Part shown: piece after piece, positions 1-64,000 of the stretch | Layout of the letters: every line of letters begins with the position of its first letter | Position numbering within the stretch: the first letter of the stretch is position 1 | Virus record (IMG/VR): IMGVR_UViG_3300023179_000037 | Location: 47,976-111,975 of that record | DNA length: 64,000 bases | Reading direction: 5' to 3' (one strand) | Source: a virus | Program-made: the position numbers and the translations under genes | The notes under the pieces: generated by a model | The model's input: only the letters and a program-made list of their open reading frames with translations | What the model was told of the DNA's origin: nothing | Database searches by the model: none

Positions 1-91
1 TGGAAAATCAGCATATCGTCTTGGTAAACCAAGTCGTGCTATGGTAGCTGCTGCATATAAACAAGCAGGCAGTGAAGCATTTTCAGCCTAA
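1..91 (+). CDS. 3' end of small conserved T4-like phage protein (...GKSAYRLGKPSRAMVAAAYKQAGSEAFSA*)
   Basis: Open frame from position 2 to TAA at 89-91, followed by a terminator; YRLGxPSRAMVAA recalls a common small T4-like protein. Confidence 0.7.
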   Translation, partial: GKSAYRLGKPSRAMVAAAYKQAGSEAFSA

Positions 92-98
92 TTGATAT

Positions 99-122
99 GC
101 CGAGGGACTCCCTCGGCTTTTT
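99..122 (+). terminator. Rho-independent terminator
   Basis: GCCGAGGG-ACT-CCCTCGGC stem followed by TTTTT. Confidence 0.85.
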
Positions 123-125
123 ACT

Positions 126-686
126 ATGAATACATTTGATTTTACTGAGAAGGCATTAGTTAAAGAAGCTAGACGTCTTAATCTTGTCAAGAAAGTTGGC
201 GAACGAAACTTAACTGAAGATGAAACTAGTCTATTGGTAGCGTTTACTAAATACGAATACCAACTAAAGAAAGAAAAACTTAAGAATCTACCTGAAAGTA
301 AATTACGAAAACTAAAAGAAAGGCATGGTGCCAGTTATCGTAGACGCAAAGCTGATCCTTTACGTTTCGGTAAAATGGAACATACTGCTCTCAAAACAAG
401 AGCAAAATCAAAAGATCTTAAATTTGATCTTACTCCAGAATACATTCAAAAGAAATTTGACGAATGTGACGGAAAATGTGCTATTACCAAAATTCCCTTT
501 AGTATGGAGATGGGTACCAAAGGAAAACGAAATCCTTATAGACCCAGTGTAGATCGAATTAACTCAAATAGAGGATATATTAAAGGGAATATTCAAGTAG
601 TATTAGCTGTCGTAAATACTATGAAAATGGATTATACCAATGATATTTTACACCCTGTAGTTAAAGCATGGGCAGAAAATATTTAA
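126..686 (+). CDS. His-Me finger/HNH-type endonuclease-like protein
   Basis: KCAITK...PSVDRINSNRGYIKGNIQVV...VN motif typical of phage HNH-like nucleases. Confidence 0.65.
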   Translation: MNTFDFTEKALVKEARRLNLVKKVGERNLTEDETSLLVAFTKYEYQLKKEKLKNLPESKLRKLKERHGASYRRRKADPLRFGKMEHTALKTRAKSKDLKFDLTPEYIQKKFDECDGKCAITKIPFSMEMGTKGKRNPYRPSVDRINSNRGYIKGNIQVVLAVVNTMKMDYTNDILHPVVKAWAENI

Positions 687-703
687 TTTTAATCACTATC
701 TTC

Positions 704-728
704 AGGGGCCTTCGGGCCCTTTCTTTTT
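704..728 (+). terminator. Rho-independent terminator with C(UUCG)G tetraloop
   Basis: AGGGGCC-TTCG-GGCCCTT then TCTTTTT; T4-type UUCG hairpin. Confidence 0.9.
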
Positions 729-742
729 GATTTTCTAGAACT

Positions 743-750
743 AATAAATA
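743..750 (+). promoter_or_regulatory. T4-type late promoter (AATAAATA)
   Basis: NATAAATA core in intergenic DNA upstream of 781. Confidence 0.6.
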
Positions 751-780
751 TTAGAATAAATTTGTTCTAATGGAGAAAAA

Positions 781-1905
781 ATGGCCTCACTTTTTAAAAA
801 TTTTAGGCAAAAACTTGATGAAGCTAGGGGATTTATTAGCAGCTATGGTAATGAAGCAGAAAAACATAAAATGAAATATCTAGATCCATACGTTGGTTCT
901 GAAAATCCCACACATGAGGTTGGAACCAAACATGAAAATTTAAAAATTGGATCTAAAGTTAGATTACATTCTGTCTATACTGGAAATGATAAAAAAAATT
1001 ATGCTGTAGTTTCCGGTGAAGATAAAAAACAAGTTACTATTCCTGTTTCTAAGTTATTAAAACCCGGTGAGGAAAAGGTTAATCTTGGTACTAAATACGA
1101 ATCAGACTTTGTGGATAGACTTAGAAAACATGGATTAGTTCCAGAAAAATTTCAAGCTGCAGGATCTACTGCAGGCGCAGATGTTATGGTTTTGAATAAA
1201 AAGAAAAATATTACACACCCAGGTCGAGTGATGAGTGGGGATAGTGTGTTTCAAGGCGAGGTCAAACAAGATATAACCGCAGCTATGGGGCAGTTAACAA
1301 TTAGACACAATAAAGAAAAAGGATGGCATATTCCAGATGATGCAAGAGCCAAAAGACCTAAATATGCCGCCGAAATAGAAAAGGCAGGCATTTTAGAACA
1401 CATGAATAAAACAATACCCGATCCAAATACAGCAGAAACAACCGCTAGTGGTAGAGCCAAAAGTATTGTTTTGAAACATTCTGATCTATCTCCTGCAGAT
1501 GCGTATTTACAAGATCATCATGTTGATTTTGTTCAAGTAGGTTCGGGGTTCGGTACCTATAAGGTAGGAGACAAGGATAAAACAGAGCATGGATTGCCCG
1601 GATTACGAGGTAACGGGAAATGGACTATTAGAGAAAAACAAGCAGGCAATAAGAATTCTAGAACAGTAATGTTTCAACCCGATGGTAAAAAGGGTTTGAT
1701 AAAAAGTCATGTAAATTTAGATGATGATAAACATTTAGAAGATTTTAAAAAGACTCTTGGTCATAGTGTAGTAAATAAAACTAAAGAAAACCAAAACGTA
1801 CCTGAAACAAAGCAATCTGCAACTAAAAATGCACAGTTATCTGCAGAACCTTCTCATATTATTGTCCATGCTGGTGATACGAATAAAAAAATAAGAATAA
1901 AATAA
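781..1905 (+). CDS. Basic His/Lys-rich probable internal head protein with possible PD-(D/E)XK-like motif
   Basis: N-terminus MASLFKNFRQKLDE; YE...GADV...QGEVK spacing resembles a PD-(D/E)xK core. Confidence 0.5.
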   Translation: MASLFKNFRQKLDEARGFISSYGNEAEKHKMKYLDPYVGSENPTHEVGTKHENLKIGSKVRLHSVYTGNDKKNYAVVSGEDKKQVTIPVSKLLKPGEEKVNLGTKYESDFVDRLRKHGLVPEKFQAAGSTAGADVMVLNKKKNITHPGRVMSGDSVFQGEVKQDITAAMGQLTIRHNKEKGWHIPDDARAKRPKYAAEIEKAGILEHMNKTIPDPNTAETTASGRAKSIVLKHSDLSPADAYLQDHHVDFVQVGSGFGTYKVGDKDKTEHGLPGLRGNGKWTIREKQAGNKNSRTVMFQPDGKKGLIKSHVNLDDDKHLEDFKKTLGHSVVNKTKENQNVPETKQSATKNAQLSAEPSHIIVHAGDTNKKIRIK

Positions 1906-3068
1906 TGTATTCCTTTAAGTCATATTTTTATGAATCAGTGACGGATGAGAGCAAACTAACTCATCTTGAACATTTAGAAGACCATGTGATAAATGCTGGA
2001 TCGGAAGGATTTCACCATGCTGTTAACAATCTAGTACAGACGCACAATCTTTTAACTGGAAAAAAATCTAATGCTTCCATTTCCACAAAATATGATGGAA
2101 GTCCAAGTATAATAGCCGGACATAATCCTGAGAATGGTAAATTCTTTGTGGCATCAAAATCCGTATTCAATAAAAACCCAAAATTAAATTATACAATCGA
2201 GGATATAGCTAAAAATCATGGCCATGCGCCTGGATTAGTATCTAAATTAAGTCATGCATTAAAATATCTACCAAAGGTGATACCCCCGGGTAAAGTATAT
2301 CAAGGCGATCTAATGTATAGTAAAGATGACGGTGATGTGCAAGAGACTAAAGATAGTTATCACTTTAAACCCAATACTATTACTTATTCAGTAAAAAAGA
2401 ATAATCCAGAAGCCAATAAAATTAAAAAAGCTAAATTAGGTGTTGCTTTTCATACTGCATATAGTGGACCTAGTTTAGACAATATGAAGGCAGAATATAA
2501 TGCCGACACCGGACATCTAAAAGCTAACGACAATGTTCATATCATCAATACAAAGTTTGATCATACCGCTGCTACGTTAACTCCTAAAGCAAATGAAGAA
2601 TATAATAAACATTTTTCTGCTGCTATTGCTGAACACAATAAATTACAAAATTATGGACATCAGAATGGCCATGAGGATAGAATGAAGGAATATATTAATC
2701 AAACAGTTAAAGATGAATCAACGCCTAATACTAATGATTACAAAAAGTATCTAAAATCTTGGCATAGTAAACAGATAGATAAGGTGAAGACTCAAGTAGC
2801 CAAACAAAGAAAAACTAATGAGATGAATAGTGTTCTAAATCACGTTGATACTCATAAATCTCATTTTGATTCAAGTTTTAAGATACACCATCATCTACAA
2901 AAGGCTAAAGACATTTTGACACACTCTATGGCAGCTGCAGACTTTGATTATAACCATAGTATAAATGGAAAAGCAGCAAAACCAGAAGGTTTTGTAGTTG
3001 CCATAAATAACCGACCAACTAAATTTGTTGACAGAGAAGAATTTAGTAAAGCTAATTTTCAAAGATGA
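1905..3068 (+). CDS. Conserved T4-like protein (DUF6267-like) with ligase/covalent nucleotidyltransferase motifs
   Basis: KLTHLEHLED N-terminal signature; KYDG (motif I), YQGDL (III), PEGFV (IV), TKFV (V). Confidence 0.65.
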   Translation: MYSFKSYFYESVTDESKLTHLEHLEDHVINAGSEGFHHAVNNLVQTHNLLTGKKSNASISTKYDGSPSIIAGHNPENGKFFVASKSVFNKNPKLNYTIEDIAKNHGHAPGLVSKLSHALKYLPKVIPPGKVYQGDLMYSKDDGDVQETKDSYHFKPNTITYSVKKNNPEANKIKKAKLGVAFHTAYSGPSLDNMKAEYNADTGHLKANDNVHIINTKFDHTAATLTPKANEEYNKHFSAAIAEHNKLQNYGHQNGHEDRMKEYINQTVKDESTPNTNDYKKYLKSWHSKQIDKVKTQVAKQRKTNEMNSVLNHVDTHKSHFDSSFKIHHHLQKAKDILTHSMAAADFDYNHSINGKAAKPEGFVVAINNRPTKFVDREEFSKANFQR

Positions 3069-3580
3069 AATCATTTAGAGATTACAATAAACAAAAAGAA
3101 ATTATTAGAGATTTCGTAGAATATACTAGTAAAGAACTTGGACTTAAAGAAGTCCCTAAAGTTTTCTTTAGTGATTCAAAAAAAGAAGCATTTGATAATA
3201 CAAGCTTCGGACATTATAATCCAAGCGAAAACAAAATAATGGTAAATACTGCAGGTAGGCATCTTGCAGACATACTCAGAACATTAGGTCACGAAATGGT
3301 TCATCATAAACAAAACGAAGATGGTAGACTTCATGCATTAGCTGGTGAAACAGGATCATCCTTTGAAAATGAAGCAAATTCTATGGCTGGTATACTTCTT
3401 CGTAATTTCGGTAGATCTAATCCAACTATATACGAAGACTATGAAAACCATTATCGCTTCGATTGGGGAACTCCCGAAGGAACAAAATATATGATGAGCT
3501 TACATCCTTGGAATATAATATCACCTACAACAGCTAAAGAAATAATCAAAAATAAAATTAAAAATAGAAATTTAAAGTAA
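3065..3580 (+). CDS. Zincin-type metallopeptidase (HExxH)
   Basis: TLGHEMVHHKQ plus downstream ENEAN; ATGA overlap with upstream gene. Confidence 0.7.
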   Translation: MKSFRDYNKQKEIIRDFVEYTSKELGLKEVPKVFFSDSKKEAFDNTSFGHYNPSENKIMVNTAGRHLADILRTLGHEMVHHKQNEDGRLHALAGETGSSFENEANSMAGILLRNFGRSNPTIYEDYENHYRFDWGTPEGTKYMMSLHPWNIISPTTAKEIIKNKIKNRNLK

Positions 3581-3626
3581 CTTTATCATCTAGGCTCATA
3601 GTAAATAATAACACCTTGTCAATAGA

Positions 3627-4391
3627 ATGTCTATAAAATCTATCAAAGAAAAGCAACTTTTGGTCAACTTAGCCAATTATTTTGGACAGAAAGTCGATAA
3701 ATCTATAATTGAGGATGTGAATATACGCAATAATTTAGTTAATAATATAAAAGAAAATATTCGCTCTAATGTTTTTGAAGATTTATCGGATGCATTGGAT
3801 CTTATAAAGAATGAAACAAATAAAGTATCACAATTGCAAAATAATACTTTACCAAATATATCAGATCATCTAATAGAAAAAAAAGTTATTATAGTAGAAG
3901 AAAAAAATGAAGAGATAGGTTTTAGCCGAAGTCTTACTGATCTTGCCTCGGAAGCTATTACTGCTAGCGCAAAAAGAGACTCCTTCCAGCAACCTGATCC
4001 CTTGTTGGTGGCGCCAGATATAAATTCTATTCAAAAGAAAATTAGATATCTTGAGCAATGGATAGCTAAATTATCTGAAACAGGTCCAGGAGGGGGAGCA
4101 GGATCAGTAGCTAGATTAGATCATGAAACTAAACTGGTAACTACTCCTTATTATGAAATAACAACCAAAGATTTTTATATAGGTATAAATTACAATGGTA
4201 ATGTTACTATTACTTTGCCAAGTATTATAAATGCTGGTAGAATGTATATTATAAAAGATGAATCTGGAAACTGTTCTGTAAATCCAATAACTGTTTTAGG
4301 GACAGTTGACAATGATGCAGGTGGTTTTATTTTACAACAAGATAATGGCGGTGTACAATTAATTTATAGAAATGGTTGGAGAATAGTATGA
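3627..4391 (+). CDS. Hypothetical virion-associated protein
   Basis: Coiled-coil, GPGGGAGS linker, C-terminal beta module (YIGIN..VTITLP..GRMYIIKDESG). Confidence 0.5.
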   Translation: MSIKSIKEKQLLVNLANYFGQKVDKSIIEDVNIRNNLVNNIKENIRSNVFEDLSDALDLIKNETNKVSQLQNNTLPNISDHLIEKKVIIVEEKNEEIGFSRSLTDLASEAITASAKRDSFQQPDPLLVAPDINSIQKKIRYLEQWIAKLSETGPGGGAGSVARLDHETKLVTTPYYEITTKDFYIGINYNGNVTITLPSIINAGRMYIIKDESGNCSVNPITVLGTVDNDAGGFILQQDNGGVQLIYRNGWRIV

Positions 4392-5674
4392 CTTATCTAT
4401 TTACTACTAGTAATACAGCTACTATAGTTAACGAAGTAGAAATAAAAAATAATTCTGGCAATGCTATATCTGTGGTACTTGCCGAAACTAATTACGATTC
4501 TTTTGGTAGATTTAGAACTACAACGCCCTATACTCTATTTGATTCCTCACAAAGATATGCCGATAATGGCAAATTTGCAACATCTAATACTGCAACCACC
4601 AGCTATTCTTTTCAGGCAAATACAGCTAGCATAGATATGGTGGTTGATACAACAGCTAATGCTAAAGTTTATAGAGAAAGCTACAGAGTATTTGCCTATC
4701 AACCAGGCAAATCCTTGCAGATTATTAACACATTTGTCATGAATGCCAGCAAGGCAAATCTCAGACAGCGTGTAGGATATTTTAGTACAGACAATGGTAT
4801 TTTTCTAGAGCAGTCAGATGATGTATATTTTGTAAAACGATCCAAGGTAACTGGATCAGTTATAGATACAAAAATTGCACAATCTAATTGGAACATAGAT
4901 CCCATGAATGGAACTGGTCCTTCAGGATTGACGTTAAATCTAAACTATCCGCAAATCTTTTGGATGGACATAGAATGGTTGGGTGTTGGCACAGTAAGAA
5001 TGGGATTTGTAGTTAATGGTCGATTTATTCATTGTCATTCCATACACCATGCAAATCTTTCTAGCTCGCCTGCTGGCGCTTATATGCAAACAGCATGTCT
5101 GCCGGTAAGATATGAAATAGAAAACACTGGAGCAACTGCGAGTTCTTCTACTCTTAAGCAAATATGCTCTACAGTGATTTCAGAGGGTGGTTATGAACTA
5201 GCAGGAAAAATGCGAACCATAGGTATGCAACCTATTACTGCTGCTAATTATAATCTAGCAACAGCCAATGTATTTTATCCAGTGGCCAGTATTAGATTAA
5301 AATCCACTCATTTAGATGCCATTGTCATTCCTAAGAACATAGCTTTGGTTGGTACAACACAAAGTGATTTTAGATACAAGATTATTTCTAATGCTAATGT
5401 TACTGGAGGTTCTTGGGTTTCTGACGGCGCAGATTCTGCTGTAGAATACAACCTCTCTGGCACTTCTTTTACTGGAGGAACAGACTTAAGATCTTCTTAT
5501 CTAATATCTACAGGTAGCCAGAGCTTAACTGTTGATCTCAGAGATGGTGATTTTAAATTTCAATTAGAAAGAGATAGTTTTACTGCAACTCCCATAACCT
5601 TTACCCTAGTAGCTGCTGCTAAAAATAATAATGATAAAGTATTGGCTTCTATAGATTGGGAAGAAATCACATAG
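4388..5674 (+). CDS. Probable virion structural protein (DxFGR...YQPGKS family)
   Basis: DSFGRFR, FAYQPGKS, WLGVGTVR motifs; start moved to ATG at 4388 (ATGA overlap). Confidence 0.55.
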   Translation: MTYLFTTSNTATIVNEVEIKNNSGNAISVVLAETNYDSFGRFRTTTPYTLFDSSQRYADNGKFATSNTATTSYSFQANTASIDMVVDTTANAKVYRESYRVFAYQPGKSLQIINTFVMNASKANLRQRVGYFSTDNGIFLEQSDDVYFVKRSKVTGSVIDTKIAQSNWNIDPMNGTGPSGLTLNLNYPQIFWMDIEWLGVGTVRMGFVVNGRFIHCHSIHHANLSSSPAGAYMQTACLPVRYEIENTGATASSSTLKQICSTVISEGGYELAGKMRTIGMQPITAANYNLATANVFYPVASIRLKSTHLDAIVIPKNIALVGTTQSDFRYKIISNANVTGGSWVSDGADSAVEYNLSGTSFTGGTDLRSSYLISTGSQSLTVDLRDGDFKFQLERDSFTATPITFTLVAAAKNNNDKVLASIDWEEIT

Positions 5675-5697
5675 TAATTAACCAAAATATCTAATTT

Positions 5698-5705
5698 TAT
5701 AAATA
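5698..5705 (+). promoter_or_regulatory. T4-type late promoter TATAAATA
   Basis: Exact T4 late consensus in intergenic region. Confidence 0.75.
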
Positions 5706-5734
5706 AATAGATAACTATATTCTAATGGACAACT

Positions 5735-7459
5735 ATGGCAATTAACGAATCAAAACACGAGGATCATGCTTTTGCAATAGGCGGATTCTCGCCCTTTACC
5801 CTAGGTCATCAAGCTGTAGCAAGGGAAATGCAAAAGGGTAAACACGCCAGTGTTAGTGTATACACCACTAAAGCTACCACTAGACCTATTCCTGTTGACA
5901 AAAAAGTAGAATATATCAAAAAATCTGTTGCGCCTTCCATACATGTGGGTGCAACAGTTACTCCACTTCACGCTCTATCAGATATGCACTCTAGAGGTTT
6001 GAGAGGATCCGTCACTTTCTATGGTGGTTCTGACAGAAAACCTATAGTTGACAGATTAAAACAATATAATGGTAAAGAGGGAGGACATGGTTATTATAAA
6101 TTTGATGCTATTCATTTCAAACAGGTAGGCGGAGAAAGAAAAGAGGGAGCAAGTGGTCTAGCTGGTATTTCTGGTACTGCTGCCAGAGCTTCTAAGTCGC
6201 CCGAAGAACTGAAAAAGTTTATTCCGAAAGAATTGCACAAGCACGCTACTGAGATATTTAATCATATTCAAGATAAAACAAGTCAAAAGAAACCTATAAG
6301 GGAAAGATATATAAACGAGGAATTATTTAATCTGTTAGATACTGTAGAGACGAAAGAGGGCCATATTGGAGAAATAGTATACAGAGGTTCAAATTATGTT
6401 ACTATTCAATTACCAAATAATCAAACAGTTAAGTCTTGGATTTATGAAATAAAAGAATCAAAACAAAATAAAATAGTAATAGAAAATACATTACCTGCAG
6501 AAAAAGAAAATACCTATGTTGTTAGATATAGGCATAAAATAAATGAAAAAATTCCTGCTCTATTATTACCATCAAAAAAATTAATAGAAGAAATGGGACA
6601 AGTAAAATACGATGATTATACTACTAAAAATTTAGAAATAGATAAAACAGCTGGAAGATTACTAAAATCTATATCAACTAGAAATGATCTTAATCCAAAA
6701 TATGTTAAACAGGCTATCATGGCAGTAGATAAAATGTTTGATATTGAAAAACAGGCAGCTAAAGGTAAAATTCCACCGGAAAAAGTGCACGATTTTACAA
6801 TGTATGCTTCTATTGCGCATGATACTCTTAATCTTCTTGGATATCAAGATAAAGAAATAATGTTTGTACAAAAACATTACATAGATTTTTCTAAAAATGT
6901 TGATGAAGATGATGCGGATCTTCAAGATGATGCCCCTGGACATTTAGTTGGGATTCATGGTGGGGGTGAAATCGATGAATGGACCGCCCCAGAAGAAAAT
7001 AGATTTATTCAAAAGGGAAGAGCAAGTCCTGGCATGTTTAAAAAAATATCAACTGCTGACTACGAGACCAGAACCAGCCCTGATGGTAAAACTTATAAAG
7101 TAAAAAAACAAATTATTAGTAAAGGTCATCAAAAAATAGATGATAAAGATAAATCTAATGTACAACCATTTGTAGGAATGTACGAGGAAAAAATGAAATT
7201 TAACTACGATAAACCTATTAAAAATCTAACTCATGATACAACTAAACCTGATAATAGAGTAGGATTAGTACCATTTAGTGATTTTTTAAAAATGAAACTT
7301 GATCAAAAAAATAAAGTATTTGGAACAGAGATAGGAGGATCAAGTATTCAACAGCCTCCCCCAACATCTAATCAGACGAATTCAAAAAGTTTAGATTTAA
7401 TTTCTAAAACAAAACAGGCAAAAACAGCAGCAAAAAGAATTCAAATGGGACTTGATTGA
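5735..7459 (+). CDS. HIGH-superfamily nucleotidyltransferase (cyanophage cytidyltransferase-like) with C-terminal extensions
   Basis: GGFSPFTLGH, GGSDR, ISGTAAR, then GEIVYRGSNYV module. Confidence 0.7.
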   Translation: MAINESKHEDHAFAIGGFSPFTLGHQAVAREMQKGKHASVSVYTTKATTRPIPVDKKVEYIKKSVAPSIHVGATVTPLHALSDMHSRGLRGSVTFYGGSDRKPIVDRLKQYNGKEGGHGYYKFDAIHFKQVGGERKEGASGLAGISGTAARASKSPEELKKFIPKELHKHATEIFNHIQDKTSQKKPIRERYINEELFNLLDTVETKEGHIGEIVYRGSNYVTIQLPNNQTVKSWIYEIKESKQNKIVIENTLPAEKENTYVVRYRHKINEKIPALLLPSKKLIEEMGQVKYDDYTTKNLEIDKTAGRLLKSISTRNDLNPKYVKQAIMAVDKMFDIEKQAAKGKIPPEKVHDFTMYASIAHDTLNLLGYQDKEIMFVQKHYIDFSKNVDEDDADLQDDAPGHLVGIHGGGEIDEWTAPEENRFIQKGRASPGMFKKISTADYETRTSPDGKTYKVKKQIISKGHQKIDDKDKSNVQPFVGMYEEKMKFNYDKPIKNLTHDTTKPDNRVGLVPFSDFLKMKLDQKNKVFGTEIGGSSIQQPPPTSNQTNSKSLDLISKTKQAKTAAKRIQMGLD

Positions 7460-7890
7460 TGGAACAATTGCAATTAGTTTTAAATAAAGTTTTAGCTGAC
7501 ACATTTGGTATGTATTATAAGGCACATACTTATCATTGGAATATTGAAGGTCCCAATTTTCCTCAATATCATACTTTTTTAAACAATCTATATGAAGAAT
7601 TATTTGAAGCTGTAGATAATATAGCTGAATTTTTAAAAGCTATAGATGGATATCCACCGAAAAAATTATCGGCATTACAAAATATGATGTCCATAATTGA
7701 ATCTGAACCTGATACGGCATTAGAGATGATTAATGATTTAAACATTACTAATAACTTAGTTTTGATTTCATTAATGAGGGCATATCAATTAGCAGATGAT
7801 GCTGATGAATTAGGTTTAGCTAATTTTATTCAAGATAGAATAGGTGTTCATCAGAAACATGGTTGGATGTTAAAAACAATACTAAAATGA
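7459..7890 (+). CDS. dps: Dps-family ferritin-like protein
   Basis: KAHTYHWNIEGPNF..H..L..LYEE....VD..AE ferroxidase signature; C-terminal HQKHGWML. Confidence 0.9.
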   Translation: MEQLQLVLNKVLADTFGMYYKAHTYHWNIEGPNFPQYHTFLNNLYEELFEAVDNIAEFLKAIDGYPPKKLSALQNMMSIIESEPDTALEMINDLNITNNLVLISLMRAYQLADDADELGLANFIQDRIGVHQKHGWMLKTILK

Positions 7891-8357
7891 AAAAATTTAA
7901 CGAATTTCTAACTGAAGGTAGAATTAAAGAAGAACAACTTAATGATTGGATTTCTGTTTTTACCTGGGAAGATATAAGTGATTTGTATGGTCTACACGAA
8001 TTTGAATCTACCCCCGAAACTTTATCTGAAAAAATTTCTGCCACAACAAGATTAAGAAAAAGTCAGCAACTAAAAACTAAATCTGCAAAATTACAAATGG
8101 CAAGGCAGATGAAGCTACTTCGTACTTCTACACCGGCAATATTGAATAGAAGAGCTAAAGAAGCAGCGAGAAGAATGTTGATAAAAAAGCTTTTACAAGG
8201 TAAAGATAAATCACAATTATCTGCTCAAGAAAGGGATAGAATAGAACAAAGCGTATCTAATCTTATTTCTACAAATCCCGTATTTGTTCAAAAAATGATT
8301 ATGAAAGTTAAAAAATTAGAACAATCAAGATTAATCAGTAAAAATAATACTAAATGA
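7887..8357 (+). CDS. Basic probable internal head protein
   Basis: N-terminus MKKFNEFLTE resembles T4 IP capsid-targeting sequence; start at ATG 7887 (ATGA overlap). Confidence 0.55.
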   Translation: MKKFNEFLTEGRIKEEQLNDWISVFTWEDISDLYGLHEFESTPETLSEKISATTRLRKSQQLKTKSAKLQMARQMKLLRTSTPAILNRRAKEAARRMLIKKLLQGKDKSQLSAQERDRIEQSVSNLISTNPVFVQKMIMKVKKLEQSRLISKNNTK

Positions 8358-10855
8358 AGATTCCTATAACTAATGAGGATCTAAGAACCTGGTTTAGACA
8401 AAAATGGGTTCGAATGGATACTAAAGGTAATATAAAGGGTGACTGCGCTAGAGAAGAAGGTGAAGGTAAACCAAAATGCTTGCCCTTGGCTAAAGCATCA
8501 TCAATGAGTAAAACTGATAGAGCAGCTGCAGTAAAAAGAAAAAGAAGAGAAGATCCTATAGCAGATAGATTCGGTAAAGGCGGTAAACCAATAAATGTTA
8601 GGACAGAGAAAATGGATTTAGAGGAAGAAAATAAACCAACGAAACCTGATCTATGGGCAAGAGCAAAGGCATTGGCAAAATCTAAATTCGATGTTTACCC
8701 TTCTGCTTATGCTAATGGTTGGGCGGCTAAATGGTATAAATCTAAAGGTGGGAGTTGGAAATCTGTCAGTGAGGGTATAGATGACGAAGGTGGAATGGCT
8801 AAAGGTGATTTGGAAACTATAGCATCTAAAGCTAAAGAATTGTCTAAAATGATGAAAAAAAATAAACAACTTGATGCTTGGGTACAATCTAAAATAACTA
8901 AAGCTGATGATTATATCGGTTCAGTGCATGATTTTTTAAAGAATGGAAAACAAGAAGTAGATGAACAAATGCAAAAGAAAACATTTTTTACACTTAGAGA
9001 ACAACTTGATTCTGTTTGTATAGATTGTGATGATTCTCTTTATGGATCGGTAGAAGAAGATTTTGAACCAACAGGTGAAGAACAATATGAGAATTGGGAT
9101 CTACAGGAATCTACATATTCGTACGATCCTTTCAAATCAATTACAAAATTTAATACAACGTCTAAAGGGCACACAGTTGTAGGTATAACCAAGGATGAGC
9201 AAGGACGAAAAGGTGCAAATATTTTAAAACATAAAAGTGGAGGATATTTTGCATCACCCGGATCATTAACTAGACCAGAGGGCGATATACATAAAACACC
9301 CGAAGAAGCTGCTAAAGCATTTCATACGAAGCGTAATGAAAAACTAGTTGAAGCTGAAACACCATTGTCCTATATGCTTAAAAATCCAGGCAAAAAAGTG
9401 CCCTTTCATTTAGATCCAAATAGACCATTTGACCCAGATATGCCTAAGAAAAATCCAGTGGCCAAAGCAGGCAAATATGGGCAAGGTTTCTCTACAGCAA
9501 AACACTTGGCTAAACAGGGCATGGCAAGTGTTAGTAAAAAGAAAATCAAAGAAACACATGATCAAGCATATCAATCATCTTATGGTGATAATAATGCTAT
9601 AGATATTTTACAAAACTGGAAAAATGAGGTTCCGGCGCAATATGCTGAGCATTTAATGAATACTTTTGGTGAACCCGATGATATAACTAGTGATCTGGTA
9701 ATATGGAAAAATACCGATGGATTTAAACGAATAGAAATTAAAGATGAATATGTAATGCATACTAGTCCAGAACCACATTATGATTATTGTTATTGTTTTA
9801 TTGATCTTAAAGTGCCTCATATGCTTGCTACATCATTAGCTGATTGTAGCGAAAGTATTTTAATAGATTTTTTAAAAAATGAGGTAGGTGCAAGATGTGC
9901 AAGCTTAGCGGCAAATGCTGTGACACTAAATTTTGTAATGGATGTAGTTGCCGGCAGAGCGAAACCAACTAAACAAGAATATGAATCTAGAATAATGAAA
10001 ATGCATGATGCATTTGATCAGGGAAAAACCTTTAAAATAGATTGGTGGCCAGACGAAAGTCATGATACTGATCCCAATAATCCTTACTACGCTGAGGATA
10101 CTGAGGGTGATTTGTATGAAGCAAAAAATCTTGCACAGCAAGCAGCAATTGCAATTGCTATGAAAAAAGCAGGTATACCCCCTAAGAATGTAGATGAAGC
10201 CAAATATCAAAAATTAACTCCTCGACAAAAATTTACTAATTCTTTAGCACGTGCAGGCTATGATGTAAATGCCAGTTCAAAACGAATACAAGACTTATTA
10301 GCTAAGCAAAAGAAAGAGCGTGAAGAAAGAGAAAAGCAAAGTGTGGCGGAAGGCGCTAAATGGCGTAAACACCCAGATGCATATGATGTAGATGATGAGG
10401 GTAATAAAACACCTCGTAATCCTAATAGTTCTAAGTTTGGTTACGATCCACTTCAACGCAGAGCAGATACAGCAAATGATGCTAAAACTTCCAAAGGTAA
10501 GGTATCAGCATTAAAAACCTCATTGAAAATGGCTAAAGGTCAGAAAGGTGTGGCGGAAGGCATTGAACTACAAGAAGCAGAAAAGAATGGTAGAACTGTT
10601 CAGCTAAATAAACCATTTAGAACATCTGATGGCAAAGGAAAATTTGCTGTTTATACAAAGAATGATAAAGGCAATGTGGTAAAGGTTAATTTTGGAGATA
10701 CTACAGGATTAACCATAAAGACTGGTAATCCAGAAAGACGTCGAAGTTTTAGAGCTAGACATAATTGTGATGATCCGGGGCCTCGTTATAAAGCGCGTTT
10801 CTGGGCATGCAAAAGTTGGTCCAAAGATACTGTTTCTGCAGGCTTAGGTACTTAA
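8354..10855 (+). CDS. Modular internal-head polyprotein-like protein (DUF5872/DUF6321-like modules)
   Basis: Modules KPKCLP, FDVYPSAYANGW, WVQSKITKA.DY, VNFGD...SFRARHNCD...FWAC separated by [LIV]xE motifs. Confidence 0.6.
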   Translation: MKIPITNEDLRTWFRQKWVRMDTKGNIKGDCAREEGEGKPKCLPLAKASSMSKTDRAAAVKRKRREDPIADRFGKGGKPINVRTEKMDLEEENKPTKPDLWARAKALAKSKFDVYPSAYANGWAAKWYKSKGGSWKSVSEGIDDEGGMAKGDLETIASKAKELSKMMKKNKQLDAWVQSKITKADDYIGSVHDFLKNGKQEVDEQMQKKTFFTLREQLDSVCIDCDDSLYGSVEEDFEPTGEEQYENWDLQESTYSYDPFKSITKFNTTSKGHTVVGITKDEQGRKGANILKHKSGGYFASPGSLTRPEGDIHKTPEEAAKAFHTKRNEKLVEAETPLSYMLKNPGKKVPFHLDPNRPFDPDMPKKNPVAKAGKYGQGFSTAKHLAKQGMASVSKKKIKETHDQAYQSSYGDNNAIDILQNWKNEVPAQYAEHLMNTFGEPDDITSDLVIWKNTDGFKRIEIKDEYVMHTSPEPHYDYCYCFIDLKVPHMLATSLADCSESILIDFLKNEVGARCASLAANAVTLNFVMDVVAGRAKPTKQEYESRIMKMHDAFDQGKTFKIDWWPDESHDTDPNNPYYAEDTEGDLYEAKNLAQQAAIAIAMKKAGIPPKNVDEAKYQKLTPRQKFTNSLARAGYDVNASSKRIQDLLAKQKKEREEREKQSVAEGAKWRKHPDAYDVDDEGNKTPRNPNSSKFGYDPLQRRADTANDAKTSKGKVSALKTSLKMAKGQKGVAEGIELQEAEKNGRTVQLNKPFRTSDGKGKFAVYTKNDKGNVVKVNFGDTTGLTIKTGNPERRRSFRARHNCDDPGPRYKARFWACKSWSKDTVSAGLGT
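10341..10561 (+). repeat. 14-bp direct repeat GTGTGGCGGAAGGC (10341-10354 and 10548-10561), encoding VAEG
   Basis: Identical GC-rich copies 207 bp apart, same frame. Confidence 0.9.
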
Positions 10856-10858
10856 TCA

Positions 10859-10866
10859 AATAAATA
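10859..10866 (+). promoter_or_regulatory. T4-type late promoter (AATAAATA)
   Basis: Intergenic, upstream of AAGGA RBS and ATG 10897. Confidence 0.6.
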
Positions 10867-10896
10867 TAATAATAAGAATTAATAAAAGGAACTACA

Positions 10897-12198
10897 ATGA
10901 TTAGAATCACTAATAATCTTTTTGAGGCGATTCAAAAAGTTACGCAAGGCAATAATAATCCTTCAAAACTAAATGAAGAGCATCTGGATGTTTCTGACGA
11001 TGTCATTTCTAAAATGGTAGATGAACTATCGGATGACGAATTTGTTGAAGCTTTGGAAGAAGCCAGTTATTCAGCTAAAGCTGCTCGTGCTGGTAAAGAC
11101 ATTGGTAAGCCGGGCAAAATGTTTGCGAAGATTGCTGCTTCTGCTGCCAAGCGTTATGGTTCGGAAGAGCGAGGCAAGAAAGTTGCTGGTGCTGTTCTAG
11201 CTAAACTTCGCAAAATGGAAGAAGCTGAAGAGTTGGATGAATTAGATAAATCTACTTTAGGTTCTTATGTTAAAAAAGCTGCCAGGGATGTGCAACAAAA
11301 TACTTATAGATCGGGATTATCTGCTGCTAGAGGTGTTACTAATGAACCAAGTATTAGTAAGACTCAAAAAAGACAAACGGGTATTGCTAAAGCAGTGAAT
11401 AGACTTACTAGTGAAGATATTGAGCAGACCAATGAAGCACAGACCAGTGCTGCAGCCAGATATGCTAAAGCTAAAATGAGTTCGCAAGCTAAAACAACTA
11501 TGAAGCATGTTGCTAATCCTACTGCTGGAGAAATGCAAGCTGCAAAGGATATCAAACCTGGTATTGCTGGGTATCGTGACCGTGCAGCAATGCTTAAGTC
11601 TGCAGAAAAAGACGGGCGCCTAAAAGAAGGTATGGATTCAGTAGGCAAAGAGGATTCGGATATCAACAATGACGGTAAGACAGATAAGTCAGATTCTTAT
11701 TTACTCAATCGCCGTAAAGCAATTAAGACTGCAATGAAGGAACAAATAGAAGTAAAGTATTATGTTGAAGAAACGGCAACTGTTGAAGTTCCCGCAGATC
11801 CAACTTATGCTGATTATCTTGATGCAGTACAAACTATTGTAGGTTCAGATGATCATGAATTACAACAAGATATAATAGCTATTGCTGAAGAAGCATTTGA
11901 CAAACAAGAGTTTAATATTATTCTTGAAGCGGCAATCACAAAACAGCAAAAGAAAGATTTAAAACAAAAAATGAATTATTATTTTGGTGATTTTAAACCA
12001 ACAATGAAACCAGAAACTATTAAAAGAACTGTTGGCGCCAGACATGACATTGAAACAAAAGGCGGAGTAACAAAAGCAACTGCTAGGCTCGCTCATACCA
12101 CCGGAGAAAGTCCAGAAGAAGCAAAAGCAAGAAGAGCTGTCGATAAAAGAGAAAAGCAACTTGCAAAGATGGCTAAAGTTCTAAAATCAAGAAAATAG
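10897..12198 (+). CDS. Second modular internal-head protein
   Basis: Modules AGKDIGKPGK, LDELDKSTLGSYVKKA, DxDxNxDGKxD (EF-hand/dockerin-like) separated by xxE motifs. Confidence 0.55.
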   Translation: MIRITNNLFEAIQKVTQGNNNPSKLNEEHLDVSDDVISKMVDELSDDEFVEALEEASYSAKAARAGKDIGKPGKMFAKIAASAAKRYGSEERGKKVAGAVLAKLRKMEEAEELDELDKSTLGSYVKKAARDVQQNTYRSGLSAARGVTNEPSISKTQKRQTGIAKAVNRLTSEDIEQTNEAQTSAAARYAKAKMSSQAKTTMKHVANPTAGEMQAAKDIKPGIAGYRDRAAMLKSAEKDGRLKEGMDSVGKEDSDINNDGKTDKSDSYLLNRRKAIKTAMKEQIEVKYYVEETATVEVPADPTYADYLDAVQTIVGSDDHELQQDIIAIAEEAFDKQEFNIILEAAITKQQKKDLKQKMNYYFGDFKPTMKPETIKRTVGARHDIETKGGVTKATARLAHTTGESPEEAKARRAVDKREKQLAKMAKVLKSRK

Positions 12199-12219
12199 CC
12201 AATACAAAAGGGGAAAAAA

Positions 12220-12753
12220 ATGTCTCAATGGGGAAAATTAGATAGAATAAACCTATCTGGTGTAACAGCAATAGCAAATTTAAACAGTACAACTGTAACA
12301 ACTACTACTAGTTCTTTTGTAACTGCCAATGTTAAAGTCGGTGATGCATTAGTTATTGAGAACGTGGCTTATAGAGTAAATCAAATTAATAATGCAAATA
12401 CAATTGTTTTAGATGTAGCGTATACGAGTGCTAATTCTGCTATCTTAACTTTAGGAGTACAACAGTCACCAAAAGAATTAACCACATATGGTTGGGGTAA
12501 TGCTGCGATTGGTTTGTGGAATTCTAAACGTAACGTGTACGGCGTAGATAGTGTTGAAGTTGGTGTTAATGCAAATAAGGCAAATGGTATTAGTCACACC
12601 GGTTGGGTAAGATATGAACGATATACTTCATCTAACGGTAGTACTAGAAATAAATCAGAAGTATTAGTGGCAATGTCTAAGAATTTTAATAGAAATAATG
12701 CCGGTACACTACAAACTGATGCAAACGACGATACGATAATCAAAGACGCATAA
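12220..12753 (+). CDS. Virion structural protein
   Basis: MSQWG...HTGWV...RNKSEVLVAM pattern common in T4-like structural proteins; Thr/Asn-rich. Confidence 0.55.
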   Translation: MSQWGKLDRINLSGVTAIANLNSTTVTTTTSSFVTANVKVGDALVIENVAYRVNQINNANTIVLDVAYTSANSAILTLGVQQSPKELTTYGWGNAAIGLWNSKRNVYGVDSVEVGVNANKANGISHTGWVRYERYTSSNGSTRNKSEVLVAMSKNFNRNNAGTLQTDANDDTIIKDA

Positions 12754-12761
12754 GTTTTTAA

Positions 12762-15700
12762 ATGGCTGATCTTAAAGTCTCTGAACTAGAATCAGCTAAT
12801 GTAGTACAGAGAGGTGATTTACTTTATATTGTTCAGGATGGAACCAGTAAAAATGTAAATGCTGGTATTCTATTTGCATCCTTATCTGATCCTAGATTAG
12901 CTGGTAATGTACAACTAGGTGGAAACGTACAAGTACTTTCCACTTCTGGTGTAATTAGTTTAACTGTTCCCAGAACAGAATTAATTGGTGGTAATGTTGC
13001 TAATACCACCGCTATTACTGATGGTACAGCATTACCGGCAACAATCTTTATGTATACTCCCAATGTGTCTGGTACAGGATTGGGATTTACATTCACTGAA
13101 GGCGTAAGTTTTACTAAGAATATAGTTGTTAGTTACGCTAACAATAAAATAAAGTTAAACGGTTACTTCCCAAATGAATGGGCAGGATCGGGTGTAAATA
13201 AACCATTCCCAAGCGGATTGACCTTTGTTAAAGGCGCAAATTATGTCTTTAATGTTAGTGATCCTACCAATATTGGAAATACTTTATCGTTTTCCACATC
13301 CATAGATGGTACCAATACTCTAGGTACTGAATACACTGCCAACGTTGTTAGAAACGGAACTGCAGGTTCTGCTGGTGCTAATATAACATTTATTCCTGCT
13401 AATGTAAGAATAGATGATGGTGGCCTAAAATATATTGATATCGCAAAAGGAACAGATGGCCAATTAAAGATTATTACTTTAACTAGCACCAGTGGAGGTA
13501 GCTATAGTTTAAGTAGTAATATTTTAAATAATCTTAATATAAAATTTACTAAATCTGGCGAAACAGCTTTCTTAATGTATTCAGGCAATGCTTGGATATT
13601 AGTTGGAGCAACGCCTGGATTTCAAACCACATTCTCTGGTACTTCCGATGATGTGCCTGAGGGATCGAAATTATATTTTACTAATGCGAGAGCAAGAGCA
13701 GCAATTTCTGCATTTGATAATAGTATTATATACGATTCTGTTTCTGGTACTATAAAAGCAAATGCTGCGTTCTTAGGCAACATTAGTATTTCTTCTATAG
13801 CAACTACAGATGAAATTCCCGAAGGACCAATTGCTTTAGCAAATTTAAATTATGGTAGATCATATTTTACAAATGCTAGAGCTATTGCTGCAGTTACAGA
13901 CGTTATACGATCTCAAACTGCTAATCTTAATGCTGTAGCAAATATAACCTTTGCCAATGTAGCCAATGTTATTTACGTTACTTGTACTGGTAATGATGCT
14001 AATGATGGAAGGTCTATACAAAAACCTTTGGCTAATATTCATACCGCATTAGCTAGATCAAAGGCATGGGATACTATTAAAGTAAGTAGTGGGCAATATG
14101 TGTTGTATAATCAACCTGTTACTATTCCCACAAGAGTTTCTTTAGTTGGTGATAGTTTAAGAACTACTTCAGTATATCCATATCAAGCTAATGTTGATAT
14201 GTTTTATGTTAATAATGGATGTTATGTAACCGGATTCACATTTAGAAATCATGTTTCACCTGCTGCAGTATTTTCATACAATCCTAATGGATCTGCTGGA
14301 TTTATTGTAACTAGTCCATATATTCAAAATTGTTCATCAATTACAACTACTGGTTGTGGTATGAGAGTTAATGGAAATTATGTTTCCGGTTTACGATCCA
14401 TGGTAGTAGATTCCTATACCCAAACCAATGAGGGTGGTATTGGAATTCATATGTTAAATAGAGGATATACGCAACTGGTATCTGTTTTTACTATTTGCTG
14501 TAATATTGCTATTTTATGTGAAAATGGCGGATTTTGTTCTATTACCAATTCCAATTCATCCTTTGGTACTTATGGTTTGGTAGCTAGGGGAGTAAGTTTT
14601 CCTTTGTACTTTGGAACATTATTGTATCAAGATGGCAATAATTTGACTCTGGGTAATTTAAATCAAAAACCAAATTATGGAGATGCAGTTTTAATTGCTG
14701 ATTTTGATCAAAGTAAGTGCTCAAGAGATACGGGATTGATAGTAGATGCATTATTATTTGATTTAGCATACAACGGTAATACTGAAGCTACTTTTGCTGG
14801 GTTGCAGTATTTTGCTCAGTCAAGTTCTGCAATACCTGGGCAAGCCACTGAAACAATCAATGCCTTAAATTATGCGAAAAGATTGGCAACCAATGTTATT
14901 CTTAATATTGCAGTAACTCCTACATATCAATTAGCAAATTCGCAAGTTATTGTTGCGGGCCCAGTGGGGGGCCAAGATGGTGTTTATAAAATAAATAATG
15001 AATTTTATCTAATTACTGATATCATTCAAAATGGGACGGTTGGAGTAACTGATAGAATAATTCCAAATAAGTATCCTGCTAATAGTGCTCCAAATATTAA
15101 TCTATCAGCTAATATTCTTTATGCAAATAAAAATTTTATTCAGTCAGAAGTAGTAGCTTATGTTGCTAATGTATATCCCGCTTTCTCTTTTAATACAGCT
15201 AAATGTTTTAGAGATGTTGGCTATATTATAGATAGTATTGTATTTGATTTAAGACACGATGGAAATAAACAAGCCATTACATCCGGGGTATACTATTATA
15301 ACTTTAATGCGAATGTTTCACAAATTAATAATCAAGTAGTGCAAACGAGATACGCATACAATTATATTGGTAGTTTAGTAACAAATTTAATACAAAATAA
15401 ATCTGTAGCCAACTACAATGAGGCAAAGTGCAGGCGTGATACCGGATTGATAGTTGATTCATTGGTTATTGATTTGGCATATCAAAGTAATACTCAAGCA
15501 GTATTTGCCGGTTTACAATATTGGGCCCAAAGTTCTTCTGCTATTCCAGGTCAAGCTACAGAAACAATAGCAGCAATTGGATATGCCAAAAATTTAGCTA
15601 CTAATGTTTTAGCTAATGTAACTATTACTAATCTTAGACAAACCAATGTAGCTCAAGTTAGGGGATTGGGTGGTACAGCTATTGAAAAAGCGAATGTAGC

Positions 15701-17066
15701 AACGAATTTTGATCTAGTTGCCAATATTATTGGTGGTGGAACAGTAGGTGTAACTGATAGAATTATATCTAATAGATATCCAAAAACAGCAAATGCAACC
15801 ATTAATAATGCAGCTAATTTATTGTATTTAAATAATACTTTTATATCATCAGAAGTAGTAGCTTTTGTAAATCAAACTTATCCTTCTTTTACGTACAATG
15901 CTAATACTTGTGCAAGAGATGTTGGTTTTATTGTAGATAGTATTGTATTTGATTTAAGACATGGTGGAAATAGACAATCCATTATGTCTGGTGTCTATTA
16001 TTATAACTTTAGCGCTAGTAATACTCAAATAAATGATCAAATTGTTCAAACAGGTGAAGCTTATAGATTTATTGGATCCATAATTGATGAAATAGTAACT
16101 GCAAATACGATTACAAGAACATTTCAAACTGCAGTAACTCAAAACACTACAGCAGCACCTGCGGCAACAACTTCACAATCTGCATATGTGGCAACTGATA
16201 TTGATTTGATTGCGAATATAATAACAAATGGTCCAAATGTCGCTCCCCCGAGACGTCCAATCACTTACAAAGAAAATATAAACATAAATGATAATAGAGC
16301 TGCTTTATTAATAGATGCAAATAGACAATTTATTATAGAAGAAACTATAGGTTACGTTAATTCTGCATTTTTTAGTCCTCCTTATCAAGATGCAGTGAAA
16401 CAAAATACGAATTCCGCCCCAGCTTCAACTACAGCAATTGCCAATGTAATATTGAATAATATAAATCTTATTACTAATATCATTTCAAATGGGCCAAGTG
16501 TAGCACCTGAAAAAAAACCAATAAGTTTAACGGCAAATACGGAACCGAATGTTATAAATGCAGCAAAAATACTTTATAACAATAGAGACTTTATCAAGGC
16601 AGAAGTTTTAGAGTACACCAATCAAAATTGGGCAAATCTTGGAAATAATAATTATGTATTCTATACTGTAAATGCATCAACTCCACTATTAAGTAATGTA
16701 GTTCATGGAAATACATCTGTTATTTCTTTACTTGAAACAATAAATGATACCTTTAGAATTGGAACTCGATTATCCTTTCATCAGCCAAGTTACATTTCCG
16801 GCTCAGGGCATACGTTTGAATACGTGGGTGCAGGTGATTCTTTATCTAATTCTTTACCATTTTTGGGGGGCGTACCTATTCAAGAAAATGAAGTAATCTC
16901 AGAAAGGGGCGGCTCAGTTTATTATACTAGTACAGATCATAAAGGGGATTTTAGAATCGGAGATAATCTATTGATTAACAGAACAGATGGTACTATTTCG
17001 GGAAGAACTTTTGTTAAAGCTTTGTTTGCAACTATGACCCCATATATATTAGCATTAGAAGGGTAA
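12762..17066 (+). CDS. Large virion structural/fibre protein with beta-helix-like region and KCxRDxG repeats
   Basis: GNDANDG, SLVGDSLR, SPYIQNCS region; four KCxRDxGxIxD repeats; C-terminal GHTFEYVG...TSTDHKGDF. Confidence 0.7.
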   Translation: MADLKVSELESANVVQRGDLLYIVQDGTSKNVNAGILFASLSDPRLAGNVQLGGNVQVLSTSGVISLTVPRTELIGGNVANTTAITDGTALPATIFMYTPNVSGTGLGFTFTEGVSFTKNIVVSYANNKIKLNGYFPNEWAGSGVNKPFPSGLTFVKGANYVFNVSDPTNIGNTLSFSTSIDGTNTLGTEYTANVVRNGTAGSAGANITFIPANVRIDDGGLKYIDIAKGTDGQLKIITLTSTSGGSYSLSSNILNNLNIKFTKSGETAFLMYSGNAWILVGATPGFQTTFSGTSDDVPEGSKLYFTNARARAAISAFDNSIIYDSVSGTIKANAAFLGNISISSIATTDEIPEGPIALANLNYGRSYFTNARAIAAVTDVIRSQTANLNAVANITFANVANVIYVTCTGNDANDGRSIQKPLANIHTALARSKAWDTIKVSSGQYVLYNQPVTIPTRVSLVGDSLRTTSVYPYQANVDMFYVNNGCYVTGFTFRNHVSPAAVFSYNPNGSAGFIVTSPYIQNCSSITTTGCGMRVNGNYVSGLRSMVVDSYTQTNEGGIGIHMLNRGYTQLVSVFTICCNIAILCENGGFCSITNSNSSFGTYGLVARGVSFPLYFGTLLYQDGNNLTLGNLNQKPNYGDAVLIADFDQSKCSRDTGLIVDALLFDLAYNGNTEATFAGLQYFAQSSSAIPGQATETINALNYAKRLATNVILNIAVTPTYQLANSQVIVAGPVGGQDGVYKINNEFYLITDIIQNGTVGVTDRIIPNKYPANSAPNINLSANILYANKNFIQSEVVAYVANVYPAFSFNTAKCFRDVGYIIDSIVFDLRHDGNKQAITSGVYYYNFNANVSQINNQVVQTRYAYNYIGSLVTNLIQNKSVANYNEAKCRRDTGLIVDSLVIDLAYQSNTQAVFAGLQYWAQSSSAIPGQATETIAAIGYAKNLATNVLANVTITNLRQTNVAQVRGLGGTAIEKANVATNFDLVANIIGGGTVGVTDRIISNRYPKTANATINNAANLLYLNNTFISSEVVAFVNQTYPSFTYNANTCARDVGFIVDSIVFDLRHGGNRQSIMSGVYYYNFSASNTQINDQIVQTGEAYRFIGSIIDEIVTANTITRTFQTAVTQNTTAAPAATTSQSAYVATDIDLIANIITNGPNVAPPRRPITYKENININDNRAALLIDANRQFIIEETIGYVNSAFFSPPYQDAVKQNTNSAPASTTAIANVILNNINLITNIISNGPSVAPEKKPISLTANTEPNVINAAKILYNNRDFIKAEVLEYTNQNWANLGNNNYVFYTVNASTPLLSNVVHGNTSVISLLETINDTFRIGTRLSFHQPSYISGSGHTFEYVGAGDSLSNSLPFLGGVPIQENEVISERGGSVYYTSTDHKGDFRIGDNLLINRTDGTISGRTFVKALFATMTPYILALEG

Positions 17067-17067
17067 A

Positions 17068-17421
17068 ATGGCAACAGCACTTAATATATTCAGAACAATA
17101 ACATCAAATATATTTACTTCGGGAAATGTAATCTATACTGCTCCTTCCAACAGAACAACTATTATTTTAACATGCTTAATTTCTAATTTGTCTCAAAATA
17201 CAGCTAATGTAAGTTTATATCACAGGGCTAATTCTGCGGTTGGGTTTTCAAATACTTTAATTGTTGATAAGTTTGATATTCCAACAAAAGATGCCGCCAC
17301 ACTTGTTGGTGGAGGTGTTGGCAAACTAGTTCTTGAAACTGGTCAAAGTTTATATGCAAAATCAGGATCTGATAATACTTTACAGATAGTATTGAGCGTT
17401 TTAGAAACAGCAAATGACTAA
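17068..17421 (+). CDS. Small structural protein
   Basis: IYTAP...GKLVLETG...SVLE, typical companion of T4-like fibre genes. Confidence 0.6.
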   Translation: MATALNIFRTITSNIFTSGNVIYTAPSNRTTIILTCLISNLSQNTANVSLYHRANSAVGFSNTLIVDKFDIPTKDAATLVGGGVGKLVLETGQSLYAKSGSDNTLQIVLSVLETAND

Positions 17422-20400
17422 ACTTCTCTCAGGTCGTGTTAAAAAGATACCTAGTGCAAATGTAAGTTCAACTAGGTATCAATTCTTAAAGTTAGAGGAA
17501 ACTGAACCAGATTTAGGTCTTCCTTCAACCGACGGTCAAGCACTTTTAAGTAATGTAACCGGTTATAGATACTGGGGCAATGTTTTTGCTACTATTTCTG
17601 ATGCGGACAAAGCAAATATTGCAAATACAGTCCTCGGTCAGGTTCAAGCAGCAACAACTTCAGGATTTGCAAATTTAGCAGGTTATGCTAATGTTTCTCA
17701 AAATGCTAACGTAGCAAATATAGTTTTATCACTTTCAAATTTCACCACATCAAATTTAAGTGAAGGTACAAATCTTTACTTTACCAATGCTAGAGTAGCA
17801 GCAAACGTTTCACTTCTTAGTATTAATGTATTGTATGATGTTGATACTACAGGAGCAAGCACAAATCAAGTTTTAACATGGAACGGTACTCGATGGGTAG
17901 CAAATAATATTTCAAGTATTGGCACCGCGAGCTCTGCTACTAATGCAAATACTGCTTCAATTGCCAATACTGCATTGACAGCAAATGTATCGAATACTGT
18001 TTTATCCATAAGCAATTTTACAACTAGTAATTTAACCGAAGGCACAAATCTTTACTTCAGCAATGCTAGAGCAATAACGGCTGCCATTCCGGCAGTTACA
18101 CAATTAAAACCCAATATTGGGGGAGGTGCACCTTCCTCAGTATTTTATTGGTTATTTGATGATAATCAGTATTTAGGGACAAATCCTACAGTTTATGTCA
18201 CTGCGGGCGAAACGATTTCATTTGATTTAAACAATATCAGTATAGATACATTTGGTTTAGTTAAAGCATCCACTGGTAGTAACGTTACAACAGGATTAAC
18301 ACACGTATCTCCAGCAGGAACAATAACCACTGGTGCCGGTGCTCAAGGAAAAACTAGCGGTAAATTATTTTGGAAGGTTCCGTTTGAGGAACAAGGTAAT
18401 GTTTATAACTACACCAGTTTCAGCAGATCTTTTACTGGTAATATAGTAGTACAAAAACCCACTGCGTTACTTAGTACTTTTCATATTCCGGAAAACGGAA
18501 ATCTTTATTATACAGATACAAGAGTATTAACTAATGTATCATCCATGAGTATAAATGTTTTAGCAGACGTTAATACTACAGGAGCATCTTCAGGGCAGAT
18601 ATTAGGTTGGAATGGATCTGAATGGATTCCAACATCTGTAGCAGGAGTAACATCAAGTACATTTGCTAATTATGCAAATACTGCTAACATTGCTCGTACT
18701 GCCAATCTTGCCAATTTTGCTAATGTAGCTAATTTTGCTAATACGTCAAATATAGCGAATTCAGTATTATCATTAAGTAATTTTACTACAAGTAATTTAA
18801 CAGAGGGAACAAATCTTTACTTTACAAATGCTAGAGTAACAGCTAATGTATCCTTATTAAGTATAAATGTTTTATATGATGTTGATACAACAGGATTAGC
18901 CACAAATAAAGTATTGACATGGAATGGTACTGCTTGGGTACCGACAGATGTTTTGGGTACTGGTGTAGCAGCATTTGCTAATACATCTTTGCTAGCAGGG
19001 TTTGCTAATTCTGCCGGGCAGGCGAATCAAGCAAATACTGCGTTAACAGCGGCAACAGCAACTATTGCATTCCTGGCTTCTTTAGCTACCTCTGCGGTGT
19101 CAGCTACTACTGCTTCCGTGGCTGATATTGCCAATGTAGCTAATTTTGCCAATGTCGCCAAAGTTTCCAACACAACCAATTTTGCCAACGTTGCCAATAT
19201 AGCAAATCTAGTAGTATCATTAGAAAATTTTACTACAAGTAATCTATTAGAAGGCAATAATTTATATTATACGAATGCCAGAGTATTATCTAATGTTTCT
19301 GTAATGAGCATAAATGTTCTTGCAGATGTCAATACTAGCGGCTTAACAGATGGACAAGTATTAGTATGGCAAGGATCAAGTAATAATTGGATACCAGGAA
19401 CAATTTCTTTAGTTAATGCTTCTAATATTTCTGCTCTTGCTAATTATGCCAATGTATCAGGGGGAGCTAATGTAGCCAATGTTGTATTAACCATAAGTAA
19501 TTTTACTACAAGTAATCTTGCTGAAGGCAATAATTTATATTATACGAATGCTAGAGTTTATTCTAATGTAATAAATGTATTAACAACTTATAATGGAAAT
19601 ATAAGTGCTGGAAACATCAATCTTAGTGGTAGATACTATGGTAATGGTTCAGCACTACTAGGTATTACTACAGCACAAGTAAAAGAAAGCGGAAACTTAT
19701 TATATTTTACTAATGCGCTTTCAAGATTATCTGTATCAAGCGCTAATGGTATAGATTATCAACCAAACACTGGCGTATTTCAATTAGCCAACACTGTTAC
19801 ATTTACAGAAGTTAGAACAGTAGTAACAACCTTTGAATCTGGTACTGCTAACTCGTTAACAATACTTGGAAATCTTACAGTATATGGTAATGTTGTTGGA
19901 TTTTTCTCTAATACATTAATTGTAAATGATCCTCTAATTCAATTGGGTTACAGCAATCCTTCAGATGCAATTGATTTAGGTTTTATTGGTCATTATAATC
20001 AAAGTGGCACAGAAAGGCATGCGGGATTATTTAGAGATGCATCTGAAACTGATAAAAGATTCAAATTCTTTGAAGGTTATACACTTGAACCCAATACTGC
20101 AGTTATAGCTACAACTGACCCATCATTTGCATTGGCAAATGTGGAAGCTAAAGAGTTTATCGGCAATATAAATTGGAATAGAATTCTTAATGTTCCCGAT
20201 CCAAGAATAACAGTTAATATTACTGGTGATGTATCTGGTTCAGCATATGGCGATATTATTGATCTACAAAATAATACAATCAATATTGTTACTGCTATTA
20301 ATCCAAATAGCGTTGCCCTTGGTACAGATACAACTGGAGATTACGTCGCCAATTTAATAGCTGGTACTGGTGTATTTATTTCTGGATTAACAGGTGAGAG

Positions 20401-23400
20401 TGCAACACCGACAATAGCTATTGGGCAAAATATAGCACCAACTGCAAATGTAACATTCAATAAGATTACTGCCGATGGGTCAAATATTACTAACTTATCT
20501 ACAGATCAGATAAGAGAGGGTAGTACTAATCTTTATTATACAAATACAAGAGTATTTTCAAACGTATCATTAATGAGTATTGATGTACTAGCTGATGTTA
20601 GTACAGTTGGTGTTCAAACAGGTAATACTTTATATTTCGACGGTAGTTATTGGGTCCCGGGTCCAAACTTCGTAGAAACTCCAACAGTTGCATCAACAGC
20701 AAATCTAGTATTAAGTTTAGATAACTTTACTACATCTAATTTAATAGAGGGTAGTAATCTTTACTTTACAAATGCTAGAGCAAGAGCAGCATTTACCGCA
20801 GGTTCTGGTATTTTCATTACACCGAGTGGTGTTATTTCTGCAAATGCTTCATCATTGTATGTTGACCAGATAAAATACACCTTTACGTCTGTAGGCAATC
20901 AATCAGTATTTAATGGAAATGATGATAACGGACAAAATTTAGTTATTGCTTCACCAAACAAGGTACTCGTTTTCTTAAACGGTGTTCTATTGATGAAGGA
21001 TATAGATTATACTGCTAATAGTATAGCAGTTGTTCTAAATGATTCTGTCACAGCTAATGATGTAGTCACAGTATTTGACGGTGTTCTTGTTGGTGCACAA
21101 AATACTATTGTAGATTATTTACAAAATGTTAATGCTAATTTATTGCCTTTTATAGATAACTACTATAGTATTGGATCTTCTACGTTATCTTGGAAAGATT
21201 TGTATCTTGCCAATGGTATTATTACATTTAAAAATGCTGGTATATTGAATGCCAAAGCCAATGCTATAATTTATTATGATACTACTGGTAATATTATTTT
21301 TGAAGCAAATGCCAATAGTAGAACCATAACACCTTTACTTGGAGTACAAGGTACTTATGGTAATGCAACGATTATTCCAGCATTTTCTGTTGATCAGTTT
21401 GGTAGAATAATAAGTATTTCAAATGTTAATGTTGCAGGAATTAGTGCTGGTTCAGCAACATCTGCTGAGTCTGCAAATGTTGCAAATATTGTTTTATCTA
21501 TAAGTAATTTTACAACTGCAAATTTAACAGAAGGATCTAATCAGTACTTTACAAATGCCCGAGTTGCAGCTAATGTGGCACTGTTAAGTATAAATGTTCT
21601 AGCTGATGTAGATACCACCGGTGTTTCTACAGGTAATGCTTTAATATGGAACGGAACAAATTGGGTACCCGGTACAGCATCTGGAGCAGGAAGTGCAAGT
21701 ACTGCTATCTTTGCTCAAACTGCTAATGTTGCTAACAGCGCAAGTACAGCAACTTTTGCCCAAATAGCCAATGTATCCAATACGGTACTTTCAATTAGCA
21801 ATTTTACTACAGCTAATTTAACAGAGGGAACAAATCTTTACTTTACAAATGCTAGAGTAACAGCTAATGTTTCACTACTTAGTATTAATGTTTTATATGA
21901 TGTTGATACAACAAATGTTAGAACTGGTAATGTTTTAACTTGGAATGGTACTCAATGGATAGCAGCTAACGTTGTTTCTAGTGGAGGCGGCACTGTTGAT
22001 CTTGCCACATATGGTGGTAACATCTTAGCAAGTAACGTTGTTGTTACTGGTAATTTAACTGTAAGTAATATTAATTTTATTGGTGGTTCAACATTAGGAT
22101 TTTCTTCTGATAATAATACAATAATAAGATCAGGCGTATTTGTATCAAGATTTGAAGATTCTGGTAATGTATTCTTACCAAATTTAATAGTATCTGGTAA
22201 ATACTTTGGTGATGGCTCATCATTAACAGGCGTACTGACTCTAGCAAGTTTATCTAATTCTTATATTTCAAATATTTCTATAGGTAATGTTGCAGCTGGT
22301 AATATTACTGCAGGAAATATAATTGTAACCGGTAGATTTATAGGTGATGGTTCTGGATTGACTGGTATCACAGCTTCTGCAATTAGTATTACTACTAGTT
22401 CTGTAGCAGAAGGAACAAATCTTTACTATACCAATGCAAGAGTTATATCGGCAATACAAAATAACTATCTTGGTAATATTACTGCCGGCAATGCATATAT
22501 CGCCAATCTAGTTGTCGGCAATCTAGTATCAACTGGTAATATTACTTCCATATCATTTAGATCAGATAACAATACCATAATTAGAGCTGGTATTTTTGAT
22601 TCAACATTTACCGATACTGGTAATGTATTGGTGCCTAATTTGTATGTCTATGGTAATATCTATGGTGATGGACAATATTTAACGGGGGTATTAACTAGAG
22701 CATCCCTTGCAAATACTTTTGTTTCCAATATTTCTGTTGGATCATTAAGTGTCACAGGCAATATAAATGCCGGCAACATTATACTAACAGGTAAAATTAC
22801 AGGGGATGGATCTGGTATTAGTAACATATCAGCTGCTGGTATTATATTATCTACATCCAATGTTTTTGAGGGATCTAATCTATATTTTACTAATACCAGA
22901 GTAATTACAGCAGTACAAAATTCATATTTTGCCAATCTTTCCGTAGGAAATTTATCTGTAGGAAACATAAACACCAACAATGGTCAGCTAGTTATTTCTG
23001 TTTCACAAGACAATAATACAATAATAAGATCTGGTATTTTTGCAACTACATTTACCGATACTGGTAATGTAACAGTTCCAAATCTTATTATAACTGGTGG
23101 TATATTTGGAAATGCTTCTACACTGACAGGCGTAGTAACAACGTCAAGTCTTAATAGTTATTCTTTTGGAAATATTAGTGCCGGCAATGTTATTGTAACA
23201 GGTAAATTTATTGGAGATGGTTCTGGATTGACCGGCATTACCGCCTCTGCTATCAGTATAACTACTTCAGCAGTAGCTGAAGGTTCTAATTTATATTATA
23301 CTAATGCAAGAGTAATTTCGGCAATTCAAAATAATTATTTAGGTAATATTTCTGCGGGCAATGCTTACATAGGAAATTTAATTGTCGGTAACATAACATC

Positions 23401-24730
23401 TACTGGCAATGTTACGGCATTTAGTTTTAGAAATGATAACAATACCATAATTAGAGCTGGTATTTTTGATTCAACATTTACCGATACTGGTAATGTTATA
23501 TTGCCCAATTTATATGTTTCTGGTGTTGTTTCTGGTAATGGTGCCGGACTAATAAATGTTCCGACAACAATTACGTCTACTACTTTAGTATCATATGGTG
23601 GTAGTATTCTTTCTAGTAATATTGTTGTAACAGGTAATGTAAGTGCCAATTCATTCATAGCAACCGGCAACGTAAATGCTGCTCAAATAGGTGTTACTGG
23701 TAATTTAATTGCTAATAATGCTACAATTATAAATGATATTCTTTTACCTGCAGATAGAGCTAATAGTATTGTTTTCTTGAATGCAGGTAAGTATGTTACT
23801 ACTAGTTCTGCATTGACATTTGATGGTAATGTAATGTCCATCACCGGCAATTTAAATGTTAGTGGTAATATTAATTTTGCTGGAAACACAAGCTTATTAT
23901 TCGTTAATGATAACAATACTGTTATTAGAGCTGGTATTTTTACAACTACATTTACAGATACAGGTAATATTCTTGCTCCAAATATTTACGCATCGGGTAT
24001 TATATCTGGAGATGGCTCTGGCCTAACAAATCTTAGACCCAATCTATTATTAACTATTCCGACTTATACTGGTAGTATTGCTGCCACTAATGTAACTGTT
24101 GCTGGTAATGTAACAGCACAGAATGTTGTTGTGTCTGCAAATACAATTACCGGTAATTTAACTGTTATAAATGATATCAGTTTACCGTCAGATATTTCAA
24201 ATGCTATTTTATATTTAAATTCAAGTAAATATATATCATCAAGTAATTCATTTACATATGATGGATATACTGTTAATTTAACTGGTAATTTAAATGTTGG
24301 CAATGTCAATACTACAGGTGGCGTATCCGCTATTAGTTTTAGTAATGACAATAATACTATCATAAGAGCAGGCATATATCAATCTGTTTTTAGTGATACG
24401 GGCAATGTCACAATGCCAAATCTAGTTGTCACTGGTACAGTTACGGCAACTGATTTAAATACAACATCAGATATGACATTAAAAAATAATGTTGATACAA
24501 TAAGAAATCCATTTAATATTTTAAATTATGTTAGAGGTGTTCAATTTAATTGGAAAGAATCTGGAGAAAAGTCATATGGTGTTATTGCTCAAGAGTTACA
24601 AAGATTTCTACCAGAATTGGTTAAAGATTCCAGTATGGGAAAGACAGTTTCATATTTACCATTAATCGCATTTTTAGTTGAAGCAGTAAAAGATTTACAA
24701 AATCAAATAAATGACCTTAAGAGAAAATAG
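17414..24730 (+). CDS. Long tail fibre (2438 aa) with C-terminal S74-type autocleaving chaperone
   Basis: Many EGxNLYFTNAR repeats, LxWNG..W repeats, VDQFGR; TSD.TLK...GVIAQEL chaperone. Confidence 0.85.
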   Translation: MTKLLSGRVKKIPSANVSSTRYQFLKLEETEPDLGLPSTDGQALLSNVTGYRYWGNVFATISDADKANIANTVLGQVQAATTSGFANLAGYANVSQNANVANIVLSLSNFTTSNLSEGTNLYFTNARVAANVSLLSINVLYDVDTTGASTNQVLTWNGTRWVANNISSIGTASSATNANTASIANTALTANVSNTVLSISNFTTSNLTEGTNLYFSNARAITAAIPAVTQLKPNIGGGAPSSVFYWLFDDNQYLGTNPTVYVTAGETISFDLNNISIDTFGLVKASTGSNVTTGLTHVSPAGTITTGAGAQGKTSGKLFWKVPFEEQGNVYNYTSFSRSFTGNIVVQKPTALLSTFHIPENGNLYYTDTRVLTNVSSMSINVLADVNTTGASSGQILGWNGSEWIPTSVAGVTSSTFANYANTANIARTANLANFANVANFANTSNIANSVLSLSNFTTSNLTEGTNLYFTNARVTANVSLLSINVLYDVDTTGLATNKVLTWNGTAWVPTDVLGTGVAAFANTSLLAGFANSAGQANQANTALTAATATIAFLASLATSAVSATTASVADIANVANFANVAKVSNTTNFANVANIANLVVSLENFTTSNLLEGNNLYYTNARVLSNVSVMSINVLADVNTSGLTDGQVLVWQGSSNNWIPGTISLVNASNISALANYANVSGGANVANVVLTISNFTTSNLAEGNNLYYTNARVYSNVINVLTTYNGNISAGNINLSGRYYGNGSALLGITTAQVKESGNLLYFTNALSRLSVSSANGIDYQPNTGVFQLANTVTFTEVRTVVTTFESGTANSLTILGNLTVYGNVVGFFSNTLIVNDPLIQLGYSNPSDAIDLGFIGHYNQSGTERHAGLFRDASETDKRFKFFEGYTLEPNTAVIATTDPSFALANVEAKEFIGNINWNRILNVPDPRITVNITGDVSGSAYGDIIDLQNNTINIVTAINPNSVALGTDTTGDYVANLIAGTGVFISGLTGESATPTIAIGQNIAPTANVTFNKITADGSNITNLSTDQIREGSTNLYYTNTRVFSNVSLMSIDVLADVSTVGVQTGNTLYFDGSYWVPGPNFVETPTVASTANLVLSLDNFTTSNLIEGSNLYFTNARARAAFTAGSGIFITPSGVISANASSLYVDQIKYTFTSVGNQSVFNGNDDNGQNLVIASPNKVLVFLNGVLLMKDIDYTANSIAVVLNDSVTANDVVTVFDGVLVGAQNTIVDYLQNVNANLLPFIDNYYSIGSSTLSWKDLYLANGIITFKNAGILNAKANAIIYYDTTGNIIFEANANSRTITPLLGVQGTYGNATIIPAFSVDQFGRIISISNVNVAGISAGSATSAESANVANIVLSISNFTTANLTEGSNQYFTNARVAANVALLSINVLADVDTTGVSTGNALIWNGTNWVPGTASGAGSASTAIFAQTANVANSASTATFAQIANVSNTVLSISNFTTANLTEGTNLYFTNARVTANVSLLSINVLYDVDTTNVRTGNVLTWNGTQWIAANVVSSGGGTVDLATYGGNILASNVVVTGNLTVSNINFIGGSTLGFSSDNNTIIRSGVFVSRFEDSGNVFLPNLIVSGKYFGDGSSLTGVLTLASLSNSYISNISIGNVAAGNITAGNIIVTGRFIGDGSGLTGITASAISITTSSVAEGTNLYYTNARVISAIQNNYLGNITAGNAYIANLVVGNLVSTGNITSISFRSDNNTIIRAGIFDSTFTDTGNVLVPNLYVYGNIYGDGQYLTGVLTRASLANTFVSNISVGSLSVTGNINAGNIILTGKITGDGSGISNISAAGIILSTSNVFEGSNLYFTNTRVITAVQNSYFANLSVGNLSVGNINTNNGQLVISVSQDNNTIIRSGIFATTFTDTGNVTVPNLIITGGIFGNASTLTGVVTTSSLNSYSFGNISAGNVIVTGKFIGDGSGLTGITASAISITTSAVAEGSNLYYTNARVISAIQNNYLGNISAGNAYIGNLIVGNITSTGNVTAFSFRNDNNTIIRAGIFDSTFTDTGNVILPNLYVSGVVSGNGAGLINVPTTITSTTLVSYGGSILSSNIVVTGNVSANSFIATGNVNAAQIGVTGNLIANNATIINDILLPADRANSIVFLNAGKYVTTSSALTFDGNVMSITGNLNVSGNINFAGNTSLLFVNDNNTVIRAGIFTTTFTDTGNILAPNIYASGIISGDGSGLTNLRPNLLLTIPTYTGSIAATNVTVAGNVTAQNVVVSANTITGNLTVINDISLPSDISNAILYLNSSKYISSSNSFTYDGYTVNLTGNLNVGNVNTTGGVSAISFSNDNNTIIRAGIYQSVFSDTGNVTMPNLVVTGTVTATDLNTTSDMTLKNNVDTIRNPFNILNYVRGVQFNWKESGEKSYGVIAQELQRFLPELVKDSSMGKTVSYLPLIAFLVEAVKDLQNQINDLKRK
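22565..23496 (+). repeat. 62-bp identical intragenic direct repeat (22565-22626 and 23435-23496) within a family of six DNNTIIRxG repeats
   Basis: GATAACAATACCATAATTAGAGCTGG...GGTAATGT present twice, 870 bp apart. Confidence 0.85.
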
Positions 24731-24753
24731 CCGAGTAACCTAGGGGGACGAAG

Positions 24754-26700
24754 ATGGCAATTAAAGTAAAAGGATTAACATTACTACCCGATGAAAACGG
24801 TAATGCGAGAAATAATACCGGATTGGGTATTAATACTCTTCTTGGCATAACTACTGGCACAGACAACGTTGCTGTTGGTTATCAGGCATTGGATGCGAAT
24901 ACGACTGGCTCGGCTAACACTGCGATGGGGTCTGGTGCGTTGGGGGCCAACACCACCGGAGCAAACAACACAGCAGTTGGTTATCAATCTCTCTACGCCA
25001 ACACCACGGCCTCCAACCTTACTGCAATTGGCTATCAAGCTATGTACACGGAGAATGGAGCAGGAGGTGGTGGTCAAAACAACGTAGCACTTGGTTATCG
25101 AGCGTTTTATTTATTAAATGGCACTGGTGGAGGTATAGCCCAATCAAACACGGCCTTAGGTTCTCAAGCTGGGTACAACACTACCGGAGCCGGTGTAAAT
25201 AATAATACTTTTGTAGGTGCTTTTGCCGCATATACTAATACTGGCGGTTACGGCAACACCGCTTTAGGATCATCAGCCCTCTACGCCAACACCACTGGCA
25301 CAAACAACGTTGCTGTTGGTTATGAGGCATTAAGAGCCAACACCACCGCCTCCGGCAACACCGCTGTTGGTTACCAAGCCCTCACCGCAAATCAAACTGG
25401 CACTGAGAATACTGCTGTTGGCGGACTTGCTCTCGGAAACAATACAACCGGAAATTATAACACAGCCTTTGGGGGGAACATAGGAAGCGGTGGTATTCTA
25501 TGGTATCCGGCACTGAGATTTAACTCAACGGGCAGTCATAACGCTGCTTTTGGTGATGGTGCTGCGGCTAGTAATACCACTGGTAGTTATAACACAGCCA
25601 TTGGCACTGCCGCACTTTACACCGCCCAAACTCCTTCTGCTAACACCGCTGTAGGCTACCAATCTCTCTATTCAACAACCACGGGCGGAGGGTTAGTTGC
25701 AATTGGCTATCAGGCTCTAAACGGTAACACTACTGGCGCAAACAACACCGCTGTTGGCTATCAATCCCTCGCCAACAACACCACTGGCGCAAATAACACC
25801 GCTGTTGGTTATCAGGCAATGAGTAGTAATTACATTACAGGTTCTAATAACGTTGCTATTGGCACTCAAGCCCTCTACGCCAACACCACTGGCGCAAACA
25901 ACACCGCTGTTGGTTATCAATCTCTCTTCTCCAACAGCACAGGCACAAACAATGTCGCTGTTGGTTATCAATCCCTCTACGCCAACACCACTGGCCTACA
26001 AAATACCGCTGTTGGTTATCAGGCGTTAGATGCGGCTACTAGTAGTGACAATGCGGCCTTTGGAGCTGCTTCACTAGGTTCTAACACCACAGGAAGATAT
26101 AACGTGGCAGTTGGAGCTAGTGCGGGTGGTGGTGTAACAACGGGTGAACATCATGTTTCTCTTGGTTTTAACGCTGGAAACACCGTAACCACTGGTTCAT
26201 ATGGTGTTTATATAGGTTCATCATCAGCAGCATCGTCTTCTTCAGCAAGTAGCGAAATAGTAATATGTCATTACAACCAAACAGGCAAGGGATCAAACAC
26301 AGGGTATATGGTTCCTGGATCTGGAGGTATGTACCAAGGCAATAACTCATCTTCTTGGTCAACCACCTCTGACCGCAGGCTTAAAAAGAACATCGTTGAT
26401 AACAACGAAGGCTTAGACAAGATTAGCCAGATTCGGGTTCGCAACTTTGAATATCGCTTGCCTGAAGAAGTTGATCCGGAACTTAAACCAACAGATGCTG
26501 TAAAAAAAGAAGGCATCCAACTTGGTGTCATTGCTCAGGAACTTCAAGAAGTCTGCCCTGACTGCGTGAAAGAAGAAACCACGGGCGTGTTATCCGTAGA
26601 CTCCGACAACGTGTTCTGGCATATGGTTAATGCTATTAAAGATCTCTCATCACAATTAAATTTAGCTTTACAACGTATAGCAGTTTTAGAAAACGCTTAA
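24754..26700 (+). CDS. Tail fibre/adhesin with NTAVGYQAL beta-roll repeats and S74 chaperone
   Basis: About 14-aa NxAVGYQAL repeats (YadA-head-like); SDRRLKKNI...GVIAQELQ. Confidence 0.85.
   Translation: MAIKVKGLTLLPDENGNARNNTGLGINTLLGITTGTDNVAVGYQALDANTTGSANTAMGSGALGANTTGANNTAVGYQSLYANTTASNLTAIGYQAMYTENGAGGGGQNNVALGYRAFYLLNGTGGGIAQSNTALGSQAGYNTTGAGVNNNTFVGAFAAYTNTGGYGNTALGSSALYANTTGTNNVAVGYEALRANTTASGNTAVGYQALTANQTGTENTAVGGLALGNNTTGNYNTAFGGNIGSGGILWYPALRFNSTGSHNAAFGDGAAASNTTGSYNTAIGTAALYTAQTPSANTAVGYQSLYSTTTGGGLVAIGYQALNGNTTGANNTAVGYQSLANNTTGANNTAVGYQAMSSNYITGSNNVAIGTQALYANTTGANNTAVGYQSLFSNSTGTNNVAVGYQSLYANTTGLQNTAVGYQALDAATSSDNAAFGAASLGSNTTGRYNVAVGASAGGGVTTGEHHVSLGFNAGNTVTTGSYGVYIGSSSAASSSSASSEIVICHYNQTGKGSNTGYMVPGSGGMYQGNNSSSWSTTSDRRLKKNIVDNNEGLDKISQIRVRNFEYRLPEEVDPELKPTDAVKKEGIQLGVIAQELQEVCPDCVKEETTGVLSVDSDNVFWHMVNAIKDLSSQLNLALQRIAVLENA
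26335..26640 (+). repeat. Dispersed repeat: S74 chaperone coding region closely similar to 35418-35723
   Basis: Long identical stretches, e.g. AAGAACATCGTTGATAACAACGAAGGCTTAGACAAGAT and GAAGAAACCACGGGCGTGTTATCCGTAGACTCCGACAACGTGTTCTGGCATATG. Confidence 0.9.
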
Positions 26701-26712
26701 AAGATATAAACA

Positions 26713-28152
26713 ATGGCATCTAAAGCAAGATATATAGCAAATTTTATAATAGCCGGCAATAATATTGCCAACAGCACTATTACCTTTTCTGACATTGGAT
26801 TGTTATTTACATCTAATGTAAATGAACTTGGAAATCTTTACTACACCAATGCCAGAGTATTTTCTAATGTATCTCTGATGAGTATTGATGTTCTTGCTGA
26901 TGTGGATACAACCGGTAAACAAGTAGGTAACACTTTAGTATGGAATGGTAGTTATTGGGTACCGGGTGCAGTGGGTTCAGGTGGCGGCGTTAATCTTTCA
27001 GAAACAGCGAATGTTGCAAATACAGTTGTATCCATCAGTAACTTTACTACTGCAAATTTAGCAGAAGGATCAAATTTATACTTTACTAATGCAAGAGCTC
27101 TTGCTGCAGTTCAGTATCAAGATTTAAGTATAGATGATTTGTTTGTTGCCGGCAATTTAACAGTTCAAGGTAATGTAGTTACTTTAAATACTGCAACTGT
27201 TATAGTTGAGGATAAGAATATAATACTTGCCAATGGTGCAGGATCAGCAGCAGCTGCAGATGGTGCCGGTATTACTATCGATGGAGCAAGTGCATCGTTA
27301 ACATATGTCTATTCTGTTGACAGATTTAGATTTGATAAAAATGTAGACATTAGTGGTAATCAAGTTTTAACTACAGCAAGTTCTACGACAAATCTACCAG
27401 AAGGTTCAAATTTATATTTTTCAAATGCTAGAGTAGCAGCCAATGTATCTTTATTAAGTATTAATGCTCTAGTCGATGTAGATACTACTGGAGCAGTAAG
27501 TGGAAATGCATTAGTTTGGAATGGAACCAATTGGGTACCGGGGACGGTAGCTGCCGGATCTGCTACTGCATCTTTAACTGCAAATTTCGCCAATCTGGCA
27601 GCAAATGCTAACTTAGTTCTTTCTTTAAGTAATTTTACTACTTCAAATCTTACTGAAGGAGTAAATCTTTACTACACCAATGCTAGAGTATGGGCTAACA
27701 TAACGGGCGGTATAACAACCTCATATGTACCTGAAGGTTCAAATCTTTACTATACCAATGCAAGAGTAAGATCTGCTATAACGGCAGGTAATACTTTAAG
27801 TTATAATAGTAGTACTGGCAACATTACAATGACTCCTTCGGGCGTAACACCTGGAGTTTATGGTAATTCGACAATAGTGCCGGTTGTTACTGTCGATCAA
27901 TTTGGTAGAGTAACCAATGTCTCGAATATAAATATAACGGCATCAGTAAGTGGCGGAGGCGGAAGTCCAACGACAGATTCTTCTAATGCCAATGTATTTA
28001 CATCAATGAATGGTATTTTTATTAATTCAGCGAATGTAACATTGAATTATACTATAGGATCTGGGTATAATGGATTATCTGCAGGACCTATTACGATTTC
28101 TGCAAATACTAATGTTATTGTTTCTGCTGGTAGTTTTTGGACTATAATATAA
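26713..28152 (+). CDS. Tail fibre segment protein
   Basis: EGSNLYxTNAR repeats, VEDKNIILA, VDQFGR, C-terminal SAGPITI...W domain. Confidence 0.75.
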   Translation: MASKARYIANFIIAGNNIANSTITFSDIGLLFTSNVNELGNLYYTNARVFSNVSLMSIDVLADVDTTGKQVGNTLVWNGSYWVPGAVGSGGGVNLSETANVANTVVSISNFTTANLAEGSNLYFTNARALAAVQYQDLSIDDLFVAGNLTVQGNVVTLNTATVIVEDKNIILANGAGSAAAADGAGITIDGASASLTYVYSVDRFRFDKNVDISGNQVLTTASSTTNLPEGSNLYFSNARVAANVSLLSINALVDVDTTGAVSGNALVWNGTNWVPGTVAAGSATASLTANFANLAANANLVLSLSNFTTSNLTEGVNLYYTNARVWANITGGITTSYVPEGSNLYYTNARVRSAITAGNTLSYNSSTGNITMTPSGVTPGVYGNSTIVPVVTVDQFGRVTNVSNINITASVSGGGGSPTTDSSNANVFTSMNGIFINSANVTLNYTIGSGYNGLSAGPITISANTNVIVSAGSFWTII

Positions 28153-28165
28153 TGAGTACATTATA

Positions 28166-29296
28166 ATGAGTATATTAAAATTTTCAGGTAATTTATTTGG
28201 CACTGGTTCTGTTACAATAACTTCGCCAAATACCAATGCTACCTATAGTATTACTTTGCCAGCATCTTCCGGTGAATTAGTTTCCACTGGAAATTTTAAT
28301 ACTGGTATAGTTACAGAAGGTACAAATTTATATTTTACAAATGCAAGAGTAATTGCTGCAGTATCTGATGGACTTTCAACTAGTAATATAGCAGAAGGTT
28401 CAAATTTATATTTTACAAATGCTCGTGTTGCTGCTAATGTAGCTTTACTAAGTATAAATGTATTATATGATGTAGATACTACAAATGCTGTAGCCGGAAA
28501 TGCATTGGTATGGAATGGATCTACCTGGGTACCGGGAACGGTTGCAGCTGGATCAGCATCTACAGCATTAACATCCAATTTTGCCACTCTAGCAGCAAAT
28601 GCCAATCTAGTAGTTTCCATTAGTAACTTTACTACAAGTAATCTTGCTGAGGGCAATAATCTATACTATACAAATGCTCGTGTTCGTTCAGCTATAACTG
28701 CTGGTAATACATTATATTATGATCAAACTACGGGTAATGTTACTTTAACCAGATCCGGTGTTACTGTTGGTGTTTATGGTAATTCATCAACTATTGCTGT
28801 AGTAACAGTGGATCAGTTTGGAAGAGTAACAAACGCTCAAAATACTGTTGTTTCAAGTTCTGCTGTTGCAGCATCAGGTAGTGATAGGCAAATTCAATAC
28901 AACAATGCTGGATCTTTTGCTGGCGCTTCATCTTTTACATTTGACGGGTCGAATGTAACTATTGGAAATGCCGGACAACTAAGATTTGCCAATACAAATT
29001 CTACTCGATATGTTTCATTTAGAGCAAACACAGTATTATCCGCTAATGTTACTTGGACATTGCCTGGAACAGATGGTTCTGCTAATAGTGCACTGTTAAC
29101 TGACGGATCTGGAAATTTATCTTTTGGTCGATCAGCTAATTCGCAAGCAGCCGCTGGTTTGTTTGAAAATTCAAATCTAATAGTAACAAGTTATACAATT
29201 AGAGAAGGATACAATGCTATCAGTGCTGGACCAATAGGTGTTGCTCCCGGAGTCACTGTTACTGTTCCTGCTGGAAGTACTTGGTTGGTGTTGTAA
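28166..29296 (+). CDS. Tail fibre segment protein
   Basis: Same repeats; QIQYNNAG.F module; C-terminal SAGPI...W domain. Confidence 0.75.
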   Translation: MSILKFSGNLFGTGSVTITSPNTNATYSITLPASSGELVSTGNFNTGIVTEGTNLYFTNARVIAAVSDGLSTSNIAEGSNLYFTNARVAANVALLSINVLYDVDTTNAVAGNALVWNGSTWVPGTVAAGSASTALTSNFATLAANANLVVSISNFTTSNLAEGNNLYYTNARVRSAITAGNTLYYDQTTGNVTLTRSGVTVGVYGNSSTIAVVTVDQFGRVTNAQNTVVSSSAVAASGSDRQIQYNNAGSFAGASSFTFDGSNVTIGNAGQLRFANTNSTRYVSFRANTVLSANVTWTLPGTDGSANSALLTDGSGNLSFGRSANSQAAAGLFENSNLIVTSYTIREGYNAISAGPIGVAPGVTVTVPAGSTWLVL

Positions 29297-30414
29297 TGAG
29301 TCAATTAGTTTTATTGGGTAATGTTTTAGGAACAGGAGAGATTACATTATCTGCTCCGGAAACAATTAACAATCCAACACTCGTTTTACCCCCAAATTCT
29401 AATACCTTAGTATTAAAATCTTATTTTACTACGGATACTGTTACTGAGGTAGCATCAAATCTTTACTTTACAAATGCAAGAGCGAGATCTGCTTTTGCAT
29501 CAGTAACAAGTTCTAATATTAGTGAAGGTACTAATTTATATTTAACTAATGCTAGAATTGCAGCAAACGTGGCATTATTGAATTTTAAAGATTTTTTCGA
29601 TGTTGATGATACGGGATTAGTTGCCGGCAATGCAATAGTATGGAACGGTTCTCAGTGGTTACCAGGAACAGTATCAGCTGGTGCAGTATCGACAGCAAAT
29701 ACTGTTAATTTTTCCACCTTAGCTGCAAATGCTAATCTTGTAGTTTCTTTAAATAATCTATCTACATCGAATCTGGCAGAAGATACAAATTTATATTATA
29801 CAAATGCAAGAGTAATTTCTGCTATTACTGCAGGAAATACATTAAATTATAGTAATGGAAATATAACACTAACTACTAGTGGTGTTTCGGCCGGTGTTTA
29901 TGGTGGCGGATCTAATATAGCAATATTAACAATTGATCAGTTTGGTAGAATAACATCTGCATCTAATGTATCAGTTACAGCATTATCAATAGCTGCAGCT
30001 GGATCAAATTCACAAATAATGTATAATAATGCAGGAATTTTTGCAGGTTCATCTAATTTTATATACGATGGAATAAATATTCAAGTAGGAAGTAGTGGTG
30101 CTGTTAGATTAGCAAATATTCTTGGTGGATTTGCAGGATTAAAAGCTCCAGCTACGATAACGAGTAATATAAATTTTAGATTGCCTGTATCAAATACTGG
30201 CAATGCAGAATTAATTACAGATGGTTCTGGTAATCTAGATTGGGGAAGATCGATTCAGCAAATGGCTGATTCGGGAATGGTGGAAATGGCAAATTCTATA
30301 AGTTCTGCTTATACAATTCGAAATGGTTACAATGCTTTTAGTGTTGGTAATTTAACAATTCAATCTACAGGAAACGTAACATTACCTGATGGTAGTGTTT
30401 GGGCTATTTACTAA
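29296..30414 (+). CDS. Tail fibre segment protein, paralog of 28166-29296
   Basis: Colinear similarity to the previous gene; start at ATG 29296 (TAATG overlap). Confidence 0.75.
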   Translation: MSQLVLLGNVLGTGEITLSAPETINNPTLVLPPNSNTLVLKSYFTTDTVTEVASNLYFTNARARSAFASVTSSNISEGTNLYLTNARIAANVALLNFKDFFDVDDTGLVAGNAIVWNGSQWLPGTVSAGAVSTANTVNFSTLAANANLVVSLNNLSTSNLAEDTNLYYTNARVISAITAGNTLNYSNGNITLTTSGVSAGVYGGGSNIAILTIDQFGRITSASNVSVTALSIAAAGSNSQIMYNNAGIFAGSSNFIYDGINIQVGSSGAVRLANILGGFAGLKAPATITSNINFRLPVSNTGNAELITDGSGNLDWGRSIQQMADSGMVEMANSISSAYTIRNGYNAFSVGNLTIQSTGNVTLPDGSVWAIY

Positions 30415-31055
30415 TGAGTACAGTTAAACTTCAAGGCAATTCTGCAGGATCTGGTTCAGTGACCGTTGTATCTCCGAATACAAACAACAGTTATAGTCTA
30501 ACTTTACCATCTGCTAGTGGTGAATTAATTACTAAAACCATTACTGGAGGAGTAAGTATATCTGCTGGTAATCTTTCATTTGATTCTGGATACGGCATAG
30601 ATTTCTCCGCAACGGCTGGGACAGGTACGAGTGAGCTGTTTAATGATTATGAGGAAGGGACATTTACCCCCGCATACAACACATCCAATTCAAACATGAC
30701 GGTGACAGACAACGGAACTGGCACTTACACAAAAATTGGAAGAGTTGTACACGTTTATATGAGATTTTTGGTTTCTGCAATTTCTTCTGCCGGAACAGGC
30801 GATCTAAGAATTACTGGGTTGCCATTTACGCAAGCATCTGGATCGCCAGTTGGGGTTGTTTCGGTAATCTATGAATCAAACTTTGCTACCAACACCTTTC
30901 CAACAGCAGGGCGAATAGATCAAGGAAAAACTTATATTGATTTGTATAAACGCTCTGGTTCTGATGCCAGATCAGCTTTGAACGTCCTTAATGTTGCCGC
31001 AGATTTAGCAGCAAACTCAGGATTCGATTGGTATTACGCTTGTTATTACGTTTAA
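30414..31055 (+). CDS. Tail fibre tip-like protein
   Basis: GIDFSA...DYEEGTFTP...YTKIGRVV...GLPF module; start at ATG 30414 (TAATG overlap). Confidence 0.7.
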   Translation: MSTVKLQGNSAGSGSVTVVSPNTNNSYSLTLPSASGELITKTITGGVSISAGNLSFDSGYGIDFSATAGTGTSELFNDYEEGTFTPAYNTSNSNMTVTDNGTGTYTKIGRVVHVYMRFLVSAISSAGTGDLRITGLPFTQASGSPVGVVSVIYESNFATNTFPTAGRIDQGKTYIDLYKRSGSDARSALNVLNVAADLAANSGFDWYYACYYV

Positions 31056-31074
31056 GCAAATAAAGGAACCCAAA

Positions 31075-31317
31075 ATGTCTCTTACCAAACAAACCGTTGT
31101 TGACCAAATAACAGTCACCGAGAACGGCATCGTGCTTTATCGTGAAGCCACTCGCATTATTGAAGATGAAAAGATACTGACACAAACCTATCACCGCTCA
31201 AGCCTGACACCAGGACAAGACCTAACCGGACAGCCTGAGAAGGTCGTAGCCATTGCTCAAGTAGCATGGACACCTGAAGTCATTGCGGCGTATCAAGCTT
31301 CAATGGCAAACAATTAG
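31075..31317 (+). CDS. Small fibre-associated protein
   Basis: VDQITV..NG...YHR..L.PG...WTPEVIAAY; family typically follows DYEEG fibre genes. Confidence 0.6.
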   Translation: MSLTKQTVVDQITVTENGIVLYREATRIIEDEKILTQTYHRSSLTPGQDLTGQPEKVVAIAQVAWTPEVIAAYQASMANN

Positions 31318-31326
31318 GAGTAAAGA

Positions 31327-33573
31327 ATGCCAATAACATTAGATGGTACTGCGGGTATTACGACACCGGCGGTAACTAGTACCGGTACAACGTCTATAGC
31401 TAATGTAAATCTCAGTTCTACGACAACAGCACCAGCAACAGGGATATATCTTCCAAGTTCTGGCACATTAGGATTCTCTACAGGCAGTACTCAAAGAACT
31501 ACTATAAATTCTTCGGGTGTTTTATCCCATTCAGGTAATGTAGCAATAGATACTAATGTATTGTTTGTAGATGGGGTATCTAATAGAGTTGGAATTGGTA
31601 CAACTACTCCTGAGACAGTGTTTTCAATTAGTTCTGGTCAAGCATCTTTTCCAGCGGGATCAGTTTCAGCACCCTCCATCACCACGACAGGTGATACGAA
31701 TACGGGTGTGTTCTTCCCCGCTGCGGATACGGCTGCTATTAGTACGGGTGGTAGCGAGCGGATGCGGGTTGATTCGTCGGGTAATGTTGGGATTGGGACG
31801 AGTTCACCCATATCAAACTTCCATGTGTCATCAACAAGGACTTCGGTATCGTGGGGCACACATTCCACGCCAATGCAACTTGTAGCATCTGTTGTTGTTG
31901 GTGATATTGGAACAGCTGGTGGCAGTTTTGCTGTTCGCACCGGCTCAATTAATAGTAATTTCAGCTCAGGTTTAGGAGTAGACGGATATTATTCTGGTGG
32001 CCCGGACTTCACATCGACAGTTAACCTTAAAGCGTTTGGTCCGCAAACCAACGGATATTTTGGAGACATGGCATTCAGCACAACGTTCAATGATGGCATT
32101 AGAGAGCGTATGCGAATTCGCGGCAACAGTAATAATGACTCTCAAATTTATCTAGGAAACGGCAAAACGCACTCCGGCGTAGTTACAAATGCCATTATAA
32201 ATGGTACAGACGCAGTAACTACTGCTAATACATTTGGGTCCAATATTTCCATAGTTGGAGGAGCTTGTACAGGTTCTGCAGAAGGTGGAATGATAAAATT
32301 TTTTACTGGACTTAATTATGGTAATACCGCTGCCACTACTTGGACTGCTCAAAACGCAGTTTATGAAGTGATGCGAGTACGAAACTTCAGTGTTATAATT
32401 AATGGCGGCGGCCTTAGAAAGAAAGTAGACGAATCTACTGCAATAACTGAGGATGGCAATCGAAAAACATATGCAGCCGGTTTAATGGTGTCACCTCGGG
32501 CTAAAGATTATTTTGATATCGATTTAAATGGAGGTGGATATACTACAGGGGGCGGTCAAGCTAATGGGGGATATGGCTGGACCTATAGTAAACATCCCGG
32601 CTATGGGGCAGATGGTGTACCGCCTGGTATGTTTGCTGATGGTAGTCCCGGTGATCTAAATACAAGCGGAACCAGTGTTGGTTTAGTTTGCAGAGGAGGT
32701 TCGGCCGGTACTTATTCATCTGCTGCCGCAGGTTTGTATTGTGAGGCAGGAAATGCATTTGTACGAGGTGGCCAGGCGCCTGCTTCTGCTGTATTTAGAA
32801 GTTGGGATAATCCGACAATAATAGTTGATAGATTTTCAACTGATGGCACCATAATAGATATACGACAAGGTAACACAACTGAGGGTACTATTTCTGTATC
32901 TGGTACAACAGTTTCTTATAACGCTTTTATGGGATCACACTGGGCAACTCTGTCAGATTGGTCCAGACCAGATATTAAAGTCGGTACTATATTAGAATCT
33001 ATTGGTTCTTTAGTAGAATATAAAGTAGCAGTTTTTGATGTCCCATTGAGAACCCCTATTAGAGATTCGGAAAATGATGAAATTAATGGTGTAGAAAATG
33101 CTCTTGATGAAAATGGTAATCAAATATTTTCTAAAATGAAAATTTGTTATAATGGCAATGAACCAACTGGGTCAATTGTTTCTATAGATTTTCATGATAA
33201 TACATATAGTGCAGTTTTAGAACTTGAAAAAGATAAAGAATTCACCAAGGGCGTTCAAGTAAAAATTAGTGATACTGTAGGATCTAAAGCAGTTTATGGG
33301 GTATTTCATCAATGGAATAATGATAAATTATATGATGGTGGTATATGGAATGATATGCATGTTGCCGGTTTGGGTAACTATGTTATTCGAATGGCGGCAG
33401 ATCAAAATCCACAAATTGGTGATCTAATTGAATCTAACGGCGATGGGTGTGGTAAAGTACAAGATAATGATAACGTAACATCAAAAACAGTAGCAAAAAT
33501 AACTAGTAATCTAAAACAAGTAACTTATGAGGATGGTTCCTTTTTAGTCTCTTGTGTTTTATATTGCGGATAA
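31327..33573 (+). CDS. Tail fibre with C-terminal peptidase-G2-like autoprocessing domain
   Basis: GNVGIGT repeats, ERMR; GSHW...GDLIESNGDG...KTVAK...CVLYCG C-terminus. Confidence 0.7.
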   Translation: MPITLDGTAGITTPAVTSTGTTSIANVNLSSTTTAPATGIYLPSSGTLGFSTGSTQRTTINSSGVLSHSGNVAIDTNVLFVDGVSNRVGIGTTTPETVFSISSGQASFPAGSVSAPSITTTGDTNTGVFFPAADTAAISTGGSERMRVDSSGNVGIGTSSPISNFHVSSTRTSVSWGTHSTPMQLVASVVVGDIGTAGGSFAVRTGSINSNFSSGLGVDGYYSGGPDFTSTVNLKAFGPQTNGYFGDMAFSTTFNDGIRERMRIRGNSNNDSQIYLGNGKTHSGVVTNAIINGTDAVTTANTFGSNISIVGGACTGSAEGGMIKFFTGLNYGNTAATTWTAQNAVYEVMRVRNFSVIINGGGLRKKVDESTAITEDGNRKTYAAGLMVSPRAKDYFDIDLNGGGYTTGGGQANGGYGWTYSKHPGYGADGVPPGMFADGSPGDLNTSGTSVGLVCRGGSAGTYSSAAAGLYCEAGNAFVRGGQAPASAVFRSWDNPTIIVDRFSTDGTIIDIRQGNTTEGTISVSGTTVSYNAFMGSHWATLSDWSRPDIKVGTILESIGSLVEYKVAVFDVPLRTPIRDSENDEINGVENALDENGNQIFSKMKICYNGNEPTGSIVSIDFHDNTYSAVLELEKDKEFTKGVQVKISDTVGSKAVYGVFHQWNNDKLYDGGIWNDMHVAGLGNYVIRMAADQNPQIGDLIESNGDGCGKVQDNDNVTSKTVAKITSNLKQVTYEDGSFLVSCVLYCG

Positions 33574-33581
33574 GGTAAAGA

Positions 33582-35783
33582 ATGAGTACAGTAAAAACAA
33601 ATAATTTACAAATAGGGTTGTCATCGACAGCTTCTCAAAACTTCACGATTTATCAACCTACAGCACCGGATGGGACAGTTAGATTGGGTTTTGGTAATTC
33701 TGGTTCTGTTACTGATCTTATTAGAATAGCAAATACAAGTATTACTGCTTTTGGTGGAGGTGCTGTTTCTACAAATACAGCATTCGGTGACCAAGCATTA
33801 CTAAGTAATACGACTGGTGCAAACAATACGGCTGTTGGTTATCAGGCTTTGGACGTTAATACGAGTGGCGCAAGTAACACCGCATTAGGGTCTGGCGCGT
33901 TGGGAGCCAACACCACCGGACAAGGCAATATCGCGGTTGGGTATCAGGCACTTTATACAAGAACAACAGGTTCAAGCAATATTGCGGTTGGCTGGAACGC
34001 CATGCGAAACGGAGATGGTAACGGTTATGACAATATAGCTATTGGCTCATACGATGTATCAACAAATTGGAACGGACCTTTACTGAGTGTATCCACAGGT
34101 AACTCAAATATTGGTATAGGTGGTGGTGCAATACAAACCTTAACCACTGGCTCAAACAATGTGGCTATAGGAAATAGAGCCGGTCTTCGTATAACAACGG
34201 CTAGTAACAATACTGCAATTGGGTACCAAGCGCTTCAAGAAACTACCACTGGCACAGACAACGTTGCTGTTGGTTATCAGGCTTTGGATGCGAATACGAC
34301 TGGATTTAACAATGCGGCAGTTGGGTCTGGAGCATTAGGAAACAACACTACTGGGTCGGAGAATACAGCATTTGGAACAACGGCTATGCGTGTTGCATCA
34401 ACAGCAAGTTCTTGTGTTTCTGTTGGTCATGGGTCTCTTTATGCCTTAACTACAGGTAATTCAAATACGGCCTTGGGGTATGTATCTCTATATTCTAATA
34501 CTACTGGAATTGAAAATACTGCTGTTGGTCGAAATGCAATAACATACAACGTCACCGGCTCCGCTAACGTAGCTGTTGGTCATAATGCGTTGTATGGTGT
34601 TTCAGGAAATTCACATTCAAACAACACCGCCATAGGCCACTCTGCCCTCTACGCCAATACCACTGGCGCAGGCAACGTCGCTGTTGGTTATCAATCCCTC
34701 TACACCAACAACATCGCCTCCAACAACACTGCTGTTGGTTACCAATCCCTCTACTCCAATACCGCTGGCGCAAACAATGTGGCGGTCGGCGCTCTTTCGG
34801 GTTATGCCGTAGTTTCTACTGGCGGTGGATCTAACGGAGCCGCTAACGTATTGCTCGGTTACAAGGCGGGGTATGGCATCACCACTGGTTTCCGAAATGT
34901 TGCAATCGGTTCTCAAGACCCTGTGTACAGCGATCCGGCTCCAATGATGACAGGCCCAGTTACGGGCTATAGAAATGTCGCTATTGGGCCGCGTACGATG
35001 GTCAATTTAACTTCTGGCTATGACAACGTCGCTATCGGTGATTATGCATTAAATGCCAACAACACAGGTACTGGCAATACTGCAATTGCTTCGTCTGCGC
35101 TCGGCGGAAACACCACTGGCTCAAACAACACCGCTTTAGGATCATCAGCCCTCGCCGCCAGCACCACCGCCTCCTACAACACCGCTATAGGCTACATAGC
35201 CCTCAGCGCCGTCACCACTGGCTTTCAAAATACCGCTGTTGGCTATGGAGCGGGAAATACAATCACGACGGGGATAGTGAACACTTGCATTGGAAACGCT
35301 ACCGCATCGGCTGCATCAGGTAGTTGGCAAATCGTTATTGGCAATCAGAGTGGTTCGCCAATAACAGGCAAAGGTGATAGCACTGGGTTTATCAACCCCA
35401 ACGGCGGCGGCGTCTACCAAGGCAATAACTCTTCATCGTGGTCTACAGCCTCAGATCGCAGACTCAAAAAGAACATCGTTGATAACAACGAAGGCTTAGA
35501 CAAGATCAGCCAGATTCGTGTTCGCAACTTTGAATATCGCTTGCCTGAAGAAGTTGATGGTGGGTTGCAACCGACTGATGCGGTTAATAAAATAGGCGTT
35601 CAACTTGGCGTTATTGCTCAGGAACTTCAAGAAGTCTGTTCTGACTGCGTGAAGGAAGAAACCACGGGCGTGTTATCCGTAGACTCCGACAACGTGTTCT
35701 GGCATATGCTTAACGCCATCAAGCAACTCAATACCCGCTTACAAGCAGCCGAAGCTGAAATCGCAACCCTTAAAGGAGCTTAA
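33582..35783 (+). CDS. Second NTAVG-repeat tail fibre/adhesin with S74 chaperone
   Basis: Paralog of 24754-26700. Confidence 0.85.
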   Translation: MSTVKTNNLQIGLSSTASQNFTIYQPTAPDGTVRLGFGNSGSVTDLIRIANTSITAFGGGAVSTNTAFGDQALLSNTTGANNTAVGYQALDVNTSGASNTALGSGALGANTTGQGNIAVGYQALYTRTTGSSNIAVGWNAMRNGDGNGYDNIAIGSYDVSTNWNGPLLSVSTGNSNIGIGGGAIQTLTTGSNNVAIGNRAGLRITTASNNTAIGYQALQETTTGTDNVAVGYQALDANTTGFNNAAVGSGALGNNTTGSENTAFGTTAMRVASTASSCVSVGHGSLYALTTGNSNTALGYVSLYSNTTGIENTAVGRNAITYNVTGSANVAVGHNALYGVSGNSHSNNTAIGHSALYANTTGAGNVAVGYQSLYTNNIASNNTAVGYQSLYSNTAGANNVAVGALSGYAVVSTGGGSNGAANVLLGYKAGYGITTGFRNVAIGSQDPVYSDPAPMMTGPVTGYRNVAIGPRTMVNLTSGYDNVAIGDYALNANNTGTGNTAIASSALGGNTTGSNNTALGSSALAASTTASYNTAIGYIALSAVTTGFQNTAVGYGAGNTITTGIVNTCIGNATASAASGSWQIVIGNQSGSPITGKGDSTGFINPNGGGVYQGNNSSSWSTASDRRLKKNIVDNNEGLDKISQIRVRNFEYRLPEEVDGGLQPTDAVNKIGVQLGVIAQELQEVCSDCVKEETTGVLSVDSDNVFWHMLNAIKQLNTRLQAAEAEIATLKGA

Positions 35784-35785
35784 AA

Positions 35786-36043
35786 ATGTCTGAAATTATT
35801 CCCACACAGGAAGAACTTGACCGTCACTTCTCAGCAATGGGAGACTCGGTGAGTTTGATTGAAGGTTATGTCGCTGGTGAATACGGCAACCGAGTCATCG
35901 TCAAGAACGCTGAAAATCTAGCAACCGTTGAGCGTAATGTCGGTCACTTGAAACTCATGCGTGATAAGCCTTGGTGGAATGGTTTTGACCTGACCGCTGT
36001 CAACAATGCTATCACCATCGGAGATGAATACATAGCTAATTGA
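35786..36043 (+). CDS. Small fibre-associated protein
   Basis: HFSAMGDSV...RNVGHL...W motif; follows S74 fibre. Confidence 0.55.
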   Translation: MSEIIPTQEELDRHFSAMGDSVSLIEGYVAGEYGNRVIVKNAENLATVERNVGHLKLMRDKPWWNGFDLTAVNNAITIGDEYIAN

Positions 36044-36044
36044 T

Positions 36045-36914
36045 ATGAAACCTATAGGTGGATCTGAAATACTTTATTATAAACTATCTTCGTTATTAGA
36101 TTTAAGTAAAGTAAATTTAATTTTATCAGTTTGTTCCTGGAGAAATATTAGTAACACAAAACCTAATATTCTCTGGCAGCATCTTGATGTAAATCAACAA
36201 GCAGTAGAACAAATGCAAAATGAAGCATTTGTTGATTCTTTAGATGCTATTGTATTTGTATCACACTGGCAATATGAACAGTATAGAAAAAAATATAATA
36301 TACCAGGTAAAAAGTGTTTTGTGATAAAAAATGCTATTGATTCTATAGAAATACATTCAAAACCAAAAGATGTAAAATTAATATATACATCTATGCCTGA
36401 TAGGGGTTTAGAACTACTTATAGATGCATATGAATTATTGAAAAATAAAGTTGAAGTGGAAATATATTCTGGAACAAAGATATATGGGCAGCAATATCAC
36501 GAAGCAACAAAAAATAAATATACTGCACTGTATAAAAGAATTAAAAAATTAAATTTACAACACTTTGATTATGCACCAAATGATAAAGTAATCGATGCGT
36601 TAAAAAGATCACATATTCTTGCATACCCAAGTATATTTCAAGAAACAAGTTGTTTATCAGCAATTCAAGCATTAGCTGCCGGATGTACAGTAGTTACAAC
36701 TAATTTTGGTGCATTACCGGAAACTTGCTGTGATTGGGCAACTTTTGTCCCATTAGATAATAGACAAGATTTTGTTAAAAGATTTGCTAGTACATTAGAT
36801 GAAACTATTCTTGAATATAGATATAATGAAGATCAGGTAAGATATTATAATAAATATTGGACTTGGAATACTCGAATAAAAGAATGGGAGAAGTTATTTG
36901 GAAAGTTATGCTAA
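36045..36914 (+). CDS. Glycosyltransferase (GT-B, GT4-like)
   Basis: GGSE, VFVSHWQ, YTS.PDRGL, AYPS...ETSCLSAIQA..AG. Confidence 0.85.
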   Translation: MKPIGGSEILYYKLSSLLDLSKVNLILSVCSWRNISNTKPNILWQHLDVNQQAVEQMQNEAFVDSLDAIVFVSHWQYEQYRKKYNIPGKKCFVIKNAIDSIEIHSKPKDVKLIYTSMPDRGLELLIDAYELLKNKVEVEIYSGTKIYGQQYHEATKNKYTALYKRIKKLNLQHFDYAPNDKVIDALKRSHILAYPSIFQETSCLSAIQALAAGCTVVTTNFGALPETCCDWATFVPLDNRQDFVKRFASTLDETILEYRYNEDQVRYYNKYWTWNTRIKEWEKLFGKLC

Positions 36915-37515
36915 AAGATTTGGGATTTTAAAATCTCAAGGTGTTGAAATTGAAGAAGTTTTAGATATTGGCGCATACAGAGGTGAATTTACAGATATAG
37001 TTAAAATATTTTGGCCAAACTGTAATGTACAGCAATTCGAAGCAGATGAAAGACAAAAACCTTACATACCAAATGCTAAATTTGTTTTACTTGGTGACAA
37101 AGATAGAAAGGTAGATTTCTATACTTTAAGTGAAAAAAGTAATACCTCTGGTAGTTCTATTTTTTTAGAAAATACGAGTTACTACGATGAGCATTTAATA
37201 ATCAAAAAGAAAATGACTACATTGGATAAAGTAGTCAAAATGCAAGGTAATTGGTCAAAGGGTTTAATTAAAATTGATACTCAGGGTTCTGAATTATTAA
37301 TTTTACAAGGCGCTAAAAAATTATTAGCAAACAAACCTAGATATATAATTTTAGAATGTTCGGTGCAAGAATATAATATCGAAGCACCACTAATTGATGA
37401 AGTAATAAAAACAATGCAAAGTTATAATTATAGAATACATGATATTATGGAAATTGCATATAAAGAAACAGGTGAGTTATTACAAATGGATATATTATTT
37501 GAGGTATTGAAATGA
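36898..37515 (+). CDS. FkbM-family methyltransferase
   Basis: LDIGAYRG, FEAD, TTLD, LIKIDTQGSEL.IL.GA. Confidence 0.9.
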   Translation: MESYAKRFGILKSQGVEIEEVLDIGAYRGEFTDIVKIFWPNCNVQQFEADERQKPYIPNAKFVLLGDKDRKVDFYTLSEKSNTSGSSIFLENTSYYDEHLIIKKKMTTLDKVVKMQGNWSKGLIKIDTQGSELLILQGAKKLLANKPRYIILECSVQEYNIEAPLIDEVIKTMQSYNYRIHDIMEIAYKETGELLQMDILFEVLK

Positions 37516-38207
37516 GAAAAGTATTGATTGGTACTCCCGCACACGATGGTCGATTGGATGTTTGGTATGCTACTTCGGTAATTAATTCTGTTCGACTTGC
37601 ACAGAATAAAGATATTTTTTTGCATCCAGTCTTTATGTCTTATGATGCATTAGTACAAAGAGCAAGAAATGATTTATTTGGATTAGTAATTGACGGCAGT
37701 TATGATGATTTAATCTTTATAGATAGTGATATAGAATTTGATCCTCATTGGTTACTTGAATTATTAGACAGACCAGAAGATGTAGTTGGTGGTACATATA
37801 GAAAAAAGACTGATGATGAAGAATTGTATGTAGTAAAGACAAAAAATCTTAAAATGGAAAAAAATGGTTTAGTGAAAGTTGAGGGTTTAGGTATGGGTTT
37901 TGTAAAATTTTCTCACAAAGCGTGCAAAGCATTGTGGGATAATTCAACAGAATATAAAAATGAAGGTAAAGTGAGAAGAATGATTTGTGACATTGCGATA
38001 GTTAACGGAGAATTACATTCCGAGGATACCAACGTTTTTAATAAACTGGTAGATTTAAATTTTGACATTTGGTTAGACCCCAAAATGACCTGTGTACACA
38101 TGGGACCTAAGAAATTTTATGGAAATTTTTTAGATTTCAGAAAAAGAATTGTAGATAAAGTTTCGGACAAGAGCAATATCTATAAAGTGGGAAAAAGACG
38201 TAAATAA
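37512..38207 (+). CDS. Glycosyltransferase (GT-A fold)
   Basis: IGTP, RARN, FIDSD (DxD), GMGF, SED, H.G. Confidence 0.8.
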   Translation: MRKVLIGTPAHDGRLDVWYATSVINSVRLAQNKDIFLHPVFMSYDALVQRARNDLFGLVIDGSYDDLIFIDSDIEFDPHWLLELLDRPEDVVGGTYRKKTDDEELYVVKTKNLKMEKNGLVKVEGLGMGFVKFSHKACKALWDNSTEYKNEGKVRRMICDIAIVNGELHSEDTNVFNKLVDLNFDIWLDPKMTCVHMGPKKFYGNFLDFRKRIVDKVSDKSNIYKVGKRRK

Positions 38208-38210
38208 ATA
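38203..38210 (+). promoter_or_regulatory. T4-type late promoter (AATAAATA)
   Basis: Overlaps stop of GT-A gene, upstream of AAGGA RBS. Confidence 0.5.
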
Positions 38211-38231
38211 ATTTTTTATAAGGAAATAATT

Positions 38232-38465
38232 ATGCAACCAATTAAATTAATGTTAACCGTTGAAGAAATCAATAGAATCTTTAATGCTATGGGACAAGTG
38301 CCTTATGCAAGTATTGCTGATCTTTTTGATAAAATTAGATCACAGGCATCTCCACAAATTGCAGCAATGCAGGCATTGGAAGAAGCTGAAGTAAAACAGG
38401 AACAATCTGCTGCGCCTAATGTTGCGCCAAAAAATGGTAAGTCTAAAAAGGAAACCGTGCAGTAA
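38232..38465 (+). CDS. Small hypothetical protein
   Basis: RBS AAGGA; LTVEE.N....L...PY pattern. Confidence 0.6.
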   Translation: MQPIKLMLTVEEINRIFNAMGQVPYASIADLFDKIRSQASPQIAAMQALEEAEVKQEQSAAPNVAPKNGKSKKETVQ

Positions 38466-39497
38466 ATGGCAAAACAAAAGTTATCAGAATTAGAAGTAAC
38501 AAAAACAATAGGTCAAGATGATCTGTTGTATGTAGTGCAATCCAATACAAGTAAAGCAGTAAATGTAAAGGTGATTGCTTCTTCTTTAGTTACTGCTAAT
38601 ATTCGAGAACATTCAAGTAATTTATATTTTACCAACACTAGAGCCAGATCAGCTATAACAGTTACAGGTTCTGCTACATATGACACAGCAAATGGCATTA
38701 TCTTTGTTACTGGAGTAGCGCAAACTTATGTAGCTAATGTTAATGGGCAAAACGGTGAAGTTACTTTAACTACAGCAAATGTAAACGAATCTGATAACTT
38801 ATACTATACGAATGCAAGAGTATTTGCTAATGTTTCTTCTTTACTTAATTTAAAGGCTAATGTTGGTGATTTGACTACAGCAAATGTAATAGAAAATAAC
38901 AATTTATATTTTAATAATGCTAGATCAATTCTTGCAAATATTCCAGCAACAAATCAAATTGTAGTTTCAACTCCAGTATTTAACTATAATTTTGATCAAT
39001 ATTCTGGCGACAATCCAACCATTTATGTATCAGCAGGCGAAACAATATCTTTTGAATTGACGCAATCTAGCGCTCATCCTTTTGCAATTAGAGAATCTAA
39101 CGGTGGTCCAAATTACAATACTGGACTTACTCATATTGCACTTAATGGAACATTAAGTACAGGTTCTTCGGCTCAGGGGAAAACATCTGGTAAATTATTT
39201 TGGAAAATTCCTTTTAATCTAGCTGGAAATACCTATGTATATCAATGTACTGTTCATTCAAGTATGGTTGGCAGTATTGTAATACAAAAACCTTTAGCTA
39301 CTTTAACTACTACAGATATAAGTGAAGGAAATAATTTTTACTTTTCTAATAACAGAGTAACACAATATTTCACTAATACTGCTCCAGTCTCTTCTAGTTC
39401 ATCGGGTACAACTGGAGAAATAAGATTCGATTCTGATTATATCTATGTTTGTGTTGCCTCTGGATCTTGGAAAAGAGCAAATCTAACGATTTGGTAA
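38466..39497 (+). CDS. Virion fibre protein with cupredoxin-like domain
   Basis: NLYFTN repeats; AHPF...YQCTVHSSMVG; C-terminal GEIRFD..YIYVC...W. Confidence 0.7.
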   Translation: MAKQKLSELEVTKTIGQDDLLYVVQSNTSKAVNVKVIASSLVTANIREHSSNLYFTNTRARSAITVTGSATYDTANGIIFVTGVAQTYVANVNGQNGEVTLTTANVNESDNLYYTNARVFANVSSLLNLKANVGDLTTANVIENNNLYFNNARSILANIPATNQIVVSTPVFNYNFDQYSGDNPTIYVSAGETISFELTQSSAHPFAIRESNGGPNYNTGLTHIALNGTLSTGSSAQGKTSGKLFWKIPFNLAGNTYVYQCTVHSSMVGSIVIQKPLATLTTTDISEGNNFYFSNNRVTQYFTNTAPVSSSSSGTTGEIRFDSDYIYVCVASGSWKRANLTIW

Positions 39498-39498
39498 T

Positions 39499-39888
39499 AT
39501 GAATTTTGAATTGACCGATGAAAATTTTATTATGTACGCCATTAAATACTATGACAATCCTTATTGCAAAGGCATGGCAGAATTTTTAGATGATTTAAAA
39601 AGATTTAAATATCTTAAAAGATTATTTAGAAAATATAGTGCTACTAATGATTTAAAGGAAAGATTAATTCTAAATCATCTAATAGTAATTTACAATTTAT
39701 TTGGTGCAGAAGCAGCAACAAAAATGTTATTCTTTAAGATTGAAAAGAAATACTGGTCACAGTTAAAGACCTTTTTAGTATTTCTCAATTATATGCCGTT
39801 AACCGTTATAGTATCTAAAGGTATTGAAGTATTAGAAAGTGATATACCTTTAGACGATAGAATTATAGAAATTTTAAGAAAGATATAA
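39499..39888 (+). CDS. Conserved T4-like hypothetical protein
   Basis: ELTDENF..YA...YDNP.C...EF..DLKRFKYLKRL...LILNH. Confidence 0.75.
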   Translation: MNFELTDENFIMYAIKYYDNPYCKGMAEFLDDLKRFKYLKRLFRKYSATNDLKERLILNHLIVIYNLFGAEAATKMLFFKIEKKYWSQLKTFLVFLNYMPLTVIVSKGIEVLESDIPLDDRIIEILRKI

Positions 39889-40431
39889 ATGGGTAGATTT
39901 GTAGATTCAATGATTGCTTTAAGAATTTTAACTCTTTTGGTTACACCTTTTGTACAAACACCTGCCTATAAACTTGGTATTATTGATAAAAACGGTAAAG
40001 AATTAAAAACAATGCAGCAGCTTAATACTGCTGAAGAAAGAGATGCATATACTCTATTACATAGATTAGTTTATAGATTAAAACGTATTATTGAAAAGGT
40101 ACCTATTGAAAACAAAAAATTGGTATCTCTTGCGGCCGCATATGCGTTAATACGAGAATCATTACAACAAGAAAAAGAACCAATAGATTTAGAAAAGAAG
40201 TATTTAAATAAGTTAAATGAAAATCTTGTCCAAGAATTGGTTATTGTAGAAGATTTTTTACATAAAAATAAAATGTTTACTTTTAAACAATATTCTGAAC
40301 AAGAAGGTGGTGAAGGTGCTGCAACAGTGCCTACTAATAATATAGCTCAAGATACCCAAGCCATTGAAAAACCAGAGGGTTTTCCTATTTTCAAAAGAAG
40401 AAAAATTTTAAGGAGAAAACGATATGTTTAA
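39889..40431 (+). CDS. Conserved T4-like hypothetical protein
   Basis: PF....AYKLGIIDKNGK...AYT..HRLV..LKR. Confidence 0.7.
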   Translation: MGRFVDSMIALRILTLLVTPFVQTPAYKLGIIDKNGKELKTMQQLNTAEERDAYTLLHRLVYRLKRIIEKVPIENKKLVSLAAAYALIRESLQQEKEPIDLEKKYLNKLNENLVQELVIVEDFLHKNKMFTFKQYSEQEGGEGAATVPTNNIAQDTQAIEKPEGFPIFKRRKILRRKRYV

Positions 40432-40660
40432 TTGGTTAAGAAATCTTTTTATTGGTGAAAAAGTTGCAGTACAAAAAAATGAGATTATTGAACAAAAAAC
40501 TGAGGTTGTCATACCAGAAGTAAAAGAAGAAGTAGAGAAAATTGTTACTGATACTTTAGATGCCAATAAGAATGAAAAAGTAGATTCGCAAGAGGTGAAA
40601 CTTGCTACTTCTAAAGTAAAAGAAAAAATAAAAACCAAGGTTAAAAATAAAAAAAAATAA
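40424..40660 (+). CDS. Small Lys/Glu-rich hypothetical protein
   Basis: AAGGAG RBS; ORF fits gene packing. Confidence 0.55.
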   Translation: MFNWLRNLFIGEKVAVQKNEIIEQKTEVVIPEVKEEVEKIVTDTLDANKNEKVDSQEVKLATSKVKEKIKTKVKNKKK

Positions 40661-40966
40661 ATGGCGACATCACAATCGAGAATTTCTGTGCTTGAAACCA
40701 AAGTAGAATCAATAAAAGAGGATATCGTTGAAATTAAAGGCGATATCAAGAACGTCCAATCTAGAATAATTGAAGATAAAAAAGAATTAACTACTCAATT
40801 AGAAAAAATGTATAATGCTTCGTGTGAGCAGCATAGTCAATTGGCGAAAGAAATACGAGAATTGAAGCAGTTTAAAAATAAATGGATTTATATTTCTATG
40901 GGTGGACTTACAATGTTAGGTTGGATAGTGGCTTATTATGATAAATTGGCATTATTTTTACATTAG
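40661..40966 (+). CDS. Coiled-coil protein with C-terminal transmembrane helix
   Basis: RISVLETKV heptads; KWIYISMGGLTMLGWIV hydrophobic segment. Confidence 0.6.
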   Translation: MATSQSRISVLETKVESIKEDIVEIKGDIKNVQSRIIEDKKELTTQLEKMYNASCEQHSQLAKEIRELKQFKNKWIYISMGGLTMLGWIVAYYDKLALFLH

Positions 40967-40968
40967 TA

Positions 40969-40997
40969 TTGATTCTATTTACTAGCTATAATATAAT
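40969..40997 (+). promoter_or_regulatory. Sigma70-type promoter for primase
   Basis: TTGATT-N17-TATAAT. Confidence 0.65.
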
Positions 40998-41017
40998 AGT
41001 CTAATACGAGGACTATT

Positions 41018-42037
41018 ATGTTATACATTGATCTTAAATATCTAAAGCTGATTCAAAATCGGCTACCGTTGTTTAAACAAAAGAGTGACCACGTTTATAC
41101 ATGTAGATGTATTATCTGTGGTGATTCAAGAAAAAAGGCAAATAAAACAAGAGGACATTTTTATATTATCAAAAATAGTGTTTTGTATAAATGTTTTAAT
41201 TGTGATGCCAGTATGCAGTTCGGTACATTTCTTAAAAATTTAGATAAAATTTTATATGACCAATATGTATTAGAAAGATATAGTGCCGGTTTGCCTTTTA
41301 ATAAACCTCACCAAGATGCTTCAGATGTTTTTAAAACCAAACCATTAAAAATAGAAAATACATCTATCGCGTTTCTCGATAATACGTTGAATCGATTAGA
41401 TAAATTATCAGATGAGCACGAGGCAGTACAATTTTGTATTAAAAGAAAAATACCTAAAAGCTCTTTCAAGCGATTATATTTTGTAAATGACATACGAAAA
41501 ATAGAACAACTATCAGACAAGTATAAAGATAAATTAAAAACATCTGAGCCTAGATTGGTTATTCCTTTTATTGATAAAACTGGGCAATTAATAGGTGTTA
41601 CATGCAGAGCTTTAAGGGGTGAGGAATTAAGATACATTACAATCAAAGTACAAGAAGATGTTCCTTTTATTTTTGGTATGGATATTATCGATACTAATAA
41701 AAAAGTATTTGCAGTTGAAGGTCCGCTTGATTCATTGTTCATAAAAAATGCTATTGCTGTAGGTGGAACTACATTTAATAAACTTGAATCTATAGGTATT
41801 TCGAAAGAAAATTTAGTTATCGTTTTTGATAATCAACCTAGAAATAAAGAAGTGGTGAAATTAGTAAATAAAGCAATTGAAAACAATTTTAATGTTGTAA
41901 TTTGGCCTCAAAATTTAATAGAAAAAGATATAAATGATATGGTAATTGCCGGAAAAAATATAGAAAAGATTTTAAATGCAAATATTTTTAATGGTTTAGA
42001 AGCAAAAATGAATTTTACAGTATGGAAGAGAGTATGA
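41018..42037 (+). CDS. DNA primase (T4 gp61-like)
   Basis: CRCIICGDS...YKCFNC Zn finger; VEGPLDS, FDN.PRN, KDINDM TOPRIM motifs. Confidence 0.95.
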   Translation: MLYIDLKYLKLIQNRLPLFKQKSDHVYTCRCIICGDSRKKANKTRGHFYIIKNSVLYKCFNCDASMQFGTFLKNLDKILYDQYVLERYSAGLPFNKPHQDASDVFKTKPLKIENTSIAFLDNTLNRLDKLSDEHEAVQFCIKRKIPKSSFKRLYFVNDIRKIEQLSDKYKDKLKTSEPRLVIPFIDKTGQLIGVTCRALRGEELRYITIKVQEDVPFIFGMDIIDTNKKVFAVEGPLDSLFIKNAIAVGGTTFNKLESIGISKENLVIVFDNQPRNKEVVKLVNKAIENNFNVVIWPQNLIEKDINDMVIAGKNIEKILNANIFNGLEAKMNFTVWKRV

Positions 42038-42735
42038 AAGTAAAATTAATTAGTTATTCGCAGCATGCGTTTGATCCTGCTTTAGGAGATAAAATTGAAT
42101 CAGATATTTTTAATCAACAAGATCTTATTGCCTACTGCGCCAGAGTCTCGAACCCAACGAATCAATCCAACACAGAAACCTCGGACCGATTACTTCGATA
42201 CCTTATTAAACACAAACACTGGTCACCCTTCGAAATGGTCAGTGCCTGTCTCGAAATCACCACTACCCGTGACATTGCAAGACAAATCCTCAGACACCGA
42301 AGTTTTAGTTTTCAAGAGTTCAGCCAGCGATATGCTGATCCAGTTAAAGAACTCAATTTTGTTCTTAGAGACGCAAGGCTACAAGACCCCAATAATAGAC
42401 AAAACTCGATTGAACTTGATTTTAGACAGCAAGAGCACAGAGAAATTTCAGAATGGTGGATAACTTCACAGCATGAGCTTCTGAAGAAAACAAAGGAAAT
42501 ATATACTACAGCCGTCAGATTAGGTATAGCAAAAGAACAAGCAAGAGCAGTATTGCCCGAAGGCTTAACGGAGTCAAAAATGTATGTTAATGGAACCTTG
42601 AGGTCTTGGATTCATTACTGTGAATTGAGATCAGATAATGGAACACAATTAGAACACAGGGAAATTGCAAAGGCTTGCGCGCAAGTTATTTCCAAAATAT
42701 TCCCATTGATGAATAACTTTGTAGGAACAACATGA
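42034..42735 (+). CDS. thyX: Flavin-dependent thymidylate synthase
   Basis: HWSPFE and RHRSFSFQEFSQRY signature; start at ATG 42034. Confidence 0.95.
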   Translation: MKVKLISYSQHAFDPALGDKIESDIFNQQDLIAYCARVSNPTNQSNTETSDRLLRYLIKHKHWSPFEMVSACLEITTTRDIARQILRHRSFSFQEFSQRYADPVKELNFVLRDARLQDPNNRQNSIELDFRQQEHREISEWWITSQHELLKKTKEIYTTAVRLGIAKEQARAVLPEGLTESKMYVNGTLRSWIHYCELRSDNGTQLEHREIAKACAQVISKIFPLMNNFVGTT

Positions 42736-43112
42736 ATACTAAAATAGATGTCGCTGCTTTTATGTTTGCAGGAAATCATAACGTAGAAACAACTAATCCT
42801 GGTTTTTATCCTGGTAGAATCGACCAAATAAATCTCTATGCAAATTTGATTAAAGAAGAATACGAAGAATTAACTGCAGCACTTGCCAAAAAAGATATTG
42901 TTGAAACAGCTGATGCTTGTATTGATTTGATCTGGGTTATTGAAGGACTAATGTACAGTGCCGGCATTGATCCCCAAACGGTATGGGATGAAATAGCTAA
43001 ATCAAATCATAGCAAAACTGTAGATGGCAAATTAATGAAAAGAGAAGATGGTAAGATACTAAAGCCAGAGACTTTTCGACCACCCAATATTCAAAGAGCA
43101 CTGGGGCTATAA
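42732..43112 (+). CDS. All-alpha NTP pyrophosphohydrolase (MazG-like)
   Basis: LIKEEYEEL...ETADACIDL...SNHSK...REDGKILKP. Confidence 0.85.
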   Translation: MNTKIDVAAFMFAGNHNVETTNPGFYPGRIDQINLYANLIKEEYEELTAALAKKDIVETADACIDLIWVIEGLMYSAGIDPQTVWDEIAKSNHSKTVDGKLMKREDGKILKPETFRPPNIQRALGL

Positions 43113-43643
43113 ATGACACTATTCACTTTTCTAATTGAATTCATACCAGATTTAGTATGGGTTCTTCTTTTCTTTGTAGGTGTAACTATGATGATCGCTG
43201 GGCAATTTCTGCGCGGCGTACCAATTATCATGCAATACAGACTGCCTTTGATGTTTATAGGTTTCTTTATTTTAATGATAAGTGTATGGTCACTTGGGGC
43301 TCTTGCCAATGAATCTAAATGGCAAGATCGTCTAAAAGAAGTTGAAGAACAAGTGAAAACCCAGGAAACAAGAGCAGAAGAAATAAATAAACAGCTTGAA
43401 AAAGAAATCGCTGATAAAAAAGAATTAGCTGAAAAGAAAAATAAAGTAATCACAAATGAAATAGTTAAGTGGCAGACAAAGGAAGTTCTAAAAGAAGTTA
43501 CAGTGCAAGGACCCGAAAGAGTAAAAATTGAAAAAGTTATTGAATATATTGAAAACTGTCCAGTGCCTAAAGAAATGTTAGATATACACAATAAAGCTGC
43601 AGTACCTATAATTGAAAAGAATAAAGAAGGGGAAAAGAAATGA
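43113..43643 (+). CDS. Membrane-anchored coiled-coil protein, probable i-spanin
   Basis: N-terminal TM helices, long coiled coil, C-terminal Cys; overlaps lipoprotein gene. Confidence 0.55.
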   Translation: MTLFTFLIEFIPDLVWVLLFFVGVTMMIAGQFLRGVPIIMQYRLPLMFIGFFILMISVWSLGALANESKWQDRLKEVEEQVKTQETRAEEINKQLEKEIADKKELAEKKNKVITNEIVKWQTKEVLKEVTVQGPERVKIEKVIEYIENCPVPKEMLDIHNKAAVPIIEKNKEGEKK

Positions 43644-43924
43644 AACTAATTTTAGCTTTTCTTCTTGCAATTACCATATCTGGTTGTACCATGGTAGAAA
43701 GATTTATGCCAGCCAAGCCGAAATGGCCCTCTGTTCAAAAAGAATTAACTGACCCATGCCCAGATTTAAAAACTATAGAAGGTGATCAAGTAGCAATCAC
43801 TGAACTACTGAAGGCGGTTGTCAACAATTACACGTTATATTATGAATGCTCTTTGAAGAATGATGGTTGGAATAAATGGTACAAGGAGCAAAAAAATAAC
43901 TACGAGAAGGGCGGTAAAAAATGA
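43640..43924 (+). CDS. Lipoprotein, probable o-spanin
   Basis: Lipobox ISGC, Pro-rich linker, CPDL...YYEC. Confidence 0.6.
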   Translation: MKLILAFLLAITISGCTMVERFMPAKPKWPSVQKELTDPCPDLKTIEGDQVAITELLKAVVNNYTLYYECSLKNDGWNKWYKEQKNNYEKGGKK

Positions 43925-44820
43925 AAAAATTATTACTTATAGTACCATTAATTATGCTAGCAGGTTGTGCCTCATCTGGTCCTAGCAATTACCAACTTTA
44001 TGCCGAAACACAAGCAAAAATAGCTCAAGCTCATGCTGTAGCCGAAACTGCAAGATTCAATGCATTGGCTGAAATTGCAAAGAACGGTGATGCTGCAAGT
44101 AAAGTAGCAGCAGTTTTAAGTATTCAAATGAGTGGTGGATCAAATCAGCAAAGGCAGAATCAACAAGTTGCACCTCCCGAAACATTTGCTGATACAGCAT
44201 TGAAATGGACAAGTGTTTTATTGCCGAACTTTACACAGTTTTATAGTATAAATCGTAATAGCGCTGTTGCTATGCGTCAAAGTGATAATCAAGCTGCTAT
44301 AGCAGTCAGTACAAATCAAGCATTTACGGGTATTGCAACAGCAGGTCATAATGCAAATAGTAACATAGCAGCAAGCGGGTTTAATGCAATAAATCAATCT
44401 AACACAGCGGGATTTAATGCTTTGAACACACAAAGTACCAACGCATTTAATGCTTTGAACACACAAAGTACCAACGCATTTAATGCTTTAAATACGCAAA
44501 ACACTTCCGCATTTAATAGCTTACAAAGTGTTGGAATAGCAGGTTTCAATGCGCTAAAAGATACTGCAAGCAAGATTCAAGCACCAACACCCAACATTAC
44601 AGTGCAAGGCAATTATAATATTGGTGAAAATAGTGGCAATACGGGAAAGATTGCAGGTGGTGCAATAACTGATAGCACTTCAACACCAACGGTAGTAACT
44701 CAGCCTGCACCGACAATTGTAAACCCAGTTGTTGTGACTCAACCGGCTCCTGTTATAGTTGAAAAAACGGTAACAACCACAACCAATAATACAACGCAAT
44801 CTAGCGGAACTGGTAAATAA
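43921..44820 (+). CDS. Lipoprotein with 11-aa repeats and Thr/Pro-rich tail
   Basis: Lipobox LAGC; AFNALNTQSTN repeats. Confidence 0.75.
   Translation: MKKLLLIVPLIMLAGCASSGPSNYQLYAETQAKIAQAHAVAETARFNALAEIAKNGDAASKVAAVLSIQMSGGSNQQRQNQQVAPPETFADTALKWTSVLLPNFTQFYSINRNSAVAMRQSDNQAAIAVSTNQAFTGIATAGHNANSNIAASGFNAINQSNTAGFNALNTQSTNAFNALNTQSTNAFNALNTQNTSAFNSLQSVGIAGFNALKDTASKIQAPTPNITVQGNYNIGENSGNTGKIAGGAITDSTSTPTVVTQPAPTIVNPVVVTQPAPVIVEKTVTTTTNNTTQSSGTGK
44412..44510 (+). repeat. 33-bp tandem repeat (two identical copies plus one diverged)
   Basis: ATTTAATGCTTTGAACACACAAAGTACCAACGC x2, then a variant. Confidence 0.9.
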
Positions 44821-44844
44821 AGAAAATTTCTTTATATCTAAAAT

Positions 44845-45390
44845 ATGAAAATCAATTTGCCATATTACAACACTAGTTACAGTGTTGTAGATAATATCTT
44901 TACCTATAATGAAGCAGATAAAATTTTCTATTGCTGCTTTAATAGTTTTTATACTTTAACAAGAAAATCTGCAGCATATGATGTAAATAGTGTACCACAA
45001 CTTGAATGTCATGTAACAGAAAAAGAATTTACTGCATTGCCTTTTATGCATAATAAAAAATTTTTAGATACTGTTGCAATACATGGAACAGATTTAAATA
45101 TAACAAGAGCTAGAATTATTTGTAATAATGCATTAGAGGTATGTAAGCTACATGTGGATGGATACGAAAACAACGATAAAACTATTTTATATTATGCAAA
45201 TAAAAACTGGGATCATGAATATGGAGGAGACACAATATTTGCAAATGATGCAGGTGAGACTATAGCGACGATAAATTACAAACCCAATCGATTAGTAATT
45301 TTTGATGCTAAAATTCCACACAGATCAACTGCAGTATCGCCTGCCGCGAATCAATGGCGATTCACTATAGTAATAAATTTAAGTAAATAA
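44845..45390 (+). CDS. 2OG-Fe(II) oxygenase
   Basis: HVD...YYAN..W....GG.T.F...KPNRLVIFD..IPH...R. Confidence 0.85.
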   Translation: MKINLPYYNTSYSVVDNIFTYNEADKIFYCCFNSFYTLTRKSAAYDVNSVPQLECHVTEKEFTALPFMHNKKFLDTVAIHGTDLNITRARIICNNALEVCKLHVDGYENNDKTILYYANKNWDHEYGGDTIFANDAGETIATINYKPNRLVIFDAKIPHRSTAVSPAANQWRFTIVINLSK

Positions 45391-45406
45391 TAATAAGGTA
45401 ATTTTA

Positions 45407-47200
45407 ATGACGGATATCGCTCACGGCATAACAATAGACTATTCTCGGGATAATTTGTTTGACGAATTAGGAATAAAAAGATTAAAAGAAAGTTATATGA
45501 AAGATGAGGAGAAAAGCCCTCAAGAAAGATTTGCTTTTGTGTCTAGAACTTTTGGCAGCAATCCAGAGCATGCACAACGATTGTATGACTATTCGAGCAA
45601 ACATTGGCTTTCATACAGTACCCCGATTCTGTCATTTGGAAGAAGCAAACGAGGATTGCCTATCAGTTGCTTTTTGACGTTTCTTCAAGATTCCGCGGAA
45701 GGATTAGTTAATACTCTTTCGGAAGTGAATTGGTTGTCGATGTTAGGGGGTGGAATTGGAATCGGTATTGGAATTCGTAGCGCTGATGATAAGTCTGTTG
45801 GCGTTATGCCTCATCTTAAAACATATGATGCATCATCTCTTGCATATAGACAGGGTAGGACTCGGCGTGGCAGCTATGCTGCATATCTGGACATTAGTCA
45901 TCCTGATGTACTTTTATTTCTGGATATGCGTAAACCAACCGGCGATCCTAATATGCGCGCTCCTAATCTTCATCACGGCATCAATATTAGTGATGATTTT
46001 ATGCGTATCATTGAAAAATGCATGATTGATTCCACCGCAGATGATACATTTGAATTAAGAGATCCTCACAATGGTTCTGTGCGAGAAAAAGTATCAGCAA
46101 GGGAATTGTGGCAACGTATTTTAGAATTAAGAATGCAAACAGGTGAGCCGTATTTACATTTTATTTCAACGAGCAACAAACATCTTCCTGAATTTCAGAA
46201 AAAGCTTGGATTAACAATTCGCCAAAGCAATTTGTGCAGTGAAATCGTTTTACCAACAGATAAAGACAGAACTGCTGTATGTTGCTTGTCCTCAGTAAAT
46301 CTGGAGTATTATGATGATTGGAAAAACGATAAACTTTTTCTTCGGGACATTGCAGAGATGCTTGACAATGTTCTTTCTTACTTTATTGAAAATGCACCCG
46401 ACACGGTATCTAGAGCCAAATATTCTGCAGTAAGAGAGCGTAGTATTGGTATTGGTGCCCTCGGTTTTCATGCCTATCTTCAGAAATGTGGATTGCCCTT
46501 TGAGTCTGCTCTCGCAGTCAGCAAAAATAAACAGATATTCAAACACATTCGTGAAGAATTAGATCTTGCAAACATCAAACTGGGAAAGGAAAGAGGTGAG
46601 GCTCCGGATGCAATTGGCACTGGACAAAGATTCAGTCATATGCTTGCCATAGCTCCTAATGCAAGCTCAAGTATAATCATGGGTAATACAAGTCCTTCCA
46701 TTGAGCCATATCGCGCTAATGCTTATCGACAAGATACTTTATCTGGAGCTTTTCTAAATAAAAATAAATGGTTAGATATTATCATTAAGGAAAAGTGCTC
46801 TGCAGATTCTAAGTTGGATTATAATGAAATTTGGTCAAGCATTATTGCAAACGATGGTTCAGTTCAACATCTTATATGGATGGATGATTGGACAAAAGAC
46901 GTATTTAAAACCTCTATGGAAATTGATCAAAGATGGATTATACAGCATGCCGCTGATCGCCAGCCATATATTGACCAAGCACAAAGTCTTAATCTCTTTT
47001 TCCGACCAGACTCAAACATTAAATACATCCATGCAGTTCATTTCATGGCTTGGAAAAATGGATTGAAAACACTTTACTATTGTCGTTCAGAAAAGATCAC
47101 GAAAGCAGATAAAGTCTCTCGTAAAATAGAAAGACAAGTAATTGAGGAATTAGATATGAAAGCATTGGTTGAAGGAGATGAATGTCTAGCATGTCAATAA
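45407..47200 (+). CDS. nrdA: Ribonucleotide reductase class Ia alpha subunit
   Basis: PISCF, SNLCSE, APNASSS, KTLYY, C-terminal CLAC; no ATP cone. Confidence 0.97.
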   Translation: MTDIAHGITIDYSRDNLFDELGIKRLKESYMKDEEKSPQERFAFVSRTFGSNPEHAQRLYDYSSKHWLSYSTPILSFGRSKRGLPISCFLTFLQDSAEGLVNTLSEVNWLSMLGGGIGIGIGIRSADDKSVGVMPHLKTYDASSLAYRQGRTRRGSYAAYLDISHPDVLLFLDMRKPTGDPNMRAPNLHHGINISDDFMRIIEKCMIDSTADDTFELRDPHNGSVREKVSARELWQRILELRMQTGEPYLHFISTSNKHLPEFQKKLGLTIRQSNLCSEIVLPTDKDRTAVCCLSSVNLEYYDDWKNDKLFLRDIAEMLDNVLSYFIENAPDTVSRAKYSAVRERSIGIGALGFHAYLQKCGLPFESALAVSKNKQIFKHIREELDLANIKLGKERGEAPDAIGTGQRFSHMLAIAPNASSSIIMGNTSPSIEPYRANAYRQDTLSGAFLNKNKWLDIIIKEKCSADSKLDYNEIWSSIIANDGSVQHLIWMDDWTKDVFKTSMEIDQRWIIQHAADRQPYIDQAQSLNLFFRPDSNIKYIHAVHFMAWKNGLKTLYYCRSEKITKADKVSRKIERQVIEELDMKALVEGDECLACQ

Positions 47201-47230
47201 GTAAAATACTAGTATAAAACGAGGCAAATA

Positions 47231-48223
47231 ATGATTAAAAAAATAAAAACAAAGTTAACCGATGAAAGACAATATTTTAAACCCTTTAACTATCCTTTTT
47301 GCTATGAAGCTTGGCTTAAACACGAACAATCGCACTGGCTTCACCTTGAAGTTCCAATGCTCGAAGATGTAAAGGATTGGAAAAATAAATTAACTGAAGA
47401 TGAAAAGAAATTTCTAACACATATTTTTAGATTTTTCACACAAGGCGACATTGATGTTGCAGGAGGATATGTAAAAAATTATCTTCCCTACTTTCCTCAA
47501 CCCGAAGTGAGAATGATGTTATGTGGTTTTGCTGCACGAGAAGCTTTGCATATTGCAGCATACTCCCATTTAATCGAATCGCTTGGCATGCCGGACACCA
47601 CCTACAATGAATTTCTTGAATATGCGGAAATGCGAGAGAAACATGATTACATTCTAGATATCAGCTCAAAAAATAGTACTAAGCAATCTACAGCCGAACA
47701 CATTGCTGCATTTAGCGCATTCACTGAGGGAATGCAACTTTTTAGTAGTTTTATTATGCTTCTTAATTTTCCTCGTCATGGTGTTATGAAGGGCATGGGG
47801 CAAATTATTACATGGTCAATTGCTGATGAAACACTGCATTCTGAGTCTATGATTAAACTATTTAGAACATATATAGAAGAAAATAGAGAAATCTGGAATG
47901 ATGAACTTAAAGGAAAAATTTACACAATTGCTACCAAAATGGTGGAGCTTGAAGATAAGTTTATTGATTTGGCATTCGGCATGGTACGCGTGGCTAATCT
48001 GGACGCTGGTGACGTTAAACGTTATATCCGCTATATTACTGATCGTCGTCTTATCAGTATGGGTCTTAAAGGAATCATGAAAGTTAAAAAGAATCCGTTA
48101 CCTTGGGTAGAAGAAATGTTAAATGCCCCCACTCACACTTCATTTTTTGAAAATAGAGTAACCGATTATGCGAAAGGGGCAATTACCGGATCTTGGACAG
48201 ATGTTTGGGCAAAGACTGCTTGA
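47231..48223 (+). CDS. nrdB: Ribonucleotide reductase class Ia beta subunit
   Basis: EALH..AYS, EGMQLFSSF, DETLH, FFENRVTDY. Confidence 0.97.
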   Translation: MIKKIKTKLTDERQYFKPFNYPFCYEAWLKHEQSHWLHLEVPMLEDVKDWKNKLTEDEKKFLTHIFRFFTQGDIDVAGGYVKNYLPYFPQPEVRMMLCGFAAREALHIAAYSHLIESLGMPDTTYNEFLEYAEMREKHDYILDISSKNSTKQSTAEHIAAFSAFTEGMQLFSSFIMLLNFPRHGVMKGMGQIITWSIADETLHSESMIKLFRTYIEENREIWNDELKGKIYTIATKMVELEDKFIDLAFGMVRVANLDAGDVKRYIRYITDRRLISMGLKGIMKVKKNPLPWVEEMLNAPTHTSFFENRVTDYAKGAITGSWTDVWAKTA

Positions 48224-48399
48224 TGGAAAATTATGTAATTTTGAGACGTGAAATTTGTAATAGTTGCAGTAATTTGAAAATTTTACTTGGCGTTAAAATT
48301 TGTAATTTATGTGGGTGTTCTATTTGGGCCAAATCTATGCTGCCCAATGCAGAATGCCCTCTGAATAAGTGGGATACTGGTGACAATAAACAAAATTGA
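48223..48399 (+). CDS. Small Cys-rich protein (RxxICxxC...CxxCGC...K...CPxxKW)
   Basis: Motif visible; start at ATG 48223 (TGATG overlap). Confidence 0.7.
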   Translation: MENYVILRREICNSCSNLKILLGVKICNLCGCSIWAKSMLPNAECPLNKWDTGDNKQN

Positions 48400-48796
48400 T
48401 TTAGCACATTTAGAAGTAGCTGAGGTTTATTCCAGATTATCTAAAGCTCGTCGATTAAAAGTAGGCGCGGTTATAGTTAAAGAAAATAGAGTTATAAGTA
48501 TTGGCTACAATGGAACTCCTGCTGGATGGGATAATAACTGTGAAAAAGAAGTTAATGGTGATCTTGAAACGAAAGCTGAGGTTATTCATGCGGAAGCTAA
48601 TGCCATCGCTAAACTTGCTAGATCAAATGAGGCAGGGCTTGATAGTACTATGTACATTACACATGCACCATGTTTTGAATGCGCTAAATTAATTTATACT
48701 GCTGGTATTAAACGAGTTTATTTTAGAAATCATTATAGAAGTAATGATGGCATAGATTTTTTAGAAAAAACGAAAATTGAGGTGATTAAATTATGA
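48380..48796 (+). CDS. dCMP deaminase
   Basis: SIGYNG, HAEANAI, PCFECAK. Confidence 0.92.
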   Translation: MTINKIDLAHLEVAEVYSRLSKARRLKVGAVIVKENRVISIGYNGTPAGWDNNCEKEVNGDLETKAEVIHAEANAIAKLARSNEAGLDSTMYITHAPCFECAKLIYTAGIKRVYFRNHYRSNDGIDFLEKTKIEVIKL

Positions 48797-49284
48797 AAAA
48801 AAGAATAGGATTTACAGCATCCACATTTGATTTATTTCATGCTGGACATATTGTAATGTTAGAAGAAGCAAAAAAACAATGCGATTGGTTAATAGCAGCA
48901 ATTCAAATCGATCCAACTATTGATCGGCCAGCTGTTAAAAATAAACCAGTGCAATCTATTATTGAAAGACAAATTCAAGTAAGCGCTTGCAAACATGTAG
49001 ATGAAGTGATTGTTTACAACGTTGAAAAAGAATTAGAAGATATTCTTTTAACTTTTCCGATTGACGTAAGAATAATCGGTGAGGAATATAAAGACAAAGA
49101 TTTTACCGGTAAAGATATTTGTGAAAGAAGAAAGATAGAAATTTATTTTAACAAGCGAGATCATTATTTTAGTTCTACTGATTTACGTACGAGAGTTTTT
49201 GATGCTGAGCTTAAAAGAAGAGGAAAAATATGGGAAAACACCAGCATTTTGAATGCGTCGAATGTGATGCAGTCTTCAAAATAA
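48793..49284 (+). CDS. Cytidylyltransferase (TagD/glycerol-3-phosphate cytidylyltransferase-like)
   Basis: FDLFHAGH, VDEV, R.H.FSST.LR. Confidence 0.85.
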   Translation: MKKRIGFTASTFDLFHAGHIVMLEEAKKQCDWLIAAIQIDPTIDRPAVKNKPVQSIIERQIQVSACKHVDEVIVYNVEKELEDILLTFPIDVRIIGEEYKDKDFTGKDICERRKIEIYFNKRDHYFSSTDLRTRVFDAELKRRGKIWENTSILNASNVMQSSK

Positions 49285-49391
49285 AATTTGATTTAGATGA
49301 AAATTATTATGTCGTGACACACTGTCCATTTTGTGGAGCTGAAATAGACGAAGATCAGCACGAAGATTTTGATAATGAAGATATTATTTAA
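49230..49391 (+). CDS. 53-aa Zn-ribbon protein with acidic tail (not in ORF track)
   Basis: GAGGA RBS; MGKHQHFECVECDAVF...HCPFCGAEIDEDQHEDFDNEDII. Confidence 0.75.
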   Translation: MGKHQHFECVECDAVFKIKFDLDENYYVVTHCPFCGAEIDEDQHEDFDNEDII

Positions 49392-49554
49392 TAAAATAAT
49401 TTTGTTTAAAAATATTTGGTCATATACTTTTTTTATCTTTGCAATTATAGAATACTTTTACTTTACAATGTCTATTTGTGGTTCCAATTTGATCACGGGA
49501 GAAATGTGGTTTATGTGGTTAGTAATGGGACTGAGTATGTATAAAATAAAATGA
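49375..49554 (+). CDS. Small membrane protein
   Basis: Two hydrophobic segments, EMWFMWLVMG. Confidence 0.5.
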   Translation: MKILFNKIILFKNIWSYTFFIFAIIEYFYFTMSICGSNLITGEMWFMWLVMGLSMYKIK

Positions 49555-49898
49555 AATTATGTCCTAAGTGCGGTGCGGAGCATTCCAAATCTGGTAAATT
49601 TTGTTCTAGAGCTTGTGCTAATTCTAGACAATGGACTGTTGAACAAAAAAAAGTATTCTCTGATAGACAAAGAGAATATATGGCTCGCGATGATTCAGAA
49701 GAACACAGAGCAAAAGAAGAATTACGTTTTAAGATTTTGCACAAAGCTGGAGTTCTTGGAGCACATAAATCCATATCTTTGGAACAACTAGATAAAGATG
49801 AAGTAATGACTAATCCAGATGATTACTTTTTCGTTGCTCCAAGAATAGAAATTGATGGCAAATACGTTGAAAATGGGGACTTGTGGGAGGAGATATAA
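49551..49898 (+). CDS. Zn-finger protein (CPKC...FCSRACAN)
   Basis: N-terminal Cys motif of the type attached to homing endonucleases; no nuclease domain evident. Confidence 0.6.
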   Translation: MKLCPKCGAEHSKSGKFCSRACANSRQWTVEQKKVFSDRQREYMARDDSEEHRAKEELRFKILHKAGVLGAHKSISLEQLDKDEVMTNPDDYFFVAPRIEIDGKYVENGDLWEEI

Positions 49899-49924
49899 AT
49901 ACTGATTTAATTTGGTATTTATAT
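49893..49924 (+). promoter_or_regulatory. Late promoter TATAAATA embedded in a hairpin that occludes the downstream start codon
   Basis: ATATAAATAC (49893-49902) is complementary to GTATTTATAT (49915-49924); ATG at 49923. Confidence 0.75.
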
Positions 49925-50321
49925 GTGGATGTATCAGAATAAACCGCTAGAAGAAATTCCAGAAAATGCATATGGTTTTGTTTATTTGATCACTAATAAC
50001 GACAATGGCAAAAAATACATAGGCAAAAAGTTATTTTGGTTTAGAAAAACTAAAATATTAAAGGGTAAAAAGAAAAGATACAAAATTGAATCTGATTGGA
50101 AAACTTACTGGTCCTCATCCGAAGAGGTTAAGTCCCTTGTTCAAAACTTAGGAGAGCAATTATTTACCAGAGAAATACTTCACATTTGCGAGAGTAAGGG
50201 AATGTGTAATTATTTAGAAGCAAGGGAACAAATGGACAGAAGAGTTTTAGAATCAAATGATTACTACAATGGCACCATACAGTGCAGAATACATAAAACT
50301 CACGTAAAGTTAAAAGATTAA
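49923..50321 (+). CDS. GIY-YIG endonuclease (Seg/endonuclease II-like)
   Basis: YGFVYLITN....KKYIGKK, REIL, YYN. Confidence 0.85.
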   Translation: MWMYQNKPLEEIPENAYGFVYLITNNDNGKKYIGKKLFWFRKTKILKGKKKRYKIESDWKTYWSSSEEVKSLVQNLGEQLFTREILHICESKGMCNYLEAREQMDRRVLESNDYYNGTIQCRIHKTHVKLKD

Positions 50322-50322
50322 T

Positions 50323-50356
50323 CTTAATCATAATTTAATCTTGCGCAGACTATAAA
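50323..50356 (+). promoter_or_regulatory. Putative OmpR/PhoB-family operator (11-bp periodic YTTAAT repeats) with -10 element
   Basis: CTTAATCA-TAA-TTTAATCT, then TATAAA at 50351. Confidence 0.45.
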
Positions 50357-50393
50357 AATAATTAAATATTAATGTAGGTAAATTTTTTACTAT

Positions 50394-50499
50394 CAGGCAA
50401 ATTTGACATTTTGATGACAAGACATTTTTTTTACGTTAGAAAATGCAGATAGGTTCAGTTACTAACTGAATTTCGTAAATCAAGATGCAAAGATGCCTG
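50394..50499 (+). ncRNA. Structured 5' leader RNA (three-way junction), riboswitch candidate
   Basis: CAGGCA/TGCCTG, TTTG/CAAA, CATTTTGAT/ATCAAGATG, CATTTT/AAAATG and AGGTTCAGTT/AACTGAATTT pairings. Confidence 0.55.
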
Positions 50500-50532
50500 C
50501 CCTTATTTTCATTTTACGTTTAGGAGATATAT

Positions 50533-51177
50533 ATGCGACTTCAAGAATTGGCAGCAAGATTAGTTGTAGTAGAAACAAAATTAGCAACTCTTACAGGGGT
50601 ACAACCCAATACATCAAGTCCAGTAAGTGTTGAGGAGCTGGATTCGAGATTATCAGTTGTAGAAGTACAAGTAGATCGTTTATTGGCAGAAAAAGCTGAG
50701 AAACAAGTTGCAGATATCGTAGCTGCTTCTCCTGATAAAGCACCAGTATCAGTTGCGGATATTGTTGCATTATCTGCTAGCTCAAATGTTCCTCAGGCTG
50801 CAGATATTGTTGCAGATGTTTTAGCTGTTCAAATGGAAGCACCCGCAATTCAAGATCCAGAAGTTGCAGCTATTGTAACTGCAGCTATTAAGGCAGTTAT
50901 AAGCGCTGATCCTGAAGTTGTTGCAGATCCTGCAGCTATCAAAGCAGTTATTACTGAAACTGTTGCACATATGCCTGCTCCTGCATCTGATGTTGAAGAT
51001 CAGGTTACTGCAGCAATTGCAGAAGTTTTAGCAGCAGCAACTGGTCAAGAAGTAACTAAAGATGAACACGAAGAAATACGAGATGCAGTGATAACACCAT
51101 CCGATACTGCGCTAGATGCAATTGAAGCAAGATTAACTGTTGCCGAAGCAAAGGTTGAAAGCCTGTTGGGAAAGTAA
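50533..51177 (+). CDS. Acidic Ala/Val-rich protein with three RLxxxE coiled-coil segments
   Basis: Strong AGGAG RBS; ARLVVVE, SRLSVVE, ARLTVAE. Confidence 0.75.
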   Translation: MRLQELAARLVVVETKLATLTGVQPNTSSPVSVEELDSRLSVVEVQVDRLLAEKAEKQVADIVAASPDKAPVSVADIVALSASSNVPQAADIVADVLAVQMEAPAIQDPEVAAIVTAAIKAVISADPEVVADPAAIKAVITETVAHMPAPASDVEDQVTAAIAEVLAAATGQEVTKDEHEEIRDAVITPSDTALDAIEARLTVAEAKVESLLGK

Positions 51178-51236
51178 TTAGTAAAATTAAAAGATGGTTC
51201 TATAGTATTATAGGATACTAAAAGATATCAATAATC

Positions 51237-51986
51237 ATGCACTACCGATCCATCTTCATATCTGATGTACATTTAGGTAGTAAAGGTTGTAAGGCGGAAT
51301 TATTAGTAAATTTTCTTAAAAATAATTCCGCTGATAAGTTATATCTTATAGGTGACATAGTTGATGGTTGGAAAATTCAACAAAATAAATGGGCTTGGAA
51401 ACAAGCCCATTCCAATGTAGTTCGTCGAGTCTTAGGACACGCAAAACAAGGAACTGAAGTATTTTATGTAGCCGGAAATCATGATGAATTTCTTAGACCT
51501 CTAATACCTTATGGTATATCGTTTGGTAGAATACATATAATTAATCAAATGTCTCACATCGGTATCGATGGAAAAAGATATTTGGTATTACATGGTGATC
51601 TATTTGATGGTATCTCAAGACTTGCTCCCTGGATAAGTTTTTTAGGAGATAAGGCATATGATTTACTACTCATCTTCAATACTTCATTCAATCGTTGGAG
51701 GCATAGATTCGGATTCGGTTATTGGTCTCTTTCTCAATTTCTTAAACAACGTGTCAAGCGGGCTGTGGACTTTATTTTTCATTTCGAGCGCAATCTCATT
51801 GACTATGGCCGTAAGCGTGGGTTTGACGGAGTCATTTGTGGACACATCCACAAACCAGAAATCAAAACCATAGATGGATTTGTATATATGAATGATGGTG
51901 ACTGGGTAGAATCATGTAGTGCTTTAGTTGAACATCCTAATGGTCGTTGGGAAATAATTTATTGGACCAAAGAAATTCCGGAATAA
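51237..51986 (+). CDS. Metallophosphoesterase, PlcP/LpxH-like
   Basis: FISDVHLG, GDIVDGW, GNHD, HGD.FD, CGHIH, N.GDWVESCSALVE. Confidence 0.85.
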   Translation: MHYRSIFISDVHLGSKGCKAELLVNFLKNNSADKLYLIGDIVDGWKIQQNKWAWKQAHSNVVRRVLGHAKQGTEVFYVAGNHDEFLRPLIPYGISFGRIHIINQMSHIGIDGKRYLVLHGDLFDGISRLAPWISFLGDKAYDLLLIFNTSFNRWRHRFGFGYWSLSQFLKQRVKRAVDFIFHFERNLIDYGRKRGFDGVICGHIHKPEIKTIDGFVYMNDGDWVESCSALVEHPNGRWEIIYWTKEIPE

Positions 51987-52001
51987 TTTATAGGAGATTT
52001 T

Positions 52002-52145
52002 ATGTTTTTTCTTAATTTTTACAATCCATATTATTGGTACAATGTATTAAATCTATCAACAATGCAAAACACTGAAGAAGGTTTATCAAATAATGTAGAA
52101 GAAGATCCTCAGGATTTTGACATAGAAGTAGAGTATACAGAATGA
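52002..52145 (+). CDS. 47-aa peptide with aromatic N-terminus and acidic C-terminus (not in ORF track)
   Basis: AGGAG RBS at 51992; MFFLNFYNPYYWYNVLNLSTMQNTEEGLSNNVEEDPQDFDIEVEYTE; ATGA overlap with ATP-grasp gene. Confidence 0.7.
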   Translation: MFFLNFYNPYYWYNVLNLSTMQNTEEGLSNNVEEDPQDFDIEVEYTE

Positions 52146-53053
52146 AAAATGTATGGGTCTTTCATTATGATTCCTTATCTGTTGAAAAAGATACTGAGAC
52201 CCGTAGTTTGGTTGAACGATTTAAAAAGCACGGTATAGACTGCAAAGTGTATCAACCAAAGAATTTTGATATTATTACAAGTCGTAAAAGTCATAAGAGT
52301 ATTCGCTATCAAGGTAGTCGTATTGAACTACCAGATGCTGTACTTGTAAGAACTGGTGCAGGAACAAACTATTTTACGCTGGCACTGCTTAGACAATTAG
52401 AAAACTTTGATATACCAATTATCAATAACAGTCAAAGTATAATGCATAGTAGAGACAAAATGATCAGTAGTCAAATATTGGCCCGCGCCAAGTTGCCTAC
52501 ACCAAGAACCATGTTGGTCAGTCATCCTATTAATATTGACATAGTAGAACAGGAGATTGGTTTTCCCTGTGTAGTAAAACTGGTAACAGGTAGTCAAGGG
52601 AGGGGTGTTTATCTCTGCAGAGATAAAGATATGTTTGTTAATTTAATGGATCTAACAGACAATCTTAAGAGTAAAAAAACTCTAATCATACAAGAGTTTA
52701 TTAACAGCGGAGAATTATTTGATCTTAGAGTTTGGGTCATTGGGGGCAAGACTATAACTGCTATGAAGCGTACACCACCTAAAGATGATTTTAAAGCCAA
52801 TATTACTAGGGGAGGTATAGGTGAACCTTTTGATTTAAATGAGGAAATTAGTGATCTAGCCAGTAAGACTGCTAGGGCATTTGATCTTGAAATAACTGGA
52901 GTAGATTTACTATTTAATGGTGAAAAATATCTAGTATGTGAAGCCAACAGCAGTCCTGGTTTTGAGGGCATAGATAGGTACTGCGGCACCAATATGGCCG
53001 AACAAATAGTTAATTATATAAGGAATAGAAATGATTTTCGATTTAGTAAGTGA
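52142..53053 (+). CDS. RimK/LysX-family ATP-grasp ligase
   Basis: RDK, P.P.T, VVK...GSQGRGV, IQEFI, DLRV, FKAN...GG, GVDLL, EANSSPG. Confidence 0.9.
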   Translation: MKNVWVFHYDSLSVEKDTETRSLVERFKKHGIDCKVYQPKNFDIITSRKSHKSIRYQGSRIELPDAVLVRTGAGTNYFTLALLRQLENFDIPIINNSQSIMHSRDKMISSQILARAKLPTPRTMLVSHPINIDIVEQEIGFPCVVKLVTGSQGRGVYLCRDKDMFVNLMDLTDNLKSKKTLIIQEFINSGELFDLRVWVIGGKTITAMKRTPPKDDFKANITRGGIGEPFDLNEEISDLASKTARAFDLEITGVDLLFNGEKYLVCEANSSPGFEGIDRYCGTNMAEQIVNYIRNRNDFRFSK

Positions 53054-53813
53054 TTTGCACATTGATCACTGGGGTCGTAGTTTTGAAACTGATTGGCTAT
53101 GCGATCAAAAAAGTGATATTCTAGTTGTTGCAGGAGATACTAGTGATAGTGTAGATATAACATGTGAATATTTACACAAGCTTACTAATTATTATACAGA
53201 TGTTTTAGTTGTTGATGGTAATCATGAACATCAAAATAATATGGAAAATTTAGAAGAATCAATACAATACTGGAAATCCTGCGTATCCCAAACATTGGCA
53301 ACTTATCTGGGAGATAAACAACCCACAATAAATGGTGTTAAATTTATTGGAATCTGTGGATGGTGGAGTTTTGATTTTGGCTTACCCAATATTAGCTCAG
53401 AACAAACTATATCTACATGTAAAGATCGTTATGGACTTACTGATATTGCAATTCAAAATCAAATGAATCAAAGTCTTCTAGATGCAAATCATATTACAAA
53501 TTTAATGGTGGAAGCAACACTTAATTCCGAAGTAAATGATATTGTAGTTGTTACTCATAGTTTGCCTCACTCCAGTTGTATTAGTTGGAATAGATACCCT
53601 CCAGATTACAATGTAGTGGGTTGCTATGGAAATACTAGACTGCAATGGGTATTAGACGCTGATATTAATAAAAAATGTCGCTATTGGGTTTTTGGACATA
53701 ATCATGATAGAAAAAATGTACCATATAAGTCTCTACGTTTCATCAGTAATCCTCGAGGCCGTCGTGAAGATTGGAACAGAATAGATTATCAAGCTCATAC
53801 GATAGAAATTTAA
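53031..53813 (+). CDS. Calcineurin-like metallophosphoesterase
   Basis: SDLH, AGD, GNHE, VTH..P, FGHNH, NPRG. Confidence 0.85.
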   Translation: MIFDLVSDLHIDHWGRSFETDWLCDQKSDILVVAGDTSDSVDITCEYLHKLTNYYTDVLVVDGNHEHQNNMENLEESIQYWKSCVSQTLATYLGDKQPTINGVKFIGICGWWSFDFGLPNISSEQTISTCKDRYGLTDIAIQNQMNQSLLDANHITNLMVEATLNSEVNDIVVVTHSLPHSSCISWNRYPPDYNVVGCYGNTRLQWVLDADINKKCRYWVFGHNHDRKNVPYKSLRFISNPRGRREDWNRIDYQAHTIEI

Positions 53814-53820
53814 ATAAAAA

Positions 53821-54402
53821 ATGAATTTTATCACAGATTGTGATATTATAAATTCTATAGATATAAATGATCTTTGGGTAATTGACAAATTTATATTGTC
53901 TAAGAAATTGGGATACTTATGTGGGCCGGCAGGGGTCCTTCCACCAAATGAAGGAAAATATATTGTTCGTCCTTGCATAAATATAAGAATGCTATCTAAA
54001 GGTGCTAAATTCATGTGGTTAAATACCATAGATGATATAATACCCGACGGATTCTTTTGGTGTGAAGTATTTGAAGGTCGTCATAGAACTTTTGACTACA
54101 ATTGGGGCAAACAAATACTAGCTGTTGAAGGTTTTAGAGACGATCCCGACCGATTAGACAGATTTAGCAGATGGACCAAAATAGATGATGAATATATACT
54201 ACCAGATTTTATTCAAGAAATAGCTTCTAGATATGAATGGTTTAATATTGAAACCATTGGTAATAAAATTATAGAAGCGCACTTTAGATATAATGATGAT
54301 TTTGCTAATCACAATGCCAAAACAATTATTCCTATTTGGAAAGAATATTTTTATGAAAGTCAAGAGGGCGATAGACTAGGATTTTTATTAAGATATGACT
54401 AA
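53821..54402 (+). CDS. Compact ATP-grasp-like protein (T4-like phage family)
   Basis: DK..LS..LGY.CGPAG...YIVRP..N...FWCE.FEG.H...N.E.IG..IIE.H.R. Confidence 0.55.
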   Translation: MNFITDCDIINSIDINDLWVIDKFILSKKLGYLCGPAGVLPPNEGKYIVRPCINIRMLSKGAKFMWLNTIDDIIPDGFFWCEVFEGRHRTFDYNWGKQILAVEGFRDDPDRLDRFSRWTKIDDEYILPDFIQEIASRYEWFNIETIGNKIIEAHFRYNDDFANHNAKTIIPIWKEYFYESQEGDRLGFLLRYD

Positions 54403-55405
54403 AAAGATACTAGTAATAACTGATAACTTAACAGATCAGATTAATGGTGTGGTTACAACCTATAAAAATCTTGAGGCGTTTGCGATTCGTGATGATTATA
54501 ACATTGTTTATATTACTCCCAATGAGTTCCGCCACTTTGATTGCCCTGTGTATAACGAAGTCAAGATTGCCTATCCGAGGTCGATGGGCACGAAGATTAA
54601 GAAGATCAATCCGAATTATATCCATATCGCAACAGAGGGTCCTGTGGGTTTGTGGGCTCGAGCATATCTTACAAAACGTGGTTATAGTTACAATACTGCT
54701 TATCATACTAAATTCCCTGAAGGATTACATACCTTGGTTGGAATACCTGAAACCATAACTTGGAAGTATATTAAATGGTTTCACAAACATACAGGCAAAG
54801 TATTAACAACTACAGATGCAATGGTAAATCTACTAAAGGAAAAAGGTTTGAGAGCAGAAATTATTCCTTGGACACGAGGAGTTGACAGATCTATTTTTAA
54901 TGATTCGCTGAGAAATAAATCTAATAAAGTCGTCAAGTTGGTTTGTGTTAGTAGAATTAGTAAAGAAAAAAATCTAGATGATTTCTGTAGTTTAGTTTAT
55001 CCAAACGCTGAGAAAATACTCGTGGGCGATGGCCCATACCGAGAAGAATTAGAAAACAAATATTCTGATGTAAAATTTGTTGGATTTAAAACGGGAACAG
55101 ATTTAGCTTACTATTTTGCCAATGCTGATGTATTTGTTTTTCCATCACGTTGGGAAACTTTCGGAATCGTAATGATAGAAGCCATGGCATGTGGTACTCC
55201 AGTTGCAGCTTATCCGTGTCAAGGGCCCTTGGAAGTAGTTGATCACGGAAGTACTGGATTTCTTAGTAACGATTTAAATTTAGCAATCACTGAGTGTTTA
55301 TCATTAGATAGAAATGAAGTGATATGTAAAAGTAATAAGTGGTCTTGGGAATCTGCTTGGAATATTTTTAAAGATAACTTAACGCCATTAGATAAAAAAC
55401 ACTGA
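54395..55405 (+). CDS. GT4 glycosyltransferase, Agt/glycolipid synthase-like
   Basis: ITD....QINGVVTT, HIATEGP.G, YHTKFPE, W.RGVD, R.SKEKN, ETFG.V..EAMACGTPV. Confidence 0.85.
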   Translation: MTKKILVITDNLTDQINGVVTTYKNLEAFAIRDDYNIVYITPNEFRHFDCPVYNEVKIAYPRSMGTKIKKINPNYIHIATEGPVGLWARAYLTKRGYSYNTAYHTKFPEGLHTLVGIPETITWKYIKWFHKHTGKVLTTTDAMVNLLKEKGLRAEIIPWTRGVDRSIFNDSLRNKSNKVVKLVCVSRISKEKNLDDFCSLVYPNAEKILVGDGPYREELENKYSDVKFVGFKTGTDLAYYFANADVFVFPSRWETFGIVMIEAMACGTPVAAYPCQGPLEVVDHGSTGFLSNDLNLAITECLSLDRNEVICKSNKWSWESAWNIFKDNLTPLDKKH

Positions 55406-55458
55406 GATATCAAAATACACAATACAATGTTATTGTATAAGTTTTAGTATCCGAGCAT

Positions 55459-55487
55459 TTGACTCGGATAACTTTTGGTTATATAAT
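55459..55487 (+). promoter_or_regulatory. Early sigma70 promoter with overlapping inverted repeat
   Basis: TTGACT-N17-TATAAT; TATCCGAG/CTCGGATA. Confidence 0.8.
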
Positions 55488-55492
55488 ATGGT

Positions 55493-55798
55493 ATGATGAG
55501 AAAAAAGCGATCTGACAGACGTCACATTGTATACATGCTACAGAACACCGTAACAGGCGAGTTCTACATTGGTGTTACTCAGGGATTTAGACAAAAGGAT
55601 CTTCGTGTACGAGTGCTAAAGCACTTTCAGAGGGCCCTAGCAGAGTCTAAAGACTGGGCATTGTGCAAGAATATTCGCACATACGGCCCTGAGAGCTTCT
55701 TCTGGACCATCTTAGAAGTCGTGAAGGGCAAAGTGCCAGCGCATGACTTCGAGCGTCTGCTGACCAAGATGTACAAGCCAGAGTTGAACACCCAGTAA
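55493..55798 (+). CDS. Small GIY-YIG family protein
   Basis: HIVY.L......FYIGVT...R...H...E...LN. Confidence 0.75.
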   Translation: MMRKKRSDRRHIVYMLQNTVTGEFYIGVTQGFRQKDLRVRVLKHFQRALAESKDWALCKNIRTYGPESFFWTILEVVKGKVPAHDFERLLTKMYKPELNTQ

Positions 55799-55819
55799 CC
55801 CTTCAGAGTGCTCGGGCTC

Positions 55820-55848
55820 TTGACATGGATTACTTTTGGTTTTATAAT
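55820..55848 (+). promoter_or_regulatory. Early sigma70 promoter
   Basis: TAACCCTTCAGA upstream; TTGACA-N17-TATAAT; GGTATAGTG downstream. Confidence 0.9.
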
Positions 55849-55877
55849 ATGGGTATAGTGAAATTTAGGAGATGCAA

Positions 55878-56789
55878 ATGGCTTCAGTAGCAATCAAGTT
55901 CAATGAGTCCAAGAAGCGCTGGGAAGGCATGGTAAATGGTCGTGTCAAATCCCACAGTACTCATCTTGATTACGTGCAAAATAAGATGACTGCGTTGGGA
56001 TACAGAGTATCTGCAGAACAAGATCTTAAAGAAGATGCAAAGAAAGTTGACGAATTTGGTATTACCAAGCGTTTCGAGTTCGTCAAGCAGATGGTGTCAA
56101 TGGTTGCAAGGAAAACGGTGGCATCGGCAATCATTACTGGCCAAGGTGGTCTAGGTAAGACTCATAGTGTCATCAAAGCTCTAAAAGATTGTGGTCTACA
56201 TGATGTTACTGATCTTGCATCATTCGAGATTGGAACTCGTTTGCAAGGATCTAAATCTTTTCGTATCATCAAAGGATTCAGCACTGCGAAGGGTTTGTAT
56301 CGTTCACTGTTCGAAGGCAACGGTATGACTCTAGTGTTTGATGACACAGATAATATCTTGAAAGACCCGGTTGCTCTTAACCTTTTGAAGGGTGCACTAG
56401 ATTCGTATGGTGAACGTTATATCAATTGGAATGCTGATATCAAAGACGAAGACTTGCCTAGGTCTTTTAAGTTTACTGGAAGTATCGTGTTTATCAGCAA
56501 CAAAGACATGGAGACACTAGATCAAGCAGTCCGTTCGCGTGCTTTGTGTGTCGACCTGAGCATGACTGAATCTCAAAAGATTGAGCGTATGGAGACTATT
56601 GTCGACGATGCAGAATTCTTGCCCGAGTACAGTAAAGAATACAAGCATGATGCTTTAGAGTTTTTGCGTTCAATGGTCAAGAGTGTTCAGAATCTATCGC
56701 TTCGATCACTTATCAGTGTAGTAAAGATTCGTGCTGAGGGTGGCAACTGGAAAGAATTGGCTAAGTACATCTTAACTGCTGGGACTTGA
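55878..56789 (+). CDS. P-loop/AAA+ ATPase
   Basis: Walker A GQGGLGKT, Walker B LVFDD, IFISN-like sensor, SR finger; ATG 55878 fits AGGAG spacing better than 55872. Confidence 0.85.
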   Translation: MASVAIKFNESKKRWEGMVNGRVKSHSTHLDYVQNKMTALGYRVSAEQDLKEDAKKVDEFGITKRFEFVKQMVSMVARKTVASAIITGQGGLGKTHSVIKALKDCGLHDVTDLASFEIGTRLQGSKSFRIIKGFSTAKGLYRSLFEGNGMTLVFDDTDNILKDPVALNLLKGALDSYGERYINWNADIKDEDLPRSFKFTGSIVFISNKDMETLDQAVRSRALCVDLSMTESQKIERMETIVDDAEFLPEYSKEYKHDALEFLRSMVKSVQNLSLRSLISVVKIRAEGGNWKELAKYILTAGT

Positions 56790-56814
56790 TTCAGCAGTCT
56801 TTTTAATATATACT
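56786..56814 (+). promoter_or_regulatory. Early sigma70 promoter
   Basis: TTGATT-N17-TATACT, with ACTGCTG/CAGCAGT inverted repeat around -35. Confidence 0.6.
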
Positions 56815-56838
56815 TATTGAATATTGTAAGGAATTAAT

Positions 56839-57087
56839 ATGAGAAAACGTTTAGTACCCGGTTTAAAGAATTCACAGCGTGTTCGATTCATCATTGATGG
56901 ATTCGGGTTCTTTTGTACGGTAGAAGATCTTTGGATGAATACTGGTACAACTAGTCATGCTACTGCTCTACAGGATGCAGTCTTTGCTCTCGCATCTAGC
57001 AAGAGTGACCCAGGACCTGCGGGGAAGGCATGCATTGGTATTGCTGGGACATGGCGCGGACACAATGTTCAAATTGATCTTTGCTAG
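56839..57087 (+). CDS. Hypothetical early protein
   Basis: AAGGA RBS, downstream of promoter. Confidence 0.6.
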   Translation: MRKRLVPGLKNSQRVRFIIDGFGFFCTVEDLWMNTGTTSHATALQDAVFALASSKSDPGPAGKACIGIAGTWRGHNVQIDLC

Positions 57088-57165
57088 GGGTATTATGAAT
57101 AATACCGTTGTGTTAAGCTTCAATGATTCTGTTGTTATTCTCAATCTTGTACAGTATCACTCAAA

Positions 57166-57432
57166 ATGAGTATACTAGAAATTTTATTGGGAGCAGTTTT
57201 AATTTGGGCAATTATTGCTAATATTAGGGGAGACTATCCAAGCTCTCGCATGAAAGTGTCTCGTCCCGTATCTATAAGTGAAATAGTTTTTATAAAAATT
57301 GAAAAAATTGATGACAATTATTATCTTTGGAACAAAGATACCGAAGATTTTTTAGCTCAAGGTCCCACTATAGAAAAGGCTTTACAAGCATTGATGATGA
57401 GATATCCAAATACAACCTTTAAAAACGAATAG
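57166..57432 (+). CDS. Hypothetical protein with N-terminal TM
   Basis: Hydrophobic N-terminus; FLAQG motif. Confidence 0.6.
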   Translation: MSILEILLGAVLIWAIIANIRGDYPSSRMKVSRPVSISEIVFIKIEKIDDNYYLWNKDTEDFLAQGPTIEKALQALMMRYPNTTFKNE

Positions 57433-57465
57433 CAAGACTCAAAATAAATTCAAAAAAGGATTAAA

Positions 57466-57657
57466 ATGCCTGAATTAAAACCATGTCCGTGTTGCGGCAG
57501 CACAGATATTAAGTTTATTTCCTTAACACAAGAAAACATTGATATGAGTCTTATTACTTGTAATAATTGTGGTATTATGGCATCTGCTTTACAGACAAAA
57601 CCAAATGATCCTGTTACTGTCTGGAATAAACGTTTTAACGAAAATTTATTGGCTTGA
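57466..57657 (+). CDS. Lar-like (restriction alleviation family) Zn-ribbon protein
   Basis: ELKPCPCCG...C..CG...WNKR. Confidence 0.7.
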   Translation: MPELKPCPCCGSTDIKFISLTQENIDMSLITCNNCGIMASALQTKPNDPVTVWNKRFNENLLA

Positions 57658-57682
57658 CATATTTAACTTTTGAATATACAAT
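57654..57682 (+). promoter_or_regulatory. Early sigma70 promoter
   Basis: TTGACA-N17-TACAAT then TGGTATAGT and AAGGAG. Confidence 0.85.
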
Positions 57683-57713
57683 ATTGGTATAGTAACAAAA
57701 AGGAGTTTTTATT

Positions 57714-58148
57714 ATGGGTTTAGACATGTATTTAAGAGCACGTCGTCATTTGAGTTATGATGACGTTCGTCGCAATACACTAATACAAGAATTCAACGTT
57801 CCCGATGGTTGGGAAACAAACGAAGTCAGCTTTGAAGTAGGCTACTGGAGAAAAGCCAATGCCATTCACAAGTGGTTCGTTGACAACATCCAAAGTGGAA
57901 ACGATAACTGCGGTGAGTATTATCTGAATAAAGTTGATCTTCAGACTCTTCGAGATCTTTGTACGCGAGTAAAAGCTGAACCAGACAAGGCGCAAGAGCT
58001 GCTACCTTCGCAGAGCGGATTCTTTTTTGGTAGTACTCAATATGATGAGGGGTACTTTCATGATATTGATCAGACCATTGCCATTATAGATAGAGTTCTT
58101 AACTGTAATGATGCAGGTTTTGACTACTATTATTCTTCGAGCTGGTAA
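57714..58148 (+). CDS. Conserved phage hypothetical protein
   Basis: MGLDMY...YWRKANAIH.WF...GFFFG...Y..SW. Confidence 0.75.
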   Translation: MGLDMYLRARRHLSYDDVRRNTLIQEFNVPDGWETNEVSFEVGYWRKANAIHKWFVDNIQSGNDNCGEYYLNKVDLQTLRDLCTRVKAEPDKAQELLPSQSGFFFGSTQYDEGYFHDIDQTIAIIDRVLNCNDAGFDYYYSSSW

Positions 58149-58376
58149 ATGAATAGAATTAGTTTGCTTGAAAAAGCAGGTTTTGTTTTGTGGGGCGACG
58201 AAGAGTATGCTACTGGCATTGTAGACTGGGCATCTAACTATGACGATGAAGTCTACAATCTTATCAATATTGTAATCGACGAGTGTGCAAAACAAGTAGA
58301 TCACATTAAAGTATTGGACAGTACTCTCGGTGATCACATCAGACAAAAAATGAATGGAGTGAAAAGTGAAGTTTAA
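58149..58376 (+). CDS. Hypothetical protein
   Basis: Tight packing; distant resemblance to MNERI family. Confidence 0.55.
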   Translation: MNRISLLEKAGFVLWGDEEYATGIVDWASNYDDEVYNLINIVIDECAKQVDHIKVLDSTLGDHIRQKMNGVKSEV

Positions 58377-58605
58377 TCGTTTTGATTTTGAGCAGCAACT
58401 GTTAGAATGTTGGGGTGTTACCAAGGACATCAAAACTCTATGCGAGGCAGTGTGTGATAGAAATCCTGCTATGACTGAGGATGAGATTGCTAATGTTCTA
58501 ATTGGATTAGAATCTCTCTATGAATTGAAGTTCAATAAGTTGTGGCAGTTGTTTGAAGCTGATGCACATGAACGAGGCATTGATTCCCCAAAGGTTGACA
58601 GCTAA
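58366..58605 (+). CDS. Hypothetical protein
   Basis: RFD.EQ....CW...N.L.G...Y..KF..LW..FE pattern. Confidence 0.65.
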   Translation: MKFNRFDFEQQLLECWGVTKDIKTLCEAVCDRNPAMTEDEIANVLIGLESLYELKFNKLWQLFEADAHERGIDSPKVDS

Positions 58606-58623
58606 TACTGTTTCAATTATAAT
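58595..58623 (+). promoter_or_regulatory. Early sigma70 promoter
   Basis: TTGACA-N17-TATAAT then TATGGTATAGTGA. Confidence 0.9.
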
Positions 58624-58647
58624 TATGGTATAGTGAAAGGAACAGAC

Positions 58648-58806
58648 ATGAACATGAATGATCTACACAAATTATCCAACAAAGAACTAGAAACGATTCT
58701 TGCAAAGATCGAGATGGAATTACGAGAGCGCAATCTAGATGCCGAGTATCAACTTTTTGAACAGCAAATGATGATGGCCATTGAAGGAGATGAAATTGAT
58801 TTCTAG
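58648..58806 (+). CDS. 52-aa hypothetical protein (not in ORF track)
   Basis: AAGGA RBS right after promoter; MNMNDLHKLSNKELETIL... Confidence 0.65.
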   Translation: MNMNDLHKLSNKELETILAKIEMELRERNLDAEYQLFEQQMMMAIEGDEIDF

Positions 58807-58978
58807 AGCAAGAGAATATACAAATCGAATTCTTGAATTGGATGAGGATGGATTGCTAGATCGAGATTGGCTAATTTTTTCATTACTCAATTGGATGTCC
58901 GAACAAGAAGTAAGATCTTTTTATGAGCGCGTTGTTCAATCCGAAATACTAGATTCTATGGATGACAATGATGAATAA
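58790..58978 (+). CDS. Hypothetical protein
   Basis: AAGGAG upstream; TN.ILE...EG..D...LNWMSE.EV. Confidence 0.55.
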   Translation: MKLISRAREYTNRILELDEDGLLDRDWLIFSLLNWMSEQEVRSFYERVVQSEILDSMDDNDE

Positions 58979-59231
58979 ATGGAAAGATACATCTACAATG
59001 CATTACTACTACAGAGAATCTGATGGTAGAGTTTTGGGTAGTGCTTGGTTTTATCCTTTGAATACTGTTTTGTGGTCATCAAAGATTTTTGAAGATGAGT
59101 TTCCTTTTACAAATGCGAGTGAAAAGTTTCTAGGTAACTTTATTGATGAGAAAAGTGCCAAAATGGCTGTGGAAAATTATTGGTTGAAAGAATCTAACAC
59201 ATTGGAGTATGTAAGTGAAGGTAGTAATTAA
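58962..59231 (+). CDS. Hypothetical protein
   Basis: Overlapping packing. Confidence 0.55.
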   Translation: MTMMNKWKDTSTMHYYYRESDGRVLGSAWFYPLNTVLWSSKIFEDEFPFTNASEKFLGNFIDEKSAKMAVENYWLKESNTLEYVSEGSN

Positions 59232-59547
59232 TCGTTGTTATGGTGGCTTTGGTCTTAGCTTTGAAGCATGCAAACTAATCGCAGAGCGCAAGGGTTGGAC
59301 TCTGGCTACAGACGATTATGATAATGAATACTTTATTCCAGAACTAGGTGAAGATCAAAGACTTGATCCATATGATCTCGAGCGCAATGATCCAGACCTT
59401 GTTGCTGTAGTAGAGGAGTTAGGAGAAGCAGCCGACGGGTATGGTGCAGAACTTAAAATTGTTGATATCCCCGATGATGTTCAGTGGCATATTCAAGAAT
59501 ATGATGGAGTGGAAAAGGTTTGTGAAGATCACCGAACCTGGTTATAA
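59215..59547 (+). CDS. Conserved phage hypothetical protein
   Basis: KVVINRCYGGFGLS...R.DP.LV.VVEELG...EYDG.E...E.HR.W. Confidence 0.75.
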   Translation: MKVVINRCYGGFGLSFEACKLIAERKGWTLATDDYDNEYFIPELGEDQRLDPYDLERNDPDLVAVVEELGEAADGYGAELKIVDIPDDVQWHIQEYDGVEKVCEDHRTWL

Positions 59548-59816
59548 TGGGTGCAGGATTCAAATTCAAACGTAAGCAAAGAAGTGAGGTATATTCGGAC
59601 ATGAATAAAATTACCCTAGATAGAGATGCTCTAGAAACTATTCTTAAACTAGTAGACCAACTCAATCCAAATAATACTATTGATGGTGATAGAGTTACTA
59701 TTACTGCAGATAACAGTTCGGGTATTGGTGTCATTATAGCTGTTGAAATTCCTATAGACATCAACGGTGTTAATGGAACCTTTACAAAAGTTATCGTAGA
59801 TTCAACAAAATGGTAA
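59547..59816 (+). CDS. Hypothetical protein (start may be 59601)
   Basis: SSGIG motif; packing. Confidence 0.55.
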   Translation: MGAGFKFKRKQRSEVYSDMNKITLDRDALETILKLVDQLNPNNTIDGDRVTITADNSSGIGVIIAVEIPIDINGVNGTFTKVIVDSTKW

Positions 59817-59992
59817 TGAAAACATATACCGTTGAAGAATTATTTTCAGACATACCCGGAGACCCGGCCAATGTACTCTTAACTTTTCCCCCGGAGGTAC
59901 TAGAATCAGTATGCTGGGAGCCAGGAGATACCCTGAACATTCGTACCGAAGACGATAAAATCATCATTGGAAAAAAACATGGGAATGCTTGA
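59816..59992 (+). CDS. AbrB/SpoVT-like small DNA-binding protein
   Basis: LLTFPPEVL....W.PGD.L; TAATG overlap. Confidence 0.5.
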   Translation: MKTYTVEELFSDIPGDPANVLLTFPPEVLESVCWEPGDTLNIRTEDDKIIIGKKHGNA

Positions 59993-60296
59993 CTATGTTT
60001 CCTACAATGGCTTTCGGTATCAATCCCGGACTACACCAGCACAATGTCTGTATGAATATAAAATACAAATGGATCTGGAGTCTGGTTTGGTTTCTCTATG
60101 GGTGGAGGAACACGATAGCAACCCTTTACTGGACTATGATAAAAAGAACCCTCGATGGGTACTATGTGAGGATTTTACTGGTGAGGTTCGGTTTTACAGG
60201 AGCCTCGATAAATCCCGTACCAAATGGGAAGAATATTCAGCCTATTTTGTGAAGGGTAGGTTAAGAGAGATAAACAGGTTGGATGACAATGAGTGA
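59979..60296 (+). CDS. Hypothetical protein
   Basis: MGMxD...YQ...FTGEVRFY...F..G pattern. Confidence 0.6.
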   Translation: MGMLDYVSYNGFRYQSRTTPAQCLYEYKIQMDLESGLVSLWVEEHDSNPLLDYDKKNPRWVLCEDFTGEVRFYRSLDKSRTKWEEYSAYFVKGRLREINRLDDNE

Positions 60297-60537
60297 TATA
60301 TCTAAACGCCGATGGGAAATAGACAAAGCTCGCAACAAGAAAATGGAAGAGCTTATGGAAGCTTATGATCGTGATGTCTATTATCCTGCCAAGCGACAAC
60401 TAATAGAAGATTGTATTGCTGATGGTGGGCATAGAGGCGGAAAATATCACGACAACGGTTTTGGTTGGTCATGGTTCTATTGTGGTCGGTGCGGTGACAG
60501 ATACGACATTACTGGACCTAACGGAGAAACAAAATGA
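60283..60537 (+). CDS. Hypothetical protein with C-terminal CxxC
   Basis: C....H...CGRCG. Confidence 0.55.
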   Translation: MTMSDISKRRWEIDKARNKKMEELMEAYDRDVYYPAKRQLIEDCIADGGHRGGKYHDNGFGWSWFYCGRCGDRYDITGPNGETK

Positions 60538-60725
60538 AAGTGTGGATTGATCCGCCAAGTGGATGGCGCTATGGTTTTCCTAAAATCTATGATCCTGATT
60601 GTGGTAAACCTGTCATGGATTGGCTAGTTAGTGAAGGGTATCCGCAGGCAGAAATAGATGCGTTAGGTAAAGTATTTTTTACCAGATCATGGGGAGTAGA
60701 TGAAGATGCAGACGACCAACCTTGA
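60534..60725 (+). CDS. Conserved phage hypothetical protein
   Basis: IDPPSGWRYGFPK...WL...GYP. Confidence 0.7.
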   Translation: MKVWIDPPSGWRYGFPKIYDPDCGKPVMDWLVSEGYPQAEIDALGKVFFTRSWGVDEDADDQP

Positions 60726-61059
60726 AGTAAATTGCTTAGACGAAGATGGTTACCCAACCGAAGAGTTTCTGACCAGTATTGAAATCTGGAGAGATAGACC
60801 TTTTACTGAACTCTTGGATATGATCAAGCCAAACTGGAAATATTCAGACTTTGGTTATTGGACTCAGCAAGAGGAAATTAACCAGCATGGTCGATCTGTG
60901 ATAGCTTATAGACTCAGTACCGGTGGTTGGTCTGGCAATGAGGATATTATCAGAGCACTACAGGACAATCATATCTTCTGGAGTATTTGCTGGGTTAGCA
61001 GTCATCGTGGGGGACATTATGTATTTGAGGTGAGAGATGAATCAACCCTGGCAAATTAG
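60700..61059 (+). CDS. Conserved phage hypothetical protein
   Basis: DGYPTEE...STGGWSGNE.II.AL...W...RGGHY.F. Confidence 0.7.
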   Translation: MKMQTTNLEVNCLDEDGYPTEEFLTSIEIWRDRPFTELLDMIKPNWKYSDFGYWTQQEEINQHGRSVIAYRLSTGGWSGNEDIIRALQDNHIFWSICWVSSHRGGHYVFEVRDESTLAN

Positions 61060-61444
61060 ACTTAAATGGTGGTTAAAGCAACACTGGATTGCAGTATTGC
61101 GTATTTCTTACTTTGTATTGAGTTTTGCTGTTATAGTATTTCTTCTATATGATAGGCAGTCATTGCTACAAAAACCAGTGCCAGCACCAATCATAGTAAA
61201 AGATGATACTGACACTAAAAGAATAGAAAGTCTAGAGCAAGAACTCAAATCCCAATCAACAGCGATTAAACAACTACAGCAGAAGAACGATGAGCTTGCT
61301 GTTACCAATAAACAATTGGAAAAGAGACAACAAACTCAGATTGAATTTTCCAAAAGACTATGTGAATACATATTTGTAATCACTGTAGATAAAAAGATTA
61401 TTCCGAGGCAATGCTTATCTAATCACGACTGGAACAAAGAATAA
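61037..61444 (+). CDS. Membrane-anchored coiled-coil protein
   Basis: TM segment then heptads. Confidence 0.6.
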   Translation: MNQPWQIRLKWWLKQHWIAVLRISYFVLSFAVIVFLLYDRQSLLQKPVPAPIIVKDDTDTKRIESLEQELKSQSTAIKQLQQKNDELAVTNKQLEKRQQTQIEFSKRLCEYIFVITVDKKIIPRQCLSNHDWNKE

Positions 61445-61465
61445 CCCTTCAGAGCGCTCAGGCTC

Positions 61466-61494
61466 TTGACATTCAATACTTTTTCCTTTAGAAT
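61466..61494 (+). promoter_or_regulatory. Early sigma70 promoter
   Basis: TAACCCTTCAGA upstream; TTGACA-N17-TAGAAT; TATGGTATAG; AAGGAG. Confidence 0.9.
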
Positions 61495-61520
61495 TATGGT
61501 ATAGAGAAAAGGAGATAAAA

Positions 61521-61742
61521 ATGTATGTTATGCACGATTATGGTCTAGTTCGCATTGTTCGCGAAGGTGACCCTTTCACCAAAGCATTTGACATCGTTGT
61601 TCAATTCCGTGAGAACCTCGAGTCAGATTGGCAAATGTATCACGGATTCAATTCACTCAGTGACGACTATGCTTACACAAATGCTCGAGAAGCTGCTGGT
61701 CGTTGCATCAAAAATCTAGCAGCAAAATTCGCTAGTGCTTAA
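61521..61742 (+). CDS. Hypothetical early protein
   Basis: Strong RBS; FNSLSDDYA. Confidence 0.7.
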   Translation: MYVMHDYGLVRIVREGDPFTKAFDIVVQFRENLESDWQMYHGFNSLSDDYAYTNAREAAGRCIKNLAAKFASA

Positions 61743-61789
61743 ACTCTTTTGTATTCGCTGTCAAGTAACCCTTCAGAACGCTTGGGTGC

Positions 61790-61818
61790 TTGACACGGTG
61801 ATCTTTTGAACATATAAT
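61790..61818 (+). promoter_or_regulatory. Early sigma70 promoter
   Basis: TAACCCTTCAGA upstream; TTGACA-N17-TATAAT; TATGGTAT. Confidence 0.9.
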
Positions 61819-61848
61819 TATGGTATGGTGAAGAACAAGGAGATAAAG

Positions 61849-62070
61849 ATGTTCAAAAGTGACTTTGGTATGTTCTCGGAAGAGGGTGACATGGCAGTAG
61901 GGCATCTAATCGACTCTGCTCGTACTTATGGTTGGTCCTGGTCGCAGTGCCTCAAATGGATCAATGCTGTTAGCCGTAGTCGCCCTTCAATTGCAGAAAT
62001 GAACGACACGGCGGTCCGAGAAGTGATCTATGACATTCTAGGATTTGACACCGACTTCTATTCGGAGTAA
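61849..62070 (+). CDS. Hypothetical early protein
   Basis: AAGGAG RBS before ATG 61849; FGMFS..G...E..DTAVRE. Confidence 0.7.
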   Translation: MFKSDFGMFSEEGDMAVGHLIDSARTYGWSWSQCLKWINAVSRSRPSIAEMNDTAVREVIYDILGFDTDFYSE

Positions 62071-62081
62071 TACCCCTTCGG

Positions 62082-62110
62082 TTGACACGGGTATCAAAAG
62101 CACATATAAT
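62082..62110 (+). promoter_or_regulatory. Early sigma70 promoter
   Basis: TTGACA-N17-TATAAT; TATGGTATAGTGA; ATACCC/GGGTAT inverted repeat. Confidence 0.9.
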
Positions 62111-62136
62111 TATGGTATAGTGAGAAGGAGATAGCA

Positions 62137-62439
62137 ATGGCAAAGTTAATGATTCAGACTCAGGTGATGGAAAACTACGGTTCAGCTGAGAATCCCCATT
62201 GGAAAGCAAAGGGTGGCAATGATTACGTTGTCAAGAACTTTACTGCTTTCAACTCTGTCCCCAGTTATATCATGATGATTCGAGATCGTATCGAGATCGA
62301 CAACGATTTCTGTCGCGAGTATATCGTCGACTATAGTGTGGAAACTGACGACTATCTTACTCAAGACGAGAAGTTACAGTTACGCTTTGATGGTAAGATC
62401 TCGTATTCGGCCCAAGAAGTTACTTACGGAGGTGTTTAA
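62137..62439 (+). CDS. Conserved phage hypothetical protein
   Basis: KL.I.TQ..ENYG.....WK.KGG..Y. Confidence 0.7.
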   Translation: MAKLMIQTQVMENYGSAENPHWKAKGGNDYVVKNFTAFNSVPSYIMMIRDRIEIDNDFCREYIVDYSVETDDYLTQDEKLQLRFDGKISYSAQEVTYGGV

Positions 62440-62726
62440 TGAATATCTATACCAGACGTTATCGTAATGCTCTTCGTAAAGCAGCGAAGATCAATCGCAT
62501 GATGAAGAAGGGTTATATCGTCCTGCACGAGGGTACTCCAAATCACAAAGGGTTTGTTCTGCAGGGTAAGGAGCTCTTGCTACAAGCATCAGATAACGTA
62601 TTCTATCGTTTCTACGAGCATACTCCGGACTTTGATCATGGTTACTACACTAGAATTGATGATTGGAATGCAGTATTCAACCGATCTTTTGAAGTCTACG
62701 CACCCACGGCCCGAGTACAGTTATGA
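62439..62726 (+). CDS. Hypothetical protein
   Basis: GGAGG RBS; TAATG overlap. Confidence 0.6.
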   Translation: MNIYTRRYRNALRKAAKINRMMKKGYIVLHEGTPNHKGFVLQGKELLLQASDNVFYRFYEHTPDFDHGYYTRIDDWNAVFNRSFEVYAPTARVQL

Positions 62727-63058
62727 GCGAATATCAACCCGATGTCTGGGTCATGCTACGGATCACTAGTAAGCTGGTATCTGCAAAGCCTGTGTATAAA
62801 ATTCTTGCTGGCTGGTACGGTGGTTATGCAAAAGATGATATCTGGAAGCTAAACAGTGGCTGTACGAGCGTTGAGACGGACGGTGATTACTATGTGTTTA
62901 CAGGATCTAGCGGTAGTCGATATCGATGCCATGAGAACTTATATCGCACGAATTATCTGACTGGCTCCGTTCTTGCAGATCTTCAGAAAAACACGACTAC
63001 TTCTACCATACAACTCATGCCCGAAACCACTAATTTTCTGGAACTAGATTATGAATGA
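62723..63058 (+). CDS. Conserved phage hypothetical protein
   Basis: Y.PD.W...YK..AGW.GGY....WKLNSG...F.G.SGS.Y.C. Confidence 0.7.
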   Translation: MSEYQPDVWVMLRITSKLVSAKPVYKILAGWYGGYAKDDIWKLNSGCTSVETDGDYYVFTGSSGSRYRCHENLYRTNYLTGSVLADLQKNTTTSTIQLMPETTNFLELDYE

Positions 63059-63272
63059 ACGAATTCGAGAACTAGCAACTGAGGCCAGATTGTTAACTGG
63101 ATGGCCAGTAGGCGAAGTTGAATATCAAAAGTTCGCCCAGTTGATTGTTCAAGAATGCCTATTATCCCTGGAGCCAGATTTATACAGTAAAGAAATTGAT
63201 TATGAGTTTGAACAAAGATTCTACAAACGTTGTAGAGACAAAATCATAAAACATTTCGAAGTTGAACAATGA
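63051..63272 (+). CDS. MNERIRELA-family hypothetical protein
   Basis: MNERIRELA...KFAQLIVQEC...I..HF.VE. Confidence 0.7.
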   Translation: MNERIRELATEARLLTGWPVGEVEYQKFAQLIVQECLLSLEPDLYSKEIDYEFEQRFYKRCRDKIIKHFEVEQ

Positions 63273-63532
63273 ATAGCCAAGAAATCAGTGATGCTGTGTA
63301 TAACTACGCAATGAGTCGTAGCGACTTTACAGCACCTTATGGTGTATTACAAGGTGAGCATATCAACAAAAAAGGCACCAAGTTCAAGAGTGTGACTTTT
63401 GGTCGTGCCAGATCACTTGATGCTACAGTGGAAATCTATAATCGAAATTTTATAATTCTTCGATGTAGTGGTGTTGCTGATCAAGTATTCAACAATTATA
63501 GTGATCTGATGGTCGCATTGCAGGGGTTGTAA
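63269..63532 (+). CDS. Hypothetical protein
   Basis: ATGA overlap. Confidence 0.6.
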   Translation: MNSQEISDAVYNYAMSRSDFTAPYGVLQGEHINKKGTKFKSVTFGRARSLDATVEIYNRNFIILRCSGVADQVFNNYSDLMVALQGL

Positions 63533-63578
63533 TGATGCCAGAACAAATCGTTAGAATTACTGCTAAGGATAAAACTAA

Positions 63579-63779
63579 ATGACAACAATTAAAAATCAAT
63601 TTCCCGGTGTGACACGTCTAGAAAACGGCGACATAGTGTATGAGGATCATGTTTGGTGGAGTGAAGAATATTATAACGCCGGTCGTAATCCAATTGGTGT
63701 AAACTTTGATGATTCTGTCAATTGTAGATTTACTTTCGATAAAGACGGCAATCTAAAGAATGTGGAATTTATAAAATGA
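63579..63779 (+). CDS. Hypothetical protein
   Basis: AAGGA RBS. Confidence 0.55.
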   Translation: MTTIKNQFPGVTRLENGDIVYEDHVWWSEEYYNAGRNPIGVNFDDSVNCRFTFDKDGNLKNVEFIK

Positions 63780-63991
63780 ACGAACGAATTCGAGAACTTG
63801 CTGAACAGGCTTTTTTTTGATGAATCAACATCACTACCTAGCACCAAGATGTATACTTTTTCTGAACATAAATGAAAAAGTTCGCCGAGTTGATTGTTCG
63901 AACATGTATTGCTAAATGTGATGACTTGAATAGCATGAAGTATATTGCCAATCATTTTGGAGTTGAAGTTAAAGGATTGACAGATGAGTAA
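63776..63991 (+). pseudogene. Frameshifted MNERIRELA-family paralog
   Basis: MNERIRELAEQAFF then TGA after a T8 run; KKFAELIVRTC...HFGVE resumes in the original frame at 63872. Confidence 0.6.
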
Positions 63992-64000
63992 CATTGTGCT

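Follow-up and report, generated by a model that had tools for sequence, protein, structure and literature searches.

Phosphate-stress auxiliary genes of phages are known from cyanophages, in which pstS and phoA are under host PhoB control. Bacteria use the PlcP-Agt operon to respond to phosphate starvation (PMC4796936, PMC13691135). The Burkholderia plcP-agt-dagK operon (BCAL2364-2365-dagK in B. cenocepacia) makes MGDG and GADG according to knock-outs and expression in E. coli (PMC13691135), and further examples are PB7211_983 and PB7211_960 of SAR11 HTCC7211 and the 'type 2' layout of Sebastian et al. (PMC4796936). Our literature search found no paper describing a phage PlcP-Agt. The pair analysed here has the same two families, order and strand as the bacterial operon, and keeps all metal ligands of PlcP and most catalytic, UDP and DAG residues of Agt; however, it comes from a lytic T4-like phage, falls in clades of its own and lacks dagK. 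Like cyanophage pstS and phoA, it places a host-derived phosphate-starvation function in a T4-like aquatic phage, but it would target the cell's own membrane lipid pool and not external phosphate uptake.

The window, that is, the whole stretch of 64,000 nucleotides analysed, belongs to a 112-kb IMG/VR record of an uncultured virus (IMGVR_UViG_3300023179_000037) in which nrdA/nrdB, primase, segE and tail fibre genes indicate a T4-like phage context. The run and its flanks show the following features:

50324..50356, + strand: direct repeat TTAATC-N5-TTAATC, 10 nt, then TATAAA; possible promoter for the run, a role only surmised
50533..51177, + strand: 214-aa protein rich in Ala/Val/Asp/Glu and free of aromatic residues; function unassigned
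51237..51986, + strand: PlcP-family metallophosphoesterase (249 aa), putative phospholipase C on membrane phospholipids, by motifs, tree and synteny
52002..52145, + strand: 47-aa peptide, candidate substrate of the RimK ligase; N-terminus aromatic (N..NP..W), tail acidic (P-Q/E-D-F-D), last residue always Glu
52142..53053, + strand: RimK-family alpha-L-glutamate ligase (ATP-grasp; TIGR00768, Pfam RimK)
53031..53813, + strand: second metallophosphoesterase with a PptH-like fold (phrog_1649, AF2 model); substrate unassigned
53821..54402, + strand: phrog_3577 protein (E 4e-33), probably small ATP-grasp-like; function unassigned
54395..55405, + strand: Agt-clade GT4 glycosyltransferase, putative diacylglycerol glycosyltransferase, by GT4 domains and tree; Glu replaces the catalytic Asp
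55448..55470, + strand: terminator-like hairpin closing the run, from a consensus scan whose counts are no higher than in shuffled sequence
55459-55487, + strand: near-consensus sigma-70-type promoter for the next gene, overlapping the hairpin, from a consensus scan with the same limit

The genes of the original prediction are real and lie where it placed them; they are not chance ORFs, with relatives of 51237 (genes are named here by their first position) in at least 595 viral stretches and of 54395 in at least 281. The six genes of 51237-55405 form the operon-like run that had been proposed, all on the + strand, with intergenic gaps of 15 nt or less and overlaps at three junctions, and a 2.4-kb insert of four genes separates the PlcP gene from the GT4 gene, a split by which the window differs from the bacterial operon. 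Homologues of 50533-51177 are found immediately 5' of plcP in three loci (77-80% identity) and immediately 3' of the GT4 gene in two (53% identity); Pfam, PHROG and NCBIfam gave zero matches to it, and the ESM Atlas viral hypothetical clusters only.

The 51237 protein matches Pfam Metallophos at E 9e-13. By sequence, the nearest solved structure is an LpxH, and source annotations of its homologues read 'UDP-2,3-diacylglucosamine diphosphatase'. The best NCBIfam matches are two LpxH models, with just 50.8-53.6 bits against cut-offs of 134-190 (190 for the model giving 50.8 bits). The metal and catalytic residues D10, H12, D40, N81-H82 (GNHD), H119, H203 and H205 are invariant across 155 phage and 79 bacterial homologues, except H205, kept in 78 of the 79 bacterial ones; true LpxH has GNRD in place of GNHD. 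Like LpxH, 51237 belongs to the metallophosphoesterase superfamily and has a cap region inserted between the HGD and GHxH motifs; unlike LpxH, it has a different genomic partner and lies in a separate clade of phage proteins, beside the proteobacterial PlcP clade and split from LpxH with 100% support by a branch of length ~10. Identity is 48-55% to proteobacterial homologues and 52% to the gene of the Burkholderia plcP-agt-dagK operon (L115). Furthermore, where Burkholderia, Pseudomonas and Chromobacterium genomes contain a close homologue, a true LpxH is encoded by another gene (236-336 bits), and their PlcP paralogues reach 34-46 bits on the LpxH model. Judged by motifs and tree, 51237 is an intact phage member of the bacterial PlcP family and not LpxH, in line with the PlcP kind of metallophosphoesterase first suggested for it.

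In the 54395 protein, both the N- and C-terminal GT4 domains were found, together with HIATEGP (residues 77-83) and YHTKFPE (103-109), and the phage clade (99% support) falls within the plcP-linked Agt clade (95%), with other GT4 paralogues distant; its description as an Agt-like GT4 with HIATEGP and YHTxFPE motifs therefore holds. When a Burkholderia genome was searched with it, the agt adjoining plcP scored highest (248 bits), followed by a paralogue with 50. The protein is 39% identical to the Agt of Burkholderia L115 and 33-44% identical to proteobacterial Agt copies, and conserves H104, T160-R161, W318, SRISKEKN and HIATEGP. By domains and tree position, 54395 is an intact phage member of the bacterial Agt family. 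The family motif FPSxTDTFG reads FPSRWETFG, with the catalytic Asp changed to Glu and the preceding Thr to Trp, as in the main phage clade; this Glu is shared by 103 of 109 phage copies. Since D256E cost the SAR11 enzyme GTcp >90% of its activity (PMC8231724), MGDG or GlcADG as the product of 54395 is not assured.

The two genes are strictly linked. A PlcP gene lies immediately upstream of the GT4 gene in all 79 informative GT4-anchored viral loci, as co-occurrence in relatives had been expected, and in 69 of them nothing lies between. Among 61 PlcP-anchored viral loci, 33 have a GT4 and 18 more a GT2 instead (51 with either next to PlcP), and ten lack an adjoining glycosyltransferase. In bacteria, a GT4 homologue is found immediately downstream of the PlcP homologue in 58 of 77 loci; one of these organisms, Burkholderia, shows at L115 the order metallophosphoesterase, GT4, DAGK_prokar, which is the operon characterised in PMC13691135. 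The original observation is thus confirmed, and its interpretation partly supported, with nothing found that would overturn it. We consider it likely, on sequence grounds, that the two genes are a phage version of the PlcP-Agt pair by which bacteria renovate their lipids, serving phosphorus release from the host membrane, with the inserts as separate accessory cassettes.

The link to phosphate was followed through promoters. In 28 of 123 distinct upstream regions of relatives, TGTAAY-N5-TGTAAY is found 42-64 nt before the ATG, followed by a TAAATA box (background rate, 0.002 per 120 nt). This direct-repeat box has Pho-box geometry and, as with the cyanophage genes, precedes the pair; in Pelagibacter phage Mosig, the homologue is divergent from pstS. 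The exact TGTAAY-N5-TGTAAY motif has no copy in the window, which in this too departs from the bacterial operon. The 50324-50356 element shares the relatives' geometry upstream of plcP (repeat, ~10 nt, TAAATA) with a different hexamer, and its single copy in the window is no test, the pattern having been taken from that very site; any timing of expression would likewise be surmise. The 112-kb record, 66% complete, yielded neither pstS nor phoH. The missing recognisable Pho box would suit a pair that remodels the host envelope for a non-phosphorus purpose, such as blocking superinfection through altered membrane or surface lipids, tuning the membrane to suit assembly or lysis, or providing diacylglycerol. 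Lipid renovation is reported to change phage attachment and susceptibility in Pseudomonas and Ruegeria (PMC9804370, PMC9938194), and the changed Agt catalytic residue in the phage clade may mean a different product. We regard such a purpose as unlikely, because the pair stands behind a Pho-box-like promoter in many relatives, Mosig couples its homologue with pstS, and the bacterial operon answers phosphate starvation.

The first two insert genes form a cassette. The 52002 peptide has its own RBS, and its stop overlaps the RimK start (ATGA); it is kept in nine loci over RimK divergence to ~50%, abutting the RimK start in every one. Among 1.84 billion representatives searched with a profile, ~10 members emerged, all ending in Glu; nine are 33-50 aa long, and in a 109-aa protein the motif is C-terminal. 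The 52142 protein scores 228 bits on TIGR00768 (cut-off 143) and E 3e-46 on Pfam RimK, with the RimK-type glutamate ligases 7qyr and 4iwx as closest solved structures. A RimK-family ligase beside a small acidic protein ending in Glu recalls RimK with ribosomal protein S6 and LysX with LysW, where the ligases act on that C-terminal Glu of S6 or of the LysW carrier protein. In contrast, the peptide has no similarity to either, no zinc finger and a conserved aromatic N-terminus, and is phage-restricted (~10 clusters); downstream enzymes of the LysW pathway are absent. Cyanophages S-RIM12, S-RIM32, S-RIM8 and S-CAM8 encode RimK homologues of 45-49% identity and gave no PlcP match; the ORFs upstream of RimK in S-RIM12 and S-RIM32 are not the 47-aa peptide.

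The 53031 protein matches phrog_1649 (E 6e-27) and TIGR03729 (66.7 bits, under the cut-off of 148) and has intact MPE motifs. Its AF2 model (pLDDT 85) is closest in the PDB to the M. tuberculosis phosphopantetheinyl hydrolase 6unc (E 1e-10, TM 0.69-0.72), ahead of Dbr1 and Mre11 (E 4e-7 or weaker). Two ATP-grasp genes had been placed between the pair: RimK stands, and the phrog_3577 protein is probably a small ATP-grasp-like protein, a tentative assignment from a model of pLDDT 58 and a best VIA-align Z of 7.0, with ~45 of the 50 fold matches listed being ATP-grasp enzymes, as are nearly all for residues 83-193. None of its 605 homologue clusters has a name.

The whole run could instead be one extended pathway in which the inserts process PlcP and Agt products, for example by head-group dephosphorylation or glucuronosyl lipid amidation. 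Its packing is tight, with overlapping junctions; in the RimK-anchored sample, RimK lies right behind PlcP in 32 of 80 viral loci and 9 of the 10 cassettes with the peptide are flanked by PlcP and GT4, and all close homologues of the second phosphoesterase lie inside the pair. Against this, the bare pair prevails, insert genes turn up in every combination, and neither PlcP nor GT4 is near RimK in at least 25 of the 80 loci. Furthermore, phrog_3577 stands alone between nrdA and nrdB (L266, L267) and occurs in cyanophages S-T4 and ACG-2014f; the cyanophages with phrog_3577 or RimK gave no PlcP or GT4 match, except S-SRM01, whose PlcP homologue is far from the phrog_3577 gene. Because they occur independently elsewhere, there is no sign that insert genes extend the pathway; the suggestion that the four do so was not borne out, they are not demonstrably its members, and we find one extended pathway quite improbable.

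That 51237 is LpxH of the lipid A pathway and 54395 an LPS/O-antigen glycosyltransferase, as database annotation of phage homologues, source annotations and the top named NCBIfam and PDB matches have it, is scarcely credible given scores far under the LpxH cut-offs, GNHD, the separate true LpxH of bacteria with a close homologue, the fully supported tree split and a GT4 nested in the plcP-linked Agt clade.

We return to the phage copy of the lipid-renovation pair. The inserts, as independently mobile accessory cassettes (the peptide with RimK, the PptH-like phosphoesterase gene and that of the small ATP-grasp-like protein), would have landed between the two genes in a recombination hot spot adjoining nrdA/nrdB and homing endonucleases. 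The 51237 enzyme, as a PlcP-type metal-dependent phospholipase C, would remove the phosphorylated head group of host glycerophospholipids and leave diacylglycerol, which 54395, with a presumed UDP-sugar, would convert to a phosphorus-free glycolipid, so that the bilayer stays intact. Because it carries copies of both the head-group-stripping and the sugar-lipid-rebuilding enzyme, the phage probably takes phosphorus from the host membrane; the presumed benefit would arise in infected cells starved of phosphate, where membrane phosphorus would be freed for phage nucleotide and DNA synthesis.

The 112-kb IMG/VR record of which the window is the 3' part has an estimated completeness of 66%. The phage is a T4-like myophage: the window contains tail-fibre and baseplate genes, a gp61-type primase, nrdA, nrdB, and segE and GIY-YIG homing endonucleases. 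Its DNA polymerase and primase show 40-52% identity to those of cyanomyophages, no higher, and psbA, pstS and phoH were not found in the 112-kb record (66% complete). A cyanophage host was considered and not adopted, given this low polymerase and primase identity and the lack of psbA. A search for gp23 had no hit in the record, but it had none in any control genome either and so carries no weight. In locus L273, the T4-type DNA polymerase region shows two ORFs of 487 and 260 amino acid residues (L273:481-1944 and L273:2458-3240; G000:C1:37583-39046 and 39560-40342) instead of the usual single gene of ~850 residues, and may represent a split gp43.

The original prediction had described an operon-like run from a PlcP-like metallophosphoesterase (MPE1) to an Agt-like family 4 glycosyltransferase (GT4). 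This description was right in every particular, since the features are arranged as listed, all intergenic gaps from MPE1 to GT4 are ≤15 nt, three junctions overlap, and a hairpin closes the run.

Features of the gene run and its flanks (window coordinates)
49923-50321, segE-like gene, 5' flank of the plus-strand run
50533-51177, plus strand, Ala-rich protein of 214 aa, no family
51237-51986, plus strand, metallophosphoesterase, MPE1
52002-52145, plus strand, peptide of 47 aa
52142-53053, plus strand, RimK-family ligase
53031-53813, plus strand, second metallophosphoesterase, MPE2
53821-54402, plus strand, phrog_3577
54395-55405, plus strand, family 4 glycosyltransferase, GT4
55448-55470, terminator-like hairpin, 3' of GT4
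55493-55798, GIY-YIG gene, 3' flank of the run

The island had no megablast match among 50,697 phage records, and Rfam returned nothing in the region 49800-56000 at E-values up to 1. Scans for sigma-70 promoters and terminators gave counts that did not exceed the shuffled expectation. Two near-perfect sigma-70 consensus promoters, at 55459-55487 (11/12 matches) and 55820-55848 (12/12), head the next block of small genes, and the first of them overlaps the hairpin at the end of the island.

MPE1 shows all the residues of its motifs (DxH, GD, GNHD/E, H and GHxH): D10, H12, D40, N81, H82, H119, H203 and H205. None of these metal and catalytic residues varies among 155 phage and 79 bacterial homologues, save H205, which is present in 78 of the 79 bacterial sequences. 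The best named matches of MPE1 are models of LpxH, a lipid A pathway enzyme of the same superfamily; however, it scores 50.8 bits on TIGR01854 against a cut-off of 190, and 53.6 bits on NF003743 against 134, and LpxH structures match it at an E-value of 3e-6 only. MPE1 and all 68 sequences of the PlcP group have GNHD or GNHE, where three true LpxH proteins have GNRD. Prokaryotes scanned at one genome per species gave 80 loci whose MPE1 homologues are 48-55% identical to it, in the Alpha-, Beta- and Gammaproteobacteria. Three of five genomes with an MPE1 homologue (Burkholderia, Chromobacterium and Pseudomonas) also carry a separate LpxH gene; on the LpxH model this gene scores 236-336 bits, against 34-46 bits for the MPE1 homologues of these genomes. 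A maximum-likelihood tree separates LpxH from all other sequences with 100% support and a total branch of ~10 changes per site, and places MPE1 in a phage clade (96%) that neighbours the proteobacterial PlcP clade (96%). The LpxH reading was rejected on the sub-cut-off scores, the GNHD motif, the separate true LpxH genes and the tree split, and by sequence MPE1 is a PlcP. MPE1 shares 52% identity with the Burkholderia gene heading a plcP-agt-dagK operon, and across pathogenic Burkholderia the PlcP orthologues are >72% identical to that of K56-2 (PMC13691135). MPE1 is a putative phospholipase C releasing diacylglycerol (DAG).

GT4 contains the Pfam domains Glyco_transf_4 and Glycos_transf_1, in a GT-B architecture. 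Its UDP-sugar motifs are SRISKEKN and FPSRWETFG, those of the family being GRVAxEKN and FPSxT-D-TFG, and residues R187, E191, K192, T255, F256, G257 and E262 are conserved. The phage GT4 proteins form one clade (99%) nested within the plcP-linked Agt clade (95%), from which the other GT4 paralogues in the tree are separated by branches of more than 5. In Burkholderia sp. BCC0506, the window protein scores 248 bits against the plcP-adjacent agt product and 50 bits against the next-best GT4 paralogue. GT4 is classed on this basis as a member of the Agt clade. Both phylogenies bear out the enzyme families originally proposed, and it is very probable that the pair consists of members of the PlcP family and the Agt clade.

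The active site of the phage enzyme is changed. The acidic residue at this position is Glu in the usual GT4 enzymes and Asp in Agt and GTcp. GT4 keeps His104, and its acidic residue, Glu254, follows a Trp. Of 109 phage copies, 103 share this Trp-Glu pair; the two basal phage lineages keep Thr/Ala-Asp, and Asp is present in 58 of 63 bacterial copies. Trp-Glu therefore arose among the phages and later became fixed. In GTcp of SAR11, a His104-Asp256 dyad lies inside FPSxTDTFG, and the D256E change causes a loss of more than 90% of the activity (PMC8231724). The DAG-binding residues T160, R161 and W318 (Thr162, Arg163 and Trp320 of GTcp), assigned by motif rather than by alignment to GTcp, are conserved in 107-109 of the 109 phage copies. 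The phage Agt enzymes are clearly under constraint, but they may use another sugar donor or make a product other than MGDG and GADG. The phage GT4 retains a carboxylate, although not the Asp typical of the family, and its activity and product are putative.

In bacteria, a full-length GT4 homologue on the same strand directly follows the MPE1 homologue in 58 of 77 informative loci, with 33-44% identity and E-values of 1e-60 to 1e-85. Burkholderia sp. BCC0506 shows the order metallophosphoesterase, GT4 and DAGK_prokar, the plcP-agt-dagK operon known from B. cenocepacia. In B. cenocepacia, knocking out this operon abolishes MGDG and GADG, and agt alone yields both in E. coli (PMC13691135).

Among viral contigs, at least 595 stretches encode relatives of MPE1 and at least 281 encode relatives of GT4. 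Co-occurrence of the two genes in related phages had been proposed as a check, and in the best 80 of the at least 281 GT4 stretches an MPE1 homologue lies directly upstream of GT4 in all 79 loci with enough upstream sequence. Nothing separates the two genes in 69 of these 79, where a spacing of two bases is frequent; in the window, GT4 is located 2.4 kb downstream of MPE1 in the same run. When loci were anchored on MPE1, 33 of the 61 informative ones contained GT4 and 28 did not. A GT2/GT21-type glycosyltransferase takes the place of GT4 in 18 of these 28, GT2 being the other known partner type of bacterial plcP, and in 10 MPE1-anchored loci MPE1 is alone between nrdA and nrdB. In L061, a locus of a related phage (L061:6895-7602), and in 17 other loci, the GT2/GT21-type enzyme has 235 residues and directly follows the phage plcP, as in bacterial plcP-pgt layouts. 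Just 3' of the L061 plcP-GT2 pair are a TerC-family membrane protein (L061:7663-8352, minus strand) and an isocitrate lyase/PEP mutase family protein (L061:9133-10407, plus strand; ICL, 349 bits). A conserved ORF of 58-75 residues overlaps or follows the plcP end in some relatives (L003:6701-6928, L009:2107-2337 and L025:1623-1799) and is lacking in the window; it shows a hydrophobic N-terminus and the motif ...DVPGR..L.F...C...L..MT...KF..FRV.G.C. Among isolated phages, only Pelagibacter phage Mosig and Synechococcus phage S-SRM01 have MPE1 homologues, both annotated as LpxH. The Mosig homologue (MT647606; 48% identity) is annotated as UDP-2,3-diacylglucosamine hydrolase, is divergent from pstS (L082:4894-5841, minus strand, and L082:5992-6729, plus strand), and has no adjoining annotated glycosyltransferase.

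The four genes between MPE1 and GT4 had been proposed to extend the lipid pathway. This proposal was not upheld: among relatives every combination of inserts between the pair is seen, and at least 25 of 80 viral RimK loci, obtained by an alignment-based scan, show neither MPE1 nor GT4 nearby; as a counterpoint, nine of ten peptide-bearing RimK cassettes are located between plcP and agt. We read the four inserted genes as separate cassettes that probably inserted into a homing-endonuclease-rich hot spot. A single-protein scan of viral contigs with RimK returned no loci, and those with MPE2 and phrog_3577 returned only 5-6 close loci each.

The gene at 52142-53053 scores 228 bits on TIGR00768 (cut-off 143), across model positions 8-276 of 276, and the structures closest to its product are RimK-type glutamate ligases; judged by these matches it is a clear member of the RimK family. 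RimK homologues of 45-49% identity are found in cyanophages S-RIM12, S-RIM32, S-RIM8 and S-CAM8, in which the PlcP search gave no match. A peptide gene beside RimK was sought in two of these cyanophages, S-RIM12 and S-RIM32; their upstream ORFs differ from it, and a shared cassette was rejected for these two.

The 47-aa peptide is, as its conservation indicates, a real gene. Nine versions, whose RimK partners diverge down to ~50%, have in common N..NP..W, an acidic P-(Q/E)-D-(F/L)-D segment and a C-terminal Glu that never varies, and in each of them the peptide gene abuts the RimK start. Searched with a profile, 1.84 billion representatives yielded ~10 members, all with the terminal Glu: nine have 33-50 residues and one is a 109-residue protein with the motif at its C-terminus. 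Peptide and ligase seem to resemble the RimK/S6 and LysX/LysW ligase-substrate pairs. The ligase could add glutamates to the C-terminal Glu of the peptide or use it as a LysW-like carrier, and the modified peptide would be strongly anionic with an aromatic, membrane-seeking N-terminus. Since the cassette is nearly confined to the space between plcP and agt, it could cooperate with the lipid swap, for example if the anionic peptide replaced the surface charge lost with anionic phospholipids. That the peptide is a dedicated substrate of the ligase, in a cassette possibly acting with the lipid swap, is a tentative and rather unlikely reading. If true, it would represent a phage peptide-glutamylation system of an undescribed kind. 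The cassette is a separate lead.

MPE2 has intact motifs and a confident model (pLDDT 85); it is structurally closest to PptH (6unc), the phosphopantetheinyl hydrolase of M. tuberculosis (E-value 1e-10, TM ~0.7). It is pure speculation that MPE2 strips the prosthetic group from host ACP, which would shut down fatty-acid synthesis. The phrog_3577 model is poor (pLDDT 58), and ATP-grasp enzymes make up nearly all of its fold matches (Z 5-7); this gene also stands by itself between nrdA and nrdB in relatives and is present in cyanophages.

Of 123 distinct regions upstream of phage MPE1 homologues, 28 contain an exact TGTAAY-N5-TGTAAY repeat, 42-64 nt from the ATG (mode 44); L025, L039, L051, L058, L078 and L254 are among the loci with such a Pho-box-like element, whose background rate is 0.002 per 120 nt. 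The layout in these relatives is TGTAAY-N5-TGTAAY, ~10 nt, TAAATA, 5-8 nt and the start codon, so that an mRNA from this promoter would be nearly leaderless. The E. coli Pho box consensus is CTGTCAT-N4-CTGTCAT. Because the 11-bp repeat period and the 10-nt spacing to the -10-like box match those of proteobacterial Pho boxes, the element supports, by inference, phosphate-starvation control of the phage plcP family. The exact motif is absent from the window, where the Ala-rich gene sits 5' of MPE1. The sole comparable element there is TTAATC-N5-TTAATC-N10-TATAAA at 50324-50356, ~175 nt upstream of the Ala-rich gene, a candidate promoter with Pho-box geometry and a different hexamer.

The Ala-rich protein of 214 residues (50533-51177) showed no recognisable family. 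Homologues of 53% identity are located directly 3' of GT4, rather than 5' of plcP, in two related loci (L233:7124-7765 and L237:8087-8728), and they are preceded by a TGTAAT-N5-AGTAAT / TAAATA box, from which the Ala-rich protein may also be phosphate-regulated.

The window pair contains the same two families as the bacterial PlcP-Agt operon and would work alike, but differs in the catalytic carboxylate of GT4. Particular to the window are the 2.4-kb insert splitting the pair, the peptide-RimK cassette and the lack of the Pho-box-like promoter of the family. On balance, the pair probably converts host phospholipid to glycolipid, freeing phosphorus. Full-text literature searches found no paper on phage-encoded PlcP or Agt; 'lpxH' is listed among viral metabolic genes in one virome paper. 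If this reading is true, virome surveys would be mislabelling phage plcP as the lipid A gene lpxH, and part of the glycolipid signal of aquatic metagenomes, and of the 'plcP' counts used as phosphorus-stress markers, would be viral. With its fixed Asp-to-Glu change, the phage clade offers a natural experiment on the donor or acceptor specificity of Agt. If the enzymes act like their bacterial relatives, phages of phosphate-poor waters would go beyond the uptake boost given by pstS and phoA: host membrane phospholipids would be dismantled as a phosphorus reserve and the bilayer patched with glycolipid, which would represent a new class of auxiliary metabolic gene.

Follow-up and report, generated by a model that had tools for sequence, protein, structure and literature searches.

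The window, by which we mean the whole stretch of 64,000 nt analysed here, makes up the 3' 64 kb of an IMG/VR phage contig with a length of 112 kb and an estimated completeness of 66%. Its GC content is 35.9% and essentially all genes lie on the + strand. Positions 50322-50532 form a gap of 211 nt flanked by a SegE-like GIY-YIG gene upstream and by gene X downstream. A sequence-only reading had singled this out as the longest non-coding gap, and it is indeed the longest internal + strand gap without an ORF of at least 60 aa. The features of the locus are:

49923-50321, + strand: SegE-like GIY-YIG homing endonuclease gene (Pfam PF19835, E 4.6e-39), adjoining the promoter upstream
50322-50385, + strand: promoter region left over from pstS; in relatives, the homologous DNA precedes an intact or partial pstS
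50323-50341, + strand: two 8-mers, CTTAATCA and TTTAATCT, 3 nt apart (11-bp phase), a putative Pho-box-like site
50364-50369, + strand: TAAATA, a -10-like hexamer whose spacing from the boxes is constant across all related loci
50392-50503, + strand: pstS relic, what remains after decay of pstS nt ~694-820 (codons ~232-273), from nhmmer and alignments
50394-50499, + strand: three-way-junction RNA of 106 nt, with a basal stem P1 in three segments and hairpins P2 and P3
50522-50526, + strand: Shine-Dalgarno AGGAG of gene X, read from the sequence
50533-51177, + strand: gene X, the first gene of the island, 214 aa, Ala/Val/Glu-rich, located directly after pstS in relatives
51237-51986, + strand: LpxH/PlcP-like metallophosphoesterase gene, next in an operon-like run (Pfam Metallophos, E 9e-13)

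Gene X has no Pfam or PHROG family match. Its homologues are 77-90% identical in six IMG/VR contigs (L002-L007) and 51-59% identical in the more distant loci L040-L062. NCBIfam LpxH models match the metallophosphoesterase, yet under their cut-offs; the gene is followed by a RimK-type ligase, a second phosphoesterase and a GT4 glycosyltransferase, and many phage contigs have it in linkage with pstS and a GT4 gene. The cassette of pstS, PlcP-like esterase and GT4 is widespread in phage contigs and occurs in either gene order (L063-L142, 80 IMG/VR loci). The endonuclease gene is not part of the RNA element, because it is missing from L003, the other genome bearing the relic described below, which has a 54-aa ORF in its place. 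Where the window has the SegE-like gene inserted, immediately before the pstS-type promoter, relatives carry other small ORFs. Another GIY-YIG ORF, which is shorter (55493-55798, 101 aa) and has PHROG homing-endonuclease matches, lies 5 kb downstream.

Folding with ViennaRNA yields the same basal stem and two hairpins that had been proposed from the letters of the sequence. P1 is composed of the segments 50394-50399/50494-50499, 50402-50405/50488-50491 and 50407-50415/50479-50487 and closes the hairpins P2 (50423-50445) and P3 (50451-50473). The minimum free energy of the junction is -32.1 kcal/mol compared to -16.0 ± 2.9 kcal/mol in 200 dinucleotide shuffles (z -5.6), none of which is as stable, and the junction is kept when the whole intergenic region is folded. 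The - strand of the window is weaker (-24.7 kcal/mol), the + strand being more stable by 7.4 kcal/mol; in all forms of the element the + strand is more stable by 2-9 kcal/mol, owing to G-U pairs. From the 3' end of the junction it is 22 nt to the AGGAG and 33 nt to the ATG at 50533, which makes the distance of about 30 nt to the ribosome-binding site given in the sequence-only reading roughly right. A covariance model, R1, scores the junction with 66.3 bits and shows it to be single-copy, a search with R1 revealing no second copy in the window's contig; elsewhere R1 matches the pstS gene of L052, the partial copy of L002 and two weak candidates at E ~0.003-0.005.

The origin of the element becomes apparent from related phages, in which positions 50392-50503 of the window can be aligned base for base with an internal stretch of the pstS coding sequence (MAFFT, blastn). 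We built a nucleotide HMM of this segment (150 columns, pstS nt ~685-835) from 12 intact phage pstS genes, and its top nhmmer match in the window, with both strands searched, is 50393-50503 (E 1.5e-4; 9e-7 without null2), the next best match in the window having an E value of 0.12. The same model matches L003:2813-2922 (E 1e-10). The window was missed by an HMM of the full-length pstS gene. In the reading frame of pstS, the relic of the window contains an in-frame stop codon and a 1-nt deletion causing a frameshift, and both hairpin tips are shortened. No match to PstS was obtained by tblastn in the window or in the 112-kb contig, the latter being ~66% complete. The element therefore is a pseudogene fragment, with only ~112 nt left.

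It lies at the syntenic place, with the pstS promoter on one side and gene X on the other. In L004-L007 a 336-aa ORF is found directly upstream of gene X, 9 nt away, and this ORF encodes a true PstS (NF008171/TIGR00975; NF008171 scores 393.9 bits versus a cut-off of 339), which is 51% identical to Salmonella PstS. L003, a different contig, harbours the same relic with nearly identical boundaries and without the endonuclease gene. A third state is present at L002:2655-2985, in which a deletion of nt 81-744 of pstS joins the signal peptide in frame with the C-terminal third; this copy has two 1-nt deletions resulting in frameshifts, and the 5' half of the junction is gone. As L002 decayed by another route, pstS must have been lost repeatedly in this phage group, and as the 5' half of the junction was lost with it, at least one lineage can do without the element. 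Among cellular proteins, PstS of freshwater Burkholderiales (Limnohabitans, Hydrogenophaga, Polaromonas) is closest, with 70-76% identity, suggesting a freshwater betaproteobacterial source of the phage pstS gene. A blastn search against phage GenBank records gave no DNA match, and scanning viral and metagenome collections for further short-loop relics returned only the L003 contig already known plus chance matches. We consider it nearly certain that the element is a pstS relic located behind a pstS promoter, with a fold inherited from the coding sequence. The element is not a dedicated leader, being a fragment of a pstS pseudogene.

The fold is already present in intact pstS genes. The coding segment L004:2674-2793 forms the same three-way junction (-54.5 kcal/mol, z -4.4), and shuffling synonymous codons with protein and codon usage kept gives z -5.2 to -6.1 in four intact genes. 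When the whole pstS gene is scanned with a sliding window of 120 nt, the junction segment is the only outlier. The fold is strong in part of the phage genes: among 55 distinct segment sequences, taken from an unbiased, protein-seeded set of 80 phage pstS loci, ~13 have z values of -4 to -6.5 relative to synonymous-codon shuffles, eight of -2.4 to -3.6 and ~34 between +1.8 and -2.1, and the closest bacterial pstS genes (n=13) range from -2 to +0.1. The junction is absent from more distant phage pstS genes and from these bacterial genes, and is thus an innovation of one phage pstS sub-clade, which also gave rise to the relic. Fold strength showed no link to the genes downstream of pstS.

Compensatory changes among homologues, which the sequence-only reading had set as its own test, were found both in the pstS clade and in the two relics. 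Across 20 pstS genes and the two relics, 91.8% of cells are paired, versus 37-42% with slid partners. Pairs changed on both sides number 12, compared to 6.3 in shuffles (0/500), and several of them connect third codon positions that are synonymous and 15-63 nt apart (columns 29-92, 32-53 and 35-50); the covariation in the coding sequence follows clades, so that these counts stand for few independent events and part of them may reflect one or two.

Upstream of the relic the pstS promoter has been retained. By blastn, the promoter region matches L002:2578-2644 (E 3e-7) and L003:2729-2790, and the same promoter architecture is found upstream of pstS in L004, L006, L031 and L002 and upstream of the relic in L003. 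The two 8-mers at 50323-50330 and 50334-50341 are followed by a degenerate third 8-mer, 10 nt and the TAAATA hexamer. This is the layout of a Pho-box promoter, in which two or more direct repeats of 7-8 bp in 11-bp phase replace the -35 element about 10 bp upstream of the -10 element. The box pair has its sole zero-mismatch match in the 64 kb at this site, and the extended -10 motif TTAAATATTA likewise occurs only once in the 64-kb window. Both 8-mers fit PyTTAAPyPy(T/A), which is the cyanobacterial Pho-box consensus (quoted in PMC10976474); Pho-box predictions in phages are described as unreliable in the same paper (PMC10976474). The pstS genes of the closest bacteria (70-76% identity) have TGTCA-type boxes upstream, unlike the box type of the window. 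The 8-mer pair is Pho-box-like and might serve as a site for an OmpR/PhoB-type activator. By analogy with related loci, the transcript would start at about 50375-50378, and a start near 50375 leaves about 18 unpaired nt before the junction. Where the transcript is predicted to begin, shortly before the junction, a weak 5-bp hairpin (GUAAA/UUUAC, 50378-50391) can be drawn that L003 lacks. Because the promoter of the island is that of the former pstS gene, gene X and the PlcP-like esterase, and probably the later genes as well, are likely expressed as a phosphate-starvation module.

The sequence-only reading had interpreted the structure as a cis-regulatory RNA or riboswitch candidate, possibly a permuted yybP-ykoY Mn2+ sensor controlling the phosphoesterase island. 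A stable multi-helix junction in the 5' leader ahead of metal-dependent phosphoesterases would agree with such a sensor, and the presence of a stable RNA structure on the sense strand before the island is supported. A riboswitch match or an expression platform was not found. Not a single Rfam 15 family reaches the gathering score in the 64 kb; the yybP-ykoY family RF00080, whose model has conserved L1/L3 loops on a scaffold of four helices, is absent from the window at the gathering score and from 50250-50600 at E<=10, where a permissive scan returned only two chance matches far under the gathering score, STnc340 (E 2.3) and the plant snoRNA snoR9 (E 4.6). The yybP-ykoY idea thereby fails on the covariance-model search that could have supported it, the likeness being limited to a multi-helix leader RNA near genes of metal-dependent enzymes, whereas architecture and origin differ and no covariance-model match appeared at the thresholds tried. 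A scan of 50322-50532 showed no intrinsic terminator, the basal stem is not followed by a U run in L003 or in the intact loci, and in the fold of the whole intergenic region the ribosome-binding site is unpaired with the junction; a terminator or attenuator and sequestration of the ribosome-binding site were rejected on these grounds. The distance from the structure to the start codon varies from 33 nt in the window to 83 nt in L003 and about 200 nt in intact pstS loci, and most relatives have the structure within an open reading frame, where it is translated as part of PstS. With no platform, a variable distance to the start codon and translation of the element in most relatives, we regard a ligand-sensing riboswitch as very improbable. 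The riboswitch interpretation is mostly wrong, the object being a folded gene relic, possibly with a new role. Even less probable, to the point of having hardly any chance, is an element acting at the DNA level, i.e. a homing-endonuclease target, a recombination site or a replication signal tied to the GIY-YIG gene: the SegE-like gene does lie 70 nt upstream, but in L003 the relic occurs with no endonuclease gene, Rfam gave neither a group I intron nor another match, and the higher stability of the + strand, brought about by G-U pairs, points to RNA and against a DNA-level element. Two further candidates were dropped, a leader peptide (a 12-codon ORF at 50487), which is missing from L003, and a group I intron, suggested by the GIY-YIG neighbour, for which there is no Rfam match, the flanks not being halves of one gene and the endonuclease being absent from L003.

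What has to be weighed with more care is neutral decay, according to which the fold is debris inherited from a self-complementary coding stretch and was kept by A+T-biased transitions together with quasi-palindrome correction, having no function at present. The element is demonstrably a pstS fragment, pstS decays by several routes within this clade, and half of the junction was lost in L002. The central junction helix of the window is partly broken. Most double changes run from C-G to U-A or from G-C to A-U; C-G to U-A changes are expected anyway from A+T-biased transitions, and templated correction of quasi-palindromes could give paired changes without selection. Moreover, only two relic genomes are known and they share one origin, so that the evidence from the relic phase rests on few independent events. 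Against neutral decay, random substitutions of the same spectrum almost never keep the fold. We simulated relics starting from the pstS consensus, keeping the indels of the relic and placing the same types and numbers of substitutions at random sites. The simulated relics of the window fold with -17.4 ± 3.3 kcal/mol versus -32.1 kcal/mol observed (1/1500), those of L003 with -15.3 ± 3.1 kcal/mol versus -26.1 kcal/mol observed (4/1500); the L003 relic by itself has a free energy of -27.2 kcal/mol (z -4.4). Three pair differences between the window and the L003 relic are fully compensatory, and one of them, a change specific to the window from U-A to C-G at the pair 50398/50495, opposes the A+T drift. 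The relics are 73% identical compared to 56% at four-fold sites of the adjacent gene (Fisher p 0.015), and relic and promoter form islands of conservation, the spacers beside the relics not being alignable. In addition, both deletions end within a few nt of the junction base. Taken together, we consider neutral debris rather unlikely and think that the fold is probably maintained by selection at the RNA level. This leaves the way in which a selected fold may act. An autonomous RNA, cut from the leader or from pstS mRNA and acting in trans or binding a protein, e.g. as a small regulatory or decoy RNA, would be compatible with the sparing of exactly this module by the deletions, with the single-stranded A/U-rich flanks on both sides and with the unpaired junction strands TCGTAAATCA, GATGA and GACATTT, which are unchanged in both relics and in the pstS clade. 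However, the conserved junction bases are also under coding constraint in pstS, and the element is single-copy and missing from most phage pstS genes, making such an RNA quite improbable.

The reading we favour, with a probability of roughly 0.6, is that a sense-strand RNA structure stemming from pstS and under selection persisted beyond the loss of its gene and at present makes up the 5' leader of an operon that is probably controlled by phosphate starvation. The closest relatives have the order Pho-type promoter, pstS (336 aa), gene X and PlcP-like esterase. In the window and in L003, pstS has been deleted on both sides of nt ~694-820, fusing this segment to the pstS 5' UTR, in the window 33 nt from the start of gene X, and the segment spared is the sole part of pstS with a very stable three-way junction in the mRNA of the sub-clade. 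Once the coding role was lost, both hairpin tips were shortened and the sequence drifted towards A+T while the pairing was kept by compensatory changes. The operon would probably be switched on by phosphate starvation, presumably through PhoB-type control. Tentatively, the junction might act in cis on the fate of the transcript, by affecting its stability or processing or by holding ~110 nt of leader in a fold of their own, off the ribosome-binding site 22 nt downstream, which would stay free. The structured leaders found before gene X in distant relatives fit such a role, while the about 18 unpaired nt before the junction are a poor fit to a classical 5'-terminal protective hairpin. More doubtful still is that a functional RNA evolved within phage pstS, survived the deletion of the gene through selection of its own and may now be an autonomous RNA, binding a protein or ligand or acting in trans, in a phosphate-starvation regulon.

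If the fold is truly selected, phage auxiliary metabolic genes can carry in-frame RNA signals that are missed by protein-centred annotation, and a structured non-coding leader can arise directly from coding sequence, with ancestral, intermediate and derived states all at hand for experiment. If the fold is only inherited debris, it advises caution, as an intergenic region with a z-score of -5.6 can be a pseudogene.

The promoter resembles that of phage pstS genes under host PhoB/Pho-box control, as in the cyanophages P-SSM2 and S-PM2d (PMC10976474), in having predicted phased 8-mer boxes fitting PyTTAAPyPy(T/A), and the linkage to further phosphate-starvation genes, here a PlcP-like esterase and a GT4 gene, is shared as well (compare PMC4796936). 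Unlike in the cyanophages, pstS is reduced to a non-coding fragment of ~110 nt, and the protein of the relatives is of the betaproteobacterial type, 70-76% identical to Burkholderiales PstS, and not cyanobacterial. The descent of the element calls to mind a different group of RNAs. Small RNAs and regulatory elements derived from degraded protein-coding genes are reported in enteric bacteria, and the element described here is likewise non-coding and descended from coding sequence; it differs in that its fold demonstrably predates the loss of the gene and in that full-length, half-deleted and minimal-relic stages survive in sister genomes.

Stem-loops in 5' leaders such as the ompA 5' UTR and the T4 gene 32 leader stabilise bacterial and phage mRNAs. 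As in these leaders, a stable structure is located between promoter and ribosome-binding site, and distant relatives have a simple covarying hairpin right after the TAAATA -10 hexamer in front of the same gene, whereas the structure of the window, a three-way junction of 106 nt, stems from coding sequence and starts ~18 nt into the predicted transcript. These distant gene X loci have TGTCA-type Pho boxes at the equivalent position and the same TAAATA hexamer, followed by the short hairpin with covarying stems. In L040-L056, the gene X homologue is preceded, ~60 nt upstream (locus ~2440-2500), by a promoter of its own made up of E. coli-type Pho boxes with TGTCA repeats in 11-bp phase and of TAAATA. 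A hairpin of 5-7 bp begins 5 nt past the hexamer, its stems covarying between loci (GUGCCA/UGGCAC, GUAGG/CCUAC, GAGUGGA/UCACUC), and it looks like a conserved 5'-terminal stem-loop. The loci L057-L062 have phased boxes of the TTAAT type upstream of the gene X homologue, as in the window and not of the TGTCA type, and tRNA-like sequences lie immediately upstream.

What the first reader, a model, noticed from the sequence alone, without database searches (positions are those of the whole stretch)
52002..53053. Unannotated 47-aa peptide translationally coupled to a RimK-type ATP-grasp ligase: candidate phage RiPP or glutamylation substrate
Seen: an ORF missed by the track, with a strong AGGAG RBS and an ATGA overlap with the ligase. 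It has an aromatic N-terminus (MFFLNFYNPYYWY) and a Ser/Thr plus Asp/Glu-rich C-half ending EVEYTE. Established: RimK extends C-terminal Glu residues, LysX loads the C-terminal Glu of LysW, and graspetide ligases bind an aromatic leader (microviridin PFFARFL) and crosslink S/T/K to D/E. Inference: this is a dedicated substrate/enzyme pair, either a modified peptide or a polyglutamylated decoy or carrier.
Basis: partly seen in the sequence, partly recalled or inferred. Interest (0 to 1): 0.8.

Follow-up and report, generated by a model that had tools for sequence, protein, structure and literature searches.

The report
Phage acidic peptide coupled to RimK
An uncultured lake-type phage encodes a real, conserved 47-residue acidic peptide that always ends in glutamate and is translated together with a RimK-type glutamate ligase, so it is probably the enzyme's own substrate, although no chemistry has been measured.

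Summary
ORF 52002-52145 (47 aa) has an AGGAG ribosome-binding site and an ATGA overlap with rimK (52142-53053).

It is a real gene family with 34 distinct members of 33-55 aa. All share an N-terminal aromatic F-N-x-F-N-P-F-x-W motif, a variable Pro/acid-rich linker, an E-D-P-Q-D-F-D-type acid box and a tail of the form [DE]-E-x-[A/T]-E. The last residue is Glu in 34 of 34. In every locus I could inspect the gene abuts rimK. This holds in three gene contexts and three stop/start geometries, with Glu coded by GAA or GAG. dN/dS is 0.07-0.6.

The ligase is a true RimK-family enzyme. Its ATP, Mg and both glutamate-site residues are invariant.

Best reading (about 50%): the peptide is a co-translated acceptor whose C-terminal Glu is extended by the ligase.

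Caveats: sister phage clades keep RimK without the peptide, and no modification has been measured.

New context: RimK belongs to a conserved PlcP-RimK-glycosyltransferase trio in these phages.

The scan found this same peptide family before on other DNA (e1-5712519, e1-5994767), with the same conclusion.

The parts
51991..51995 (+). Shine-Dalgarno-like AGGAG, 6 nt before the peptide start codon
   Evidence: Read directly. GGAG/AGGAG/AAGGAG lies at the same distance in the homologous loci.
52002..52145 (+). Gene for the 47-aa acidic peptide (net charge -10), a member of a phage-only family of 33-55 aa proteins
   Evidence: ORF; homologues before rimK in 19 further loci; 17 representative clusters; dN/dS below 1; single copy in the 112-kb record.
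52002..52049 (+). N-terminal aromatic motif (residues 1-16; family consensus F-N-x-F-N-P-F-x-W, with N8 and P9 invariant in alignment A2). Proposed docking element.
   Evidence: Alignment A2 and motif table. AF2 gives a helix at residues 9-29 with pLDDT about 78 and a disordered tail. The docking role is inference.
52098..52121 (+). Conserved acid box (residues 33-40, E-E-D-P-Q-D-F-D; L-P-E-D-F-D in the second clade)
   Evidence: Alignment A2; position counts.
52128..52142 (+). C-terminal tail (residues 43-47). Family pattern [DE]-E-x-[A/T]-E-COOH, terminal Glu in 34 of 34 members. Proposed acceptor end.
   Evidence: counts. Glu is coded by GAA in ATGA-overlap loci and GAG in TAATG or spaced loci, so the constraint is on the amino acid. 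Only 12 of 228 plus-strand ORFs of this phage record end in E.
52142..52145 (+). ATGA stop/start overlap, giving translational coupling of peptide and rimK
   Evidence: ATGA in 11 loci, TAATG in 7, and a 7-nt spacer in 1.
52142..53053 (+). RimK-family ATP-grasp alpha-L-glutamate ligase (303 aa) with a RimK pre-ATP-grasp N-domain
   Evidence: Pfam RimK 3e-46 plus Rimk_N 2e-13. TIGR00768 228 bits, over its cut-off. PDB RimK of Pseudomonas and E. coli at E 1e-39 to 1e-42, against LysX/ArgX at about 1e-16. R70, K146, R196, D255, E267 and N269 are invariant in 135 phage RimKs.
51237..51986 (+). LpxH/PlcP-like metallophosphoesterase immediately upstream; a conserved partner of RimK in related phages
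Evidence: Pfam Metallophos and weak LpxH hits below cut-off. Synteny with RimK in most related loci.
53031..53813 (+). Second metallophosphoesterase, overlapping the rimK end; present only in the window's clade
   Evidence: (TIGR03729-like, below cut-off).
53821..54402 (+). 193-aa protein of unknown function (phrog_3577), probably a small ATP-grasp-fold protein
   Evidence: over 600 homologues, no Pfam domain; AF2 pLDDT 72.7; Foldseek hits are all ATP-grasp enzymes: PylC E 7e-4, ArgX, Ddl, PsnB; low TM of 0.27-0.33.
54395..55405 (+). GT4 glycosyltransferase (Agt-like); a conserved partner of PlcP and RimK
55448..55470 (+). Terminator-like hairpin closing the island. No strong promoter or terminator match lies between 50500 and 55400 on the + strand.
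   Evidence: consensus scan only.

Best explanation
The 47-aa ORF is a genuine phage gene. Its product is the co-translated partner, most likely the acceptor substrate, of the RimK-type ligase encoded next to it.

Proposed mechanism:
- The aromatic N-terminal motif (F-N-x-F-N-P-F-x-W) docks the peptide. The docking site is not known.
- The variable Pro/acid-rich linker and the acid box lie along the ligase's substrate path.
- The invariant C-terminal Glu sits at the acceptor site (R196, the counterpart of E. coli RimK R189). There its carboxylate is phosphorylated by ATP and joined to the amino group of an incoming L-Glu held near R70 (the counterpart of E. coli R64).
- Repeating this step builds a C-terminal oligo- or poly-alpha-glutamate tail on a ribosomally made primer.

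Shown: the gene, its conservation, its coupling to rimK, the invariant terminal Glu, and an intact RimK active site.

Inferred: that the peptide enters the active site, that Glu is the residue added, that the alpha-carboxylate is the one used, and what the product does.
For: (1) Pairing. A family member sits directly before rimK in the window and in 19 further loci, one of them a duplicate contig. These cover all relatives with RimK at 66% identity or more, plus a separate clade at 51-53%.
(2) The pair travels as a unit through three contexts: PlcP>pep>RimK>MPE2>(U193)>GT4, PlcP>pep>RimK>GT4, and L008, where no PlcP or GT4 is nearby.
(3) Coupling is kept in three geometries: ATGA, TAATG and a 7-nt spacer.
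(4) The terminal residue is Glu in 34 of 34 members and is coded by both GAA and GAG. Positions -4 and -5 are acidic, -2 is A/T, and neighbouring positions vary freely. Background frequency of terminal Glu in this phage record is 12 of 228 ORFs.
(5) A third RimK clade (L009/L093/L094) carries a non-homologous acidic ORF, also ending D-A-E, at the same place. This points to selection for the feature and not only for the sequence.
(6) The enzyme is RimK-family, and the residues that PMC10375531 assigns to the acceptor C-terminal Glu (R189) and the incoming Glu (R64) are invariant.
(8) RimKs with the peptide carry more positive net charge (+3.4 and +1.1 in the two clades) than peptide-less sister clades (-0.7, -1.3) and the other phage RimKs (-4.9).
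(9) The peptide gene is under purifying selection. It occurs only as a small stand-alone protein, and none was found next to 80 cellular rimK genes.
Against: - No biochemical data exist.
- Fourteen distinct RimKs inside the same super-clade, and all cyanophage RimKs, lack the peptide. The ligase therefore has some other substrate (host S6, free Glu or another protein), and the peptide could be a modulator.
- No RimK residue discriminates peptide-bearing from peptide-less enzymes.
- The charge trend rests on only two or three independent clades.
- Position -2 is A/T, unlike the Glu-Glu end of E. coli S6 (from my own knowledge).
- A model of the complex could not be made with these tools.
Confidence: 0.5

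Rival explanations
1. The peptide is a regulator or adaptor of the ligase and not its substrate. Its acidic tail would occupy the basic substrate path as a pseudo-substrate (inhibitor or timer). Alternatively, its aromatic N-terminus would bind a third protein and bring RimK to it, for example the host ribosome/S6 or a phage or membrane protein.
For: RimK works without the peptide in many sister phages. Stoichiometric co-translation suits a binding partner as well as a substrate. The conserved N-terminal motif looks like a protein-docking element. Position -2 is never Glu, unlike S6.
Against: An inhibitor would not need an invariant terminal Glu with a free carboxylate. The exact feature that RimK, LysX and TTL enzymes recognise is the one conserved. 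The analogous non-homologous ORF in L009/L093/L094 also ends in Glu.
Confidence: 0.2
2. The peptide is an unrelated small acidic phage protein, for example a DNA mimic, an anti-defence factor or a host-takeover factor. It would stay next to rimK only through inherited gene order and operon economy.
For: Small acidic proteins are common in phage early or accessory regions. The peptide evolves much faster than rimK (dN/dS up to 0.6). It has been lost in several lineages.
Against: Adjacency persists at saturated synonymous divergence, in three different neighbourhoods and three junction geometries. The family was found nowhere else in the 245 loci fetched or in the 112-kb record. A DNA mimic gives no reason for the invariant terminal Glu.
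Confidence: 0.13
3. The peptide is a LysW-like carrier. The ligase would load an amino acid or other amine onto the gamma-carboxylate of the terminal Glu, and the peptide would carry the cargo to other enzymes of the island.
For: It is a small acidic protein ending in acidic-acidic-x-small-Glu, which resembles the LysW tail E-D-W-G-E (from my own knowledge). It is encoded next to a RimK/LysX-superfamily ligase. Other enzymes lie next door: two phosphoesterases, a second ATP-grasp-like protein and a glycosyltransferase.
Against: The ligase is far closer to RimK than to LysX (E 1e-42 against 1e-16) and scores 158.8 against a cut-off of 275.6 for LysX. The peptide has no Cys and so no zinc-ribbon domain. 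No LysZ-type kinase is present in the 112-kb record. The neighbouring enzymes vary between peptide-bearing clades.
Confidence: 0.07
4. The peptide is a graspetide-type RiPP precursor. The aromatic N-terminus would be a leader, and the ligase would form side-chain ester or amide rings between Ser/Thr/Lys and Asp/Glu.
For: There is a conserved aromatic N-terminal motif followed by an acid-rich core. PMC10375531 notes that a RimK-like graspetide ligase (CdnC) uses the equivalent arginine.
Against: No Ser/Thr/Lys position is conserved. L090, L019, L025 and P0121 have none in the last 25 residues. The enzyme carries the RimK pre-ATP-grasp domain and matches RimK, MptN and LysX models, with no graspetide-ligase model among the 25 best matches shown. 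No protease or exporter was seen in the immediate island, and a RimB-type protease is absent from the 112-kb record.
Confidence: 0.03

Closest known systems
RimK / ribosomal protein S6 (RpsF) C-terminal polyglutamylation (E. coli, Pseudomonas)
   Same: The ligase family is the same (TIGR00768, Pfam RimK plus Rimk_N; PDB 7qyr, 5zct and 4iwx at E about 1e-40). The ATP, Mg and both glutamate-site residues are conserved. The candidate acceptor is an acidic tail ending in Glu.
   Different: The candidate acceptor is a dedicated, co-translated 45-55 aa peptide encoded by the phage, not a ribosomal protein. Position -2 is Ala/Thr, not Glu. The ligase does not reach the S6-ligase equivalog cut-off (152 against 331 bits). 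No RimA or RimB partners are present.
LysX/ArgX with the amino-group carrier protein LysW
   Same: A small acidic protein with a C-terminal Glu is encoded beside a RimK-superfamily ligase that acts on that Glu. The tail pattern is acidic-acidic-x-small-Glu.
   Different: There is no zinc-ribbon globular domain and no downstream LysZ/Y/J/K enzymes. The ligase is much closer to RimK. It is not known which carboxylate is used.
Tubulin tyrosine ligase / TTLL glutamylases acting on acidic tubulin tails
   Same: An ATP-grasp ligase binds a disordered acidic C-terminal tail through a basic surface and a conserved arginine (as described in PMC10375531).
   Different: These are eukaryotic, the substrate is a large folded protein, and no gene-level coupling exists.
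Graspetides (microviridin, plesiocin; MdnB/C, PsnB)
   Same: A ribosomal peptide with a conserved aromatic N-terminal recognition motif is paired with an ATP-grasp enzyme.
   Different: The ligase clade is different, no conserved Ser/Thr/Lys nucleophiles exist, and the conserved feature here is the free C-terminus.
PEARL scaffold peptides (C-terminal amino-acid addition to a ribosomal scaffold peptide)
   Same: The logic would be the same: a small ribosomal peptide used as a primer for non-ribosomal extension at the C-terminus.
   Different: PEARLs are LanB-like, tRNA-dependent enzymes and are unrelated to ATP-grasp ligases. I compared these by concept only and tested nothing.

Membership tests
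RimK family alpha-L-glutamate ligases (TIGR00768 / PF08443 + PF18030) | Full-length match over the curated cut-offs, including the RimK pre-ATP-grasp N-domain | tested here: met
   TIGR00768 228.1 bits against 143.4. PF08443 157.8 against 21 and PF18030 51.2 against 26.4.
RimK family alpha-L-glutamate ligases (TIGR00768 / PF08443 + PF18030) | ATP-grasp catalytic set, plus the acceptor-Glu arginine (E. coli R189) and the incoming-Glu arginine (E. coli R64) | tested here: met
   K146, D255, E267, N269, R196 and R70 are invariant in 135 phage RimKs. Mapping comes from the HMMER alignment to 5zct. Residue roles come from PMC10375531.
30S ribosomal protein S6--L-glutamate ligase (equivalog NF007764) | Score over the equivalog cut-off | tested here: not met
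   152.1 bits against a cut-off of 331.
30S ribosomal protein S6--L-glutamate ligase (equivalog NF007764) | [quoted passage not shown] | not testable with these tools
   The host is unknown and no assay is possible.
LysX/LysW amino-group carrier system | Ligase reaches the LysX equivalog cut-off (TIGR02144) | tested here: not met
   158.8 bits against 275.6. PDB LysX/ArgX only at about 1e-16, against RimK at 1e-42.
LysX/LysW amino-group carrier system | Carrier has a Cys4 zinc-ribbon globular domain | tested here: not met
   The window peptide has no Cys. The family alignment shows no conserved Cys.
LysX/LysW amino-group carrier system | Carrier ends in Glu after an acidic stretch | tested here: met
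   Terminal Glu in 34 of 34 members; positions -4 and -5 acidic in 82-85%.
LysX/LysW amino-group carrier system | Downstream LysZ-type kinase and related enzymes are present | tested here: not met
   No AA_kinase (PF00696) match in the 112-kb record, which is estimated 66% complete.
Graspetide RiPPs | Core peptide with conserved Ser/Thr/Lys and Asp/Glu positions for side-chain rings | tested here: not met
   No conserved Ser/Thr/Lys column. Four members have none in the last 25 residues.
Graspetide RiPPs | Graspetide-type ATP-grasp macrocyclase | tested here: not met
   Best NCBIfam matches are rimK_fam, MptN, LysX, the S6 ligase and CofF; no graspetide-ligase model is among the 25 shown. PsnB (7drm) only at E 2e-7.
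Graspetide RiPPs | Conserved leader motif recognised by the ligase | tested here: inconclusive
   A conserved aromatic N-terminal motif exists, but binding to the ligase could not be tested.

The most novel reading that the evidence does not exclude
The peptide and RimK together make a new kind of ribosomally primed, ATP-grasp-extended product: an aromatic docking or membrane-seeking head carrying a poly-alpha-glutamate tail. This product would work within the phage's conserved PlcP-RimK-glycosyltransferase module, for example as a phosphorus-free polyanion that replaces negative charge lost when host phospholipids are stripped during infection under phosphate scarcity.
Probability: 0.08. Interest if true: 0.85.

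Novelty: new variant of a known kind. Interest (0 to 1): 0.62.

Why it matters
The only known natural protein substrate of RimK is ribosomal protein S6. RimK genes in phages are routinely labelled 'S6 modification', yet nobody knows what they do.

A dedicated, co-translated peptide that ends in the exact feature RimK-type enzymes act on would give phage RimK a directly testable substrate. If the peptide is extended, it would define a new class of ribosomally primed, non-ribosomally extended peptide in viruses.

The tight linkage of RimK to a PlcP-like phosphoesterase and a lipid-type glycosyltransferase across many lake phages also suggests a link to membrane or phosphorus physiology during infection. 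I found no description of such a link in the seven literature searches made here.

Tried and rejected
- A single-protein scan of viral contigs with RimK found nothing. The peptide alone was too short for that tool. Alignment-based scans worked.
- tblastn of the peptide against 50,697 phage records gave no match.
- Pfam, NCBIfam and PHROGs gave no family for the peptide. The ESM Atlas gave no usable neighbour.
- The acidic ORFs of L009/L093/L094 are not detectably homologous to the family (hhalign probability 1%). I count them as analogues only.
- A search for RimK residues that discriminate peptide-bearing from peptide-less enzymes found none. The basic 'belt' positions do not separate the groups cleanly.
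- No peptide, and no acidic ORF ending in Glu, lies before any of 80 cellular rimK genes.
- No RimB-type protease and no LysZ-type kinase is present in the record.
- Host assignment failed. The window has no tRNAs, and the RNR large subunit is nearest to an Alcaligenes phage and to Pelagibacter phages at 55-62%.
- A model of the ligase-peptide complex was not attempted. The fold tool takes single unaltered chains, and the two genes are in different frames.
- Seven literature searches found no description of this peptide or of a phage RimK substrate.

Full report
**Observation.** The window holds an ATG ORF at 52002-52145 on the + strand, encoding 47 aa. AGGAG at 51991-51995 lies 6 nt before the start, and the TGA stop overlaps the rimK start as ATGA (52142-52145). 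The N-terminal 16 residues are rich in Phe, Tyr and Trp. The C-terminal half is acidic and ends in Glu, and the net charge is -10. The following ORF (52142-53053, 303 aa) is a full-length RimK-family ATP-grasp ligase. It matches Pfam RimK at 3e-46 and Rimk_N at 2e-13. It scores 228 bits on TIGR00768, over the cut-off of 143. Solved RimK structures from Pseudomonas and E. coli match at E 1e-39 to 1e-42, whereas LysX/ArgX match only at about 1e-16. The window is part of a 112-kb IMG/VR virus record estimated 66% complete, with 34% GC.

**Is the small ORF a gene?** The closest phages named in databases are cyanophages S-RIM32, S-RIM12, S-RIM8 and S-CAM8 (RimK 45-49% identical). They have no comparable upstream peptide, and the peptide has no tblastn match in 50,697 phage records. 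Metagenomic relatives tell a different story.

- I scanned viral contigs and metagenome contigs with a RimK alignment (A1). I then searched all six frames of every locus with a profile of the peptide.
- A homologous ORF lies directly before rimK in every locus whose RimK is at least 66% identical to the window's: L006, L007 (L089 is the same contig), L008, L086, L087, L088, L090, L091, L092 and L095.
- It also lies there in a second clade at 51-53% identity: L015, L016, L019, L024, L025, L031, L032 and L109.
- Each copy has an SD-like GGAG/AGGAG/AAGGAG 5-9 nt before its start.
- A profile search of 1.84 billion representative proteins found 17 clusters. All are stand-alone proteins of 33-55 aa, and no fused or longer forms appeared.
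- Pairwise dN/dS is 0.07-0.6 for the peptide gene (one pair above 1), against 0.02-0.16 for rimK at mostly saturated dS. The linker has in-frame indels.

The ORF is therefore a real protein-coding gene. It evolves faster than the ligase but remains under purifying selection.

**Anatomy of the family** (34 distinct sequences).

1. An N-terminal aromatic motif with consensus F-N-x-F-N-P-F-x-W. Asn-Pro is invariant in alignment A2.
2. A variable linker, often Pro-rich, with indels.
3. An acid box, E-D-P-Q-D-F-D in the window's clade and L-P-E-D-F-D in the second clade.
4. A tail of the form [DE]-E-x-[A/T]-E. The last residue is Glu in 34 of 34 members. Position -2 is Ala or Thr in 28 of 34 and acidic only once. 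Positions -4 and -5 are acidic in 82-85%.

The terminal Glu is coded by GAA where the junction is ATGA, and mostly by GAG where it is TAATG or a 7-nt spacer. The constraint is therefore on the amino acid and not on the overlapping nucleotides. In this phage record only 12 of 228 plus-strand ORFs end in Glu. AlphaFold2 with the family alignment gives a moderately confident helix over residues 9-29 and a disordered acidic tail (mean pLDDT 71).

**Is the pairing with RimK specific?** The peptide-RimK junction persists in three neighbourhoods:

- PlcP-like > peptide > RimK > second metallophosphoesterase > (193-aa protein) > GT4, in the window's clade.
- PlcP-like > peptide > RimK > GT4, in the second clade.
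- L008, where the pair sits after unrelated genes, with no PlcP or GT4 within the 3 kb upstream or the short stretch of contig remaining downstream.

The family was found nowhere else in the 245 loci fetched, and it occurs once in the 112-kb record. A third RimK clade (L009, L093, L094) carries at the same position a 45-aa acidic ORF that also ends D-A-E. It is not detectably homologous to the family (hhalign probability 1%). This looks like an analogous solution. Cellular RimK homologues reach only 40-47% identity (Paenibacillus, Pseudoalteromonas, Methanosarcinales and others). None of 80 such loci has the peptide or any acidic ORF ending in Glu upstream.

**The enzyme.** I used the HMMER alignment to E. 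coli RimK (5zct) and the residue roles described in PMC10375531. The arginine that holds the acceptor's C-terminal Glu (E. coli R189) corresponds to R196. The arginine near the incoming Glu (R64) corresponds to R70. Both are invariant in all 135 distinct phage RimKs collected, as are the ATP lysine (K146) and the Mg ligands (D255, E267, N269). [quoted passage not shown] The peptide's conserved feature, a disordered acidic tail with a free C-terminal Glu, is thus the feature this enzyme class recognises. Peptide-associated RimKs have more positive net charge (means +3.4 and +1.1) than peptide-less sister clades (-0.7, -1.3) and the other phage RimKs (-4.9). This is suggestive only, because it rests on two or three independent lineages.

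**Against a simple substrate story.** A RimK tree shows the peptide-bearing clades interleaved with 14 distinct peptide-less RimKs in the same super-clade. In those, PlcP or GT4 abuts rimK directly. All cyanophage RimKs also lack the peptide. The ligase must therefore have another acceptor in those phages, whether host S6, free Glu or something else, and the peptide is an accessory. No RimK residue separates the two groups. Nothing has been measured.

**Mechanism chosen.** The most likely reading (about 0.5) is that the peptide is co-translated with the ligase and docks through its aromatic head. It would then present its C-terminal Glu to R196 for ATP-dependent activation and extension by L-Glu, giving an oligo- or poly-alpha-glutamyl tail on a ribosomal primer. 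The rivals, with my estimated probabilities, are:

- a pseudo-substrate regulator or adaptor (0.2);
- an unrelated acidic phage protein kept only by synteny (0.13);
- a LysW-like carrier (0.07). There is no zinc ribbon, the ligase is nearer to RimK, and no LysZ-type kinase is present;
- a graspetide RiPP (0.03). No Ser/Thr/Lys is conserved, four members have none in their last 25 residues, and the ligase clade is wrong.

**Surroundings.** RimK is part of a conserved trio with the LpxH/PlcP-like metallophosphoesterase and the GT4 glycosyltransferase in most related phage contigs. The trio appears in at least three gene orders: PlcP>RimK>GT4, PlcP>GT4>RimK and RimK>PlcP>GT4. I did not test that naming, but the linkage of RimK to the two genes is robust and, as far as my literature searches reached, unreported. 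No strong promoter or terminator match interrupts 50500-55400 on the + strand, and a terminator-like hairpin follows at 55448-55470. The 193-aa protein at 53821-54402 (phrog_3577, over 600 homologues, no Pfam domain) folds into something that Foldseek matches only to ATP-grasp enzymes. The matches are weak.

**Comparison and novelty.** The system works most like RimK/S6. It is a member of the RimK family by sequence, but not of the S6-ligase equivalog (152 against 331 bits). A dedicated, virus-encoded, co-translated acceptor peptide has not been described in the literature I could search. I class it as a new variant of a known kind. The scan had already met this peptide family on other DNA (e1-5712519, followed up with the same verdict; e1-5994767). 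My results agree with those. They add the tail motif statistics, the codon-level argument, the conserved acceptor-site residues, the three-context argument and the PlcP-RimK-GT4 linkage.

**Limits.** The host is unknown. A model of the complex could not be made.

Noticed in passing
window 51237-55405; loci L006-L110: RimK is syntenic with a PlcP/LpxH-like metallophosphoesterase and a GT4 glycosyltransferase in most related phage contigs. The trio appears in at least three gene orders (PlcP>RimK>GT4, PlcP>GT4>RimK, RimK>PlcP>GT4), whether or not the peptide is present. This suggests a functional link between the ligase and the putative lipid-remodelling pair.
   Followed up: partly
window 53821-54402: A 193-aa protein (phrog_3577, over 600 close homologues, no Pfam domain) gives an AF2 model (pLDDT 72.7) whose Foldseek hits are all ATP-grasp enzymes (PylC E 7e-4, ArgX, Ddl, PsnB; TM about 0.3). 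It is probably a minimal second ATP-grasp-like protein in the island. It is present in only some peptide-bearing relatives.
   Followed up: partly
L009:2865-2999, L093:2865-2999, L094:2865-2999: A third RimK clade (55% identity) has a different 45-aa, highly acidic, amphipathic-looking ORF overlapping the rimK start and ending D-A-E. It is not homologous to the family by hhalign and may be an analogous partner.
   Followed up: partly
L003 about 2848-2959 (Synechococcus phage S-RIM8); also L048, L059, L067, L071: An unannotated 36-aa hydrophobic ORF (50 aa from an upstream GTG), with a membrane-helix-like sequence containing N-N-P-Y, ends in an ATGA overlap with the cyanophage rimK start. It is conserved in several S-RIM8-like contigs and is not acidic.
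   Followed up: no
L020, L021, L108, L018; window 51237-51986: Where the PlcP-like gene abuts rimK directly, its product ends in a short acidic tail (E-K-D-E, E-K-D-Q-E). The window's copy ends K-E-I-P-E. Whether RimK could act on these ends is unknown.
   Followed up: no
window 58781-58978 (+): This is the only other ORF of the 112-kb record with an acid-rich tail ending in Glu (65 aa, ending D-D-N-D-E). It does not belong to the peptide family.
   Followed up: no
window 49923-50321: A SegE-type GIY-YIG homing endonuclease (Pfam 5e-39) lies just upstream of the accessory island, consistent with a T4-like mobile-element hot spot.
   Followed up: no
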